From contig DATMBG010000022.1 in the NCBI GenBank assembly GCA_035559535.1, positions 1 through 64,000 on the forward strand: a stretch of DNA of 64,000 nucleotides, in the 5' to 3' direction. This DNA comes from Candidatus Limnocylindrales bacterium. Its GTDB lineage: Bacteria; Moduliflexota; Moduliflexia; Moduliflexales; JAUQPW01. Below, piece by piece: positions 1-64,000 of the stretch. Position numbers and translations under genes: made by a program. The notes under the pieces are model-generated. The model did not search any database. It was given only the letters and a program-made list of their open reading frames with translations, and was not told where the DNA came from. Position 1 is the stretch's first letter, and each line of letters starts with the position of its first letter.

Positions 1-131
1 ACCACAGCTCTGAGTTCGATAAAGTCAGTCTTGGTAACCTGTAGCTCTTCTTTAAGCGCATCCACCAGCCGGGCCATTGGCACCCGAAGCTCCGGGGGAA
101 AAGATTCTAAAAGCTCTGTAAGGGTGGACAT
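1..131 (-). CDS. 5' part of a probable coiled-coil protein (DUF3782-like start), truncated by the window edge
   Basis: Manual translation from ATG at 131: MSTLTELLESFPPELRVPMARLVDALKEELQVTKTDFIELRAVV, open to the edge. 'VTKxDFxELR' resembles the lead-in of heptad-repeat proteins. Not in the ORF track. Confidence 0.4.
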   Translation of the reverse strand, partial: MSTLTELLESFPPELRVPMARLVDALKEELQVTKTDFIELRAV

Positions 132-972
132 AGGTTATAAATCTTCTTTTTTCTTTCCGAATTTTCAGGATCTCGTGGAAAACATCAACCCTTAAAGCCC
201 CCTTTTTAGGAGTGCACATGCATCAGTAAGGTGCTTTTACGGATCAACTCTCCTTCTTCCAGAGGTAACTTCCAGGGGTAAAATCGAAAGAGTCTAACTC
301 CTGAAATAGGATTATCAGTTATATTATAAATCCGGATTTTGAACTTTAAAAGGGTGAAATTTGGAGGTGAAGGGTTAATATTATCCAGCCATAGATTTTA
401 TATTTCTGCTTGAGGTCGCTGAGGAGATCCTGAAATCGATCTTCCATAAGAGCCTCTGCCGAATTATTCAGCGCAAGCGAGAAAGTATCTGGATTATGAT
501 TTGAATGACTTAATGAACTCCACGATAGATGGAATAAATCAAGATAATAAAAGCTGCAATACTCCAAAACTCTCCAGAAGGAAACTTCTTTTTTCGTTCC
601 CAGGCAAAGCTCTAATCTTTCATAATACCGGAGAAAAGTACTCGAGCAGTAGAAATTCTTTTGGAAAGTGGTTCGTATGGATTTGCTGCTGCTTGGGTTT
701 ATTTATGCCATGTTCTATGTGACGGAAGCCTTATTTTTTCTCAAAGGTTTATCATTCTCGAAACATAATGTGGTTATTTCAACAAGTAAAAGCATCAGGA
801 TGTCAAAGTAAAATTACCTCAACTAGATCCTTCCTTCTGCTTAGAAGTTAAACTTTAGCTTTTAATTTTGAGCTACAAGGAGAAGAGGCGGATGCAGAGC
901 CTACTTTATCCTTACAGAAGGAAGGATCATCCTTCAGATTTTTATGCTCTCCAAGTTAAGTTTTTTACATCT

Positions 973-2319
973 TTAGCCCTTCTTCATCTGAGAAATCTTA
1001 TCCCCCGCATTTTCCTTCTTTGTTGCTTCAACATCGATGTTCCAGAGCCTTGCAGCATTGAGTCCAAGGATCTTCGCTTTGATCTCATCGGTCAACTGAG
1101 TATATCCATAGCCCTCTATGAGGTTGTCAGGAATACGAAAGCGTCGCAGAGCTTCAATTTGCCATTGTGGAGACCCCCACCACAGGGAATCGGTTCCCCA
1201 GATTACGTAATCGGGACCTAAATAGGTGACGAGTTTTCCGAGCACGTGGGCAGCACGCTCGGGAGCACCAACTACATTCAAAGCGAAGGTACTTCCAAGC
1301 TCCCCATACAGGTTGGTGATATGTGGCTTTACATATTTGATATCCGTGATATCATCCACTCGGGGAAAGGCTGAGTGGTAGATGATAAAGTTAAGTTGAG
1401 GCCAGTCCAGGACAGCTTTTCCGACATCCAAGGCACGACAATATTCTTCATCTAACAAAGTTACCGCTAAACCTTTATGAATACAAAGATTCTTGATACC
1501 TAATTCCTGTGTGAATTTATAGAAGGGATAGGCTACTTTCTCATCATCCATCCACCACCCCCTCTTCCCGGCCATGCCATCGCCTGTATACATCTTCCAG
1601 GAATCGACCTTTAGCTTTTCCACCTGCCGCCTGGCTTCATCTTGATAGTTTGGCATATTTGGGGACATCAATCCATGGCAAATCATCCGACGGGATCCGG
1701 CCTTCTGGTTGATTTCATCCCGTGCTGAGGCCATATGATCAACGGGGATAAGTGGATTTGGTTCTGGGGGATGTGTTGGAAATCCACTCAGGATAGCTAC
1801 GTTGGTTTCGCTATCAAGGAAGATTTCCTTAAAGTAGGTGTCTTTGTTAAGGTCTAACCAATTGCTGCCTTTGACAGATTTTTCCCGCCATCCACCCAGT
1901 GTGTCTACGATAACCTTGGCAATGGGGTCTTTGTCCTTCACATCCCACAATTGTCGAGGATTATCGATATAATGGGTCTGGACATCCATGATGAACTGAT
2001 CCCGCGAAGTAGCCTCCGCCGCCGCTGCTTCATCGGCTGCTTCAATCTCCTGCACGTCAAAAAACCGGTTGCCAAAGACTTTGTTAATTGCTAACATGGC
2101 TGCAGCCATACCACTGAGCGTCCGAAAGAAGGTCCTGCGGGTCAAACCACGTTTTTTCCCGTATCGATCGGCATATTCTGTCAGCAGGAAGTCGATCTGT
2201 CGTTGCTTGTCGGTCTTAGGTAATGGAATATATTCCCCATTGGATACAACCTGAGTAGGAATGGGAGGTTTGGGAGGAAGGTCATCATTTAAATTCTTGC
2301 TAGGGGTATGAATAAACAT
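973..2319 (-). CDS. Amidohydrolase_2 family metal-dependent hydrolase with internal twin-arginine-like motif
   Basis: Motifs DVQTH, CIHKG, IYHSA, VIWGTDS and KILGLNAARL; TRRTFF followed by a hydrophobic stretch near residue 60. Confidence 0.85.
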   Translation of the reverse strand: MFIHTPSKNLNDDLPPKPPIPTQVVSNGEYIPLPKTDKQRQIDFLLTEYADRYGKKRGLTRRTFFRTLSGMAAAMLAINKVFGNRFFDVQEIEAADEAAAAEATSRDQFIMDVQTHYIDNPRQLWDVKDKDPIAKVIVDTLGGWREKSVKGSNWLDLNKDTYFKEIFLDSETNVAILSGFPTHPPEPNPLIPVDHMASARDEINQKAGSRRMICHGLMSPNMPNYQDEARRQVEKLKVDSWKMYTGDGMAGKRGWWMDDEKVAYPFYKFTQELGIKNLCIHKGLAVTLLDEEYCRALDVGKAVLDWPQLNFIIYHSAFPRVDDITDIKYVKPHITNLYGELGSTFALNVVGAPERAAHVLGKLVTYLGPDYVIWGTDSLWWGSPQWQIEALRRFRIPDNLIEGYGYTQLTDEIKAKILGLNAARLWNIDVEATKKENAGDKISQMKKG

Positions 2320-2534
2320 GATAAATATTTTACAAAATCTACCTAAATCGGTAGCTTTTGAAGGACGCCTTTCTTCGTCCTGTTAAATCTCAGCCTAGAC
2401 ATCTCAGGATGAGGGCTTGTAAAATATTTTGCTTGAAAGATTCTCACCCCCCTTCATAAGTCTGGTAGGAGAAACCCTGACCCGGAACGCAATAACTTAC
2501 CGAAAGGTTAAAACCCCTACAAGAGATAAGATCC

Positions 2535-2948
2535 CTAGTGTGCTCGGGAGAAATGTTCATGGACTATTCGCCATTGACCGTTTTGGTGCTCTAAAACATG
2601 AGTACCTCGACCGGTAATAATGTCTTCCTCGGTTCCTTCCAGAGGTGCCGTTTTCCAATAGAAAGTTGCTATGGCTGCTTCACCCCCTTTAAGCATCTGC
2701 ACCTCTATATCCTGAATTTCATAATAAATACGTTTACTCTTCTGCAAGTAATACTCAAAGGTCTTTCGTAATGCTTCTCGACCCTTATACCGGTTGTTGT
2801 GGGTACTGGAAAAGCCATTAATATTTTCAGCAAAATAGCTCAATACTTTATCCAGATCAGGGATATTAAAAGCCTCTACATGGCCCCGCTCAACCTGTAA
2901 AATCTCGTTTACCGCCTCAGAGGTTTGGTTAATTGAAGGAGTACTCAT
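2535..2948 (-). CDS. SnoaL/NTF2-like (DUF4440) protein
   Basis: 137 aa; C-terminal GRGTHVLEHQNGQWRIVHEHFS is typical of NTF2-like folds; GGAGG RBS upstream. Confidence 0.8.
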   Translation of the reverse strand: MSTPSINQTSEAVNEILQVERGHVEAFNIPDLDKVLSYFAENINGFSSTHNNRYKGREALRKTFEYYLQKSKRIYYEIQDIEVQMLKGGEAAIATFYWKTAPLEGTEEDIITGRGTHVLEHQNGQWRIVHEHFSRAH

Positions 2949-3093
2949 AACTCACCTCCATCCTTACAAATAAAATACTATATTTTAGTTTGATCCTTCA
3001 GGGAAAACCTAACCCTTGCAGCAGGATTAGGTTCCCATTCAAAATACCTTTCTAAGTTTAAAATAAAAACACCGTACTCGGATATTTAGTCTC

Positions 3094-3795
3094 TTAAACT
3101 GCAAGATATTCTTTCATAACCGTGGAATTAGAGAGTTCGGCAGGGGTACCTTCGGCGACAATTCTTCCTTTCTCTAAAATGATACAATGATCGGTCATAG
3201 TAAAGACCATCGGTACGTTCTGCTCGACGATGATGATCATCATGTTTTCCCGGCGGTTGATTTCTTTGAGAATTTGGGCTATTTTTTTGACCAGAATAGG
3301 CATGATTCCTTCTGACGGTTCATCCAGCAACATGATGCGGGGAGAGGTCATAAGGCCACGACCAATAGCCAGCATTTGCTGTTCGCCCCCGCTTAGAGTT
3401 CCACCCGGCTGATTAAGGCGTCTGCCTAGTGGCTCAAAATAGTTCAAGACTTCGTCCATCCGATTACGTTGGGCCCGACCTGAGGCGATTCGACCCAGCT
3501 CTAAATTCTCCCGTACTGTCAGATCAGGAAAAATTCCTCGTCCTTGAACAACGGTAGTAATACCTAAATAGGCCCGTTCATGAGGAGACAGATGTGTAAT
3601 ATCATGTCCATCAAAAATAATAGAGCCTGTGATCGCCGGTAATAGTCCTGATAAGCAACGGATCAAGGTAGTTTTACCCATCCCGTTACGTCCTAGGACC
3701 CCCAAAATCTGTCCGTCTGATACTTGTAGAGAAAGATCCCGTAATACAACGGTACTCCCATAACCTGAAGTAATATGTTTGACTTCAAGACCCAT
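3094..3795 (-). CDS. ABC transporter ATP-binding protein, UrtE/LivF-like
   Basis: Walker A GRNGMGKTT, signature LSGGEQQ, LLDEPSEG. Confidence 0.9.
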   Translation of the reverse strand: MGLEVKHITSGYGSTVVLRDLSLQVSDGQILGVLGRNGMGKTTLIRCLSGLLPAITGSIIFDGHDITHLSPHERAYLGITTVVQGRGIFPDLTVRENLELGRIASGRAQRNRMDEVLNYFEPLGRRLNQPGGTLSGGEQQMLAIGRGLMTSPRIMLLDEPSEGIMPILVKKIAQILKEINRRENMMIIIVEQNVPMVFTMTDHCIILEKGRIVAEGTPAELSNSTVMKEYLAV

Positions 3796-3858
3796 TTTTG
3801 TATCTTCCCGATGAATCCTACCTTATGGGCAGGAAACAAATTTTTATGCTAAAAAGTC

Positions 3859-4578
3859 TTATTCTTCTCCCAAATACACATTACGTACCTGTTCGTTACG
3901 TTGTATTTCTTCAAAAGTTCCTTCAACCAAGATTCTTCCGAGATGAAGTACAGTAACCGGAGCTTGCAAGTTACGAATAAAATGGATATCGTGTTCTATG
4001 ATAATAGCGGATAAATTCATCCCATAAACCAGATTTCGGACCAGTTCCCCGGTGGAGGCGGTCTCTTCTGCCGTCATGCCTGCAGTCGGTTCATCCAGAA
4101 GGAGCAGCTCGGCCTCATTGGCCAGGAGGAGACCAATTTCTAGCCATTGTTTTTGACCATGGGAAAGGGTTTGTACAGGTTGTCCAGCCGAGTCTGAAAG
4201 GCGTACAAGTTCCAATATCTGGAGGATCCGATTGTGCCGTTTCTTAGGAGGGCAATTTGTCCCCAGCACAGCCAGCTCTACATTTTCATAAACCGAAAGA
4301 TTTGTAAACAGGCTGGGTGTTTGAAACTTTCGAACGATTCCCATCCGGGCGCGGGAGTAGACTGGGAAATGTGTGATATTCTGGCCTTTAAACCAGATGG
4401 TACCTCGAGTAGGTTTTTGGTGACCCGATATCAGACTAATAAAAGTCGTTTTTCCCGCACCATTGGGACCGATAATACAGCGAATGGTTCCGGCCTCCAG
4501 GATAAAATTTATATCCTGATTGGCAATCAAGCCCTGAAAGGATTTGGTTAAATTCTCTGTACGTAATAGTTCGGTCAT
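3859..4578 (-). CDS. ABC transporter ATP-binding protein, UrtD/LivG-like
   Basis: GPNGAGKTT, LSHGQKQWLEIG (UrtD-type signature), LLDEPTAGM. Confidence 0.9.
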   Translation of the reverse strand: MTELLRTENLTKSFQGLIANQDINFILEAGTIRCIIGPNGAGKTTFISLISGHQKPTRGTIWFKGQNITHFPVYSRARMGIVRKFQTPSLFTNLSVYENVELAVLGTNCPPKKRHNRILQILELVRLSDSAGQPVQTLSHGQKQWLEIGLLLANEAELLLLDEPTAGMTAEETASTGELVRNLVYGMNLSAIIIEHDIHFIRNLQAPVTVLHLGRILVEGTFEEIQRNEQVRNVYLGEE

Positions 4579-4650
4579 CTTCTAGAAAACAGCTTCAAAA
4601 TCCTTCTTAAACTTCCAAGGTTTTTAAAGCCTGGATCTGACAACAGATTT

Positions 4651-5691
4651 TTAATCCACCCGCATAGCTTGTTCGGCTCGAACTTCCTGAATCGATTTAA
4701 GGGGGGTCTTTCGATTAAAGAGAGTAAATTGGGTTAAAGCACCGGCAACTCCCCCTTTGAAATAAATGATAGTGGTTACAAATAAAATTCCAAGTACCAG
4801 TTGCCAAAATCTGGGTGTAATGGCGCTCAGGTAATTGGAAAGGGAAGCTACCATAACCCCCCCTAAAAACACACCCAACAAGCTAGTCCGACCTCCTAGG
4901 GCTGTCCAGACAACCACTTCTGTGGAAAACGAGACCCCTCCCAGGGAGGGAGCCACGAAACCTGCATGGGTTCCATACAAAGCGCCCGCCCAGGTAGCTA
5001 CGGCCCCTGAGATGGCAAAGGCTGCCGTTTTATAGAGTGAAGTATTGAAGCCCAGTGAAATCGCCCGGTCTTCATTCTCACGAATTCCTATAAGGACCTT
5101 ACCGAACTTCGAAGTTATTAATTTTCGCAGTAAAAAATAGACAAAGGCAACCAGAGGTAAGACAAAATAATACATGGGAACATCATTGAACAAGGAGATC
5201 TCTCTGCCGGAACCCAGGGTCAGGGACATCCGGTCGATAAAAAAACCATTCCATCCTCCGGTAATATCGGACTGACTTACCGCGATTTGCTCAACAATGA
5301 TAGATAATGCCAGGGTTACAATTACAAAATAGGCGTCCCGCACTCCCGCACTGAACAGAAAATACCCTATTATCGTGGCAAGCCCGGCCCCCATAAAGGC
5401 ACTGAGGATAATGCCTGCATACGCCGGATTGATACCAAATCCATTATATTTCATGCACAATCCCATTGTGTAAGCACCCAAGGCAAAAAAGCCAGCCTGT
5501 CCAAAACTTAGAATACCGGTAAAACCCCATAATAAACCCAGTGACATGGCCAGCGTGCCATATAACATATACTGGGGTAGAATGTAAATGATATAACCAG
5601 AAATGAACACGGGAAGCAAACTCAGAATGAGAAAGACTAAAACGGCAAACTTCTCCTCTGACCAGGATTTTTTCAAAAAATGCTTCATCAT
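4651..5691 (-). CDS. HAAT-family ABC permease, UrtC/LivM-like
   Basis: Multiple TM segments; LWGFTGILSFGQAGFFALGAY and IRENEDRAISLG motifs. Confidence 0.88.
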   Translation of the reverse strand: MMKHFLKKSWSEEKFAVLVFLILSLLPVFISGYIIYILPQYMLYGTLAMSLGLLWGFTGILSFGQAGFFALGAYTMGLCMKYNGFGINPAYAGIILSAFMGAGLATIIGYFLFSAGVRDAYFVIVTLALSIIVEQIAVSQSDITGGWNGFFIDRMSLTLGSGREISLFNDVPMYYFVLPLVAFVYFLLRKLITSKFGKVLIGIRENEDRAISLGFNTSLYKTAAFAISGAVATWAGALYGTHAGFVAPSLGGVSFSTEVVVWTALGGRTSLLGVFLGGVMVASLSNYLSAITPRFWQLVLGILFVTTIIYFKGGVAGALTQFTLFNRKTPLKSIQEVRAEQAMRVD

Positions 5692-6557
5692 CTTCTACCT
5701 TGAACGGTCCAGAGACCAGAGGGTCGAAACCTGAGAACCACAATTGCCAGTGCAAAGACAATGGTTTGGGCAAAGGTCTGTTTGAACTGCAAGGCAGCAA
5801 AAAAGGTCTCTGAACCTCCTATCAAAAAGCTGCCCACCAGGGTTCCACCCAGAATTTGGCCGATCCCTCCCACAATTACAACAAAGAAAGATCGGGCCAG
5901 AAAGACCATGCCGATATAAGGATCCACACTTAATAGGGGACTGATTAAAGCTCCTGCCAGGCCTGCTATACAGGAACCTGCTACAAAGACCATCTTATAC
6001 ATGTAAGCAATATTGACACCGAGCAAGCTTGCCATCTCACGATTCTGAATAAGCGCACGGATCTTTATACCCAAAGAGGTATGATAGAAAACCACAGCCA
6101 GGGTAAAGATTAAGAATAACGAGATACAGGCCAGTAAGGATTGATAGGCAGGTAATTCGACAATCCCAAGGTTAATACTATCCGGTAGTGGATTTTTTAC
6201 GTTCCGTAGGTCTGTACCAAAGACAATTTTGATTAACTCGGTCATGATCAAAAAAAAGCCCCAGGTAATCAAAAGAGTCTCAAAGGGTTTATCATAAAAA
6301 TGTCGGATAACAAGGTGTTCCAACAGAAGTCCTATCACCCCGACTATCAATGCCGCCAAGAGGACAGAGAACACGAAGGGGATACCTCTGGAGGTAGCGG
6401 CCCAGGTTAAATAAGCCCCCAGGGTTAACATAGCCCCATGGCCCATATTGATCACGCCCATTAACCCGTAAATAACGGCCAATCCAAGCGCTGCTAAAGC
6501 CAATGTCAAGGTCAACAGCGCAGCATCAAAAAGAACACTTACGATTATACTCATCAT
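5688..6557 (-). CDS. HAAT-family ABC permease, UrtB/LivH-like
   Basis: GLAVIYGLMGVINMGHG and IRALIQNREMASLLGVN motifs; 4-bp overlap with the next gene. Confidence 0.88.
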   Translation of the reverse strand: MMSIIVSVLFDAALLTLTLALAALGLAVIYGLMGVINMGHGAMLTLGAYLTWAATSRGIPFVFSVLLAALIVGVIGLLLEHLVIRHFYDKPFETLLITWGFFLIMTELIKIVFGTDLRNVKNPLPDSINLGIVELPAYQSLLACISLFLIFTLAVVFYHTSLGIKIRALIQNREMASLLGVNIAYMYKMVFVAGSCIAGLAGALISPLLSVDPYIGMVFLARSFFVVIVGGIGQILGGTLVGSFLIGGSETFFAALQFKQTFAQTIVFALAIVVLRFRPSGLWTVQGRR

Positions 6558-6590
6558 GTTAGAGGTCTTTTATCGTTTTCTTTAAAAGGA

Positions 6591-6665
6591 GAAATCCCCC
6601 GTCATCCGTTTTTTTCTCCATAATTCGGGGGATTTCAAGTAGGGGCGTAAGGCCTTACGCCCTAC
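6591..6665. repeat. Two adjacent stem-loops; the second is a GTAG-type REP-like palindrome
   Basis: GAAATCCCCCG...CGGGGGATTTC (6591-6636) and GTAGGGGCGTAAGGCCTTACGCCCTAC (6639-6665, palindrome with one bulge). Confidence 0.7.
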
Positions 6666-7931
6666 TTATTGAGAAAGGGGTAAATCACATCGGGCCGGCA
6701 CCGGTTCCACGGCCTGAAAGGACTGAATTTCTTCAAACATATCCCCAACCCCTGTCCAACCTTCTCGAACCCTCATAAGATAAGAAGGTACCACCAGTTG
6801 ATGATCGTCGGCCCGCATCTTAACCGGTCCTTGCGGAGCGCCGTCAAAGGTCATCCCTCTCAGTCCTTTACGAATGGCATCGGTATCAACCGATTTTTCC
6901 TGGGCAATGGCTTTAGCAACCATATGCGCAGCATTGTACATGGCAACCCCTACAGTGTTCATCAGGGCATCTTGTCCAAATTTTGCCCGGAAACGTTCTA
7001 AGAATGGACCATTGTTGGGATGCTTGATGGTCATGAAATAATCAAAACTCACATAAGTTCCAGCCGAGACCTCAGGACCCAACCCACTGGTTACAACCTC
7101 TTCGTCATCCACCGTCCAGAGGATAAAATCTTTATGCATACCAGCGGCATGGAACTGACGGCGGAAGTTAACAGTATCACTTCCTGTCAGGGTATGGAAA
7201 ATAATATTAGCCCCAGAACCCCGGATTTGCCGTAATACAGATTCGTATTGAGGAGTATTGAAGGGGATATAAACTTCATCGACTACTTCCCCTCCAAGCT
7301 CTAAAAGTTTCTTTTTGGTAACCTGGTTGGTCACCCGGGGCCAAGCGTAGTCAGATCCGATCATGAAGAACTTTTTTCCGAATTTGTTCATCATGTATTC
7401 CATATGCGGCCAGACTTGTTGGGTAGGTTCGGGTCCAAACATGAAAATGTTTTTGTTACACACTCCAGGATAATATTCTTTTTCCTGCCCCTCGTAGAAG
7501 GTTGGATAAAGGAGGATTTTGTTGGAAGCCTTCACTACAGGTCCTGCTGCATTTCGTTCTGCACTGCTGAACGTACCCGCCAGAAAGTCTACTTTTTCCT
7601 GGCGAATCAAGCGATTTGCCTGCTCGACCACGATTCGAGGTTCGGTTTTTGAATCCCCTATAATAACCTCTATCTTACGACCCAGCACACCTCCCGCTGC
7701 ATTAATCTCATCAACAGCCAGTAAAAAGCCGGCTGAATGAGCCTTTCCATATACTGTCCAGGCACCCGTTAAAGGAGAAATCAACCCTACTTTAATCGGA
7801 GCTTCGGCGAAAGCATGACGAATAAAAGCCGGTGCTCCAAAACTCATGGCTGCTACACCACTTGCTATCATCCCTTTAAGGGCCGTTCGACGCGTAATTC
7901 CATGTTCAATGGGTTTTTCTAGTTCACTCAT
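6666..7931 (-). CDS. UrtA/AmiC-like periplasmic amide/urea-binding protein with Tat signal
   Basis: TRRTALK Tat motif; IKVGLISPLTG, LYPTFYEG and IGSDYAWPR motifs of the AmiC/UrtA/FmdD group. Confidence 0.88.
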   Translation of the reverse strand: MSELEKPIEHGITRRTALKGMIASGVAAMSFGAPAFIRHAFAEAPIKVGLISPLTGAWTVYGKAHSAGFLLAVDEINAAGGVLGRKIEVIIGDSKTEPRIVVEQANRLIRQEKVDFLAGTFSSAERNAAGPVVKASNKILLYPTFYEGQEKEYYPGVCNKNIFMFGPEPTQQVWPHMEYMMNKFGKKFFMIGSDYAWPRVTNQVTKKKLLELGGEVVDEVYIPFNTPQYESVLRQIRGSGANIIFHTLTGSDTVNFRRQFHAAGMHKDFILWTVDDEEVVTSGLGPEVSAGTYVSFDYFMTIKHPNNGPFLERFRAKFGQDALMNTVGVAMYNAAHMVAKAIAQEKSVDTDAIRKGLRGMTFDGAPQGPVKMRADDHQLVVPSYLMRVREGWTGVGDMFEEIQSFQAVEPVPARCDLPLSQ

Positions 7932-8029
7932 GAAAACCTCCTTAGTTTTTGGTTATTTAATCCTTAGTTGCTAACAGCAGTTGCTAACAGGTGTGAGTAA
8001 GAGAAGTAATCCCAGAAGAATCACCATTT

Positions 8030-8914
8030 TTAATACCAACCTGGAGAAAGATTAGAACCCAGCATTTCATCATAAACGTCGGTACGACGATCCCGAAGAA
8101 CTTGATTGTACTCGTTCCAATTTCGTTTACGACGAGCATCGGCAAGGTTCGCCTCGGCATAAATGATTTCTTCGGCGTCTGGACTGGCAGGACCCCCAAT
8201 CGGCCAACCCGTATAACTTACGATAATACTTTGCCCAACAAAGGGCTGACCCCGTTCTACACCCACACGATCAGCACAAGCAATAAAAACCGAGTTAGAA
8301 TGGGCAGCTGCCATAACCAGGATATTGGCCATAGCCTCACGATCTTTGGCTTGTCCGGGAATAGGTACCCAATTGGTTGGAATACAGATAATATCAGCAC
8401 CCTGGAGAGCACAAAGACGATAACTTTCTGGAAACCAACCATCATAGCAAATAAAAGTACCTATACGACCAAGCTTTGTTTTAAAGACAGGAAAACCTAA
8501 GTTTCCAGGTTCAAAAAATAAATTTTCTTCATTCCAGAGATGAACCTTACGAAAGGTCCCGATATAACCTTCAGGTCCAATTACAACAGAAGAGTTATAT
8601 AAAACCTGACCCTCTCGTTCATTGATCCCGGCTACAATATGCAATTCATGCTCCATAGCTGCTTTAATCCAGGCCTGGCACGTTGGCCCAGCCGGTACTT
8701 CCTCAGAAAGCTTAAAAGCTTCTTCTCGACTCTGGAATACATAACCCGAATTACAAAGCTCAGGTAGAACAACCAGGTTCGCTCCCCGAGAAGCAGCTTC
8801 TTTAATAAAACCGATGGTTTTTTCAATATTCTTCGCCTTCTCACCCACCACCGGCTCCATTTGAATACATGCAATCTTTACCTGGCTTTCTTTGCGGCTT
8901 TCCTTCTCCTCCAT
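8030..8914 (-). CDS. Carbon-nitrogen hydrolase (nitrilase superfamily, amidase/carbamoylase-like)
   Basis: Catalytic triad motifs LPEL (Glu), FRKVHL (Lys) and ICYD (Cys). Confidence 0.9.
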   Translation of the reverse strand: MEEKESRKESQVKIACIQMEPVVGEKAKNIEKTIGFIKEAASRGANLVVLPELCNSGYVFQSREEAFKLSEEVPAGPTCQAWIKAAMEHELHIVAGINEREGQVLYNSSVVIGPEGYIGTFRKVHLWNEENLFFEPGNLGFPVFKTKLGRIGTFICYDGWFPESYRLCALQGADIICIPTNWVPIPGQAKDREAMANILVMAAAHSNSVFIACADRVGVERGQPFVGQSIIVSYTGWPIGGPASPDAEEIIYAEANLADARRKRNWNEYNQVLRDRRTDVYDEMLGSNLSPGWY

Positions 8915-9074
8915 AACGAATATTCCTCCCTATCTACCGAAACTACTCTTCAGTTGTTGTCCCTTTAAAAGATGAAAAAGAAATTAAAAACCTGCTGTTG
9001 ATTCCAATTCCTTACCTTCCTCACCAAAACATTGAGCGTTTCAAAAGTCAAGTGGAAAATTAAAAATCTACTGC

Positions 9075-9455
9075 TTATCCCTCTACATAAATGGCCATCA
9101 CTACACGCTCTCTTTTCCAGAGTTTACTGAAAAAATCTCCTACCTTCTTCCACCAACCGTACTTCTGATTAAGAAGGTTATGTCCATGTTCTGCTTCCTG
9201 ATCTTCTACAATCCGGGCCTTACCCTCCACCCAGGAACCCTTTGGTTTTCCACGAATATCACAAGGGACTACTCGCACGCGAGGGTTATTCCTTATTCGT
9301 TTAACCTTTCCTGCGTTTGCAAGGGAATATACATACAATACCCCCTTATCTTCAGCAAACCACATGGGCGTCTGTACAGGCTTCCCGCTTTTTCTATAAC
9401 TCTCCAGATTCAAATAGCTTTGATTTGCAAACTGGGTTAACTTCTTATTACTCAT
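9075..9455 (-). CDS. PPOX-class putative F420-dependent oxidoreductase (Rv2061-like)
   Basis: YLNLESYRKSGKPVQTPMW and GKVKRIRNNPRVRVVPCDIRG motifs. Confidence 0.85.
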   Translation of the reverse strand: MSNKKLTQFANQSYLNLESYRKSGKPVQTPMWFAEDKGVLYVYSLANAGKVKRIRNNPRVRVVPCDIRGKPKGSWVEGKARIVEDQEAEHGHNLLNQKYGWWKKVGDFFSKLWKRERVVMAIYVEG

Positions 9456-9727
9456 ACTTTTTTCCCATCATCACCCGAAGTACAAGGGTAGAGCTAACTT
9501 TCTTACTCCTTTATAACCATTCCCCTAATATCCAGGTTCGAGGAATTATACTGTGTGGTTTTAAGATCAGATTTCCTTCTACGAAATGTATTTATCAGGT
9601 TTAAACCTGACAGGATCTCCATGGGAGTCGCCTTAAAACCGAAGTTCCAGGAAGCTGTTGCTGTACCCAGACCGGACGAGCAAATCACCCCTCTGGTCTG
9701 TTATCTCGCAAACGCCAGTCCCCCCGT

Positions 9728-10489
9728 TTATTTAACCCCTCGCCGGCCAGCCAAAACTCCTTCTATAATTGTTGCCATTTGATGAGGATCTGCAAAGTTA
9801 AGGGGTATTGTTTCCGTTCGTAAGGGCTCAAGCTTTTTCTGGGTTTCAATGGCCAATAAGCGCTGCTTCTGTTCTAGACGTTTAGCTTCTATTTCCCTCT
9901 GAAACGTAGCGTGGGATGCTATCCGCAGGATATTCCTTTCTATCTCTACGGCTAAACCATGAAGCTTGAGGATAACATCCAGGGCCTGATCCCAAGGTAC
10001 ATTGATCAGCCTGACCGTCACGCGACCCCTGACTTCGGGATGTAAAACCAGATTAAGGTTGTTGATTTCCGCAATAGCACGGAAAACATCCCGTATGTCC
10101 GCATCTTTGAAATCAAGGGTAATAGGTTGGCCACGATATTTAGCTTCTTCGCCGGTTTGAGGAATTCGAATAGAAGGAACCGGTGCAGATTGAATCATTT
10201 CTATATCTGTCTTCTCAGAGGGCTTATCTCCTGAGGTAAGAACTTTGGCTGGGAGAGTTAACCCCAGAGGTTCACCTTGAGCAGGGTTACTTTCAGAAGG
10301 TCTGGTTTTTAGAGTGGGAAGTTCATTTTCAACTGGACTTCTGATTTTAACGGACTTAGCAGCCTTTTGTTGAGCAACAACCTCAAAACTTTTAATAGCT
10401 CCCTTAGATCTGGCACAACCGTTGAGAACAACCAGAACAACGAGGCCGGTAAGAATAAATGAAACATATCTGGCAGGATAATCACTCAT
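9728..10489 (-). CDS. Lipoprotein with PilQ-like secretin N0 (STN) domain, lacking the secretin pore domain
   Basis: Lipobox VLNGC; YRGQPITLDFKDADIRDVFRAIAE...VTVRLINVPWDQALDVIL is the PilQ N0 signature; the ORF ends early in N1. Confidence 0.75.
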   Translation of the reverse strand: MSDYPARYVSFILTGLVVLVVLNGCARSKGAIKSFEVVAQQKAAKSVKIRSPVENELPTLKTRPSESNPAQGEPLGLTLPAKVLTSGDKPSEKTDIEMIQSAPVPSIRIPQTGEEAKYRGQPITLDFKDADIRDVFRAIAEINNLNLVLHPEVRGRVTVRLINVPWDQALDVILKLHGLAVEIERNILRIASHATFQREIEAKRLEQKQRLLAIETQKKLEPLRTETIPLNFADPHQMATIIEGVLAGRRGVK

Positions 10490-10798
10490 TCATTGTGGAG
10501 TAAACCCGCCGATAAGCATCGGGGGATAATCCTGGAATCTCGCCTTACAAGATTCGCTCCCCAAGAAAAAATCTCCCCTTAGCTTATCCAACTTACTATT
10601 TTTATTGAATTTCAACCCCTTATAAATTTTCCTTTATCTACCTTCTGAATAACTTATAAAGTTTCTACTGTCAAGTACAGTTACGATAGACTTGCATAAG
10701 TCCGGATAGGGAATATATTTATCCTATTATTCCATAAAGTTTTCCAAAAATGCAGCTTTATAAAGCTTAATCGGCTTAATAGATTTTGTTCAATAGAA

Positions 10799-12577
10799 AT
10801 GTTCGCGGCTGAATTTCTTGCGACCACCCTGGCCCTTATTGGTATTATTATTCTGGTGGCGGCCTTGTTGTCCGGGCTGACTGAGCGGAGCGGTCTACCC
10901 CAGGTAGTAATCTTTCTGATCTTAGGGGCCTCTATTGGGCCGGCGGGTTTAGACTTATTGAACCTTACCTTGAATTCACCGGAATTACGCGTGATTGCAA
11001 CGCTTAGCCTGGTACTGGTCTTGTTTACCGATGCCATTACCCTGGATATCCATGAAATAAAAACCCATCGGGCCCTGGCGTTCCTGGTTTTGGGACCCGG
11101 AACGTTGTTATCGGCGGCTCTGATTGCCTTCGCCGGCTGGGAATTGCTTGGCTTAACACCTGCCGCAGCCACCATTCTTGGCGCTGCGCTGGCTTCTACG
11201 GATCCTGTATTACTTCGGGGGTTTTTGCATCGCCGGGATCTTCCCAATGCAGTTCGCCTGGCGTTAAAGCTGGAGAGTGGTTTAAACGACGTTGTGCTCT
11301 TACCGATTGTGCTTGTGGCGATGGTCTTTATTAACCCAGAAGCCACCCTTCATGCCATCTATTGGGCCCGTCTGGGTCTCGATCTTTTCGTATTAGGACC
11401 GGGTGCCGGTGTTGCTGTAGGATTATTGGCCGTGGCGGCACTTGATTTAATAAGGCGACGGATCGGAGTACGACGCGATTATGAGTCCCTCTACTCATTG
11501 GGGGTAGCATTTACTGCTTATGCCGCTGCGGAAGCAGTTCATGGAAGTGGTTTCCTGGCCGCATTTGCTGCCGGAATGACCATTATTGTATTAGACGTCG
11601 AGCTTTGTGATTGCTTCCTGGAATACGGCGAAACCACGGCTGAAATGGCCTTACTTTTCACCTTTGTATTGTTCGGTAGTTCGCTGATCTGGACCGGTTT
11701 TACCGTACTTAATGGAACCATGCTACTCTTTGTGATGATTGCCCTGTTGGGAAGACCGGCGATCTTCCTGATTTTACTGGCCCGTACAGGTTTGGATGGG
11801 TGGGGACGGTTTCTAACTTCCTGGTTTGGGCCGCGTGGACTTAGTTCTTTATTGATCGTTTTACTGCCTGTCTTTGCCGGACTACCGGAAAGCGAAAGAC
11901 TTTTCAGGATCTGCTGCCTGGTAGTCCTGGCGTCGATCTTACTCCATACAGTTTCCTTCATGATGCTAAACCAGGGTTCCCATCGGGCAAAACCCAAACC
12001 AACTGTTGCCGTTAAAACCGGTCAGCCCGAGCCATTGCCTGGTCCATCTCCTGTTATAAAGGAACCCATTTCCTCTGTTACCTCTGAAAACAGGTCTATT
12101 CTGAATCCTCTTCCCTCCAACGATGCAACCCTATTTACCGATTCCGTAACACCGATAATTTCCGTTGATTCCAATAATTATCCCCGTGCTGATACAAGCG
12201 GATCAACCCCTTCGGACCGCATCTCTCTTGAAGACCTCCGTCAACTCTGGCGACTCGGTGCGCCGGTGATCCTCCTCGATGTCCGAACTGAACGGACTTA
12301 TAGAGATAGTCCTTACCAGGCCCAAGGTGCTATACGAATGCCTCCGGACCATGCTGTGGAACGAGCAATTGAACTTGGCTTACCACGCCATGCCTGGTTG
12401 GTCGCCTACTGTGCTTGACGTGGCGAAGCGACCAGTGCCCGGGTGGCACGGGAACTTCGACAGGCAGGCTGGCCTTATGCTCGTAGTCTGATCGGTGGAT
12501 GGGAGGCCTGGCAGGTGGCCGGTTTACCTGTGGAACCCAAAGCGGATTCAAATCGAGAAGAAAGTAAGGTAGAGTAA
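10799..12577 (+). CDS. CPA1 (NhaP-type) cation:proton antiporter fused to a C-terminal rhodanese domain; probable selenoprotein (Sec at TGA 12416-12418)
   Basis: CPA1 motifs LASTDPV and LESGLND. The rhodanese domain starts RISLEDL...ILLDVR. After YCA-TGA the frame continues RGEATSARVARELRQAGWPYARSLIGGWEAWQVAGLPVEPK...KVE to TAA at 12575-12577 (592 aa in total). Confidence 0.8.
12435..12449 (+). promoter_or_regulatory. Putative bacterial SECIS hairpin
   Basis: GTGCC-CGGGT-GGCAC perfect 5-bp stem; the loop begins 21 nt after the UGA and has G in its second position. Confidence 0.55.
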
Positions 12578-12723
12578 ATGGGGATGACAAAAAGCGTAAA
12601 TGGGTATTTATTATAAAGGAAATAACCCTGCACCCATTAAAATAGAAAATAAACGGCAAAGGCCTTAATACGTGGGGTGATAGGACAAAAACTAAAACTG
12701 TGATCAAAAGGTAGGAGGAAATT

Positions 12724-13149
12724 ATGAAACGTAAAGCATCGGCCATCTGGAAAGGCAGCCTTAAGGAGGGTAAAGGAACTATCTCAACCGATAGTAGAGT
12801 CTTATCCGATACCCCTTATTCTTTCAGTACCCGTTTTGAAAATGGTATCGGGACAAATCCTGAAGAACTCATTGCGGCAGCCCATGCAGGCTGTTTTTCC
12901 ATGGCTCTCTCGGCTCAACTGGGAGAAGCAGGGATGGTCGCACAAAGCATCCATACCACTGCTACGGTTACGCTGGAAAAACTTGAAACCGGGTTTACTA
13001 TCACGGCGGTTCATCTCGATGTAACGGCTCAGATTCCAGGTGCTGATCGGGCTGCCTTTGAAAAAGCAGCCCATAAAGCTAAAGAGGGATGTCCGGTCTC
13101 CCGGGTTTTGAATGCAAAAATTACCATGGACGCAAAGCTAGAGACTTAA
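12724..13149 (+). CDS. osmC: OsmC family peroxiredoxin
   Basis: [29 protein letters not shown] and AKEGCPVSR motifs with both catalytic Cys. Confidence 0.92.
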
Positions 13150-13274
13150 AAATCTGGGGTTTTATCTCATTTCTGATCGGATAAAACTTATCAGGATAAA
13201 GGAAGTATGGAGAGATAAAAATCCTGGGATGAATTTTATCTCAATCTTATCCCTGACAAGGAGGAAGAGAAGAT

Positions 13275-13742
13275 ATGATCACATTTATTGTAAATGGAAA
13301 AGAACAAACCGTAGAGGTTATTCCTGGTACCCCTTTATTGTGGGTGCTGCGAGATAATCTCGGCTTAACCGGCACCAAATTTGGCTGTGGCATGGCCCAA
13401 TGTGGAGCCTGTACGGTACACCTGGATGGAAATGCCATCCGTTCCTGTGTGACGCCTATAGAAGCCGTCTCTGGGAAAAAAGTTACCACCATTGAAGGAC
13501 TGTCCCCGGATACCAGTCATCCTTTACAAAAAGCCTGGATTGCTCAAGACGTACCCCAATGTGGCTACTGCCAATCCGGCCAGATCATGGCGGCAGCCGC
13601 CCTGCTGGCCCAAAATCCGAATCCTACCGATGCCGATATCGATGAGGCCATGTCCGGGAACATCTGTCGCTGTGGCACTTATCAACGAATTCGAAGTGCC
13701 ATTCATCAAGCGGCCAAGATGATGAAGGAAGGAGGTCAATAA
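13275..13742 (+). CDS. iorA: Isoquinoline 1-oxidoreductase alpha-type (2Fe-2S) subunit
   Basis: [25 protein letters not shown] and NICRCGTY iron-sulfur motifs. Confidence 0.88.
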
Positions 13743-13745
13743 ACC

Positions 13746-15914
13746 ATGAATCAGCCTACAGGAATCACACGGAGAGATTTTTTCAAAGTCGGTTTAGTTG
13801 CAGGAGGCGGATGGGTTTTAGGATTTTATCTTCCCAGAGGAGAAGGAGGTTGGGGTAAAGCAGCAACGGAATCTGCAACGATTTTTGCCCCCAATGCCTG
13901 GATTCGCATAACTCCCGCTGGGACCGTGACAGTGATGCTTCATAAATCAGAGATGGGACAGGGGATTATGACTTCGCTGCCCATGTTGGTGGCCGAAGAG
14001 TTAGAGGCGGATTGGAAGATGATTCGACCTGAATTTGCTCCGGCTGATGAAGCTTACTTTACCTGGATCACCCCCACCTTTGGAGCTCAATTCACGGGAG
14101 GAAGTCGTAGTATTCGGGGATCCTGGGAAACCTTACTCAAAGCAGGAGCCGTAGCCCGGGAGATGTTGATAGCCGCAGCCGCTGAGACCTGGGGAGTAGA
14201 AGCCAAGACGTGTCAGGCTGAGGATGGCGAAGTGATCCATCCAGCCAGTGGGAAGCGGGCCTCTTACGGTTCCCTGGTCAGTAAAGCCACTACAGTACCT
14301 GCTCCTAAAGAAGTTACTCTGAAAGATCCTAAAAACTACAAGTTCATCGGCAAACGGATGGCCCGCGTGGATACTTTTTCCAAAGTCAACGGCAGTGCCG
14401 GGTTTGGCATTGACGTGAAAGTGCCCGGGATGTTGGTAGCCACGGTGTTAAGATGTCCGGTGTTTGGAGGGAAATTAGCCCGTTATGATGACTCTAAGAC
14501 GAAGACCATTCCCAGTGTCAAGCAGGTGGTTCCTATATCCAGCGGAATCGCGGTGGTAGCTGAAGGATACTGGCCTGCCAAGCTGGGATTGGAAGCCTTA
14601 GAGGTGCAATGGGATGAAGGAGAACATGCTCAACTCAACAGTGAGAAGATTCGGGAAGAGTTTAAGAAGGCCTCGGAGCAAGCCGGAGCAGTAGCCAGAA
14701 GAGAAGGAGATGCCTTGCATATGCTGGCCGTGGTAGGGAAGACGGTGGAAGCCGTATATGAAGTTCCCTTTTTGGCCCATGCAACCATGGAACCTATGAA
14801 TTGCACGGCGCATGTGCGGGAGGAGGGATGTGATATTTGGGCTCCAACCCAGGCCCAGACGGGAACCCAACAAACAGCGGCAAAGATCACAGGACTACCG
14901 GCTGAGTCGATCCGGGTCCATACCACCCTGTTAGGCGGAGGCTTTGGAAGACGATTTGAAATTGACTTTGTAGCAGATGCCGTGGAGATATCCAAGGCCG
15001 TAAAAGCCCCGGTAAAGGTAATCTGGTCGCGGGAAGAGGATATGCGCCATGGTTTTTATCGTCCGGCAACCTATAATGTTTTGAAAGCCGGAATCGATGG
15101 AAAAGGGAACCTGGTGGCCTGGACCCATCGAATCGTGGGACCTTCGATTCTGTCTCGGGTATTCCCAGATAGAATCAAAGATGGCATTGATAGCAGTTCT
15201 GTAGAGGGGGCAGCGAATATTCCCTATTCCATTCCCCATATGTATGTAGATTATGTGATGAAGAATACGGGAGTTCCGGTGGGTTTTTGGCGCTCGGTGG
15301 GAAGCTCCCAGAATGCCTTTATTACAGAAAGTTTTATCGATGAAATAGCAGCAGCAGTCGGGAGAGATCCCTATGAATTTCGTCTGGAATTGCTGACCAA
15401 GGCTCCCCGTCATAAAAGGGTCTTAGAGTTAGCAGCCAGCAAAGCGGGATGGGGACAACCGTTACCAGAAGGAAGATATCGGGGGATTGCCGTAGCGGAG
15501 TCTTTTGGGAGTTATGTAGCGGAAGTTGCAGAAGTATCCGTAGATAAAGAAGGTCAGGTGCGGGTCCATCGGGTGGTATGTGCTGTGGATTGTGGGAAGT
15601 ATGTAAACCCGGATACCATTGAGGCCCAGATGCAAGGAGGAATTGTGTACGGATTAACGGCGGCGTTGAAGGGAGAAATTACCATTGAGAATGGGCGGGT
15701 GAAGCAAAGCAACTTCCATGACTACGAGATGTTACGGATGGAGGAAATGCCAGTGATAGAAGTCTACCTTGTGGAAAGTCAGGAAGCCCCCGGAGGAATA
15801 GGAGAGCCCGGAGTACCTCCCATTGCTCCTGCAGTAACCAATGCAATCTTTGCAGCAACCGGAAAGCGAATCCGTAAACTACCCATTCGCGCAGAAGATC
15901 TGAAGAAAGCTTAA
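13746..15914 (+). CDS. iorB: Isoquinoline 1-oxidoreductase beta-type molybdopterin subunit (xanthine oxidase family), Tat-exported
   Basis: TRRDFFK Tat motif; [30 protein letters not shown] and GGIGEPG motifs. Confidence 0.88.
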
Positions 15915-16000
15915 CTATAAATTCGGGGAATAGGGGCAAGAACGGGAAACTCTTTCTTACAAAAACTACCTCGAAAACCCTCAAGAGGTAACCTGACAGA

Positions 16001-16033
16001 AACCTCAGTCACCTGGATTGGGTGGCTGAGGTT
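16001..16033. terminator. Stem-loop between convergent iorB and ArsR genes (possible bidirectional terminator)
   Basis: AACCTCAGTCACC...GGTGGCTGAGGTT inverted repeat; no strong U-tract. Confidence 0.5.
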
Positions 16034-16082
16034 CCTAATCCTTTAGCTGAATCGATCCCTTCCCTTTTCACCCAACCCGGCT

Positions 16083-16376
16083 CTAGTAAAGCAAACTTTT
16101 AGCACAATCCGAGAGTAACTCGCGATTAAGCGAAGTATAAGTCGTCTGACCTTCTTTCCGTTTTTTAATTAACCCGGCTTCCGCTAAGATTTTGGAGTGA
16201 TGACAAAGTAAGGAATGACTGATATGGGCCTTCTCGGCAATCTCCGATCCGGTCATTTCACTGTGGTTGGCCAGTATTTCTATGATTTGTAATCGTGTTG
16301 GATCCGAGAGGGCAGCAAGAATTTTTGCACGCTGCTCCCTTTCAGCTTTTTTGTCTACCTCATGTCTACTTATCAT
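16083..16376 (-). CDS. ArsR/SmtB family transcriptional regulator
   Basis: ALSDPTRLQII, HTH region, HHSKILAEAGLI and KRKEGQ wing. Confidence 0.88.
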   Translation of the reverse strand: MISRHEVDKKAEREQRAKILAALSDPTRLQIIEILANHSEMTGSEIAEKAHISHSLLCHHSKILAEAGLIKKRKEGQTTYTSLNRELLSDCAKSLLY

Positions 16377-16442
16377 GATCTAATTTTATTCCTCCAGCTT
16401 AGGGTTATACCACCAATTTCTCCTTTACCCAATTTCTATTTT

Positions 16443-16471
16443 ATAATAGAAAACAACGGAAAGATTGTCAA
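16443..16471 (-). promoter_or_regulatory. Sigma70-type promoter of the ArsR gene
   Basis: Minus strand TTGACA-N17-TATTAT, 67 bp upstream of the start. Confidence 0.65.
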
Positions 16472-16893
16472 ATGTTTAAATAATTAAATAATTAATTAAC
16501 CACTTAATAAAAACTTCCTCCCATCGGTTTTTAAGGGTTTGAACAAATTTACAGGAAAAGCAAAGTTTAAAGTCACTTGACTTTCAAGTTAGTGAATGAT
16601 TCCAGGGACCACCTGGATTTTCTATTGCCTTCAATTGCTATACTGGTACATAGGGGTAAGCTGAAAATAGAAAAAATTCCATCCCCAAACAATCTTTAGC
16701 TATTTACCCTACCTTGACGCAATGAAAGTTTGAAGCTTAACTTATAAAACAACCGGCAAAAAATATTTAAACCAGGATCATCTTATCCTGATTCAAAGCC
16801 TGAATTGGGAGAAGGATTGAGTCACATCTTACACCCTGGTCAGGGTGGTTTAGGAAAGAAAGCAAGAAGTATAAAAAAATAAAGGAGGAATCT

Positions 16894-17253
16894 ATGTCAC
16901 AGGCAGAATTAAAAAAGGCTCTCCATTCAACCCATGAGTTGGAGATAACGGTAACCGGGAGAAAATCGGGCCGGGCAATTTCTTTGCCGGTATGGTTCGT
17001 TCAGGAGAACAACAAATTATATCTTTTACCGGTCAAAGGATCTGATACAAACTGGTATAAGAATGTACTAAAAAAACCGGCTATGCAGATTTCTGCCGGA
17101 GGAATTAAAATTTCTGTGGAAGCCAAGCCCGTTACTGATGTAGCCAGGGTTAAGGAAATTGCAGATAAATTTAGAGCCAAATACGGTGCCGGAGAGGTTA
17201 AAAAGTACTACTCAAAGTTTGATGTGGGAGTTGAAATCGATCTTACCGCGTAG
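16894..17253 (+). CDS. Deazaflavin-dependent nitroreductase-like (DDN/DUF385/DUF2255) split-barrel protein
   Basis: ITVTGRKSGRAISLPVWFV and TNWYKNVLKKP motifs; GGAGG RBS. Confidence 0.75.
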   Translation: MSQAELKKALHSTHELEITVTGRKSGRAISLPVWFVQENNKLYLLPVKGSDTNWYKNVLKKPAMQISAGGIKISVEAKPVTDVARVKEIADKFRAKYGAGEVKKYYSKFDVGVEIDLTA

Positions 17254-17504
17254 CAGGAAAAGTTTATACCCCTATCAAAGATTTAAATAGTTAAATAGGT
17301 ACTTGACTATTAAAGAAAACATCCTATATTACACTCATGATAAAATTATCACCTTATCTCCGATTAAGGTAGGCAACAACCCATTGAAAGGATCATCAGA
17401 GCGTAAGTGCTGGAGAAACCTTTATTCCTTCCATAACTTAATCCTATTAAACTCTGCAGTATGGCTTGCACTTTGCGTATCTGGGGTTAGAGAAAAATAA
17501 CTTT

Positions 17505-20500
17505 ATGTGGATTGTTCGACTTGCGCTACGTCGTCCTTATACCTTCATTGTCATGGCTCTGCTTATTATACTGCTGGGTATTGTAACTATAACCCGCATG
17601 CCCACGGACATTTTGCCTGAGATTAACATTCCTATTGTGAGTGTCATATGGAGCTATGGAGGCATGGCACCGGAGGAAATGGAAAAACGCGTTGTGACCT
17701 TTAGTGAGCGCTCCTTTACGACTACGGTTAATGATATCGAACATATTGAATCCCAGTCCATGAACGGCGTGAGCGTTATCAAGGTATTCTTTCATCCCAG
17801 GGCCAAAATTGAGGCAGCAGTTGCTCAAATGGCCTCCATTTCACAAACTGTTCTGCGTGTGATGCCTCCTGGTATGCAACCCCCTTTGATTATCCGGTAT
17901 AGTGCTTCCAATGTACCTATTCTGCAAATTGGGGTTGGGAGCAAAACGTTGTCAGAGCAGCAACTTTATGATTACGGATTTAACTTTATTCGTACCCAGT
18001 TGGCGACCGTTCAAGGGGCTTCGGTTCCTCTCCCTTATGGGGGTAAGCCCCGGCAGATCATGGTGGATATAGACCCCCAGGCCCTTATGTCTAAGGGTCT
18101 TTCTGCTATGGATGTCGTAGCTGCCATCAATGCCCAAAATCTGATTATGCCTGCCGGGAATGCAAAAATGGGGGAACGCGAGTATAGCATTCGGCTTAAC
18201 AGCAGTCCAGAGGTGGTTGATGCCCTCAATAATTTGCCGATCAAGCAAGTCAACGGAGCTACCATTTATATTCGCGATGTAGCCCAGGTGCGGGATGGTT
18301 TTGCCGTGCAAACCAATATCGTAAATCAGAACGGGCGACGTTCTACCCTGCTTACCATTTTAAAAAGTGGAGGAGCTTCAACTCTGGATATTGTAAATCG
18401 GGTCAAGCAAAGACTCCCCAGCATTCAGGCAACCCTGCCTCCTGAACTGGAGTTAAAGTATCTCTTCGATCAATCCATTTTTGTACGGGCTGCTATCGAT
18501 GCAGTTGTCAAAGAAGCGGTTATTGCTGCTTGCTTGACGGCTTTGATGATTCTTTTATTTCTTGGTAGTTGGCGAAGTACCCTTATTGTAGCCATTTCAA
18601 TTCCCCTCTCGATTTTATGTTCTATTCTTGTACTGAGTTTTCTCGGTCAGACCCTCAATATCATGACCTTAGGTGGACTTGCCCTGGCCGTCGGGATTTT
18701 AGTGGATGACGCAACGGTTGAGATTGAAAACATCCACCGCAATCTAGGGCAACGTAAGTCTCTTATCCAGGCCATCCTGGATGGGGCTCAACAGATTGCA
18801 ACTCCGGCGTTTGTTTCGACGTTATCCATTTGTATTGTCTTTGTACCGGTATTTTTCCTGACAGGTGCCGTTCAATCGCTATTTACTCCTCTGGCCATGG
18901 CCGTGGTTTTTGCCATGCTGGCCTCTTACTTACTTTCACGAACTCTGGTACCCACCCTGGTGAAGTATCTGCTTCCTGGGGAGCTGCGTCATCATCAGAT
19001 CGAGAGTGGCAATGGACACCCGACTACTTCCCGTAATCCTATTTGGAGACTCCACTATGCCTTTAACCATCAATTTGAGAAGTTTCGCAACGGATATCGG
19101 AACAGCCTCGCCTGGACCCTGAATCATCGGCTGGTGGTTTTTATTTTGTTTACTACTTTTTTTGTAGGCTCTATGGCTTTGTTCCCATTCATCGGGCAAG
19201 ACTTCTTCCCAAAAGTCGATGCAGGTCAGTTCCGTTTGCATGTAAGAGCCCCTACCGGAACACGAATCGAGGAAACCGAACGTATTTTCCACCAGGTTGA
19301 GAATACTATTCGGAATGTCATTCCGGCCGATGAGCTGGAACTCATTCTCGATAATATTGGTTTGCCGGTGGGTGGGGTTAATCTGGCCTTTAGTGATACG
19401 GCCACCGTGGGTCCCAGTGATGGGGAAATTTTAGTTGCACTCAAAAGCGATCGACATGGCCCAACCCATGAATATATCAAACAGTTACGTCAGAGACTTA
19501 GAAAGGAGTTTCCCCATTTGACCTTCTTTTTCCAACCTTCTGATATTGTTACCCAGATTCTGAATTTTGGTTTACCGGCGCCCATTGATATTCAAGTGGT
19601 CGGTCGTAGCCCTAAAAACTATGAAATCGCCAAACAGATTGAAGCCCGGGTAGCCAATATTCCAGGTGTAGTGGATGTACATCTCCATCAAATCGTGGAT
19701 GCTCCGGAGTTACGGATCAATGTAGATCGAACTCGAGCAGCTCAGGTAGGGCTCACCCAGCGGGACGTGGCAAATAATTTACTCATCTCCTTAAGCTCGA
19801 GTAGCCTGATATCTCCAAACTTTTGGTTAAGTCCTCAAAGTGGAGTCACGTATACCGTTGCCGTGCAGATCCCCCCGTATAAAATGGACTCCATGGACGC
19901 CCTTCAGGGCACCCCTATCGCTACAACCGGTCAGAACTCTCCTCAACTTCTAAGTAATCTGGCTACCGTGGAGCGACGCAGATCGGTTGCCGTGATAAAT
20001 CATTACAATGTACAGCCGGTTTTTGATATTTATGCCAATGTTCAGGATCGAGATTTGGGGAGTGTTGCCCGTGAGGTCGATCGGATTATCGAAGAATTTA
20101 AACCCAAGCTTCCAACTGGTAGTTTCCTCGTGGTACGTGGCCAGGTGGAGAGTATGAGATCTGCATTTTTAGGTCTGGGGGGTGGGGTATTATTTGCCAT
20201 TATACTGGTTTACTGCTTAATGGTCATAAACTTTCAATCCTGGCTCGATCCCTTCATTATTATCATGGCGTTACCTGGTGCCCTTTCGGGTATCCTGTGG
20301 ATGCTGTTTGTTACCCAAACCACCTTTAATGTCCCCTCTTTAATGGGGGCCATGATGAGCATGGGGGTCGCAACGGCCAATAGTATTTTGCTGGTAACTT
20401 TTGCCAATGAGCAACGGCAGGCCGGGAAAGATGCCCTTCAAGCCGCCTTAGTTGCCGGATATACACGGCTTCGTCCGGTTTTGATGACGGCCCTGGCCAT

Positions 20501-20735
20501 GATCATTGGGATGTTACCTATGTCCCTGGGTCTGGGTGAAGGTGGGGAACAGAATGCCCCCCTGGGTCGAGCGGTCATTGGCGGGCTGACGGTCGCTACC
20601 TTCGCCACCCTTTTCTTTGTACCCATCGTTTATAGCATTCTGCGGCGTAAACAACCTCAGCACGTTGATATAGAGGAGATAGCTTTATATAGAGAGAAGA
20701 CTTCAACCCTGGATGTGAGTCCTCAATTAAATTAG
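17505..20735 (+). CDS. RND efflux permease (AcrB/CzcA superfamily)
   Basis: Start MWIVRLALRRP (ATG 17505); GILVDDATVEIENI and RLRPVLMTALAMIIGMLP motifs. Confidence 0.92.
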   Translation: MWIVRLALRRPYTFIVMALLIILLGIVTITRMPTDILPEINIPIVSVIWSYGGMAPEEMEKRVVTFSERSFTTTVNDIEHIESQSMNGVSVIKVFFHPRAKIEAAVAQMASISQTVLRVMPPGMQPPLIIRYSASNVPILQIGVGSKTLSEQQLYDYGFNFIRTQLATVQGASVPLPYGGKPRQIMVDIDPQALMSKGLSAMDVVAAINAQNLIMPAGNAKMGEREYSIRLNSSPEVVDALNNLPIKQVNGATIYIRDVAQVRDGFAVQTNIVNQNGRRSTLLTILKSGGASTLDIVNRVKQRLPSIQATLPPELELKYLFDQSIFVRAAIDAVVKEAVIAACLTALMILLFLGSWRSTLIVAISIPLSILCSILVLSFLGQTLNIMTLGGLALAVGILVDDATVEIENIHRNLGQRKSLIQAILDGAQQIATPAFVSTLSICIVFVPVFFLTGAVQSLFTPLAMAVVFAMLASYLLSRTLVPTLVKYLLPGELRHHQIESGNGHPTTSRNPIWRLHYAFNHQFEKFRNGYRNSLAWTLNHRLVVFILFTTFFVGSMALFPFIGQDFFPKVDAGQFRLHVRAPTGTRIEETERIFHQVENTIRNVIPADELELILDNIGLPVGGVNLAFSDTATVGPSDGEILVALKSDRHGPTHEYIKQLRQRLRKEFPHLTFFFQPSDIVTQILNFGLPAPIDIQVVGRSPKNYEIAKQIEARVANIPGVVDVHLHQIVDAPELRINVDRTRAAQVGLTQRDVANNLLISLSSSSLISPNFWLSPQSGVTYTVAVQIPPYKMDSMDALQGTPIATTGQNSPQLLSNLATVERRRSVAVINHYNVQPVFDIYANVQDRDLGSVAREVDRIIEEFKPKLPTGSFLVVRGQVESMRSAFLGLGGGVLFAIILVYCLMVINFQSWLDPFIIIMALPGALSGILWMLFVTQTTFNVPSLMGAMMSMGVATANSILLVTFANEQRQAGKDALQAALVAGYTRLRPVLMTALAMIIGMLPMSLGLGEGGEQNAPLGRAVIGGLTVATFATLFFVPIVYSILRRKQPQHVDIEEIALYREKTSTLDVSPQLN

Positions 20736-20742
20736 CAAAGAA

Positions 20743-20796
20743 ATGGTAACGGCTTTAGCCCTCTCCAAATGGAAGAATAACTAAAGTCGTTACCAT
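20743..20796. repeat. REP-like 16-bp inverted repeat between the RND and MFP genes
   Basis: ATGGTAACGGCTTTAG ... CTAAAGTCGTTACCAT (one G-U pair). Confidence 0.6.
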
Positions 20797-20822
20797 CATA
20801 GGCTGATAGGAAACAAATCCTT

Positions 20823-22244
20823 ATGGATTCTAAACCCCATGAATCTTTACAGTTACCTATAAACCCGACATCGGAGTCCCAGTCTGAAATCTCACCCCTA
20901 GATACCCAACAACTTCAGGCACCATACATTCTGGAAGAACCAGCCTCTGAAGCGGGTAAACGCAGCAGTTTGTCCCGTTTTCTTCTGGTTGTCGCCATAA
21001 TAGGGGTGACATTGGCAGGTTTATTGACTTTGGGTATTTTACCCAGAATGCACCGACAGGCCGAGTTAACGGCTGCAGTAGAGGCTTTAAAAACCGACGT
21101 TCCTATTGTTAGCGTAGTTACAGCTCAACAGGCTCCCGCAACCGTAGATTTAGTCCTACCCGGTAACATTCAAGCCCTCCAGGAAACCCCTATTTATGCC
21201 AGAGCTACCGGATATTTGAAGAAAAGGTTTGTAGACATTGGGGACCGGGTCCAGGCAGGTCAACTGCTTGCTGAGATTGAATCACCGGAGGTAGATCAGG
21301 ATTTAGCCCAGGCTCGGGCGAATTTAGCCCAGGCTAAGGCGGCGTTGCAACAAGAACGTGCAAACCTGCAACAAGAACGTGCAAAGTTACAACAGGCCCA
21401 GGCTGCTTTAGAATTTTCCCGTAAAACCCTTCAACGCTGGAAACAACTCGGGCAGCAAGCTCTGGTATCCTATCAAGAAGTCGATGAAAAACAGGCTGCC
21501 TTTGATGCTGCTCAAGCCAATGCCGAAGCAGCCCAGGCTACCATTCATGCAGCCCAGGCGAATGTGAATGCAGCCCAGGCTCGCGTGGATGCCAGCCAGG
21601 CCAGTGTCCAGCGCCTCTTGACATTACAATCTTTTCAAAAAGTGACGGCCCCCTTTGCTGGAACCATTACAGCCCGTTATGTAGATGTAGGGGCTCTGAT
21701 TACAGTAGGTACCGGTACGAATAATCAGGCCCTGTTTAAAATTGCGCAAAGCGACGTTTTACGGATTTATGTAAATGTGCCACAAACCTTTGTAAACTCC
21801 ATTCAACCGGATCAGCCTGCAGAGATTTCAGTGCAGGAATTCCCGCAAAAAACTTTTGCAGGTAAGGTGGTCAGTACGGCCGGTGCTCTGGATCCAACCT
21901 CCCGTACGTTGCTTGCAGAAGTAAGAGTAACAAATGAAAACAATCTGCTCCTGCCGGGAATGTATGCACAGGTTAAGTTTACGGTCACCCGTTCTAATCC
22001 CCCGGTCCTGGTACCCGGTAATGCCCTGGTGATTCGCCCGGAAGGTACCCAGGTCGCCACCGTTACCAAAGATCAAACCGTGCATTACCAAAAGGTCACT
22101 GTAGGACGGGATTATGGAACTCAGTTGGAAATTATTTCCGGTCTTGAAGCCAATGAAACGGTCATTTTAGATGCAACCGATGACCTGCAAGAGGGCATGA
22201 GGGTACAGGCTGTAACCCTCAAGAAAGAAGAAAAGAAATCCTAA
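20823..22244 (+). CDS. RND membrane fusion protein (periplasmic adaptor)
   Basis: Single TM; IYARATGYL...VDIGDRVQAGQLLAEI lipoyl half, long coiled coil, VTAPFAGTIT and LLPGMYAQV. Confidence 0.92.
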   Translation: MDSKPHESLQLPINPTSESQSEISPLDTQQLQAPYILEEPASEAGKRSSLSRFLLVVAIIGVTLAGLLTLGILPRMHRQAELTAAVEALKTDVPIVSVVTAQQAPATVDLVLPGNIQALQETPIYARATGYLKKRFVDIGDRVQAGQLLAEIESPEVDQDLAQARANLAQAKAALQQERANLQQERAKLQQAQAALEFSRKTLQRWKQLGQQALVSYQEVDEKQAAFDAAQANAEAAQATIHAAQANVNAAQARVDASQASVQRLLTLQSFQKVTAPFAGTITARYVDVGALITVGTGTNNQALFKIAQSDVLRIYVNVPQTFVNSIQPDQPAEISVQEFPQKTFAGKVVSTAGALDPTSRTLLAEVRVTNENNLLLPGMYAQVKFTVTRSNPPVLVPGNALVIRPEGTQVATVTKDQTVHYQKVTVGRDYGTQLEIISGLEANETVILDATDDLQEGMRVQAVTLKKEEKKS

Positions 22245-22380
22245 TAAAGGACCAGACCGATTTTCAATGAACCGAGGGGGATGATAAAAACACCGGGAGG
22301 TTGAAAATAAAGCTGGAAAGTGGTAAATCCCCGGGTAAGGGTCTAAAGTGTGTTGTGAGATAAAGAAAGGAGTGGGGATC

Positions 22381-23307
22381 ATGGAAAAACGGACCCTTGG
22401 AAAGACCGGGATGCAGGTCAGTATCCTTGGCTTTGGCGGATCCGAAATTGGTTATGATAAGGTTCCCCAGAAGACTGTAAATGAAATACTCCACAGGGCG
22501 TTGGATGCAGGATTGAATGTGATTGATACAGCAGAGTGTTATAGGGATAGCGAAGAGAAGATCGGACGGGCCATAGCAGGGCGTCGGGATCAATGCTATT
22601 TGTTCACCAAATGCGGTCATGCGGCGGGTCTCCCTTTTCCAGATTGGGATCCACGTTTACTGGAACAAAGCATTGAACGGAGCCTACGGCGATTGCAAAC
22701 AGACTATTTAGACCTGGTGCAACTCCATACCTGTTCGGAAAAGATTTTACGTCAAGGGGCAGTTATGGAGGGGTTACAACGGGCACGCCAAGCCGGGAAG
22801 ATCCGTTATATAGGTTATAGTGGTGACAGTCGAGCGGCCCTCTATGCCATTCAGACCGGTTTATTTGATGTCTTACAAACTTCCATCAACCTTGCCGATC
22901 AGGAAGCCATCGATCTTACCCTCCCCCTGGCCAGACAGCAAGGGATAGGTATCATAGCCAAGCGTCCCTTAGCCAATGTCGCCTGGAGAACGTTTGAAAA
23001 ACCGGAAGACGGGCATACCCCCAGCTACTGGGATTTACGAGGCTATAATGAAATTTACGCAGAACGTCTCCAACAACTGGATTATGACTTCTTGAAAGGT
23101 GCTCTGCGTACTGCTATTGGAATTGCCCTGCGATTCACCCTCAGCGTAGAAGGGGTCGCAACGGCCATTGTGGGTACCACCAAGCCCGAGCGCTGGCATC
23201 AAAACGCAGAGTTACTGGCAGCCGGACCCCTGGACCCCAAACAATTCGAAGCAATCCGTACACGCTGGAAAGCCGTCGCCAAACCCCACTGGATTGGACA
23301 GGGATAA
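22381..23307 (+). CDS. Aldo/keto reductase
   Basis: MEKRTLGKTG, IDTAECY, FTKCG and SLRRLQTDYLDLVQLH motifs; AAGGAG RBS before ATG 22381. Confidence 0.9.
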   Translation: MEKRTLGKTGMQVSILGFGGSEIGYDKVPQKTVNEILHRALDAGLNVIDTAECYRDSEEKIGRAIAGRRDQCYLFTKCGHAAGLPFPDWDPRLLEQSIERSLRRLQTDYLDLVQLHTCSEKILRQGAVMEGLQRARQAGKIRYIGYSGDSRAALYAIQTGLFDVLQTSINLADQEAIDLTLPLARQQGIGIIAKRPLANVAWRTFEKPEDGHTPSYWDLRGYNEIYAERLQQLDYDFLKGALRTAIGIALRFTLSVEGVATAIVGTTKPERWHQNAELLAAGPLDPKQFEAIRTRWKAVAKPHWIGQG

Positions 23308-23393
23308 GAGTTTCGTTGGTCATTCAATATCATCTGGAAGGTTAAAATAATTCTCCGGATTCCTCTTGTGAAGAGGAGTCAGGAAAGAGGATA

Positions 23394-24299
23394 ATGGGAA
23401 TAGAAAAACAAACACAACGCCTCTACCTAAAGGGTCTTAACGTTTCCCGTTCAGGAAACTGGCTACGTGCTCTCCAATACTTCCGACAATGCCTGGAGAT
23501 CAATCCTGATTTCTCCCAGGCACATTATGAGATCGGTACGTTATATTATAAGAACGGTCATTGGGAACAGGCTCTTTCTCATTTAACAAGGGCGGTAGAG
23601 CTGAACGGGCAGAATATTCAGTATCACTTTGCCCTGGCCAATGTTTACCTGGCGCTCAATCAACCGGCACAAGCTTTAGGAATTTACAGAAAACTGGAAA
23701 AAATGAATTCAGAAGCCAGTCCGGCCCTCTATTTGAATATGGGAATTGCCTATAAAGCCATGGCAGATTTTGAACGGGCTAAGGAGTGCTTTCATCGGTC
23801 TATTCAGTTAGCCCCTCAAAGTCCAGAAGCTCTGGATCACCTTGGGCGACTTTATCTGGAGCAAGGCCAGAATGAAGAAGCCAAAGTGGTCTTCCAAAAG
23901 CTGGTTAAGTTGAACCCCAATTACCTGGGAGCTCACCAGGCACTGGGATATTTGTACGCCAAAGAATCGAACTGGCAAAAGGCCCTGGATGAATGGAATT
24001 TAATTCTGGCCTTTCAACCCCATCGAGAAGATCTTCTGTATCAGATTAGCAAGGCTCAAATCAGACTCAATCAACCCGATAAAGCCATCAAAACTCTTCG
24101 ACGGATCCTGAATATCCATCCAGATCATCTCTCTGTCAGGCTGGAGATGATCGCCCTGCTCATCAGCCTGGAAAAGTGGGAGGAAGCCCGATTGGAATTA
24201 GAGCATGCTAAAAAACTCGATCCGAAAAATCCAACTTTACAGCAACTACTTCAAGAATTAATAATCAGAAATAAAGCTCCTTCTCAAAAAGAGGAATAA
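23394..24299 (+). CDS. Tetratricopeptide repeat protein
   Basis: About 8 TPR units (AHYEIG, YHFALA, LYLNMG, ALDHLG, AHQALG); 3' end overlaps the convergent ligase gene by 35 bp. Confidence 0.85.
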   Translation: MGIEKQTQRLYLKGLNVSRSGNWLRALQYFRQCLEINPDFSQAHYEIGTLYYKNGHWEQALSHLTRAVELNGQNIQYHFALANVYLALNQPAQALGIYRKLEKMNSEASPALYLNMGIAYKAMADFERAKECFHRSIQLAPQSPEALDHLGRLYLEQGQNEEAKVVFQKLVKLNPNYLGAHQALGYLYAKESNWQKALDEWNLILAFQPHREDLLYQISKAQIRLNQPDKAIKTLRRILNIHPDHLSVRLEMIALLISLEKWEEARLELEHAKKLDPKNPTLQQLLQELIIRNKAPSQKEE

Positions 24300-26598
24300 C
24301 CTTGTTCATTTGTATCCGGGCAAGTCCTAGATTCAATTCTTTAGTTTCTGCAGTAAACGCTAAGAAATATTTATCTCCGATCAATCGAATAATGATGGTG
24401 GCTTGCTCCATCATAAAGATAAGCTCCTGAGGTTTTCCTACTCCCAGGCTATCAGAGGTTTTTTTCGCTAAAGAAACCATGGAAGCCAGTTCCGCGTCTG
24501 CAACGGCAAGGTCAAAGTCTGGATTGGTATTAAAGGAAGCTATTCCAATTCCATCCTCTCCGGTAACCCCCGCAGCTATCCCTCCAGGTGTTGTGGTAAC
24601 CAGGTACTTAAGCTTTTCTTCATAACTAAATCCCGATAATCCCAATTCTCCTGCCTCTTCCTCCACTTTACCGTCCTTCGACAGGCTTAAAGCAGGACTT
24701 TGGGATAAGCCCGGGCCGGATTCTAAAGTTCGTTGAGGGGAAGTTTCTCCGGTGACCGGTTTGGAGGATCTACCTTCGAGTTGGGCCATTAAGGCGGCCA
24801 GGTCTTGTCCCTCTCCGGGAAGTTTTGGGGGGGTACCTCCTCGTTCCAGTTGGGACATGGCTGAAGCCAGATTGTAATCCCCTTTACTTTGGGTTTTTCT
24901 AGTTTCTTTCTCTACCTGATCAAATAAGTCCGGCTCTGGTTCCGTTTCTGATATCTCCGCAAATTCTTCCTCATCTGTCACCAACCCCTCTGCTTCTTCG
25001 ACGGCTTCCAGATCATCGGTAGATAATTCTGTAACCTCCTCCCCTTCTTCCGCTTCTTCAATTTCCCCTTCATCCAGAGAATCCTCATCGATCCCAGCTT
25101 CCATGTCCCGCAATTTACGCTTCCAAATTTTCCCGGTAGCCGTCTTAGGAAGTTCATCCAGGATTTCCACTGAACGGGGAACTTTAAAAGCTGCCAACTT
25201 TTCTCGGCAAAAAGCAAGTAACTTTTGTTCCTCAAGCCTGGCACCCGGCTTAGGAACAACAAAGGCTTTGGGTATTTCCCCCTTCACAGGATCTGGAATA
25301 CCGATTACGGCAACTTCCAAAACCCCGGGGTAGGTCGAGAGGATTTCTTCTATTTCCCGAGGATATACATTTTCACCCCCCACAATAATCATATCCTTCT
25401 TGCGATCCACAATGTAAACGTACCCTTCTGAGTCCATGCGACCCATATCCCCGGTATAAAGCCAACCATCACGAATCGCTTTATGGGTTGCCTCCGGATC
25501 TTTATAATACCCTTTCATCACATTCATACCCCGGACGATAATCTCACCTACTTTACCGGGGGGAACTTCCTGACCTTTCTCATCCACAAGCTTCCACTCG
25601 ACCCGAGAGACAACCTTGCCGATAGACCCAATTTTTCGCTTATGGAGAGGATTTACCGAAACCAGGGGAGAGGTTTCTGAAAGGCCATAGCCTTCATAGA
25701 TCTTGGCCGGAAACTTCGATTCAAATTTCTCTACAATGGCTTTGGTTAAAGGAGCACCGCCACAGAAGCAAAGTCGTAGGGAACTCAGATCGTATCGACT
25801 TAAATTGGGCATGTTTGCCAGGATGGCATACATGGTGGGAACCCCTACAAATATGGTTACCTTCTCGTCTTGAATCGTCTGAAGAACCGGTTGAGGAAGG
25901 AAATGATCCAGAATGACCAGGGTCATTCCCCCAAAAATAGGGGTTAAAACCGTTCCGGTAACGGCCAAAGCATGAAACATAGGAACACAACAAAGGGGGA
26001 TATCCTTTCGGCTTGCATTGAGGGCATTACCAATGGCTACCACATTGGTTAGAAGATTGACATGGGTCAACATAGCACCCTTTGGAAGACCGGTTGTACC
26101 GGAGGTATAATAAATGGCCGCAATATCCTCTAACCCAATATCGGGCTTGTAATTCTCACCGGATTCTTGTTCCAGGATCTCGGAAAACGAGAGGTAATCC
26201 CCTTCATCACTTAAACTAATCACTTCTTTCAGTTGAGGAAGTTTAGGTAGGATGAGACTCAGGAGCTGGTCATAAGGAGGGCCTGTGATAATAATCTTAC
26301 TATCTGAGTGATCAATAATATAGGCCAATTCATCTCCCTTCAGAAGGATATTCAGGGGGACAACTGCAGCCCCCGATTTAAAAACCCCAAACATGCTGAT
26401 GACAAACTCCGTGCAGTTGGGTAATAAGATCCCGACTTTGTCTTCCCCAGCTTTTATTCCCAAGGCTACCAAAGCTCTGGCCAGTTTATTGGCCCTCGCA
26501 TTTAACTCACGATATGAAATACGCAAACCTTTATAGACCAACGCAGTCTTATCTGGAAATTGACCTGCACTTCGCTCTAGCATCTCACCTAATGTCAT
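24265..26598 (-). CDS. Long-chain acyl-CoA ligase fused through an acidic linker to a C-terminal Roadblock/LC7 (MglB-like) domain
   Basis: YYTSGTTGLPKG, EGYGLSE, YTGDMG, DRKKDMI and LPKTATGKI motifs. The last ~120 aa (GGIAAGVTGEDGIGIA...NLGLARIQM) match the Roadblock pattern. Confidence 0.82.
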   Translation of the reverse strand: MTLGEMLERSAGQFPDKTALVYKGLRISYRELNARANKLARALVALGIKAGEDKVGILLPNCTEFVISMFGVFKSGAAVVPLNILLKGDELAYIIDHSDSKIIITGPPYDQLLSLILPKLPQLKEVISLSDEGDYLSFSEILEQESGENYKPDIGLEDIAAIYYTSGTTGLPKGAMLTHVNLLTNVVAIGNALNASRKDIPLCCVPMFHALAVTGTVLTPIFGGMTLVILDHFLPQPVLQTIQDEKVTIFVGVPTMYAILANMPNLSRYDLSSLRLCFCGGAPLTKAIVEKFESKFPAKIYEGYGLSETSPLVSVNPLHKRKIGSIGKVVSRVEWKLVDEKGQEVPPGKVGEIIVRGMNVMKGYYKDPEATHKAIRDGWLYTGDMGRMDSEGYVYIVDRKKDMIIVGGENVYPREIEEILSTYPGVLEVAVIGIPDPVKGEIPKAFVVPKPGARLEEQKLLAFCREKLAAFKVPRSVEILDELPKTATGKIWKRKLRDMEAGIDEDSLDEGEIEEAEEGEEVTELSTDDLEAVEEAEGLVTDEEEFAEISETEPEPDLFDQVEKETRKTQSKGDYNLASAMSQLERGGTPPKLPGEGQDLAALMAQLEGRSSKPVTGETSPQRTLESGPGLSQSPALSLSKDGKVEEEAGELGLSGFSYEEKLKYLVTTTPGGIAAGVTGEDGIGIASFNTNPDFDLAVADAELASMVSLAKKTSDSLGVGKPQELIFMMEQATIIIRLIGDKYFLAFTAETKELNLGLARIQMNKVIPLFEKELYF

Positions 26599-27029
26599 AC
26601 AGGACCACCTCCCCTTCAGGTATTTACGTTCTTCCCAAAGATTATCAGAAAAATATTTCTAACATAGCCTAAAAAATTTGCAAGTAAAAAATTTACCTCT
26701 CACATTTTTTGTAGAGGTCTATGGGATCTTGAAGAATCAGGAATATTTTCTATCAATTTATCATAAAAAGGCTCCTGACCCCTCGAAGTCTGGGCGGTAG
26801 CCACCCCTTACACATCCAGCTAAGGAGTGAACCTGGAGGTCTAGACATCCCCAGGGGGAATTGGGTGGGTAACCTTCTAAATCCTCCTTCAAGGGGAGTG
26901 TTCAGGCCGAAAATGAGACCTTTCCCTTTCTTAGCTTGATACATAGGGGAGTAACCCCAAAGAACCATCCTTACGGTTTATACAGGGTTTCAAAGGGAGA
27001 AATGGTATAACCCCTAAGGGGAGAGAACA

Positions 27030-27800
27030 ATGAATTTTCTAACTCTAAAAGGCATAAACATACTTTACTCTGTTCAGGAAGGAAGTCAAAAAAAAGATTT
27101 ACCTGCTCTGGTGTTCATCCATGGGGCCGGTGGGGATTTTACTGTATGGTTGAATCAGTTGAACTATTTCAAAGAAAAAACCGACGTTTATATACCTGAA
27201 CTCCCGGGACATGGCCAATCCAGAGGCTCCGGTGCAACTTCCATTACAGAATATGCAGAAATTGTAAAAGATCTCTTAGATACTTTAGATCTTGCCTCTA
27301 TAACGCTGATCGGCCATTCCATGGGAGGTGCCATTACCCAGCATCTGGCCTTATCCTACCCGGATCGATTTAAAAGTATCGTTTTGGTAAGTACCGGCGC
27401 CAGGCTTCGGGTTTCCCCTGACATTCTAGGTCGAATTAGAGACCATTTTCAGGAAGTTGTGGTAACGATCTGTGATTACGGCTTTGGACCCGAAGCCCCA
27501 AGAGATCTTATCAGCCAGACCCAGGAACGGCTCCTGCGAAATTCCCCCGAGGTACTTTATGGAGACTTTGCCGCCTGTAATCAGTTTGACTTGATGGAAA
27601 AAGTTCACCATATTACCCTTCCGACCCTCATCCTTTGTGGGGAAGTAGATCGTTTAACCCCGGTTAAATATTCCCGGTACCTCCACGAGCAGATATCGGG
27701 CTCTGCTCTGAAACTTATAGAAGGTGCCGGACATATGGTGATGCTGGAAAAACCTGACGAATTCAATCGAGAGTTGGAAATATTTATAAAGCTCCCGTAA
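27030..27800 (+). CDS. Alpha/beta hydrolase
   Basis: FIHGAGG, LPGHG, GHSMGG nucleophile elbow, GAGHM. Confidence 0.9.
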   Translation: MNFLTLKGINILYSVQEGSQKKDLPALVFIHGAGGDFTVWLNQLNYFKEKTDVYIPELPGHGQSRGSGATSITEYAEIVKDLLDTLDLASITLIGHSMGGAITQHLALSYPDRFKSIVLVSTGARLRVSPDILGRIRDHFQEVVVTICDYGFGPEAPRDLISQTQERLLRNSPEVLYGDFAACNQFDLMEKVHHITLPTLILCGEVDRLTPVKYSRYLHEQISGSALKLIEGAGHMVMLEKPDEFNRELEIFIKLP

Positions 27801-27895
27801 GTCCAATATAAAAACTACTCGGAAACTGGAATAAACTTCTTAGGGAAGCCGATGAGAGAGCCGGCATTATTTATTCCTATTTTTTCTATCCCGTT

Positions 27896-28870
27896 TTACC
27901 TGAAATGACAGGCTGATGGATGGCCATTTTTATTCTCCAGCTTAGGTTCGATTTCTACGCATTCAGGAGCTTTCAATTGGGCATACAAGGGGCATCGAGT
28001 ATGAAAACGGCAGCCGGAAGGAGGATTAATGGGACTGGGAACGTCCCCGGAAAGGATAATCCGTTCTTTTTTCTTTCTCGGATCAGGGACAGGAATCGCC
28101 GAAAGCAAAGCCTGGGTATAAGGATGAAGAGGATTTTTATAAATTTCTTCGGATTTGGCAATCTCGACGATTTTTCCCAGGTACATGACGGCCACACGAT
28201 CACTGATATATTCCACCATACGCAGGTCATGGGCGATGAGGAGATAGGTCAGACCGAATTCTTCCTGGAGATCTTGAAGCAGATTAATGACCTGGGCTTG
28301 AATCGAAACATCCAGGGCCGATACCGGTTCATCAGCGATAATAAGCTTGGGATTCAAAGCCAGGGCTCGGGCAATTCCGATACGTTGACGCTGCCCTCCG
28401 CTAAATTCATGGGGATAGCGTTTGAGGTGTTCAGGCCTCAATCCAACCTTACGAAGAAGGGAAGCCACCCGATCTTGAAGTTCGGTTCCTTTAGCAACCC
28501 TGTGAATTTTAAGGGGCTCTCCAACGATTTTCTCAACCGTCATGCGAGGATTTAAAGAAGCGTAAGGATCCTGGAAAATGATCTGCATATTGCGACGAAG
28601 CATTCGCATTTCCTTTTTTCCCAGGGAAAATATATTAACCCCTTCAAACCAGGCTTCTCCAGCCGTTGGTTCAATAAGGCGAAGAATTACACGGCCGGTG
28701 GTTGACTTCCCGCACCCACTTTCCCCTACCAGTCCTAAAGTCTCACCCCGTGACAAATTAAAACTAATATCGTCTACGGCATAGACATATCCGATGGTCT
28801 TTGAGAGAATCCCTCCCTTGATCGGAAAATATTTTTTTAAATTTTTTACTACCAATAAATCATTCGACAT
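27896..28870 (-). CDS. Oligopeptide/dipeptide ABC ATP-binding protein, OppF/DppF type
   Basis: [25 protein letters not shown] and GCRFHTRCP motifs. Confidence 0.92.
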
Positions 28871-28934
28871 AGGGGGTGTAAAACGTAAAACCTAAAAAGT
28901 AGGACGTTGATTTACGTTTTATGTATTACGTTTG

Positions 28935-29912
28935 TTAATACAACCAGCAACTGACTTTATGCCCGGGTTTAATTTCTTTGAGTTTAGGGGTTTCTTTACG
29001 ACAGATATCCATTACTTTAGGGCATCTCGGATTAAACGAACAACCCGGAGGAAGGTCGGTTAAACTGGGGACAATGCCTGGGATCTCCTGGAGTCGGGTT
29101 TCTTTCGTCATGCCTAAATCCGGTCGCGGAATCGAGCGGAGTAGGCCTTGGGTGTAGGGGTGTTTCGGATCTTCAAAAAGTGTATAAACATCGGCCTCTT
29201 CCACCACTTTTCCTGCATACATAACTACAACCCGAGCGGCTGTTTCAGCTATAATTCCCAGGTCATGGGTGATCAATATAACGGCCATGCCTAATTCTCG
29301 CTTCAAATTGTTGATTAAATCCAGAATCTGGGCCTGAATTGTCACATCTAAGGCAGTAGTAGGTTCATCGGCAATTAAAAGGCTGGGATTACAGGACAAA
29401 GCCATAGCGATCATGGCACGCTGGCGCATACCCCCACTGAGTTGATGAGGATATTCCTTGACACGTCTTTCAGGAGAGGGAATTCCAACAAGTTTAAGCA
29501 TATCCACGGCCTTTTCAAGGGAAGCTTTTTTAGAGAGACCTTGATGGAGTTGAATGGCTTCTGCAATTTGATTTCCAATGGTAAAGACCGGGTTGAGGGA
29601 GGTCATAGGCTCTTGAAAAATCATGGAAATCTCGTTTCCCCTGATTTTTCGCATCTCCGAATTGGAGAGCTTGAGCAAATCCTGACCCTTAAAAAGAATT
29701 TGACCCTCGATAATCTTACCCGGGGGATCTGGAATCAGCCTTAAAATAGAGAGAGCTGTTACACTCTTTCCACAGCCGGATTCTCCAACAACTCCTAAAG
29801 TTTCTCCTTTATGAATTTCCAGGTCCACCCCATCGACAGCCTTAGCAACCCCTTCATCGGTAAAAAAATAGGTATGTAAATTGATGACTTTGAGTAAGGG
29901 TTCTGTTACCAC
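28935..29912 (-). CDS. Oligopeptide/dipeptide ABC ATP-binding protein, OppD/DppD type
   Basis: [37 protein letters not shown] and GCSFNPRC motifs. Confidence 0.92.
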
Positions 29913-30209
29913 CGTGTTCCTTAGTTTCCAACCGTGTTAACCTATGCCCATTCATGAGCAACTACAGGATTCGTTTTCATTTACGAACCGAATACTGTAA
30001 AACAGGTTAGCGAATGACCTGTATAATTAGTTGGGAGCCAAAAGTCAGAATCAGGATAAAAACCATAAAATCCTAGCTTGATGGAACTTCTTTCTCTTCC
30101 GGCTCAGGACCTTTAATCCCCGATCCTGCCTGATATTTTGAATTTACCATACATTACATGGGAACTTCCCCATCTGTCAAGTTAAAATTCTAATTGGAAA
30201 CGATATCCC

Positions 30210-30300
30210 ATACCGATTTCCTATTGAAATGCGATAGGAACGTAGGGTATATTGCACCGTGCCCTTACCATTCAGGGATAATTTCAAAACGAATTTGGTA
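30210..30300. repeat. Nested palindromic REP/MITE-like element
   Basis: Ends TACCGATTTC / GAATTTGGTA (8 of 10 complementary), inner TTGAAAT / ATTTCAA, central degenerate GTAGGG...GTGCCCTTAC. Confidence 0.5.
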
Positions 30301-30643
30301 GAAGCCTTATATTTTGTTTCTGGAAAAAACATTTCCTCAGGGTTGAGTTCTACAGGAGAGCTAACCGAATGGATTCAGAATAAAGGCTTAGGTGAAAATC
30401 CTGAGCCTGGAAACTCCAAAAGTATAAATCGAAGGTTATCTATAGATTCAGGAGCCGGAGGAGCTTTGGTGACTTAATAAATCCCTTGACAAAACTTAAA
30501 AAATTTGCCAATTAATAGTATTAAAATTTTCTAGCCTTATTTTAAGATCCAAAGTTAGACATCTATCTTTTTATCTTTTCAAAGCTTAAACATAAAGTGA
30601 CAAATTAACTCATTCTAAAAAAATCTTACTTCCAGTTAAGCCT

Positions 30644-32500
30644 ATGAACTCTGAATCGGTATCTGATTCTCGGCTGTTGTTTATTTTAACCCTTGTATCC
30701 CTGCTTTTTATCGTACTCTTTTTAAGACTATGGTACATTCAGATCCTTCAAGGAGAGAAGTTTCTCACACTTTCCGAAGAAAATAGAATTCGACTGGTTC
30801 GGGTCAAAGCTCCCAGGGGTCTTTTTCTGGATACCAATGGACAGGTCCTGGTTAAAAGTAGACCGAGTTTTAATGTTTTTATTATACCCGAGGATGCCAA
30901 GGATCTAACCTATATAGCCAGGCAACTTGCGGAGTTACTCTCCATGCCCGAGAAGGACATTATTACCAAGGTAAAAAAATCCCAGCGTCCCAAATTTGAA
31001 CCGGTCTTAATCCAGAGGGATATTCCTTTAAGTAAAGTTGCTTATCTGGAAGAACATAAGATGAGTTTACCCGGGGTTACGGTAGAAGTTGAACCGGTAC
31101 GATATAACATTTACGGCAGTCTGGCCAGTCATGTTTTAGGTTATTTAGGAGAGATCAACGAAGAGCAGTTGAAGGATCCGGTTTCCTATCCTGGACGACG
31201 GTTGGGGGATCTGATCGGTCAATACGGTTTAGAGCGGTCCATGGAAGGATTTTTAATGGGAGAAGATGGGGGAAAACAGGTGGAGGTGAATGCCAGTGGA
31301 CGAGAGTTGCGGGTCCTTAGTCAGAAGGAACAGAAACCCGGGCATAATATTGTACTGACCATTGACCTTCATATTCAGAGCCTGGTGGAAGAGGCCTTCA
31401 AAGATAAAACAGGTGCGGTAGTTGTGATGGATCCTAAGACAGGGCATATCCTGGCCATGTACAGCAGTCCTTCCTTTAATCCCAATTTATTTGCCGGAGG
31501 TATCTCGGCGGCAGATTGGAAGAGCCTGGTTGAAAATCCTTACCATCCCTTACAAAATCGGGCCATTCAAGCAACCTATGCGCCCGGTTCGACCTTTAAA
31601 ATGATTACCGCTTCGACCGGTTTGGAAAAAGGGGTCATTAATCGAAATAGTACGTTTTTCTGTGGGGGTTCGGTAGGAATCGGTAATAACGTGAAGCGAT
31701 GCTGGAAGGCGGGAGGTCATGGAAATGTAACGGTTATCGATGCCCTGAAACAATCCTGCAACGGTTACTTTTACAGGTTGAGTGAAAAATTAGGGATTTC
31801 GGATCTGGCTAAATTTGCCATGAGTTATGGACTGGGTCGAAAAACAGGGATCAATCTTCCCAATGAGGAGCCCGGCCTTATTCCCACAGAGGAGTGGAAA
31901 CGAAAAACTCTGGGTGAGAAGTGGTATCCCTCTGAAACGGCAGATGCAGCCATCGGTCAAGGGTTTGTTTCGGTCACTCCCCTTCAGTTGGTTAATATGG
32001 TCTCTGCCATTGCCAATGGGGGAACTTTATACAAACCGATGTTAGTTAAAGAGATCCGGGACAGTGATGATCGGGTAGTAAAAGTATTTAAGCCGGAAAT
32101 TATTCGGAAAATCCCAATAAAAGAAGAGAACTTGAAGATTATCCGTAGAGGCATGTGGGCTGTAGTGAATGAAGAACATGGTACGGGATCCAAGGCCCGG
32201 ATAGAAGGATTAGATATTGCCGGTAAAACCGGTACGGCTCAGGTAATCAAATTAAAGAGTAAAATCAAGCCTAAAATGCTACCAGAAAAATATCGCGATC
32301 ACGCCTGGTTTGTCTCATTTGCTCCGGTAGATGATCCCAAAATCGCTATGGTTGTTTTTGTCGAGCATGGTTTAAAGGGTGGAGATGCGGCGGCACCCAT
32401 AGCAAAAATTATCTATGAAGGGATCTTCAACAAAAACAGCGAATTAACCAAGGATATACCAACCGAAAATCGAGGGTCAAGGATGGAGAATCGAGGGTAA
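30644..32500 (+). CDS. mrdA: Penicillin-binding protein 2
   Basis: N-terminal TM; PGSTFK (SxxK), SCN (SxN) and GKTGTAQ (KTG) motifs; directly upstream of rodA. Confidence 0.93.
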   Translation: MNSESVSDSRLLFILTLVSLLFIVLFLRLWYIQILQGEKFLTLSEENRIRLVRVKAPRGLFLDTNGQVLVKSRPSFNVFIIPEDAKDLTYIARQLAELLSMPEKDIITKVKKSQRPKFEPVLIQRDIPLSKVAYLEEHKMSLPGVTVEVEPVRYNIYGSLASHVLGYLGEINEEQLKDPVSYPGRRLGDLIGQYGLERSMEGFLMGEDGGKQVEVNASGRELRVLSQKEQKPGHNIVLTIDLHIQSLVEEAFKDKTGAVVVMDPKTGHILAMYSSPSFNPNLFAGGISAADWKSLVENPYHPLQNRAIQATYAPGSTFKMITASTGLEKGVINRNSTFFCGGSVGIGNNVKRCWKAGGHGNVTVIDALKQSCNGYFYRLSEKLGISDLAKFAMSYGLGRKTGINLPNEEPGLIPTEEWKRKTLGEKWYPSETADAAIGQGFVSVTPLQLVNMVSAIANGGTLYKPMLVKEIRDSDDRVVKVFKPEIIRKIPIKEENLKIIRRGMWAVVNEEHGTGSKARIEGLDIAGKTGTAQVIKLKSKIKPKMLPEKYRDHAWFVSFAPVDDPKIAMVVFVEHGLKGGDAAAPIAKIIYEGIFNKNSELTKDIPTENRGSRMENRG

Positions 32501-32570
32501 AAAATCGAGAATAAAGGATTGGGGATAGAAGATGCAAATCCTCCGTCTTTCCTCTTCGATCCTCTAGAGC

Positions 32571-33656
32571 GTGTTTTTTTCTATTATCCGAAAAATAGAC
32601 TGGTTAGTGGTTGTGATAGTCCTTATTCTGCTTGCTTTTAGTCTTCTTAATATTTATAGTGTAACCGCGGAAGATCAAGGTACAGAAAAAGTTCTCAGGC
32701 AATTGGCTTGGATCGGAATAGGGCTTGTTATTCTGATTTCCATGACGATAGTGGATTATCACACCTTGAGTGCTTTTGCGTATCCCTTTTATTTTTTAAT
32801 TCTGGTAGCCTTAACTACCGTTCTTGCCATAGGTCCTGTTGTTTCTGGATCTCAGCGGTGGATCCGTTTTGGGGGTTTTTCCATCCAACCCTCAGAATTT
32901 GCCAAGCTGGCCATGATCCTGGTCTTGGCCCGCTACTTTTCCAATAAAAAGCGAGGGACAATCTCTTTTATTGATGTAATCCTGACGGGTATTTTGCTTT
33001 GTATCCCTCTAGCTCTTATTTTAAAACAGCCGGATCTAGGAACTGCCCTGGTATTACTCCCTATTTATGCGGCTATTCTGTTTATCATGGGACTGGATTG
33101 GAAATACTTTGTCATTGCAGGTATCTTAGGGATCTGTGCGATGCCGTTGATGTGGCAACACCTTAAGCCTTATCAAAAAAACAGGATTATTTCCTTTATT
33201 AATCCCAATGCAGATCCTCTCGGTTCAGGTTATCACGTGATCCAATCCGAAATAGCTATTGGCTCCGGGGGTTTCTGGGGTAAAGGTTACATGCGTGGAA
33301 GCCAGACCCGGTTAAATTTTATCCCGGAGCAATTTACAGATTTTATATTTTCGGTTGTCGGAGAAGAGTGGGGGTTTGTTGGAACGATTGGGCTCCTTAT
33401 TCTCTACTTTACACTGATTTATCGAGGCCTATACATTGCCTCTAAAGCCAGGGATCGACTGGGCGCATTGATAGCTATAGGGGTTATAGCCATGCTGATT
33501 ATGCACGTAACCGTTAACATTGGGATGTGTATTGGTATTATGCCGGTTACCGGGGTACCCCTTCCCTTTATGAGCTACGGGGGATCTGCCATATTGTCCA
33601 ATCTGGCCGGAATAGGATTACTTTTAAATATCCAAATTCGGAGGTTTATGTTTTGA
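32571..33656 (+). CDS. rodA: Rod shape-determining protein RodA (SEDS)
   Basis: IQPSEFAK, QPDLGT, GYHVIQSEIAIGSGG, PEQFTDFIF and LPFMSYGGS motifs. Confidence 0.93.
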   Translation: MFFSIIRKIDWLVVVIVLILLAFSLLNIYSVTAEDQGTEKVLRQLAWIGIGLVILISMTIVDYHTLSAFAYPFYFLILVALTTVLAIGPVVSGSQRWIRFGGFSIQPSEFAKLAMILVLARYFSNKKRGTISFIDVILTGILLCIPLALILKQPDLGTALVLLPIYAAILFIMGLDWKYFVIAGILGICAMPLMWQHLKPYQKNRIISFINPNADPLGSGYHVIQSEIAIGSGGFWGKGYMRGSQTRLNFIPEQFTDFIFSVVGEEWGFVGTIGLLILYFTLIYRGLYIASKARDRLGALIAIGVIAMLIMHVTVNIGMCIGIMPVTGVPLPFMSYGGSAILSNLAGIGLLLNIQIRRFMF

Positions 33657-33779
33657 TTAATCCATTGCCTTCAGCCGCTGGGTTCTTTCTGGGTAGTTTA
33701 CCTAAAAATATAAGGCGGTACCCTATCAGGGTCTTTAACTCAACCCAGGATAGGTAATGGACAACAAATAACAAACAAA

Positions 33780-36653
33780 ATGGAGTTAAGTCTTAAAGAC
33801 AAAGTACGAGAGATCCTCCCCCTGGTTTCCAAACCTTCACAATATCTCGGTGGAGAGCTTAATGCCATCCATAAAAACTGGGAGGAAACTGATCTCAAAG
33901 TAGCACTCTGTTTCCCGGATACTTATGAAATCGGGATGTCGCATATCGGCCTTAAAATCCTTTACCATATCCTGAACAAGCAGCCTGGGATTCTGGCCGA
34001 GCGAGTTTATGCTCCGTGGGTGGATATGGAGGCTGAAATGCGAGCACGGGGACTTCCTTTATTCAGTCTGGAATCCCATAAACCCTTAAATCAGTTCGAT
34101 ATTGTAGGCTTTACCCTACAATACGAACTGAGTTATTCTAATATTCTAAATCTCCTAGAGCTGGGTGGAGTCCCTCTGTTGGCTTCCCAACGGGGAGCAA
34201 ACCATCCCCTGGTAATAGGCGGTGGACCTTGTGCATTTAATCCAGAACCCATTGCGGATTTCTTTGATGCCTTTGTGATCGGAGATGCGGAAGAGGTTAT
34301 TTTGAAGCTGGCTGATACTTATCGGGATTGGAAGAAAAGCCGTGCTGACAAGGAAAGTCTTTTATTGGCACTTTCCCAGATTGAAGGGGTTTACGTTCCG
34401 GCTCTTTTCTCTGTAGAATACCACCCAGACGGGACAATTGCTGCTTTCTGCCCTAAAAACCCACAGGTGGGAGAAGTCAGAAGGGCCCTCATTCAAGATC
34501 TGAACCTGGCAGATTATCCCATTGCTCCCGTAGTACCCTATTTCAAACCGATTCATGATCGCCTCGCCATCGAATTGGCGAGGGGTTGCAGTGCTGGATG
34601 TCGCTTTTGCCAGGCAGGTTATATTTATCGCCCTACCCGGGAAAGAGATCCCAATAAAATTCTGGAGTTGTTCACCCGGTCTCTGGAAAAGACCGGTTAT
34701 GAAGAATTCTCTTTGTGTTCTCTGAGCGTGGGAGATTATAGCCAGATTACCCCTCTTCTGACGGCCCTCATGAATCAATGTGAGCGATCTAAGATTGCCG
34801 TATCCCTTCCCTCTCTAAGGGCCGGAACCTTAACCCTTGAAATGGCAGGCCAGGTGAGTAGAGGAGGACGTCAAACCGGCTTTACCATGGCACCAGAAGC
34901 AGGAAGCCAGCGTTTACGGGAGGTGATCAACAAGGGAATTTCTGAGGCCGAAATCCTTCGAAGTGCAGAAGATGTCTACCGATCGGGATGGGATTTAATC
35001 AAAGTTTATTTTATGATCGGGCAACCTACCGAGACCTATGAAGATGTGGCCGCCATTGCAGATCTGGTATATAAGATTCAACAAACAGGGAAAAAGGTTG
35101 GGAAGTCCGGAGCCCGAGTTCATGTGGGCGTCTCTTCCTTTGTTCCTAAACCCCATACCCCCTTCCAGTGGGAAGCTCAGGAAAGGATGGAATCCCTGAG
35201 GGCAAAACAGGAGTTCCTGAAATCTCGAATCAAACACCGAAATATCCAACTTGGGTTACATGATGTAGAATCTAGCTATCTGGAAGGGGTTTTTTCCCGA
35301 GGGGATAGAAGATTGGGTAAAGCCCTGCTGATAGCCCATGAACTGGGATGCCGCTTCGATAGCTGGGGAAGTCAACTCAACTTCAAAAAGTGGATGACAG
35401 CCTTTGAACGGGCCGGAATAGATCCTGATTTCTATACTTACCGTGAACGGGCCGAGAATGAAATTTTACCCTGGGATTTCATTCAAACAGATATCAAAAA
35501 GAAGTTCTTCTTGCTTGAAAGGAAAAAAGCCTTCGCAGTCCGAACAACCCGCTACTGCAGGGTAGGTTGTCGATGCTGTGGAGTATGCGATGAAGAAATT
35601 ACCGTCAAATTCCACGATACCGTCCCTATCTTGGTGGAGGGAGTCCCGGTAGAGAATGAACCCAAGGATGCGAAGGAAAAGGATAAGCCGGTTGATAAAC
35701 CCATGAATGAAGTCAGGATCGGACAGAATATAATCCACCCTGAACAGAAAAATGACGGACTTGTAAATCTTCTTCCAGAAGCCTATGATCTGGATGTAAA
35801 TTCACTGACTACGGCCCTCAAAACCCAACCGGTATCCCCGGATTCTGAGCCGCCTGTATTCCGACTACGGGCAGAGTTCTGGAAGAAAGGGGATCTAAGA
35901 TTTCTTTCGCATCTGGAACTCGGCCGGGTTTTCCATCGGGCTCTTAATCGGGCTCAGATCCCCATCGCTTACTCTCAAGGTTATCATGTACACCCGCTGA
36001 TATCCTTTGGACCTGCCCTACCGGTAGGATATGAAGGTCATCGGGAATTGGTGGATTTCTTTCTCAGGGAACCTGTTCAACCAGATACTTTCCAGGAACT
36101 CTTAAATCAACATCTCCCGGAGGATATTCAAATAAGAAAGGTCTATGTTATCCCTGTAAGGGCAAAAGCTATAATGGAAGTTGTAGACCAGGCTGTTTAT
36201 CAGATCCAGATTCCTGTCGAACTCCTTGGAATAGAAGCACCAAATTCCTTACCTGCTCTTTTAGAACGTTGGAATCAGATCCTTGAAACTTTTAAAGAAA
36301 GGAAAGAAGTATGGATTGTACGGGAGAGGGAGAAAAAGACCCAACGGGTAAATATCCGGTCTTCCATTGATTCCCTGGAATGGGTAGTATCTCCTTTCGA
36401 TGGACTCAAAGCAGGTTCCTTCCATGAGCTCGGACTAAGTTCCTTCAACGAGCTCAGGAGAAACCCTGAAGAATTTCTTGAACTTAGACTGGTACTGAAC
36501 ATGGGACATGGAGTGATAGCCAAACCAACGGAAGTTCTTCAGGTCATATTTGGCTTTGACTCGGAGAAACTCTCTAAAGTAAGAATTATAAGAACGGAAA
36601 TGCGGTTGAAAGAGTCAAAGCAGACCTTACTCTTGACACCTACTAAGTTTTAA
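33780..36653 (+). CDS. TIGR03960 B12-binding radical SAM protein fused to a TIGR03936 (DUF2344) domain
   Basis: FPDTYEIGMSH and RGCSAGCRFCQAG (CxxxCxxC); C-terminal KGDLRFLSHLEL...YSQGYHVHPLISFGPALPVG; conserved rodA-rng context. Confidence 0.88.
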   Translation: MELSLKDKVREILPLVSKPSQYLGGELNAIHKNWEETDLKVALCFPDTYEIGMSHIGLKILYHILNKQPGILAERVYAPWVDMEAEMRARGLPLFSLESHKPLNQFDIVGFTLQYELSYSNILNLLELGGVPLLASQRGANHPLVIGGGPCAFNPEPIADFFDAFVIGDAEEVILKLADTYRDWKKSRADKESLLLALSQIEGVYVPALFSVEYHPDGTIAAFCPKNPQVGEVRRALIQDLNLADYPIAPVVPYFKPIHDRLAIELARGCSAGCRFCQAGYIYRPTRERDPNKILELFTRSLEKTGYEEFSLCSLSVGDYSQITPLLTALMNQCERSKIAVSLPSLRAGTLTLEMAGQVSRGGRQTGFTMAPEAGSQRLREVINKGISEAEILRSAEDVYRSGWDLIKVYFMIGQPTETYEDVAAIADLVYKIQQTGKKVGKSGARVHVGVSSFVPKPHTPFQWEAQERMESLRAKQEFLKSRIKHRNIQLGLHDVESSYLEGVFSRGDRRLGKALLIAHELGCRFDSWGSQLNFKKWMTAFERAGIDPDFYTYRERAENEILPWDFIQTDIKKKFFLLERKKAFAVRTTRYCRVGCRCCGVCDEEITVKFHDTVPILVEGVPVENEPKDAKEKDKPVDKPMNEVRIGQNIIHPEQKNDGLVNLLPEAYDLDVNSLTTALKTQPVSPDSEPPVFRLRAEFWKKGDLRFLSHLELGRVFHRALNRAQIPIAYSQGYHVHPLISFGPALPVGYEGHRELVDFFLREPVQPDTFQELLNQHLPEDIQIRKVYVIPVRAKAIMEVVDQAVYQIQIPVELLGIEAPNSLPALLERWNQILETFKERKEVWIVREREKKTQRVNIRSSIDSLEWVVSPFDGLKAGSFHELGLSSFNELRRNPEEFLELRLVLNMGHGVIAKPTEVLQVIFGFDSEKLSKVRIIRTEMRLKESKQTLLLTPTKF
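36393..36464 (+). repeat. Three tandem 24-bp degenerate repeats in frame within the radical SAM gene
   Basis: CCTTTCGATGGACTCAAAGCAGGT / TCCTTCCATGAGCTCGGACTAAGT / TCCTTCAACGAGCTCAGGAGAAAC; related copies at 24674-24697 and 39491-39525. Confidence 0.65.
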
Positions 36654-37145
36654 TGAATTTTAATTAAAAGGGGCGACTCATGTTGCCTGTACAAAGCGTA
36701 TTAAAAACCAGTTTTACGATTCTGAAGAATCCTTTTGAGTTGTTGCAGAAAATCACCCTCAATCAGTTTGAATAAGATAAATAAATTGAGTAAAAGTTGA
36801 GAGCACCCTAAGACGAAGAATCTTACAATTTGAAGATTATTCTAATTTTAATAAAACCTTAAAGCCTTTTCAAGATGAATCCTTTTATTAAGCTTCACCT
36901 TAAAAGGTGGAAATAAACGTATAAGGGGGATGAGCTCTCAATTTTTCCGTAGATCATTTATTAATACCAGGTAATACCAGGAAGTGGGGGATCAGGGAAT
37001 GACAGAAATTTGAGGAAGTAAGCATATACTTCTCACATCCTACAGCGACACGGCTTCAGCCCAAACTCAACCTAAAGGGGTAAAGTTCTTTTGCAACTGA
37101 TCATACAGAATAGCGTAAAACTGTCGGGTTTATAGGAAGGTAAAA

Positions 37146-38672
37146 ATGTCTCGGGAGATTATTGTTAACTCAACCCCACGGCAGACGCGCGTAGCTCTTT
37201 TAGAGGATGGTCAATTGGTAGAAATCTATATCGAACGAGCACAGGATCGTCGGATCGTGGGAAATGTCTACAAAGGCAGAGTTACAAGGGTATTACCCGG
37301 CATGCAAGCAGCTTTTGTAGATATTGGTTTGAAAAAGGATGCTTTTTTATATGTTTTAGATGTTTATAATAACCTGGAAGAATATGAAACGACCGAAGTA
37401 GAGGAAGAAGAAGATGCCGGAGTAGATGCCGGAGATGAGGATCTGGAGCCTTTTAAAATGTCTTCTTCCTCCACTTCTATTCAGGAACTCCTCAAAGAAG
37501 GTCAGGAAATCGTGGTACAGGTTTCCAAGGAACCCTTGGGAACCAAAGGGGCCCGTGTGACTTCCCATATTACCTTACCGGGTAGATTCCTGGTGTACAT
37601 GCCGACGGTGGAGCATATAGGGGTTTCCAGACGAATTGCAAGCGATGCGGAACGAAGTCGATTGCGAAAACTTATTAAAAAGTTTAAACCCCCCAATTGC
37701 GGCTTTATTGTGAGAACCGTTGGAGAAGGAAAGGGTGAAGAAGAATTCAAAAATGACATGGAGTTTTTGATCAAACTCTGGGAGTCTATCAAAAAAAAGA
37801 GTGAAAATTCCACGGCCCCTTGCCTCCTCCATGAGGATTTAGATTTGGTTTTTCGAACCATTCGAGACCTCTTTAACTCGGATGTTGAAAAAATGGTACT
37901 GGACTCCGAAAGGGAGTATCAACGATGCCTGGAGTTTGTAGATACCCTCATGCCCCATCTGACCGACCGGGTTAAACTTTTTGTTAAAGATGTTCCTATC
38001 TTTGATCACTACGGAATTGAAAGCGAGTTGGAGAAAGCGTTGAGGAAAAAAATTTGGTTGAAATCGGGAGGGTATATAGTTATCGAACAGACCGAAGCCC
38101 TGGTAGCCATAGATGTTAACACGGGTAAGTATGTGGGGAAGAAAAATCTGGAGGATACCATTGTCAAAACAAACCTGGAAGCCGTTAGCGAAATCGTCCG
38201 GCAGATCCGTCTGAGGGATTTAGGTGGAATTATCATTCTGGATTTTATTGATATGGAGTTGGAAGAGAATAAGAAAAAGGTCCTTAATGCCCTGGAGAGA
38301 AAACTGCGGGAAGATCGCTCTCGGACCAATGTACTTCAACTGAGTGAGCTGGGACTGGTGGAAATGACCCGTAAACGGGTTAAACAAAGTCTGGAAAAAA
38401 CCCTTTGTGAACCGTGTTCATATTGCGATGGAAGAGGGATGATTAAGTCCAGTGCCACGGTCTGTTATGAAGTTCAAAATGCACTTCGGCGCTTAATTAG
38501 CAATACCGATAGTCAAGAAATCCTTATCCGGGTTAATCCTTCCGTCGGTTCCTTGCTCCGAGGTGAAGAACGTCCGTTTATCGAGGAAATGATGGAAACC
38601 TATAAAAAGAAAATTAAAATTAAGGAAGACCCAAACCTTCATCAGGAGCATTTTGAAGTAACCCCTCTATGA
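37146..38672 (+). CDS. rng: Ribonuclease E/G family endoribonuclease (RNase G-length)
   Basis: VGNVYKGRV, PGMQAAFVDIG, AIDVNTG, IRLRDLGGIIILDFIDM and CSYCDG Zn link. Confidence 0.92.
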   Translation: MSREIIVNSTPRQTRVALLEDGQLVEIYIERAQDRRIVGNVYKGRVTRVLPGMQAAFVDIGLKKDAFLYVLDVYNNLEEYETTEVEEEEDAGVDAGDEDLEPFKMSSSSTSIQELLKEGQEIVVQVSKEPLGTKGARVTSHITLPGRFLVYMPTVEHIGVSRRIASDAERSRLRKLIKKFKPPNCGFIVRTVGEGKGEEEFKNDMEFLIKLWESIKKKSENSTAPCLLHEDLDLVFRTIRDLFNSDVEKMVLDSEREYQRCLEFVDTLMPHLTDRVKLFVKDVPIFDHYGIESELEKALRKKIWLKSGGYIVIEQTEALVAIDVNTGKYVGKKNLEDTIVKTNLEAVSEIVRQIRLRDLGGIIILDFIDMELEENKKKVLNALERKLREDRSRTNVLQLSELGLVEMTRKRVKQSLEKTLCEPCSYCDGRGMIKSSATVCYEVQNALRRLISNTDSQEILIRVNPSVGSLLRGEERPFIEEMMETYKKKIKIKEDPNLHQEHFEVTPL

Positions 38673-39280
38673 CAGGTGTTATTTTAGCAGGCGGAAAGAG
38701 CACCCGGATGGGAACGAATAAGGCTTTTCTGGAACTGGGAGGGAAAAAAATTATCCAGCGGGTGATCGATGTTTTTTTAACTCTTTTTGATGAGATCATC
38801 CTCATCAGCAATGAACCTGAACTGTATAAAACCTGGGGATTTAAGGTAGTTCCCGATATACTTCCCGGTAAAGGATCCCTCGGAGGGATTTATACAGGCC
38901 TTGTTACGGCTTCCCAAGACCAGGCTTTTTTTGCAGCCTGTGATATGCCTTTTTTGAATCAGAATCTGATTCAATACTTGATCGATCAGGCCCCGGGATT
39001 TGATGTGGTTATTCCCTATGCACCTACCGAAGAAAATCAATCCTCCGAGGGCCTGCATCCTCTCCATGCCATTTACTCTAAAGCCTGTACCAAACCCATT
39101 GAACGCCTTCTGGAGAAGAATTCATTTAAAATCATTGGATTTTTTCCCGAAGTTCGCGTCAGGCGGATCCTTCCAGAAGAAATTCGGCTATTCGATCCGA
39201 ACTTTCTCTCCTTTTTCAATGCAAATACCCCTCAAGATCTGGAATTTGCTAAAAGCCTGATTAACAGCAACAGGTTGTAG
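38669..39280 (+). CDS. mobA: Molybdenum cofactor guanylyltransferase
   Basis: ILAGGKSTRMG, GSLGGIYTGL, ACDMPF and FFNANTPQDL motifs; ATGA overlap with rng. Confidence 0.88.
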   Translation: MTGVILAGGKSTRMGTNKAFLELGGKKIIQRVIDVFLTLFDEIILISNEPELYKTWGFKVVPDILPGKGSLGGIYTGLVTASQDQAFFAACDMPFLNQNLIQYLIDQAPGFDVVIPYAPTEENQSSEGLHPLHAIYSKACTKPIERLLEKNSFKIIGFFPEVRVRRILPEEIRLFDPNFLSFFNANTPQDLEFAKSLINSNRL

Positions 39281-39490
39281 GTACACTTCTCCGGCTATTA
39301 AGATAAGGGTTAAAGCCCCTGCGAAAGACCTTCCCACCGATCCCTTTTTAGGAAGAGCAGGTTTTTAAGAACGAAGGGAGGGGTATCTCCCCTCACCCTC
39401 GTCCTTCTCCTGCTCTCGCAAGGGAGAGAAAGCACATAAGGGTGTCCTTTTTATCTTGAGCAGTACCCCGTTCCCTGGGTTCTTCGATTA

Positions 39491-39525
39491 ACCTGTCCTG
39501 GGCTTATCGAAGGACTTCGATAAGC
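39491..39525. repeat. Intergenic palindromic copy of the 24-bp repeat family
   Basis: ACCTGTCCTGGGCTTATCGAAGGA (reverse complement TCCTTCGATAAGCCCAGGACAGGT) followed by CTTCGATAAGC, forming the hairpin GCTTATCGAAG-GA-CTTCGATAAGC. Confidence 0.65.
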
Positions 39526-39583
39526 TGCGTTATTCACTCCCCTTCTACTGACAGTCCCCAGACCCTTATCTTGTCTGCAGTTT

Positions 39584-41017
39584 TTATAGGTTATAGTACG
39601 TTGCATACATGCCTAAGACAAAGGCAATAACCCCGGTAATAAAGGTAAACCAGAGAATAAGCTTTGTGATGATTCCGGGGCGGAAGGGTTCAGGTAAATA
39701 CTTAGAGTTTACATAGAGAATCTGAATTGCGGCGACCCCTCGGAGTAAAACGGCAGATGTGGCTACAAATAACCAGAGGGCATAGGGGTCTTTAAAGGTA
39801 ACAAAAACAAAATCTGCTGCTATGACAAGGACTACAATTAAGAAATAATAGAATCGGTAAGGACGCTTTCCTTTAAGCCCTGGGGTAACGGCGATGGCAT
39901 CGGACACGGTCCTCCCGATAAAGGTATCCAGGAAAGCAAATCCGGCATCGTAGAGGGTTGCAAAGACAAAGATTAGATAGATAGTAAAAGCAATCGGGCC
40001 AAAAACCCCTCCAACGATCGTTGCGATCTGAATAGGAATTTCCAGACCGCTTTTTACGATTCCTTGTTTATAGAAATACGCATATCCGGCGGTAGCGTAC
40101 AGATAGGTCATAAACATGGCACCGAGGATACTCCACCAGATAATCTGGCTCCATTTACCAATACTGATCCAGTCCTTCATTTTCTTAACCTCTCGAGGAT
40201 CTGAAGTATCCCAGGGAAGGACTTCCGTGTTAATTTCCTCAGGTGGACGGAGAATTCCGGTGACTTTTCCGGTATAGCGGCCCATTGCCCAACCGGCTTC
40301 CAGTACCCACAGAGAGACCCACATCAGGCTCCCCCCCGGCTGGTTATAAAGCCCGGCGATGTATCTCCAGGAAATCGGTTTATCGGGTTTAGAAAGCCCA
40401 AAATTAAAATAACCCCAAAGGACCGCTTTATAATCCTCCCAACTGGCTGTGATGGCTACGGTAATAATCATACCGATAATATTAATCCACATGAGCCATT
40501 GAAAGATTTTGGATATACTCCCATAAACGGTCTTGGAAAAAAGGAAAACCAGTAGGACTACGGTTAGCGCACCCCAGCACCACAGATAGTAAGTTTTAAT
40601 ACCCCAGGTCGTCGACTCAGCAGTACCTCCGGTTACCTTGAGTAAAGCACTAGAAGCCCCGCCTAACCAAAAGGGCCAGGCAAAAGTAAAAAGAGATGCT
40701 ATGGCCCAAACCCAGGGCCAGAAAATTCCCCGGGGCGGAATATCCTGGGTCATGGTGAAGAAAGATCTCCCGGTGATCATACTGTATTTAATACATTCGA
40801 TCACGACCACCGTCTCCACGATGGTGGAAATGGTCATAATCCAGAATAAATTAACGGCTCCTTGAGCGGCTAAATTGGGGATCAGCATGGTCTCCCCCCC
40901 TCCCACGGAAATACCAAAGTTAATCGCCTGAGGTCCCAGAGCCGCCAGTAAACCTGCCAGGGTAAGCGGATAAGGATCTGGTACCCGAAACAGTTTAGTT
41001 TTCTCTGCTTTCGCCAT
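39584..41017 (-). CDS. Nramp-related (APC-fold) membrane transporter, substrate unknown
   Basis: About 11-12 TM segments; N-terminal LGPQAINFGISVGGGE resembles the Nramp-related GP...GxGE motif; lacks the MntH DPGN motif. Confidence 0.6.
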   Translation of the reverse strand: MAKAEKTKLFRVPDPYPLTLAGLLAALGPQAINFGISVGGGETMLIPNLAAQGAVNLFWIMTISTIVETVVVIECIKYSMITGRSFFTMTQDIPPRGIFWPWVWAIASLFTFAWPFWLGGASSALLKVTGGTAESTTWGIKTYYLWCWGALTVVLLVFLFSKTVYGSISKIFQWLMWINIIGMIITVAITASWEDYKAVLWGYFNFGLSKPDKPISWRYIAGLYNQPGGSLMWVSLWVLEAGWAMGRYTGKVTGILRPPEEINTEVLPWDTSDPREVKKMKDWISIGKWSQIIWWSILGAMFMTYLYATAGYAYFYKQGIVKSGLEIPIQIATIVGGVFGPIAFTIYLIFVFATLYDAGFAFLDTFIGRTVSDAIAVTPGLKGKRPYRFYYFLIVVLVIAADFVFVTFKDPYALWLFVATSAVLLRGVAAIQILYVNSKYLPEPFRPGIITKLILWFTFITGVIAFVLGMYATYYNL

Positions 41018-41599
41018 ACAACACCTCTCCTCTTCGTATAGAGAACCAGAGAGACTTTCCTAAGGCAAGGTGGTACATGGGGTACAACCGAGAGATTTAA
41101 AAAGGGAAATTTTAAATCTTTTTGGAAAAAAGTGAAATTCACACCTCCCTGGAGAAAAGCTGTACCTTTTGTTCCTTACACTGCCCTAAAAAAGAGGTCC
41201 CTGGAGTCAATAAGGGTAACAAACATGGTCTCCTGTTTTCCATATCCTACGATATGAGTTTGAAGGTAAAAATTTTTTTTAGTCAAGGAAATTTTCCATC
41301 CACCTTAAAGGTTTCTCAGAATTGAGGGATGGTTGTGGGTTAGTTCGCGAACTGATACCATCTTCGCCTTTTGAGTCTCAAGATTAACCAAAAAGGGTAG
41401 GAATCTTGTGAATCCTGTTGGTCCAGAGTAGAACTCCGGGTTCATAGAGAGGAAATAGGGGAAGGGTTGGGATGGGTTTGAAAGAAATAAACTGAGAAGG
41501 ACCTTCCGTTGTGGGTCTCAATGGAAGTCTCGGTGGGTTTCAATAATCGCTTCTCTGGATGGCTCCTTTCAACAGATTAATAATTCCAAAGCCGGAGTT

Positions 41600-42592
41600 T
41601 CAACCAAGATGCTCAAAATCCACCAGGGCCTTAAATTCTCGGAATCTTGTTATAATCTCCTCTTCGCTTAATTTATCGAGCCGTTTTAAGCTAAAATCCT
41701 CTACATTAAAGGAAGCGATGGTACTTCCAAAGATAATAGCCTGTCGAAGGCTGGCCTCATCGATCCGATTAACCTTGGAGAGATATCCCATAAATCCTCC
41801 GGCAAAACTATCTCCGGCACCAGTAGGATCAAAGACAGATTCTAGAGGATAAGCCGGAGCGGCAAAGACGGAAGAAAGGGAGAATAAAGGTGTAGAAGGA
41901 GAGGAGTTTTCTCGCTCCTCTCCCCTTCCCTTCTCCTGTTTTCCCATCCCTTCATTTCTCTTAAACATAAGCACACCATATTCCCCCCGTTTAATAATAA
42001 GGGTATGGGGTCCCCAGGAGAGGATTTTTCTAGCGGCTTTGACGATGTTGGGTTCCTGGGCTAGCTGGCGGGTTTCTGCATCGTTGATGATGAGAATATC
42101 AACCTCCTGGAGGGTTCGCTTCAAAGCTTCTGGCTTACCTGCAATCCAAAAGTTCATGGTATCACAGGCAACGAGTTTAGGTCGTTCAATTTGATGAAGG
42201 ACATCTCGCTGCAGGTCCGGATCAATATTGGCCAGGAAAACATACTCGATCTTTCGGTATTCTTCCGGAATTTGGGGTTTGAAGGTTTGCAAAACATTCA
42301 GTTGGGTATCCAACGTATGGGCTTCATTTAAATCATAATCATATTGCCCTTTCCATCGAAACGTTTTCCCTTTTTCCCGTTGCAATCCTTTGAGATCAAT
42401 ACGATGGCGCTGGAGGAGCTCCATATACTCTGCCGGAAAATCTTCGCCAACCACCGTAACCAGATGGACCTCTGTAAAATAACTGGCAGCTACTGAAAAG
42501 TAAGTGGCCGACCCACCGAGAACTTCCTCTACCTCCCCAAAGGGGGTTTTGACCGTATCCAGGGCAACAGTACCGACGACCAGCAGACTCAT
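41600..42592 (-). CDS. PfkB family carbohydrate/nucleoside kinase with a ~27-aa low-complexity insertion
   Basis: LGGSATY, INDAE and DPTGAGDSFAGG motifs. Confidence 0.9.
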   Translation of the reverse strand: MSLLVVGTVALDTVKTPFGEVEEVLGGSATYFSVAASYFTEVHLVTVVGEDFPAEYMELLQRHRIDLKGLQREKGKTFRWKGQYDYDLNEAHTLDTQLNVLQTFKPQIPEEYRKIEYVFLANIDPDLQRDVLHQIERPKLVACDTMNFWIAGKPEALKRTLQEVDILIINDAETRQLAQEPNIVKAARKILSWGPHTLIIKRGEYGVLMFKRNEGMGKQEKGRGEERENSSPSTPLFSLSSVFAAPAYPLESVFDPTGAGDSFAGGFMGYLSKVNRIDEASLRQAIIFGSTIASFNVEDFSLKRLDKLSEEEIITRFREFKALVDFEHLG

Positions 42593-42615
42593 TTTTAAAG
42601 GTCTCTACAGGATTC

Positions 42616-42670
42616 CTAAAGTGCCTGAAGTTTTTAAGTATCTCTTAATAGCTCACTTCAGGCACTTTAG
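42616..42670. repeat. Perfect 16-bp inverted repeat built from 9-mer units, between gltB and the PfkB gene
   Basis: CTAAAGTGCCTGAAGT ... ACTTCAGGCACTTTAG. Confidence 0.65.
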
Positions 42671-42675
42671 ACATT

Positions 42676-45600
42676 TTAGCTACTTAGAACGGGTGCTTTA
42701 AAACTCAGTTGTCCGCTTTCGTGACGAGAGAGATAGGGTTTTGGTTTGGCTCCGGACTGTTTGGGAACCACTTTCCAGAATAAAGGTTGATACTGATCCC
42801 ATTTGGTCAGAATATTTCGGGCATGCTGGCTATGGGTCAGTTGCACGTGGCGACTGATCAGGATCTGAAGGGTAGCCACATCCTCGCTATCCTGAACTTT
42901 TTCCAGGGTGACCAATTCCGGGTTGTATTTCTTTGGAAACTCTCCTTTAGGATCAAATACATAAGCCAGTCCACCCGTCATGCCGGCACCGAAATTCCTA
43001 CCGGTTTCTCCCAAAACCACCACAATACCTCCGGTCATATACTCACAGCCATGGTCTCCAACCCCTTCGATAACAGCTAAAGCCCCACTATTCCGAACGG
43101 CAAACCTTTCTCCTGCACGACCCGCTGCGTAGAGACTCCCACCTGTAGCACCGTATAGAACTGTATTACCGATAATGGTGTTTTCATGGCTACTAAAAGC
43201 AGCCTCTGAAGGAGGCATAATGGTAATTTCCCCACCGTGCATCCCCTTACCAACATAATCGTTCGCCTCCCCGATGAGGGTCAATCGCAATCCATCGATG
43301 CAGAATGCTCCGAAGCTCTGACCGGCACTTCCCTGGAATTCACAGTCAATGGTAATACCATTGGGTAATCCTTTGTCTCCGTACCGGTAGGCAATTTCTC
43401 CGGCCACTTTAGCTCCTGTAGCCCGATGCACATTACGAATACGATAGGCAAGCTTGACCGAATTACGGCCATCCAAGGCTTCTTTGGCATCCTGGAGGAT
43501 CTGGTCATCCAGAGGTGCATCTACTTCGTTATATTCAATGATATGGCGAAGGGGTTTCTTACCTGTGGGATCGGCCGGAGCCAGAATTTTACTTAAGTTG
43601 ACCAAAGCCGCTTTGGGGTGATCTGTGATTTTTATTTGCTCCAGAAGATCTGTACGACCGATAATTTCATCTAGTTTTCGGAATCCCAAGGATGCCAGGA
43701 TTCTCCGCACATCTTCGGCCAGGAATTGGAAAAAGTGGACTACCATTTCCGGAGTTCCTTCATACTTGGCGCGTAGTTTGGGATCTTGGGTTGCCACACC
43801 CACCGGACAGGTATTGAGGTGACATTGACGAACCATCTTACAGCCGGCTGCCACCACGGCCCCCGATCCAAACCCATATTCTTCGGCACCCAGCATGGCG
43901 GCAATTACGACATCTCGTGCGGTTTTGAGTCCACCATCCACCCGCACGACAATTTGATGCCTTAACCCGTTCATGACCAGGACCTGTTGTGTTTCTGCAA
44001 GCCCTAATTCCCAGGGGCTTCCGGCATTTTTGATGGAGCTCAGAGGGGAGGCTCCGGTTCCCCCATCATGTCCACTGATCTGAACAATATCGGCTTTGGC
44101 TTTGGCAACCCCTGCGGCAATGGTTCCGACCCCGGCTTCGGCCACGAGTTTGACGGATACTTTCACTCTAGGGTTAACCTGCTTGAGGTCGTAGATGAGT
44201 TGAGCCAGGTCTTCAATACTGTAAATATCATGGTGAGGGGGTGGAGAAATCAGGGTAACACCGGGAACCGAATGTCGGATGGCGGCAATCTCTGCAGAAA
44301 CTTTATGCCCGGGAAGTTGCCCACCTTCCCCCGGTTTGGAGCCCTGGGCAATTTTAATTTCCAATTCCTTGGTAGCCGAAGCCAGGTATTCCGGGGTTAC
44401 ACCAAAACGGCCTGAAGCCACCTGTTTGGTCGTACTATTGGCCCAATCTCCATTGGGGCGTCTTTTATATCGGGCAGGATCTTCTCCTCCCTCCCCACTA
44501 CTCATCTTAGCTCCCAGACGGTTCACGGCAATGGCCAGGGTTTCATGGGTTTCCCGGCTCAGCGCTCCGTGGGACATTCCCGAAATACAAAACCGCTTCC
44601 AGATATTTTCGGCAGGTTCGACTTCTTCCAGGGGGATGGGATTACCCGGCTTGAACCTCAATAAATCCCGAAGGGCCAGAGGCTCTCGGGAGTTGACCAG
44701 TTCGGTATATTTGAGAAACTCCTGAAAATCCCCCTTCTGCACGGCACTGTGGAGGGCTTTAATCATGGGAGGATTAAAGGCATGGGCTTCACCGCCCTTC
44801 TTAAACTTGTATTCTCCTCCATGATCCAATTCTAACTTCTCCACCTTGGCAAAGGCTTCCCGATGACGAGTTATGGCATCCTCGGCCAGTTCCTTTAAGC
44901 CGATACCTCCGATCTGGGAAGGGGTCCCTGTAAAGTAACGATTAATCAATTCCTCGCTTAGCCCAATAGCTTCGAAAATTTGACCTCCATGATAACTGTT
45001 CAGGGTGGAAATACCCATCTTGGACATGACTTTAAGCAACCCTTTGTTAAGGCTGGTTTTATACCGCTTGAGGGCCTGTTCCTCGTCCATATCTTTGATG
45101 ACGCCTCGCCGGACCATATCCCGGATCGTCAGCAAAGTGAGATAAGGATTAATGGCGCTGGCACCATACCCTATCAAAACAGCAAAATGATGGACCTCTC
45201 GAGGTTCTCCTGACTCGACCAGAAGACTGACCTTCATTCGGGTCTTTTCTCGGAGGAGATGGTGGTGGACGGCCCCCACAGCAAGAAGCATAGGAATAGG
45301 CGCATGGGCTTCATCGACCCCTCGATCACTCAAAATAAGCAAAGACTTCCCCTCCGTGATGGATTGACTGGCCTTTTCACACAGGTTATTTAAAGCTTCT
45401 TCCATCCCCTGAGGTCCTTTGGCTACTTCAAAAAGGGTTGATAAGGTAACCGACATTAAAGAAAGATTTTTCTCTCCCACCTGTCGCAGGGTCTCCAGTT
45501 CGTGATCGAGCAGAATAGGACTGGATAGGTGCATGAGCCGGGCATGCTCTTCGGTCTCTTCCAGCATACTTTTGGTTCCACCCAGATACATGCTGAGGGA

Positions 45601-47229
45601 CATAACCAGCTCTTCCCGGAGGTGATCGATGGCCGGATTGGTAACCTGGGCAAAGAGTTGCTTAAAATAAGAATAAAGCAGTTTGGGCTTTTTGGATAAA
45701 ACAGCCAGCGGTGTATCGTCCCCCATAGACCCAACCGGTTCCTTTAATTCGGCCACCATAGGGGTTAGAATGAGGTCTAGATCTTCCGTCGTAAACCAAA
45801 AGGCTTTTTGTTGCCGGAGGAGCTGATTTCGATCAATGTAAGGGGCTTTATCTTCCGGGGGTTTTATATGTTTATCCAAGCGGAATAAATGGCGCTGGAC
45901 CCAATGGGCATAGGGATTCCGATCTCCCATCATGGTTTTGATGTCTTTATTGGTCAAGAGTTTGCCTTTTTTGGTATCTACCGCAATCATTTCACCCGGT
46001 CCAAGACGCCCTTTCTTAATCACAAAGCGATCTTCCAGTTCGAAGACTCCCACTTCCGAGGCCAGTATGAACAGGCCATTGTCGGTAAGTTTATAACGAG
46101 CCGGTCTCAATCCATTCCGATCCAGGGTTGCTCCTACAAAAGTACCATCGCTAAAGGCAATGGCCGCAGGCCCATCCCAGGCCTCCGTGATGCAGGCATG
46201 GTACTCATAAAAGGCCCGATGCTGAGGATCCATATTGGGCATATTTTCCCAGGGCTCAGGAATGAGCATCATCTTAGAATGCAAGATATTCCGGCCCGAC
46301 ATGACCAAGAGTTCTAGTACATTATCTAATTTCGCAGAATCACTCCCTCCAGGTTGAATAACCGGTTTAAGTTTCTCAATCCGATCCCCCCATATCGAAG
46401 ACTCCAGTACGGCCTCTTTGGCATTCATCCAGTTTTCATTCCCTCGCAAGGTGTTAATCTCACCATTGTGGGCCAGCATACGAAACGGCTGGGCCAGGAA
46501 CCAGGTAGGAAAGGTATTGGTGCTATATCTCTGGTGAAAGACAGCCAAAGCCGTCTCGTAATGGGGATTACGAAGATCCAGATAATAGTGAGCCAATTGA
46601 GAGGCTACCAAAAGACCTTTATACACAATGGTCTTATGAGAAAATGAAGGAATGTAAAAATCGTTTATATTGGCCTCTCGAACCCGCCGCTCGATTTCCT
46701 TTCGAGCCAGATAAAGGGTCCTTTCATATTCCATGTCATCCAGTGACATGGCAATAGGCCTTCCAATCAGGAGTTGCTCGATATAAGGCTCGGTATTAAA
46801 AGCTTTTTCTCCCAAAGCCGATGGATCGGTTGGAACTGCCCTCCAACCAAAAATGTAAAGTCCGTACTGCGCCGCTACTTCCTCGATAATCTGGCGACAT
46901 TTTCTTCGACTTTCCAGCTCCCTGGGAAAGAAAATCATTCCTACGGCCAGATCCGAGTCTTTGGTGATCCGATATTCCAACCGTCCCAGGTCTCTTTGCA
47001 AAAGCTTCGTGGGAATCTGGGTGAGAACACCCGCACCGTCTCCTGTCTTCTGATCGGCATCAACGCCTCCTCGATGGGTGAGGTTGCTCACACATCTCAA
47101 GGCATTTTCCAGGATATCGTAACTTCGATTGCCTGAAATATCAGCAACAAACCCGACCCCACAGGCATCATGTTCATAGTCGGGTCTGTAGAGGAGATTT
47201 TGGGAGTAATACTCAGGTATTGAATTCAT
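42676..47229 (-). CDS. gltB: Glutamate synthase large subunit
   Basis: HDACGVGF Ntn Cys, HQRYSTNT, QVASGRFGV, AQGSKPGEGGQLPG, CKMVRQCHLNTCPVG (3Fe-4S) and GXGXG repeats. Confidence 0.96.
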   Translation of the reverse strand: MNSIPEYYSQNLLYRPDYEHDACGVGFVADISGNRSYDILENALRCVSNLTHRGGVDADQKTGDGAGVLTQIPTKLLQRDLGRLEYRITKDSDLAVGMIFFPRELESRRKCRQIIEEVAAQYGLYIFGWRAVPTDPSALGEKAFNTEPYIEQLLIGRPIAMSLDDMEYERTLYLARKEIERRVREANINDFYIPSFSHKTIVYKGLLVASQLAHYYLDLRNPHYETALAVFHQRYSTNTFPTWFLAQPFRMLAHNGEINTLRGNENWMNAKEAVLESSIWGDRIEKLKPVIQPGGSDSAKLDNVLELLVMSGRNILHSKMMLIPEPWENMPNMDPQHRAFYEYHACITEAWDGPAAIAFSDGTFVGATLDRNGLRPARYKLTDNGLFILASEVGVFELEDRFVIKKGRLGPGEMIAVDTKKGKLLTNKDIKTMMGDRNPYAHWVQRHLFRLDKHIKPPEDKAPYIDRNQLLRQQKAFWFTTEDLDLILTPMVAELKEPVGSMGDDTPLAVLSKKPKLLYSYFKQLFAQVTNPAIDHLREELVMSLSMYLGGTKSMLEETEEHARLMHLSSPILLDHELETLRQVGEKNLSLMSVTLSTLFEVAKGPQGMEEALNNLCEKASQSITEGKSLLILSDRGVDEAHAPIPMLLAVGAVHHHLLREKTRMKVSLLVESGEPREVHHFAVLIGYGASAINPYLTLLTIRDMVRRGVIKDMDEEQALKRYKTSLNKGLLKVMSKMGISTLNSYHGGQIFEAIGLSEELINRYFTGTPSQIGGIGLKELAEDAITRHREAFAKVEKLELDHGGEYKFKKGGEAHAFNPPMIKALHSAVQKGDFQEFLKYTELVNSREPLALRDLLRFKPGNPIPLEEVEPAENIWKRFCISGMSHGALSRETHETLAIAVNRLGAKMSSGEGGEDPARYKRRPNGDWANSTTKQVASGRFGVTPEYLASATKELEIKIAQGSKPGEGGQLPGHKVSAEIAAIRHSVPGVTLISPPPHHDIYSIEDLAQLIYDLKQVNPRVKVSVKLVAEAGVGTIAAGVAKAKADIVQISGHDGGTGASPLSSIKNAGSPWELGLAETQQVLVMNGLRHQIVVRVDGGLKTARDVVIAAMLGAEEYGFGSGAVVAAGCKMVRQCHLNTCPVGVATQDPKLRAKYEGTPEMVVHFFQFLAEDVRRILASLGFRKLDEIIGRTDLLEQIKITDHPKAALVNLSKILAPADPTGKKPLRHIIEYNEVDAPLDDQILQDAKEALDGRNSVKLAYRIRNVHRATGAKVAGEIAYRYGDKGLPNGITIDCEFQGSAGQSFGAFCIDGLRLTLIGEANDYVGKGMHGGEITIMPPSEAAFSSHENTIIGNTVLYGATGGSLYAAGRAGERFAVRNSGALAVIEGVGDHGCEYMTGGIVVVLGETGRNFGAGMTGGLAYVFDPKGEFPKKYNPELVTLEKVQDSEDVATLQILISRHVQLTHSQHARNILTKWDQYQPLFWKVVPKQSGAKPKPYLSRHESGQLSFKAPVLSS

Positions 47230-47469
47230 AGTCTGGTGGTTCCTTGCTTTTACAAGCTATTGTAGTAAATACTACCCACGCAATACACACTATGGTGGCG
47301 CATTTATTTTTTATAGCGACTAACGAGTAGCCTTTAATTTATAAAATCGCCTACTTTTTGGGATAAGTTCCAAGATGGGGGTTAATTTAAAGCCTGCTAC
47401 GAGGCCACTCTCTCAATCCAGGAGAGATCCCATCTCGGTTAACTTTTGACAAAAAATAGACGTCTTTCT

Positions 47470-47499
47470 AAACTAAAATAAAGTTATAAAATTTGTCAA
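47470..47499 (-). promoter_or_regulatory. Possible sigma70 promoter for gltB (implies a ~235-nt leader)
   Basis: Minus strand TTGACA-N18-TAGTTT. Confidence 0.4.
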
Positions 47500-47529
47500 G
47501 GGGAATTTCCAAGAAGACCGATCTTATGG

Positions 47530-48552
47530 TTAGCGATCTTGATACATTTTTTGGTAGTACGCCCGGTATTCTCCCGATTTGATTTTATACCACCAGTCTG
47601 CATGCTCGAGATACCATCGGATGGTTAATTTGAGACCCCCGGTGAAGTCATAGCAGGGTCTCCAGTCTAATTCTCTTTGAATTTTGCTGGAGTCTATAGC
47701 ATAGCGCCGATCATGTCCAGGCCTGTCCTTCACAAATCGAATCAGAGACTCGGGTTTATTCAACTCCTGTAATATCAATCTTACAATTTCCAGGTTGGTT
47801 TTTTCGTTACCCCCTCCGATATTATAAATCTCTCCCGGTTTACCCCTCTGCATAACCGCATCAATCGCCCTGCAGTGATCCTCTACGTATAACCAATCCC
47901 TTACATGCAGGCCATCTCCGTATACCGGAAGCTCTTTTCCTTCTAAGGCATTGGAAATCATCAATGGGATGAGCTTCTCCGGAAACTGATAGGGACCGTA
48001 ATTATTGGAACAGCGGGTTATGTTCACATTTAATCCGAAGGTTTTGTAATAAGCCCGTACCAAGAGATCTGCCGATGCTTTGCTGGCAGAATAAGGACTG
48101 TTCGGAGCTAAGGGAGATATTTCGGTAAAATAACCTTCTTTGTCCAGGGATCCATACACTTCATCGGTGGATATTTGAATGTACTTTTTCACCCCATATT
48201 TTTTTGCCGCCTCAAGGAGAACCTGGGTTCCTAAGACGTTGGTCCGAACAAAAATTCCAGGATCGGTGATACTCCTATCTACATGGGATTCTGCCGCAAA
48301 GTTTATGAGATAATCCACACCACCGGCAACGATTTCCTCCACAAGTTTTTCATCACAGATATCCCCTTTGATAAAGGTATAGTTCGGATGATTCTCAACG
48401 CTTTTGAGATTATCTAAATTGCCGGCATAGGTGAGTTTGTCTAAATTGATGATGTGAAATTGGGGATACTTTTCGAGGAGATACAATACAAAATTACTGC
48501 CGATAAAACCGGCACCACCTGTAACAAGTACGGTTACATCCTGTCCTTTCAT
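47530..48552 (-). CDS. rfbB: dTDP-glucose 4,6-dehydratase
   Basis: TGGAGFIGSNF, LDKLTYAGN, FAAESHVDRSI, STDEVYG, YSASK and DRPGHDRRY motifs. Confidence 0.95.
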   Translation of the reverse strand: MKGQDVTVLVTGGAGFIGSNFVLYLLEKYPQFHIINLDKLTYAGNLDNLKSVENHPNYTFIKGDICDEKLVEEIVAGGVDYLINFAAESHVDRSITDPGIFVRTNVLGTQVLLEAAKKYGVKKYIQISTDEVYGSLDKEGYFTEISPLAPNSPYSASKASADLLVRAYYKTFGLNVNITRCSNNYGPYQFPEKLIPLMISNALEGKELPVYGDGLHVRDWLYVEDHCRAIDAVMQRGKPGEIYNIGGGNEKTNLEIVRLILQELNKPESLIRFVKDRPGHDRRYAIDSSKIQRELDWRPCYDFTGGLKLTIRWYLEHADWWYKIKSGEYRAYYQKMYQDR

Positions 48553-48731
48553 CTAATTCAGGGTAAAACATTCGTGGAGACATCAGGTACCAAATCCTGA
48601 CCTATCTGACACATATCTTATCTTCTCCAGATTAAATTTCATAAACCTACTATCTACCGACAAATGCTTTACCCTTCTATTAATAATCCCGATTAATACC
48701 CATAGCAAGTTCCATAAGAAAATATAAACGT

Positions 48732-49256
48732 CTACTTTAGAATCGAAAGTGTAGGCTTCCCAATTGGAAGGTCCTGTTTGCTGGGATCCCACAGAATATA
48801 GACTTTACCGTAGGTTTCTTCGATGCTCTTGACAGTTTTAGCAGCCTCGTCAGCCGAAAGATCTGGAAGTTTGGCATCTACCTTGGGGATCTCTGTTTTA
48901 TGGTAGTGCCAGAGCTTTTTTTCCTTTGCATCGAACTTATTATAAATCTCCGGACCTACAATCACCTCCGTGGCTACCAGCCTGGCATCTGGATTATCAC
49001 TATCGTAAATCTGACATTGCGTCAGACCCCCGGCCACAGGCTTACAGTAATGATGGGCAATCATATCGGATTTACCTGGAAAATGCATTTTCGCATCAAC
49101 GTGAAGAGTCCATCCATCACTGGGTTTGGTTGCCATGGTGGGTTTGTTTTCTTCCATGGCCGCACCCACAGCTATTTGGATAGAATGAATGAGAAAGAAG
49201 CTCAGAAACAGAAATAGAATGAACCCGGTGTTTGGTTTGAAAATCCCTATGCCCAT
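48732..49256 (-). CDS. DUF1264 / oil-body-associated-protein-like protein with signal peptide
   Basis: AHHYCK, QCQIYDSD...ARLVATE and EKKLWHYHKTE motifs; ATG 49256 follows a GGAGG-rich RBS. Confidence 0.75.
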   Translation of the reverse strand: MGIGIFKPNTGFILFLFLSFFLIHSIQIAVGAAMEENKPTMATKPSDGWTLHVDAKMHFPGKSDMIAHHYCKPVAGGLTQCQIYDSDNPDARLVATEVIVGPEIYNKFDAKEKKLWHYHKTEIPKVDAKLPDLSADEAAKTVKSIEETYGKVYILWDPSKQDLPIGKPTLSILK

Positions 49257-49528
49257 AACTTCCCTCCTTCCTCCTTGAATGAAAAAAACAGCTCCTTGAG
49301 TAACCCTCAAGGAGCCATCTTCTTCAGAAGATATTCATCTCAGATGACGAAGAGACCTTACAACCCCTTTATCAAACTTTATCAGTTTGTCAATGTCAAG
49401 AAAAATCAAGAAAAATTTGGATAATTTTTTACTCGCCTGAACAACAGGCATGGAAAAGATAAGACTTCTCTGCAGAGGAAGAGTTATTCCCTTGAGGGAA
49501 GTCGGGGTCTTTGGAATCATTTTGGTAT

Positions 49529-50521
49529 CTATTCCCAGTAGTAGGACTTATATTTTTCATAATATTCAAAGGTCCTCCGAAGACCTTCTTCAAAGGAGAC
49601 TTTGGGTTCCCAGCCTACCGTTTTCTTAAACTTGGTATAATCGGCTATATAGTCACCGATTTCTATACGCTTGTGCTCTTCTGGAAAGGGAACCAGTTCA
49701 TAACTTCCTTCCCCATAAACCTCAATCATTTTTTTGACTAAATCTTCCAGGCTGATGGGAAATCCTCCGAGGTTATAAACCTGACCGTTGGTTTCTTCGC
49801 TGGCCATGGCCATTAGCATGGCTTCTACCACGTCATCCACGTAGTTGGTATCCCGGATTTGTTTCCCATCTCCAAAAATTTTCACCGTTTGCTTATCCAG
49901 AATTTGTCGGATGAACCAGTTAATAACCCCCTGACGGGGGTGTTTCATTTGATGGCGAGGCCCGTAAGTATTGGTAAGTCGCAGGGAAGTTGCCCGCAGG
50001 TTGTAGATTTCGTTATAGAGAATATGATACATTTCACCGGCAACATTGTTGATTCCGTTGACATCGATGGGATGTAGCGGGTGATCTTCATCGATCGGCA
50101 AATACCGGGCTCGACCGTACTGGCCTCGAGTTCCTGCAAAGAGAATTTTGACTTCGGGATTAAATTTTCTACAAGATTCCAGAATGGATAGCTGACTGAC
50201 ACAGTTAATCTCTAAATCCGTAAACGGATCTTTCATGCTATCGGTATGGCTCAGAGTCCCGGCCAGGTTGAAGATGTAATCTTTCTTCTGAACCAGATAG
50301 TTCATACTGGATCTATCTCGCACATCTGAAATATTCACCTTAACCTTGTCTTCTATACCATGGATATTAAAGATATTTCCACCGTATTCAGGAATGAGGG
50401 AATCCACCAGGGTTATACGGGCTCCTAAGGCAGCCAGGCGGTGAGCCAGGGTACTCCCAATAAACCCTAACCCTCCGGTGATCATAACCTCTTTGTTACG
50501 AAAGGCATTGTCGTAGTTCAT
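49529..50521 (-). CDS. NAD-dependent nucleotide-sugar epimerase/dehydratase (extended SDR, atypical active site)
   Basis: ITGGLGFIGS, FNLAG, LRLTNTYGPR and GDGKQIRD motifs. Confidence 0.88.
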   Translation of the reverse strand: MNYDNAFRNKEVMITGGLGFIGSTLAHRLAALGARITLVDSLIPEYGGNIFNIHGIEDKVKVNISDVRDRSSMNYLVQKKDYIFNLAGTLSHTDSMKDPFTDLEINCVSQLSILESCRKFNPEVKILFAGTRGQYGRARYLPIDEDHPLHPIDVNGINNVAGEMYHILYNEIYNLRATSLRLTNTYGPRHQMKHPRQGVINWFIRQILDKQTVKIFGDGKQIRDTNYVDDVVEAMLMAMASEETNGQVYNLGGFPISLEDLVKKMIEVYGEGSYELVPFPEEHKRIEIGDYIADYTKFKKTVGWEPKVSFEEGLRRTFEYYEKYKSYYWE

Positions 50522-50726
50522 GGGAAGAAATAAAACGTAAAAGAGATCTCCTTTAATTTTGGAATTCCCCTTCTATTCTGTGGGCCAGAGGATTTTTAAG
50601 CTTTCCCCTTACACCTCTTCTACGTCGGAATAATAAAATGGCATTTCCAGGTCTTCCTCGGTCTAGCTCTTTAACGTTTTACGTTTTGCCCTTTAATTTT
50701 GTCAAGGGGATTCTGGAGATTTGGCC

Positions 50727-51629
50727 TTAAACTTCCAGTTCTACATAAACGGGAACATGATCTGAACCCGGCAAATGCGAGGTATGAGGAAGGGTAATCT
50801 TCTTTGCCTGATGGATAGATCTTATACCTTTAGCCAGGATATGATCGGTCTTTTGGCGGAAGTGGAATCCCAGGAATTTACCAAGGGTTAGAAAATGTCT
50901 GGAAGGGTCATCGGGATCGATATGGGAGAAAAGGTCACTGGTCCAGTCTATGGTCTCTGAGCAGTCTATATACCCCTGATTCAGGGCTATTTCTAGCACA
51001 CTTTGCGTATTCTTTCGGGCTTTGGGGGAACAAAACTCGCCTATGGTATTCAAGTCCCCACAGATGATATCCACATCGACTTTTTGCCGAGAATTTAAAA
51101 ACTTCAGAACGTGTTGAAGTTGGGCTCGCCGGTGGAGGGGACCCCCTGCAAAATCCATATGAACATTGGTAATCCGGATAAAGTAGCTCTTCAAACCTTC
51201 CTCTCCTTCCTTCGAAGGGAAGGGAAACGAAGGATCGGGTTGGGGGGATACCCGAAAGGTTTGGACAAAAGCCGATTTGGTATCCGGGGCTCCCCCTTCG
51301 GTCTTCTGTTTTTCGTACCACTTTAACCGACTAACCCGGGGAAGGGGAATCACTTCTTCGGCCATAGAAACCCAGTTTTCTTTAAAGATAAATCCATTTC
51401 CATACTCTTTATCCGGATAGGTCATCACTTTCCGATAACTCCATCGATATCCTTTTGGAAAACCTCGGAAAAGTCTGGAAAGTGTATTCTCCCCATTTTT
51501 AGGTATACAGGCTTCCTGAACAGCAATAACGTCTGCCTGTTGAAACTCCGGAATGGAGGTAAAGTGGGAAAAGAGACTATCGAAAGCAATACCTCGTTGG
51601 ATGTTATAGGTAATCAATTTGAGAATCAT
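50727..51629 (-). CDS. Endonuclease/exonuclease/phosphatase (EEP) family protein
   Basis: LITYNI, DVIAVQE, YGNG, NVH, ICGDLN, DHI and SDHVPV motifs. Confidence 0.85.
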   Translation of the reverse strand: MILKLITYNIQRGIAFDSLFSHFTSIPEFQQADVIAVQEACIPKNGENTLSRLFRGFPKGYRWSYRKVMTYPDKEYGNGFIFKENWVSMAEEVIPLPRVSRLKWYEKQKTEGGAPDTKSAFVQTFRVSPQPDPSFPFPSKEGEEGLKSYFIRITNVHMDFAGGPLHRRAQLQHVLKFLNSRQKVDVDIICGDLNTIGEFCSPKARKNTQSVLEIALNQGYIDCSETIDWTSDLFSHIDPDDPSRHFLTLGKFLGFHFRQKTDHILAKGIRSIHQAKKITLPHTSHLPGSDHVPVYVELEV

Positions 51630-51762
51630 ACTCCGGAGTCTGAGGCCGGAAGTAGGTAAAACGCCCTCGTTTAAGGTTATCAGACAGGCTTCTGAGCCGT
51701 TCAAAAAAGGTTTCAGGCCCTATCTCCCGGCTTCTCCAACGATCAGAGAAGGGTAAACGGTA

Positions 51763-52842
51763 TTAATAGGCAACAGCCTCTCCGGTTTCCAGAATCTTTA
51801 CGCGAATACCTTCTAATTTCTGGGGAATGACCCGTTGCATTTCTTGTACAGGTCTTTTGACATACACTTCGATGGCAACCTGGTCGGGTGCGATATCCGA
51901 GAGTCCTATTCCTATTCCAACAACGCCATCTTCATTAAGGATAGCCTCTTCATAACGTTCTTTAATCTTTCTGGCTGCTTCTATGAGTTTGGACGGGATT
52001 CCATAGGTTGGCTCCCCGGTTTCCGGAGAGGTCCGTGACGTGCTACAAAAACCTCCTACGCCTACCATACTCACATTCAAGGTAGATAGAACGCTTCCGA
52101 TGGGATTGGCTAAAGTTCCAGTTCGGTCCCCAGCAAATAGAAGGCCTACGGCTCTTGGGGAAGATGAGCAGTTTTCCACGACAAGGGCACCTGAATCCCC
52201 ACTGGCACTGAAACTCCCCGGGGCAATCCGGATTTGATTGATAAACTTTGCTGATTTAAGAGGAAACCCGAAACAATTTTTAGGGTATGAAATTTTTGCC
52301 GTTACATTCACAGCCGTAATCGTTCCGGTAGTCAAACCCGTCGTACGGCCACTTTTTTTAACCGGCATATTCAAAGCCGGGGCCGCAATGTAGCTGCTCA
52401 CGTTTCCTATCCCGGCAATAGAACCAGATTGATTAACTTTTCCACTTTCAACAGAGGCAATGGCAGCATCTACGGTATTGGGAGTATTTTTTGAGAAGAG
52501 AATAGGCACAAACGCCCAAAGGTTAGCGACCTCATCTGAAGAATCTCTGGAGCAGGTAGGCGTCTGGTCCAAAGACCCGGGTTGAATGATTGCCTCACCG
52601 GCTAAACCCCGGTTAATTCTCGCCAGAACATGATTGTTACTTAAAATATATTGGCTTCCAAAGATATCCTGGACCAAAGCTCCCAGGGTTCCGGCACCAC
52701 AACAATCTTTGATATTTGCTCCAGATGTACCCAATAAAATAGGACGGGACTGTTTATTCCTGTCCCCCCAGGCAACTTGAGCAAGGAACAGAATTATCAG
52801 AATGGAAAGTGATAAAGTGACTTTCTTACCATATGGTTTCAT
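51763..52842 (-). CDS. Secreted trypsin-like (Nal1-like) serine protease
   Basis: Signal peptide; triad motifs LSNNHV, VDAAIA and SGDSGA; KSGRTTGLTTG and VGLLFAG. Confidence 0.8.
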   Translation of the reverse strand: MKPYGKKVTLSLSILIILFLAQVAWGDRNKQSRPILLGTSGANIKDCCGAGTLGALVQDIFGSQYILSNNHVLARINRGLAGEAIIQPGSLDQTPTCSRDSSDEVANLWAFVPILFSKNTPNTVDAAIASVESGKVNQSGSIAGIGNVSSYIAAPALNMPVKKSGRTTGLTTGTITAVNVTAKISYPKNCFGFPLKSAKFINQIRIAPGSFSASGDSGALVVENCSSSPRAVGLLFAGDRTGTLANPIGSVLSTLNVSMVGVGGFCSTSRTSPETGEPTYGIPSKLIEAARKIKERYEEAILNEDGVVGIGIGLSDIAPDQVAIEVYVKRPVQEMQRVIPQKLEGIRVKILETGEAVAY

Positions 52843-53033
52843 AGTTTAAAAAAAGTATTGCCTGGACACATGCCTTGGGTTCAATTAGCCAGAACCGGTT
52901 CATAGGATCTTGGGATGATAGAGACCTTTATCCGGCTAATCCAACGGAATGCCAGGTCCTGAGTATAAAGTTTTAAAGCAAGAACAGGTCTTGTGCTTGT
53001 CCTCAAGGTCTCTCAAGATTATCTGAGATCCTT

Positions 53034-53079
53034 ATCAGATCCCTCCGGGATTTTTAAAAATCTGGAAGGGTATCTGATG
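53034..53079. terminator. Long imperfect hairpin downstream of gspK
   Basis: ATCAGATCCCTCCGGGATTTTT-AAAAATCTGGAAGGGTATCTGAT. Confidence 0.4.
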
Positions 53080-53156
53080 GGCATTTTTAGAACCTTCTTG
53101 GGTTTGGGATCCGGGAGGTTGAGGACAGTGATAACTCACCCATCCTGTTGGACACT

Positions 53157-54155
53157 TTACGGTTGAAAATTATCATTCCAATAAAGAATCTTAAATCCGG
53201 AATTTGGATTCACATACTCCACCACCGCTTTAATGGTGCGGCCGACGGAATCATTTTTCAACCTGCCGGTAGACAGGATAGTAAAATGGGAAGACTTTAC
53301 AATACCTGCATACTTAGGTTGCTTGAAATAACCTTCCTTTTTTCTTTCATCCAGGAGAAGGTCTGCAGTTTTTGATTTATACCTGGCACGGATAACGGGC
53401 TCACTGGCCGTATTGATGTTAATCTGCCCCGAACTATCCGTGGTAAGATACTGAGCGATTCCCGTATAGGTAGGTTTTTTTTCACCTTTATCCCGGGAAG
53501 GACTATTCGGATCGGTCCCATACAGAATTTCCCGGGTCATCCCTTTAACTAAAAGTAATTCCTCGATGGTATCAAAGTTGGCGTCCTTTGCTTCATAGGG
53601 AGGATCCAGCGTTTCATAGTAATCATCTTCAGCCCCATTTAGCAGGTGATTATGGTCGGGATCTCGCCAATCAATAATAGAATCGGCAATGGTATCCCGG
53701 ATCATTTGATCTTCCACCCCCGAAATGGTAAGCAGTTCTACGAGAACCTGACGGCTAACTAAATTAATATTCAATTTTCTCTCCTCATCTTCGATGGTGT
53801 ACGAAAAAGTTCCCTTCCCCAAGGGAATCTCAGAGGAGTTCTCTGTGGTCTTGACTTCCTGTGATGCGTTCCCGGATTTTTCCTCCGGTTGAGGTTGATC
53901 CCGCAGCTTACCAAATTTCAGATGCCCGTTTTCATCCAGATAGTGAAAATCCACTTCCCCGCCGATTTCTGCCAAAGCTCGATGAATTCCGGCTTCGGCT
54001 AAATAGTATCGCTCCATTTCCTCTTTAAAATTGGTGACCACATTCAATTCAGTACCTACATAATGGGAGAATTCAGAAGCCATGACCATGAGCAGGACTA
54101 CCACCAGAAGAGAGATAATTAATGCCACCCCCGACTCAGACTGCATATTTAACAC
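53157..54155 (-). CDS. gspK: Type II secretion minor pseudopilin GspK
   Basis: SGVALIISLL prepilin site, YLAEAGI, DEERKLNIN, IIDWRDPD, GAEDDYY, EELLLVKG and ININTAS motifs. Confidence 0.9.
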   Translation of the reverse strand: MLNMQSESGVALIISLLVVVLLMVMASEFSHYVGTELNVVTNFKEEMERYYLAEAGIHRALAEIGGEVDFHYLDENGHLKFGKLRDQPQPEEKSGNASQEVKTTENSSEIPLGKGTFSYTIEDEERKLNINLVSRQVLVELLTISGVEDQMIRDTIADSIIDWRDPDHNHLLNGAEDDYYETLDPPYEAKDANFDTIEELLLVKGMTREILYGTDPNSPSRDKGEKKPTYTGIAQYLTTDSSGQININTASEPVIRARYKSKTADLLLDERKKEGYFKQPKYAGIVKSSHFTILSTGRLKNDSVGRTIKAVVEYVNPNSGFKILYWNDNFQP

Positions 54156-54240
54156 CTCACCTCCCTGTGAGGACGAAAATTTGCAAATTATGTTCCCGGT
54201 TATTTACTTTATTTTCGCTTGTTTTGGCAAACAAGGATTT

Positions 54241-54256
54241 TGGCATAACTTCTGCT
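54241..54256 (+). promoter_or_regulatory. Putative sigma54 (-24/-12) promoter upstream of the gspL-like gene
   Basis: TGGCATAACTTCTGCT: GG and GC at the canonical TGGCAC-N5-TTGC spacing. Confidence 0.5.
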
Positions 54257-54367
54257 AAGGTTATTCTTGACAGATAACTGTTTCATTTTTTATGATTCTT
54301 TCTTATATTTTTATTGTTCTCCTCTATAAATATAAATCAGGTTTTGGAAAGTAAATAAATTATTTAT

Positions 54368-56110
54368 ATGGCACGTTCTACCTATCCAAATAAAAAGGGT
54401 CTCGGGATAAGTCTTGAAGATGGCCTTTTAACGGCCTTTTACTGGAAAAGAAAGGGAAATACCGTTAAAATTATAGATTCCCTTTTCCTCTCCTCTCTTA
54501 TTCTGGATGAATCGGTTACGCTAGGTCCTGAAGATTACCAGAAATTAACCGAATTCTTGCACCAATATGGGTCTAAATCTGAGGAGGTTATTGTGGAGAT
54601 CCCAAGGAATACCGTCCTGGTTAGATATCTTAAACTTCCCTCACTCTCTGATCAAGATCTCGAACAAATGTTGAGTTATGAAGTCGAGCGGCATATTCCT
54701 TTCTCCAAATCGGATATCTATTATGATTCTCAAGCTTTGAATCGGGATGAGAAGGAAGCCCGGGTTCTTTTGGTTGCGGCAAAAAAACACCTGGTGGATG
54801 CCTGCCTGGACCTTGTTAAAACTGATAAGGTTAAACCCACGGCGGTTTTTGTTTCTTCCTTTTCCCTTCTGAATCTCCTGCTAACTCAATATGCAGGCGA
54901 GATAAAACCCGTTGATGGATCATTCTCCCCTTCTCCCATAGGGATTGTAGATATTACTCCCCATCATATAGAAGTTAATTTCTTGTGTGGTAAAAATCTG
55001 GAAAATTCCTTTATCCTTCCGATCCGGGAAAAACCCTGGCAGGAACTTCTCAAGAAGATGCCCGGTAAGCCGGAGAAAATCGATGAAGAATTTGATCATT
55101 GGATCAACCTGGGAGATGTCCCTCCATTGTCTGAATCCCAGGAAACCACCGGATTACCTGCAGAAAACGGGGATTATCTTCTTCAAAGTTTTATAAAATG
55201 GGTGATCAGCGAAGTGGGTAAAGCTTTATTAAAGCACGAATTCATGGGAAAGGGGCGGGTTGAAAAATTAATCCTTATTCAATCGAGAATCCTGGATGTA
55301 GAACTTGAACCTGTCTTTAGGCAATACCTGGATATTCCCGTGGAGGTTGCAGACTTTTCTCGGATTCTTAAAGTTAAGAAGAGTCCTCAAATGGCTCTCC
55401 TCTGTTCTAAGGCAGGACTTACCTTAAAAGATACAGAAGCCGAGTATTTTAGGTTAGACCTCTTTCCTCGATTTCTAGAAGTTGCGAAACCCCCCAAACT
55501 TTATCTGACGGCAACTCTGGTTACTCTCATATTCCTTCTGCTGGGAGGAACTTATCTGGGTAAGTGTTATAAAGATAGAAAAGCGCTTCATTGGGTTCAA
55601 CAAGAAATAATCTCTATGGAACCTCAAGTAAAATCTGCCATTGAGATGAAGAACCAATTCAGGGGTTTAAAGGAGCAGATCGAAACATTGGCCAATATAG
55701 AAAACCAGGGCCCCAGTATGCTGGATATTTTAAAGGAGTTGACTTTGAAAACTCCGGAATATGCCTGGCTAAAAGGGATCAAAGTTGTAGACACCAAGGT
55801 TGATATCTGGGGATATAGTAATCATAGCAAAGGAGGTCAGGCTTCGGATCTTATTCGTCTTTTCTCAGATTCGGTTCTTTTTGAAAAACCCAGCTTTTCA
55901 GAACCCATTCAAACCATCCGGCAGGATACAGAAACTTTTAAAATGACCATGGAAATCAGTAAACTCAAACAGCGGCAAAAGACTTCAGAAGAAACCTCCC
56001 ATGAAAAATCCAGTAAGAAAGTTGAAAAAGATAAGGAAGATCGATCCGTTACCCTGACTTCTAATCCGGTGAATAAACCGAATACTTCACCTGCCCGCCT
56101 GACGGAGTAG
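54368..56110 (+). CDS. GspL-like PilM-PilN fusion (T2SS inner-membrane platform)
   Basis: Actin-like N domain (VLVRYLKLP...YEVERHIPF...VLLVAAKK), single TM, PilN-like C domain (LDILKELT...AWLKGI...IWGYS). Confidence 0.75.
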   Translation: MARSTYPNKKGLGISLEDGLLTAFYWKRKGNTVKIIDSLFLSSLILDESVTLGPEDYQKLTEFLHQYGSKSEEVIVEIPRNTVLVRYLKLPSLSDQDLEQMLSYEVERHIPFSKSDIYYDSQALNRDEKEARVLLVAAKKHLVDACLDLVKTDKVKPTAVFVSSFSLLNLLLTQYAGEIKPVDGSFSPSPIGIVDITPHHIEVNFLCGKNLENSFILPIREKPWQELLKKMPGKPEKIDEEFDHWINLGDVPPLSESQETTGLPAENGDYLLQSFIKWVISEVGKALLKHEFMGKGRVEKLILIQSRILDVELEPVFRQYLDIPVEVADFSRILKVKKSPQMALLCSKAGLTLKDTEAEYFRLDLFPRFLEVAKPPKLYLTATLVTLIFLLLGGTYLGKCYKDRKALHWVQQEIISMEPQVKSAIEMKNQFRGLKEQIETLANIENQGPSMLDILKELTLKTPEYAWLKGIKVVDTKVDIWGYSNHSKGGQASDLIRLFSDSVLFEKPSFSEPIQTIRQDTETFKMTMEISKLKQRQKTSEETSHEKSSKKVEKDKEDRSVTLTSNPVNKPNTSPARLTE

Positions 56111-56178
56111 GAACCTGAAATTTACGGTTAAATTCACCGAGGTTTTACCACTTTCCAGGGGGTTTGATACAAGGTAGA

Positions 56179-56739
56179 ATGAAAAAAAGAACTTATATCC
56201 TGAGAGAAAAATTATTTATTCTGGCCGGGATCCTGGCTGTAGGATATTTTGGCTATACCTATTTCCTGGAGCCGTTTTTAACTAAGCAACAGGAAGTAGA
56301 ACGGGAATTGAAGGCCAACATGGAGATTTTGACCCGATACAAACGGATGGTTGCAGAGAAACCAAAATTAGAAGCAGAGATTAAAGCGGCGGAAGATCAG
56401 TTAAAAGATCTGGATAAACGCTTTCTCTCCGGTTCAGAACCGGCTCTAGCTGCTTCAGAACTTCAAAAGCTGTTAAGGGAAGTAGCCGCTAAAGTTGGTA
56501 TAGAAATACAACGGGAGAATCCTATCAAAAAGACTGAAGACGTAAAGATGTACCTCAAAATTCCCGTTAATATTCAATTCACCACCGATGTAAACAAACT
56601 CATTCGTTTCCTTTATGAGGTGGAGAATCATACCAAGTTATTAAAAATTTCCGAAATGCAGATTCAAGTCCATGATGAAATTAATGCACGGGCTATCTTT
56701 GTAGATTTGACCATAGCGGGAATAGCCAAAAAAACCTAG
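56179..56739 (+). CDS. GspM/PilO-like platform protein
   Basis: LREK plus TM, coiled coil, AASELQ and LIRFLYEVEN motifs; follows the GspL-like gene. Confidence 0.75.
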   Translation: MKKRTYILREKLFILAGILAVGYFGYTYFLEPFLTKQQEVERELKANMEILTRYKRMVAEKPKLEAEIKAAEDQLKDLDKRFLSGSEPALAASELQKLLREVAAKVGIEIQRENPIKKTEDVKMYLKIPVNIQFTTDVNKLIRFLYEVENHTKLLKISEMQIQVHDEINARAIFVDLTIAGIAKKT

Positions 56740-56879
56740 ATCTGAAAACCAGGAAGACCATTTTATAGGCTAGGCACTTGGGGCTACAAAGACCCCGAGG
56801 TCGGTGACAAAAATAAATTTTAATTTGAAATGGTCGGGTGTTTTTGTGGCTACAGAAAGGTTATCCAAATAAAAATAAG

Positions 56880-57857
56880 ATGTTAAAGAAAAGTTACATC
56901 ACTTTATTGAATCTTTTTCTTCTTGTTGTCTTTTCCTATGCTGCCGTTAAAGCCGCTCAAGTATGGTGGCCCTCTGAGCTTATTAAAGATGAAAAGTTAG
57001 AAGAGAGGAACCTTCCGACCAAGATAGAAAAAACGGAAATAGCCAGAAAGGTTAAACTGGCCCTTTCAGATTATGAAGTGATAGAGGAGCAAAATTTATT
57101 TCACCATACCCGGAAAAAACTTGCAGAGGCCCCTCCACCAACTCCGGCTCCTCAGGTTGCTACGTTTCCGACCCCTCAACCGACTCCTACGCCTCAACCG
57201 GAGATTATCAACCCTCCCAGCGTGGTTTTTTATGGGACGAGTCGAGAAGATGGAAATATGTATGCCTTGATTCAGAGTAAGTCCGAGCAAAAACCTCGAA
57301 AATACAACCTGAATGAAGAAGTCGACGGGTATAAGATTACCGATATTAAACGAAGTCAGGTGACGTTATCCCGGCAAGGGAAGGACTTTTCCATTAAACT
57401 CTGGGAACCCAATCCCAAGAAAAACGCTGGAACACCTCCTATCCAACAACCGGTAATGCAACAACCGGTAATGCAACAACCGAATATTCAGCAACCCATT
57501 ATACAGCCAGGTGTTATACCCACTCCCATTATGCCCGGGGTGACTCCCAACCGAATTAATAGAGGAAGACCGTTGCCTTATCCCAATCCAGGGCAGCAAA
57601 TTCCTCAACCGGCAAATCCCTATATCATTCCGCCGGGACAGGAAGGATATAACATCCAGCAACCTCAGCCGGAGCTGGACCAGGACTTTCAAGATACGGA
57701 GGAGGGAGAAGAAGGGCCTTCCGGGATACCCTCGGGAATACCTAATGTCTCGCCGCCGGTTCCGGTGTTGCCCAATGGAATATCTCCTAACGTACCGGGA
57801 GGAATTCCCTATCCTGTGCCGACACCTATTGTCATTCCTCCAAGATATCATCAATAA
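56880..57857 (+). CDS. GspC-like protein with Pro/Gln-rich C-terminal tail
   Basis: N-terminal TM, YEVIEEQNLF, HR-like domain (FYGT...YALI...GYKITDIKRSQVTL); QQPVM repeats from 15-bp units at 57444-57482. Confidence 0.65.
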   Translation: MLKKSYITLLNLFLLVVFSYAAVKAAQVWWPSELIKDEKLEERNLPTKIEKTEIARKVKLALSDYEVIEEQNLFHHTRKKLAEAPPPTPAPQVATFPTPQPTPTPQPEIINPPSVVFYGTSREDGNMYALIQSKSEQKPRKYNLNEEVDGYKITDIKRSQVTLSRQGKDFSIKLWEPNPKKNAGTPPIQQPVMQQPVMQQPNIQQPIIQPGVIPTPIMPGVTPNRINRGRPLPYPNPGQQIPQPANPYIIPPGQEGYNIQQPQPELDQDFQDTEEGEEGPSGIPSGIPNVSPPVPVLPNGISPNVPGGIPYPVPTPIVIPPRYHQ

Positions 57858-57944
57858 AAGAACCCATGACCTGTTGTTCATGGCCCATCAGGTATGAAGA
57901 GATACACTGGGGACAAAGGACAACGGGAGATGGAGAAGGACGAA

Positions 57945-58739
57945 ATGCGATGGATCCTGGTGTGGTGTCTGTTGTTGGAGATGCTCTCCGGGTGTAATTC
58001 AGAAACAACTTCTTCAGATCCTATAGGACCTACTCGAATTTTAAATGTTCCTTCAGAGTTTGCCACCATTCAGCAGGCTATTAATGAAAGCCGGAGTGGA
58101 GATACGATTCGGGTTGCCCCTGGATTCTATCCAGAAAATCTCACCATCGATTCCAAAGCTATAACCCTCCTGGGAGCCGGACGTGGCTCGAGTATCATTC
58201 AAGGATTCGTTATCTTTAAAACCAGTCAGGGATCTATCAAAGGATTTACCGTTACGGGAGGAACCTCTTCAGGGATTTATTTGGTGAACTCCAACATGAC
58301 CATTACAGGTAATGAAATAGACCAGAATACCCTCTCAGGAATTAAAGTAGAGAACTCTACCGGGTTAATCAGTGACAATCAGATTACGAATAATGGAGAA
58401 GAGGGGGTTCTGGTCGAGGATACTTCGGGATTGGTGATAGGAGGAAATAACATTTTAAACAATAAAACGGATGGAATTACCCTTGACAACTCCTCCCCGA
58501 CGATATTAGACAATATCATACAAAACAACGGAGCAGACGGGATTTCTATTCGGGGGTTTGATCGTTTTTCAGCCCCTTTGCTCACAGGAAATAAAATTCA
58601 GGCCAATGGAAGTGTGGGCAATTTTGATATTGTTTGTTTAGGGCCTCATACCAATCCGACAGGAAATGGGAATCAGTTCGGAAGTTGTTTTAATTGCTCG
58701 GAATGTGCACAACTGGCGGCTCCAGGTGGAGGGCTTTAA
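57945..58739 (+). CDS. Right-handed beta-helix (NosD/DUF1565-like) lipoprotein
   Basis: Lipobox LSGC; VPSEFATIQQAIN...GDTIRVAPGFY; repeated I-x-x-N-x-I-x-x-N units. Confidence 0.78.
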   Translation: MRWILVWCLLLEMLSGCNSETTSSDPIGPTRILNVPSEFATIQQAINESRSGDTIRVAPGFYPENLTIDSKAITLLGAGRGSSIIQGFVIFKTSQGSIKGFTVTGGTSSGIYLVNSNMTITGNEIDQNTLSGIKVENSTGLISDNQITNNGEEGVLVEDTSGLVIGGNNILNNKTDGITLDNSSPTILDNIIQNNGADGISIRGFDRFSAPLLTGNKIQANGSVGNFDIVCLGPHTNPTGNGNQFGSCFNCSECAQLAAPGGGL

Positions 58740-58784
58740 CTGCCTCGTTAACCCCCTTCATAAGGGAGGACTGACCGTATCCTT

Positions 58785-59441
58785 GTGATCCATTATGGAG
58801 GTCTCAAACCGTTGGAAACGAATATAAATCGGAATCGTTTTATTTTCAGAACCACGATTTGGTTTCTGTTGGTCCTGGCCGTACTGGCGAAGGGATGTGG
58901 GGAAAAAGAATTAAATCCCACTCAGCCGGGTGGGGCTGCTGCCGGAAGTGCAAGTTTAGGAGGGGAGGGGGCTGCGTCTATTCAACTTTTTGCAAGCCCC
59001 CCCAGTATCACGGCCACCGAGGGAAGTTCTCCCAGCTTTTCGATTACGGCACTGGTTCTCAATCAATTAGGTAATCCCGTTATCGATGGAACCGTAGTTA
59101 TCTTTACAACAACCTTTGGCACTCTCAGTAGCAATGTGGTAACCACTCAAGGGGGGACGGCTACGGTTACTCTCTCCGGTTTTACAGAAAGTGGGACGGC
59201 TACGGTCACCGCTCAATCGGGTAAGGCTACAGCTTCTATTAAATTACGGATCCAATTTGTTGAACCAACCCCCGGTGAGCCTACACCAGTGCCTACCGAA
59301 ACTCCCACACCCACCAGAACTCCTACAGCCATTCCTACCTCAACACCCATTATTACACCAACTCCCATACCAACCAGAACCCCTACGCCTACGCCCACTC
59401 CTACGCCTACACCTACGCCCACCCCTACACGAACTCCTTAG
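58785..59441 (+). CDS. Ig-like (Big_1/invasin-type) lipoprotein with Pro-Thr tail
   Basis: Lipobox LAKGC; ITALVLNQLGNPVIDGTVVIFTTTFG...GTATVTL; C-terminal (PT)n. The start may be TTG 58812 after GGAGG. Confidence 0.72.
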   Translation: MIHYGGLKPLETNINRNRFIFRTTIWFLLVLAVLAKGCGEKELNPTQPGGAAAGSASLGGEGAASIQLFASPPSITATEGSSPSFSITALVLNQLGNPVIDGTVVIFTTTFGTLSSNVVTTQGGTATVTLSGFTESGTATVTAQSGKATASIKLRIQFVEPTPGEPTPVPTETPTPTRTPTAIPTSTPIITPTPIPTRTPTPTPTPTPTPTPTPTRTP

Positions 59442-59575
59442 CCTTCTTTTCAGAGGGAGCTTTCCTAAACCTGGAGAACTGTTCAAACCTTCAAACTCCG
59501 GAGATAAAACTTTTTTCGCTCCTCAATTTCTACTCTCCCGGTTATAAGCCTTTGCTTCGTCGTTTTTCTTAAATT

Positions 59576-60067
59576 TTAGTCCTTCCAGCTTACAATATCC
59601 TGGTTATAGCCCTCTCCACCCGGTTGTTTATCCGCACCATAGGACAGAATATCAAAATCTCCATGTTCGCCGGGATATCTATAAATATAATCCTGTCCCC
59701 AGGGGTCCTTCCCCAACTCTTTTTCCAGGTAGGGCCCTCTCCAATTATCGGCGTCGGAAGGTTTCTCCCTGAGGGCTTTTAACCCCTCTTCGGTCGTGGG
59801 ATAACGGCCTGTATCCAGTTTAAATAGCTTGACTGCCGTAACCAACTGGTTGATATCATTTTTAGCTCGCAGTTGCCTGGCCTGATCGGTTCTACCGAGA
59901 ATTCTGGGAAGTACCGTGGCCGCAATAATCCCCATAATGGTGATGACCACAATGATCTCCACCAAACTGAACCCCTTTTGAGATTTGAGGTTTAAGGTTT
60001 GGAACTTGAAATTTTTTAATCTATAAAAAATCTGTAGAGTAAACACTTTTATCGGCCATGTCATCAT
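59576..60067 (-). CDS. gspG: Type II secretion major pseudopilin GspG
   Basis: KGFSLVEIIVV prepilin site; FKLDTGRYPTTEEGLKAL, WRGPYL, DPWG and SYGADKQPGGEG motifs. Confidence 0.93.
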   Translation of the reverse strand: MMTWPIKVFTLQIFYRLKNFKFQTLNLKSQKGFSLVEIIVVITIMGIIAATVLPRILGRTDQARQLRAKNDINQLVTAVKLFKLDTGRYPTTEEGLKALREKPSDADNWRGPYLEKELGKDPWGQDYIYRYPGEHGDFDILSYGADKQPGGEGYNQDIVSWKD

Positions 60068-61788
60068 ATATCCTCCTGGGTAACACGTAGAACTTCCTCA
60101 ATACTGGTCACGCCTTGTTTTACCTTCTCCCAGCCATCCTCTCGAAGGGGAACCAGGCCTAAAGCCCGTGCCTTTTCTTTAATAACCGTACTGGGAGCTT
60201 TTTCCACGATGAGTTCACGGATAGGTTCTTCGATGACCATGAGTTCAAAGATTCCAATACGCCCTTTATAACCCGTAAACCCACACTCTTCACAACCTTT
60301 ACCTCGATAAGTGGCGTAACCGGTGGTTTTACCTCGGGTTAATTGGGTTAATTCCATTTTTTTTAAAACCTCCTCGGTCGGCAGATAGGCCTGTTTACAA
60401 TTCTCGCAATTTACCCGAACCAGTCTTTGAGCCAGCACCCCGATGACCGAAGAGGCTATTAAGAAGCCTTCAATATTCATGTCCAAAAGTCGGGTAATCG
60501 CTCCAGGAGCATCATTGGTGTGAAGGGTACTGAAGACCAGATGTCCGGTTAAAGCAGCATGTATAGCAATCTCTGCCGTTTCCCGGTCTCGGATTTCGCC
60601 AACCATGATCACATCGGGATCCTGCCTTACAATAGAACGTAATCCGTTGGCAAAAGTTAAATCAATTTTAGGATTGACCTGCATTTGGTTAACCCCTTCC
60701 AACTGATATTCAATGGGATCTTCAATGGTAATAATTTTACGATCCCGGCTGTTAATCTGGCTTAGAGCTGCATACAAGGTGGTTGTCTTCCCACTTCCGG
60801 TAGGTCCTGTTACCAGAATCATTCCATAAGGTTTTTCAATGAGACTTTTAAAGGCAAGTAAGGACTTCGGCGAGAAACCTAACTGTTCCAAATCTAATCG
60901 GATGCTCTCCCGGTCCAGGATTCGAATGACCACGCTTTCTCCATGCAGAGTAGGAAGAGTCGAAACCCGAAGATCTATGGGTCTCCCCATATAATTGTAT
61001 TTGATACGTCCATCTTGTGGAAGCCTCTTCTCGTCGATTTTCATGTTAGCCAGAATCTTAATCCGTGAGATCACAGCCGCTTTATGTCGTTTCGGGATAT
61101 TTTCCCGATCATAGAGTAACCCATCGATACGATATCTGACCCGAAGCGCCCGCTCAAAGGATTCGATATGAATGTCACTGGCCCTGCTCTCGATGGCCTG
61201 ATCAATTAAGAGATTAACCAGTCTTACGATAGGAGCTTCCCGAGCCAGATCTTTTAAATGATCGACATCGGTATCATCCTCACTCCCCGGTGCCGTACCC
61301 TCTTCAGTCTCTCCAATCCCTTCTATAAATTTTCCAACCCTGGAAGCATTGTCTCCATAGCACCGTTCCAGGGCGGATAAAATTGCCTCTTCCTCACAGA
61401 TGTAAACCTCTGGATCATATTTCGAAGAAAACCGGATAGCCTCTAAGGTCGAATAATCAAAAGGATCCGCCATCACAACCTTTAGACTGTCTCCCACGAC
61501 CTCGAGTGGAAAGAATTTATACTGCTTCATAAACTTAGGACTCAGCGGAAGTTTAACAGGAGAAAGTATTTTATACTGATTAAGATCCAGGTAAGGAATT
61601 CCGAGTTGTGAGCTTTTAGCTCGGATTAAAGCCGCAGGAGAGAGAAAATCCATACTTACCAGGATTTCCTCTAAAGGCTTTCCGCTTCTATCGCGTTCTG
61701 CTAAGGCCTCTCGAAGTTCCCTTTCTTCAAGAAAGCCTTCCGATAATAAAACCTGTTCTAAGGATTTCCTAGAAGATCCAGCTATCAT
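60064..61788 (-). CDS. gspE: Type II secretion ATPase GspE
   Basis: RASDIHIE, RLPQDGR, GPTGSGKTTTLY, RQDPDVIMVGEIRD, STLHTND and CxxC...CxxC motifs. Confidence 0.93.
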   Translation of the reverse strand: MIAGSSRKSLEQVLLSEGFLEERELREALAERDRSGKPLEEILVSMDFLSPAALIRAKSSQLGIPYLDLNQYKILSPVKLPLSPKFMKQYKFFPLEVVGDSLKVVMADPFDYSTLEAIRFSSKYDPEVYICEEEAILSALERCYGDNASRVGKFIEGIGETEEGTAPGSEDDTDVDHLKDLAREAPIVRLVNLLIDQAIESRASDIHIESFERALRVRYRIDGLLYDRENIPKRHKAAVISRIKILANMKIDEKRLPQDGRIKYNYMGRPIDLRVSTLPTLHGESVVIRILDRESIRLDLEQLGFSPKSLLAFKSLIEKPYGMILVTGPTGSGKTTTLYAALSQINSRDRKIITIEDPIEYQLEGVNQMQVNPKIDLTFANGLRSIVRQDPDVIMVGEIRDRETAEIAIHAALTGHLVFSTLHTNDAPGAITRLLDMNIEGFLIASSVIGVLAQRLVRVNCENCKQAYLPTEEVLKKMELTQLTRGKTTGYATYRGKGCEECGFTGYKGRIGIFELMVIEEPIRELIVEKAPSTVIKEKARALGLVPLREDGWEKVKQGVTSIEEVLRVTQEDI

Positions 61789-62271
61789 AAAAAATTTTTG
61801 CCTTTGATCGGAGATACGGTCTACCGTTCAAAAACGCCCTGACAAAAAATGATCCTTGAGAAAACATCCTCACCCTGATCCCTTTCTGTAGCAGGTTTAA
61901 GGTCATGGCCCTCACCGAATTACCTCTGCTTTAATTTTTCCTCACTTCCCAGGGAAGGAGATTTTAGAGTAAGATTTCTCCTCCCCTGGGATATCCCAGA
62001 GAAACAGGAGGGAGAATCTCTCCCAATTACTAAAAAACCTTACCCTCTAAAGCACCCAGACTTTCCCCTTTATTAAGTTTGAGGGTAGAGCCACAACAGC
62101 TATGCCCTCTACGGTTTGTGCGGAGTCTTAATGTGGAAAGGGTATCAGACCGATTAATACCAACTATTATATGAACAGTTCTATAGATTTCAAGTATTTT
62201 TTTGATTCGATGATATTCCCTTCAAAACATTTGCCATTTACCTCTAATCGGTAACTTCTACATTTTCTTCC

Positions 62272-62300
62272 TTGACAACTCTATAAAATCCGTCTAACAT
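62272..62300 (+). promoter_or_regulatory. Sigma70-type promoter of gspD
   Basis: TTGACA-N17-TAACAT about 60 bp upstream of the start. Confidence 0.65.
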
Positions 62301-62359
62301 AAGGTTTTTATAAAGTAAGAACTGAATCATCCCGAAAAGGACTTAGAGTATAGATTCTT

Positions 62360-64000
62360 ATGCCAACATTGGAAATGAACGTGAAAAAACTAATCCTTTT
62401 AACACTGCTCCTTTCCTTAAGTACTTCTTGTACTACAAAATCTCAAAAAGTACCCCAAACTTCCTTACCTGCCAGGGAAAAAACTTCTGCCTCTTCTCCG
62501 CAAGTTTCTTCATCAACTCCTTCAAAATCAAATCCCGAAACTCCCCATGGAATTCCGGCGGCTCTTTCTCAATTGGATCCGGAACAACTTTCAGCAACTC
62601 TAAAGAACCCTACAGAAAATAAAGAACCCTCCCTCCTATTGTCTGAAGCTTCCCAATCTCCCCGACCTTCTCCGGCAGATCGGATGAAACCTAAAATAAA
62701 ACAGTTAGAGACCCCTGAAGTTCCTCCTCCAGTTGAACCCTTTCCTTCTCCCCAACCGGCTCAACCCCAACCGGCTCAACTCCAACCGGCCCAACCCCAA
62801 CCGGCTTCCCCATCCGAAGCAGCTAAAAAAGAAGCAGGTACTGTAGAGGATCGGGGGGTAGCTTTTAATTTTGACAATGTAGACATTAAAGACTTTATCG
62901 ATACGGTCAGTGAACTTACTGGTCAGAATTTTATCTTATCTCCTGGTGTGAGTGGAAAAGTCAGTATTATAACTACGGGACGTATTCCCAGGGAAGATGT
63001 TTTTAATGTTTTGGAGTCTGTGTTGGAGGTAAATAATCTTACGGTAGTTAAATCGGGACAGTTTTATAAAGTTGTACCTATTGCCATAGCCCGGCAGAAA
63101 ACAATCCCGGTAGAGACAGGGAAAGAGGTCAAGGACGGAGATCGGGTCGTTACCCATATCGTTCGTTTAAAGTACATCTCACCTGCCGAAGCTATGAACG
63201 TCTTGGGACCTTTTATCTCCCAGACCTCTGGTAATCTTCATCCCTATCCCAAAGCTAACATCCTTATCATTACAGACTTAGCCTCTAATGTTCGGAGATT
63301 ACTGGATATTCTGGAACAGATCGATGTAAATATTTACGAGAGACTTCAAATTGAGATTTTCTATATCCGGAATGTGACGCTAGAAGATTTGGTTAAAGAG
63401 TTGGAACAAATTTTATCGGCTATTCCAGATGGAGCCGCTGCAGCCGGACAGGGGGGAATGGTCACCAAATTTGTTCCTATAGCTCGATATAATGCGCTCA
63501 TGCTTATTACTTCTTCTCCAAAAGTAACCCAGTTGGTGAGGGAATGGATTAAAATTCTGGATCAACCGGCTAAAGAAGTGGCTCGTCGTAATTATATCTA
63601 TTACGTAAAACATTCGAAGGCTGCTGATCTGGCCAAAGTTCTGGAAGAGCTTTATCGAGGGAAAGCCGGAGAGCGGGCCACCGTTACGACAGCGCCCACG
63701 ACCACCCAGAGAAGGGAGGAACGGCCTACCCCGCGATCGGCGGTACAACCTCCGGGTACCCAACCCGGTCAGCCCGGGCAACCTCCCCGTACACCCCAAC
63801 CGGGGCAACCTTCGGTTCCTACCGAGGGCCAGCCTTCCGCTGTACGAGAGGGAGAGGTCTTGATTGTAGCAGATGAGCTAACGAATTCTTTAATCATTCG
63901 TACCTCTCCGGCCCAATACCAGGCGATTAAAGAACTTCTCGATGAACTGGACCTCAGGCCGCCTCAGGTTTTAATAGAAACCCTCATTGTCGAAGTTAGC
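62360..64000 (+). CDS. gspD: Type II secretion secretin GspD (lipoprotein-type), truncated by the window edge
   Basis: Manual translation (absent from the ORF track because it has no stop): lipobox LSTSC, Pro-rich linker, N0 VAFNFDNVDIKDFIDTVSELTGQNFIL, N1-N3 repeats, and secretin start LDLRPPQVLIETLIVEVS at the edge. Confidence 0.9.
   Translation, partial: MPTLEMNVKKLILLTLLLSLSTSCTTKSQKVPQTSLPAREKTSASSPQVSSSTPSKSNPETPHGIPAALSQLDPEQLSATLKNPTENKEPSLLLSEASQSPRPSPADRMKPKIKQLETPEVPPPVEPFPSPQPAQPQPAQLQPAQPQPASPSEAAKKEAGTVEDRGVAFNFDNVDIKDFIDTVSELTGQNFILSPGVSGKVSIITTGRIPREDVFNVLESVLEVNNLTVVKSGQFYKVVPIAIARQKTIPVETGKEVKDGDRVVTHIVRLKYISPAEAMNVLGPFISQTSGNLHPYPKANILIITDLASNVRRLLDILEQIDVNIYERLQIEIFYIRNVTLEDLVKELEQILSAIPDGAAAAGQGGMVTKFVPIARYNALMLITSSPKVTQLVREWIKILDQPAKEVARRNYIYYVKHSKAADLAKVLEELYRGKAGERATVTTAPTTTQRREERPTPRSAVQPPGTQPGQPGQPPRTPQPGQPSVPTEGQPSAVREGEVLIVADELTNSLIIRTSPAQYQAIKELLDELDLRPPQVLIETLIVEVS

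Follow-up and report, generated by a model that had tools for sequence, protein, structure and literature searches.

A probable active-site selenocysteine codon in the rhodanese domain of a sodium/proton-type antiporter fusion from Candidatus Limnocylindrales bacterium

Our data indicate that an in-frame TGA in a gene of Candidatus Limnocylindrales bacterium is very probably a selenocysteine (Sec) codon for the active-site residue of a rhodanese domain that is joined to a sodium/proton-type antiporter. The gene lies in the window, by which we mean the whole 64,000-nucleotide stretch of DNA that was analyzed (contig DATMBG010000022.1). In the reading-frame analysis, an open reading frame of 539 codons starts at the ATG at position 10799 and ends in ...AWLVAYCA, directly before the TGA (12416-12418). 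Past this codon, the same frame runs on for 52 further sense codons, RGEATSARVARELRQAGWPYARSLIGGWEAWQVAGLPVEPKADSNREESKVE, until a TAA (12575..12577, + strand), which we regard as the true stop codon on the basis of the frame and of its retention in an ortholog. The whole recoded gene (10799..12577, + strand) would thus comprise 592 codons, with UGA-540 as Sec, plus the TAA, and the readthrough product has 592 residues with U at position 540. Pfam analysis of this product detects Na_H_Exchanger at residues 20 to 387 (E value of 4.6e-35) and Rhodanese at residues 485 to 572 (27.0 bits; cutoff, 22.2), and since the rhodanese match spans the TGA, the apparent stop falls inside a domain. An initial annotation of this DNA had already described the end of the ORF at ...LVAYCA-TGA and a 52-codon continuation that completes the rhodanese domain, and our analysis reproduced both to the exact position. 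If the TGA is a Sec codon, gene callers shorten this widespread membrane protein by 53 residues; its truncation in standard annotation had been predicted, and gene callers do end the protein at that codon.

Comparison with relatives provided us with a direct view of how this codon has been maintained. An ortholog from the same genus, 91% identical, shares the TGA, the frame, and the TAA. We furthermore collected homologous loci from species-representative genomes, chosen by likeness to the Sec-form query; among the best 80 of 377 relatives, which carry 10 phylum labels, the codon at this column is TGA in 77, TGT in 2, and TGC in 1, the last three being the Cys-form loci L050, L057, and L101. 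Between 41 and 71 sense codons follow the Sec column in all of the loci that are not cut by a contig end (79 of 80). Because the same stop is followed by 41 to 71 conserved codons in 77 of the 80 loci, the coincidence of a TGA with an open downstream frame is not due to chance. Nor is the TGA specific to one strain, a concern raised by the initial annotation, as it is found in the same-genus species and in these 77 loci from many phyla. One TGA-form locus (L120) comes from Pyrinomonas methylaliphatogenes K22, a named strain and not a metagenome bin, which also has selA. The segment after the TGA is under purifying selection, with a dN/dS of 0.19 relative to the ortholog (10 synonymous and 7 nonsynonymous changes), compared with 0.71 for the linker preceding the domain.

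At the protein level, homologs P0004 to P0007 have Cys at the Sec column, and the gene calls P0002, P0003, P0008, and P0010 (4 of 9 matches) stop there. In a second homolog set, consisting of the best 150 cluster representatives for a query with the membrane domain alone, 30 representatives reach the Sec site; of these, 22 are gene calls that break off right after C-x, and the site is occupied by Cys in 7 and by Thr in 1. The homolog column was thus found to hold either Cys (TGT/TGC) or TGA at the exact position, with conserved sequence downstream, as the initial annotation had anticipated for a Sec codon. A FastTree tree, which was quick and came with long-branch warnings, places Cys forms among Sec forms, and its starred branches force at least four changes at this column. 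Since public gene calls end at the Sec codon, the records of this family, which spans at least 10 phylum labels, lack both the active-site residue and the last third of the C-terminal domain.

The genome encodes the machinery that such recoding requires. It contains a tRNA-Sec (74.5 bits, above the cutoff), which ARAGORN calls as SeC(tca), together with selA (622 bits), selB (409 bits), and selD (389 bits), all above their curated cutoffs. The selD gene has its own in-frame TGA, in CGG-U-AAKL, with a GGU-loop hairpin at a similar distance from that codon. Among the genomes tested, selA scored above the cutoff in 7 of 7 with the TGA form versus 0 of 3 with the Cys form, the latter being incomplete assemblies (one of 1.7 Mb). 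The Sec machinery, the conserved TGA, the Cys/TGA column, and the selection acting downstream strongly support the earlier proposal that this UGA is read as selenocysteine to yield a 592-residue product.

A stem-loop with G and U in its apical loop, as is typical of bacterial selenoprotein genes, lies just 3' of the UGA. The core of this SECIS-like hairpin, GUGCC-CGGGU-GGCAC (12435..12449, + strand), falls within the codons for ATSARVA; the hairpin starts 16 nt past the UGA, and its loop, CGGGU, is located 22 to 26 nt past it. A distance rule for bacterial SECIS elements, reportedly set out by Zhang and Gladyshev in 2005, allows 16 to 37 nt to the loop. All five core pairs are intact in 78 of 78 TGA-form sequences, and three of them have undergone compensatory exchanges (one from CG to UA in 3 sequences, another from GC to AU in 1, and the third from CG to UA in 1), with 9 wobble changes in addition, although the base for covariation is small, amounting to five double-change cells in the core among related sequences. 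When the core is taken together with two outer pairs, 92.5% of the cells are paired, compared with at most 54% when the partners are slid; because the sequences are related, the shuffle control is not to be read as a probability. Third-codon entropy is 0 to 0.24 bits in the stem versus 1.0 to 1.9 bits at variable flanking positions, and as the stem overlaps strongly conserved codons, protein constraint may account for part of its conservation.

Single-sequence folds extend the hairpin by a lower stem, CGAAG/CUUCG (12424..12459, + strand), which is variable and not conserved in the family. The stability of the single sequence is unexceptional (z score of -0.18; 85 of 200 shuffles fold equally well), and the case for this candidate element is purely comparative. 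Two of the three Cys forms retain just two of the five pairs, while L101 retains all five, so that the pairing also occurs outside the TGA forms. The hairpin recurs, at the same register, in three standalone paralogs with C-x-TGA. With the putative SECIS located within the coding sequence of the domain, a single cassette can carry domain, Sec codon, and SECIS together, which would explain why the hairpin is common to fused and standalone forms. A search of the whole window against Rfam at gathering thresholds returned 0 matches, a result that says nothing either way about a SECIS.

The rhodanese domain itself (residues 473 to 583; 12215..12547, + strand), predicted to be cytoplasmic, is recognized by Pfam (PF00581) and by the NCBIfam model NF041203 (81.8 bits over residues 473 to 581), is modeled with a pLDDT of about 90, and has sequence matches in the PDB to 6mxv, 3k9r, and 2wlr. 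In phmmer alignments to both domains of 6mxv_A, U540 falls on the Cys of the CGGGFRS loop, and the AF2 model, which shows the alpha/beta rhodanese pattern, places U540 (TGA, 12416..12418, + strand) in the loop that connects strand 533-537 to helix 544-555. Sec is therefore predicted to replace the catalytic Cys of rhodaneses. The TGA had been assigned to the second Cys of a CxC(P)xE motif, and this assignment holds, the position being the catalytic one by alignment to solved rhodaneses. The active-site loop reads C538-A-U540, with Glu in place of the usual basic residues, and the vicinal Cys538 of the C-x-U motif (TGT, 12410..12412, + strand) is invariant in a 28-row alignment. The (L)YC-x-U motif takes the form AYCAU in the window protein and YCSU or YCRU in paralogs. 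A disordered and poorly conserved linker (residues 398 to 472; 11990..12214, + strand) precedes the domain; its pLDDT is below 50 for residues 401 to 470, and its length varies among homologs.

Upstream of the linker, the gene is predicted to encode a monovalent cation/proton antiporter of the NhaP type (CPA1), in which the ion-site motifs are preserved. The membrane domain (residues 20 to 387; 10856..11959, + strand) scores 121.6 bits against PF00999, for which the cutoff is 26.2, and the AF2 model (pTM of 0.72) shows the 13-helix NhaP fold with two unwound helices, for which Foldseek matches PaNhaP (4cz8_B being the best, with an E value of 2.7e-11) and MjNhaP1. T134-D135-P136 (11198..11206, + strand) lies in the break of unwound helix 5 and G344-P345-R346-G347 (11828..11839, + strand) in that of unwound helix 12, both breaks being visible in the DSSP assignment of the AF2 model, while helix 6 carries the "ND" motif N163-D164 (11285..11290, + strand), which is present in nearly all representatives covering the site. 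The 28-row alignment shows no variation in any of the three motifs, including T134, D135, N163, D164, and R346; by extension from NhaP structures, we take T-D in helix 5, N-D in helix 6, and Arg in helix 12 to have ion-site roles. Scores against the NCBIfam equivalogs for K+/H+ and Na+/H+ antiporters were all below the respective cutoffs.

Counts of Lys plus Arg (19 inside versus 2 outside) favor a topology with the N terminus outside and the C terminus inside. By this count, a CxC, C270-D271-C272 (11606..11614, + strand), within LDVELCDCF is located at the cytoplasmic start of helix 10; it is invariant in the alignments. The LC[DESQ]CF motif occurs in 81 of the best 150 representatives and is absent from most plain NhaP relatives, with a CxC at the helix-10 site also present in some plain NhaP relatives that lack a rhodanese domain.

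The CxU rhodanese domain is a catalogued type of predicted selenoprotein, represented by NCBIfam NF041203 and treated in the reviews PMC13188914 and PMC9312934. Among the NCBIfam models of rhodanese type, NF041203 ("rhodanese_LYCAU, rhodanese-related (seleno)protein") gives the best match to the window protein, with which it agrees in domain, C-x-U motif, and Sec position, although the whole-protein score of 81.8 bits falls below the 115-bit cutoff of this equivalog. A standalone paralog in the same genome (L038) exceeds that cutoff with 182.4 bits, and its SECIS hairpin is in the same register as that of the window gene. However, the protein modeled by NF041203 is about 126 residues long and here has a signal peptide, whereas the window protein carries the domain as a cytoplasmic C-terminal extension of a 13-helix antiporter. 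Standalone rhodanese relatives without a transporter exist, one of them with a signal peptide, and the standalone paralogs give weak matches to NF045694.

The claim of novelty made in the initial annotation therefore has to be divided: the CxU rhodanese domain was already catalogued as NF041203, while no paper on the antiporter fusion was found. The fusion to a CPA1 antiporter appears to be new, in that it is undescribed in the literature searched, although survey gene lists may carry members under rhodanese. In neither PMC13188914 nor PMC9312934 is a CPA-family ion transporter named among selenoproteins, and the word "antiporter" is absent from both reviews. Sections of PMC13188914 report that several of the predicted Sec-containing transporter proteins have ties to resistance against metals or metalloids, and the transporter-linked Sec proteins given there are TsoB (a rhodanese/DsbD fusion, NF045694), the YeeE/YedE family, SO_0444 Cu/Zn efflux, and an E1-E2 ATPase. 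In these proteins, Sec is likewise found in or beside a membrane transport protein, and TsoB also has a rhodanese domain, but the membrane folds and motifs differ, and the list in these sections includes no CPA-family member.

Structural comparison relates the window protein to two further groups of proteins. PaNhaP and MjNhaP1 (PDB 4cz8 and 4czb), archaeal members of CPA1, have the same 13-helix fold (TM-score of 0.68 on the target), with unwound helices that carry TDP and GPRG and with the ND motif in helix 6. Sequence identity is only about 20%, however, and the archaeal proteins lack the C-terminal domain; the invariant LDVELCDCF segment is a mark of the rhodanese-fused subfamily. KefC (8bxg), SOS1 (7y3e and 8iwo), and SLC9C1 (8pd9), also found by Foldseek, share the layout of an NhaP/NHE-like membrane domain with a tethered cytoplasmic domain. 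Their regulatory domains are KTN, CNBD-like, or VSD domains free of Sec, whereas the window protein has a rhodanese domain with a predicted Sec, for which regulation is suggested by analogy only. KefC responds to glutathione and its electrophile adducts and is for this reason a relative gated by thiol chemistry.

The comparative evidence indicates that UGA-540 is decoded as Sec by the genome's own SelA/SelB/SelD/tRNA-Sec system and that the hairpin, lying within the codons of the helix after the active site, directs this decoding. In the product, a flexible linker some 75 residues long would join a 13-helix antiporter to a cytoplasmic rhodanese domain with C538-A-U540. In our leading functional reading, to which we give slightly less than an even chance, the Sec/Cys pair would be a redox- or sulfane-sulfur-responsive switch that allows the tethered domain to control ion/proton exchange on the cytoplasmic side. 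Such regulation would resemble that by the C-terminal regulatory domains of KefC, SOS1, and SLC9C1, and C270-x-C272, the invariant cytoplasmic motif of the membrane domain, may cooperate with the switch. A more specific and rather unlikely possibility is that C538-x-U540 and the helix-10 C270-x-C272 form a selenol/thiol relay by which selenenyl-sulfide or persulfide exchange arrests or frees the antiporter's elevator movement. In this scenario, cation/proton exchange and cytoplasmic pH would be gated by oxidants or sulfane sulfur in a manner dependent on selenium supply, and the protein would be the first case of a CPA antiporter that is gated by redox state and dependent on selenium, and a common one among soil Acidobacteriota, Chloroflexota, and Binatota. 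More generally, a Sec at the catalytic site of an antiporter-tethered domain suggests that selenium/sulfur redox chemistry may be linked to ion and pH homeostasis.

The same recoding is compatible with a rhodanese domain that is a working catalytic or binding site instead of a regulator, acting either as a membrane-tethered sulfur/selenium transferase or as a soft-metal site composed of C538/U540 and the acidic, Cys-bearing LDVELCDCF. The predicted Sec occupies the catalytic position of a fold known for sulfane-sulfur transfer, relatives of the domain (including the one with a signal peptide) occur without a transporter, Glu replaces basic residues in the active-site loop, and the membrane domain has an invariant D-x-E-x-C-D-C; moreover, sections of the 2026 review PMC13188914 tie Sec transporter proteins to metal or metalloid resistance. 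We nevertheless consider this possible but doubtful, as a long disordered tether on a complete antiporter is how regulatory domains are usually arranged in this superfamily, as in SLC9C1, SOS1, and KefC, the CxC at the helix-10 site is shared with some plain NhaP relatives without a rhodanese domain, and the 1.5-kb flanks of 81 loci contain no sulfur-, selenium-, or metal-handling gene as a conserved neighbor. In bacteria generally, Sec decoding competes with termination, and partial decoding of UGA-540 could yield two products, the full selenoprotein and a 539-residue antiporter whose rhodanese domain is broken, with the ratio set by selenium as the regulatory output. Since the UGA precedes the last third of the domain, termination would indeed leave an unfolded C terminus on an intact transporter. 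Such a dual-product switch is improbable, however: nothing in our data favors a functional truncated form, the Cys forms (7 of the 30 representatives reaching the site) show that selection favors the full-length protein, and the downstream dN/dS of 0.19 argues in the same direction.

Conservation of the downstream frame is by itself silent on the inserted residue and would also accord with a UGA-540 translated as one of the standard amino acids (Trp, Cys, or Arg via a near-cognate tRNA, or through an altered code). We regard this as highly unlikely given that TGA is the ordinary terminator in 38 of the 79 complete loci of these same genes, that non-TGA homologs have Cys at the column, that the SECIS-like hairpin is conserved at the right distance, and that selA co-occurs with the TGA form (7 of 7 genomes versus 0 of 3). 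There is, finally, scarcely any probability left for a nonsense mutation, an assembly error, or a pseudogene lesion, with a real product of 539 residues. Gene callers do end P0002, P0003, P0008, and P0010 there, and the single-sequence fold is unremarkable, as would be expected in that case, but 77 of 80 independent assemblies, drawn from many phyla, have the codon, the frame, the stop codon, and selection are all conserved beyond it, and an assembled contig of a possible source sequencing run is identical across the TGA site. With TGA in 77 of 80 loci and conservation beyond it, this explanation is refuted to the extent that comparative data allow.

Turning from the recoded gene to its surroundings, we clustered the ORFs in the 1.5-kb flanks of the 81 loci and found no operon partner among conserved neighbors; the largest flank cluster comprised 14 of the 81 loci, mostly close relatives, and the OsmC gene neighboring the window gene did not recur in these flanks. 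A promoter and terminator scan of positions 10450 to 13300 gave counts within the shuffle range and detected no terminator between the antiporter-rhodanese gene and the downstream OsmC gene. None of the sequencing runs listed for the gene was of RNA. A contig from a second sequencing run stops at position 12387, short of the TGA, and two short read-derived contigs match the SECIS segment only and belong to other rhodanese genes.

The antiporter-rhodanese gene occupies 10799-12577 of the forward strand, and its coordinates and description in the initial annotation proved exact. The ATG at 10799 opens a frame of 539 codons ending ...HAWLVAYCA, followed by a TGA (12416-12418); if this TGA is taken as a residue, 52 further codons follow in frame up to the TAA at 12575-12577, giving a protein of 592 residues with the recoded residue at position 540. 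Pfam assigns residues 20-387 to the Na+/H+ exchanger domain (E 4.6e-35) and residues 485-572, a range that includes the TGA, to rhodanese (27.0 bits against a cut-off of 22.2). We consider it highly probable that UGA-540 is read as selenocysteine, as had been proposed, given the machinery in the genome, the conserved TGA, purifying selection on the tail, a hairpin 3' of the codon and co-occurrence with selA. In comparative terms, these data show SelB-dependent recoding of UGA-540 to a predicted full-length antiporter-rhodanese selenoprotein.

The genome carrying the window (5.6 Mb in 58 contigs, 95.8% complete) contains all four components that the initial annotation had proposed looking for: a tRNA-Sec (74.5 bits, cut-off 47; called SeC, anticodon tca, by ARAGORN) and matches to selA (622 bits), selB (409 bits) and selD (389 bits). 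Judged by its gene content, the organism does use selenocysteine. Furthermore, selA was above the cut-off in all seven TGA-form genomes tested (loci L120, L060, L049, L084, L107, L046 and L067) and in none of three with a Cys form (L050, L057 and L101), the latter being metagenome bins, one of just 1.7 Mb, in which absence is unproven.

A simple or strain-specific nonsense mutation is not what the relatives display. Among 40 related genomes, just one other belongs to this genus, and its ortholog, 91% identical, has a single TGA in the same position; seven genomes from other genera of the same order gave distant plain NhaP matches or nothing. The DNA near the TGA is 95% identical between the two orthologs, with the frame and the TAA stop unchanged. 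Values of dN/dS (Nei-Gojobori) are 0.19 3' of the TGA (10 synonymous and 7 nonsynonymous changes), 0.71 for the linker, 0.11 for the membrane domain and 0.05 for that portion of the rhodanese encoded before the TGA, so purifying selection acts on the tail. In a scan of species-representative genomes, counts were restricted to the best 80 of 377 relatives, chosen by similarity to the Sec-form query, with the other 297 outside them; the codon at the Sec column is TGA in 77 of these 80, TGT in two and TGC in one, and 41 to 71 sense codons continue beyond the column in all loci not cut by a contig end. The TGA forms carry labels, from the records and the tree tool, of Acidobacteriota (many Pyrinomonadaceae, as well as Pyrinomonas methylaliphatogenes K22), Chloroflexota, Binatota, Gemmatimonadota, Thermodesulfobacteriota, Myxococcota, Verrucomicrobiota, Armatimonadota, Nitrospinota and Eiseniibacteriota, while the three Cys forms belong to Gammaproteobacteria and Manganitrophaceae.

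The RNA around the codon is constrained as well. In a gap-free alignment of 60 nt around the TGA from 78 TGA forms, RNAalifold found one 5-bp hairpin with the consensus GCGCC-CGKGU-GGCGC; its counterpart in the window is GUGCC-CGGGU-GGCAC (12435-12449, forward strand), starting 16 nt after the TGA. None of the 78 sequences breaks a pair in the core. Compensatory two-sided changes affect three of the five pairs: one goes from CG to UA in L103 as well as in the window and its ortholog, another from GC to AU in the ortholog, and a third from CG to UA in L047. Nine wobble changes add to these, but the sequences that covary are small in number and related to one another. In the protein of the ortholog, the GC-to-AU change replaces two alanines, one by T and the other by V. 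When two outer pairs are included, 92.5% of cells are paired; sliding the partners as a control brings this to 54% at most. Third-codon entropy is 0 to 0.24 bits in the stem versus 1.0 to 1.9 bits at most flanking third positions, which points to a constraint at the RNA level beyond that of the protein alone. Taken alone, the window hairpin does not exceed shuffled sequence in stability (z -0.18), and no Rfam family matched. At the hairpin site, two Cys forms retain two of five pairs. The Manganitrophaceae Cys form L101 (TGT) makes all five from a different sequence, CCGUU...GGCGG, which may be a relic of a Sec codon lost through Sec-to-Cys replacement, or chance.

It had been anticipated that standard annotation would truncate the gene, and it does. 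The predicted-protein collection returned nine matches of two kinds: four full-length Cys proteins reading ...FCACPND..., one named Candidatus Manganitrophus, and five stopping exactly at the column, namely P0002 (the window's own gene call), three others that finish in ...YCA and one partial sequence that finishes in ...AYRT. In a second, independent search, with the membrane domain alone against 1.84 billion cluster representatives, the best 150 included 22 gene calls that stop at C-x before the column, seven with Cys and one with Thr, the remainder being fragments short of the site or plain NhaP proteins. The fusion is systematically truncated at the TGA in public gene calls. Two predicted proteins vary at the site: P0009 ends ...AYRT ahead of the column, without the vicinal Cys, and P0109 has Thr in it (YCATPREATS); such variants would not support the same chemistry.

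A 2026 review (PMC13188914) credits the rhodanese-type selenoprotein to Zhang and Gladyshev 2005. Neither that review nor a second one (PMC9312934) contains the word "antiporter". A full-text search combining selenoprotein, antiporter and rhodanese returned nothing on the fusion by title or opening of the abstract, and one combining NhaP and rhodanese returned no paper, both searches covering articles without supplements. The CxU rhodanese domain type is already known; judged by the papers searched, the joining of this domain to a CPA1 antiporter appears to be new.

The AF2 model of the whole protein (mean pLDDT 75.9, pTM 0.72) has 13 helices, and its best Foldseek match is PaNhaP (E 2.7e-11, TM 0.68 on the target), with MjNhaP1 also among the best, followed by SLC9C1, SOS1, NHE1 and KefC. 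T134-D135-P136 in the helix-5 break, N163-D164 in helix 6 and G344-P-R-G347 in the helix-12 break are invariant in 28 aligned sequences, so ion/proton exchange is probably retained. K+R counts of 19 versus 2 favor an N terminus outside and a C terminus inside, a topology that would place the rhodanese in the cytoplasm, beyond a fast-evolving linker predicted to be disordered over residues 401-470. Where helix 10 starts on the cytoplasmic side, LDVELC270-D-C272F is invariant and marks the subfamily; LC[DESQ]CF occurs in 81 of the 150 best representatives, and the majority of plain NhaP proteins of 30 to 35% identity are without it. Other CxC pairs (for example, LCSC, ICPC and VCGC) occupy this site in the rhodanese-less NhaP proteins P0093, P0104, P0105, P0140, P0147 and P0152 (about 30 to 33% identical), so the pair is not strictly tied to the fusion.

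The catalytic residue of rhodaneses is the Cys of the active-site loop. In a phmmer comparison with solved structures, ...AYCA-U-RGEATSA aligned with ...YFY-C-GGGFRSA in both domains of 6mxv_A, indicating that U540 replaces the Cys that opens this loop. The model places U540 in a loop between strand 533-537 and helix 544-555 (rhodanese pLDDT about 90), with C538 two residues N-terminal to it.

In the antiporter superfamily, regulators are usually attached at the cytoplasmic face through a long tether, and this layout, together with the C-x-U chemistry, leads us to read the rhodanese as a regulator. The C-x-U pair could form a selenenyl-sulfide or hold sulfane sulfur, and the tethered domain would regulate exchange in response to redox state or sulfane sulfur, possibly acting together with C270/C272. 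By analogy, we advance this reading tentatively. That the domain, with U540 at the catalytic position, is itself catalytic, or else metal binding, seems somewhat less likely, and a selenium-dependent switch between two products is improbable. No conserved neighbor gene decides among these readings. An OsmC-like peroxiredoxin gene (12724-13149, forward strand) lies 147 nt 3' of the antiporter gene with no terminator predicted between them, and it does not recur in the other 80 loci. It and the other neighbors, a 2Fe-2S/molybdopterin oxidoreductase and an AcrB/HlyD pair, are unrelated by family. Upstream and divergent lies a 253-residue open reading frame (9728-10489, reverse strand) with secretin (GspD-like) N0/STN domains only, without the secretin C-domain.

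Outside the window, the same genome encodes a second selenoprotein of the CxU rhodanese type (G000:C55:34719-35039, forward strand; locus L038, 1408..1824), a standalone protein of 138 residues with a signal peptide and the motif YCS-TGA-PDEATSARVAREL, whose hairpin, GUGCC-CGGGU-GGCAC, is identical to the window's. The sister genome has its ortholog and a second, cytoplasmic-looking standalone form (YCR-TGA-PNEGSSA), and the hairpin lies in the same register in all three. The NCBIfam model for this type, NF041203 ("rhodanese_LYCAU, rhodanese-related (seleno)protein"), scores L038 at 182 bits, above its 115-bit cut-off, whereas the third paralog (110 bits) and residues 473-581 of the window protein (81.8 bits) fall below it. 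The selD of this genome (G000:C29:76668-77594, forward strand; locus L018) is itself a selenoprotein gene, with one in-frame TGA at locus position 1528 (CGG-TGA-AAKL), followed by a hairpin of 7 bp whose GGU loop lies 21 to 23 nt 3' of the TGA.

In a quick FastTree phylogeny of 98 rows, with four plain NhaP proteins added and a root for drawing only, P0004 and the Cys forms of Gammaproteobacteria and Manganitrophaceae fall among Sec forms, and the starred branches require at least four Sec/Cys changes. Three deep Cys forms sit on long branches, so either state may be ancestral. Several well-supported groups have mixed phylum labels: Udaeobacter, for instance, lies inside Binatia, and a Gemmatimonadota record has a Chloroflexota record as its partner (support 100). 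This mixing suggests that the gene was transferred horizontally or that some records were wrongly binned.
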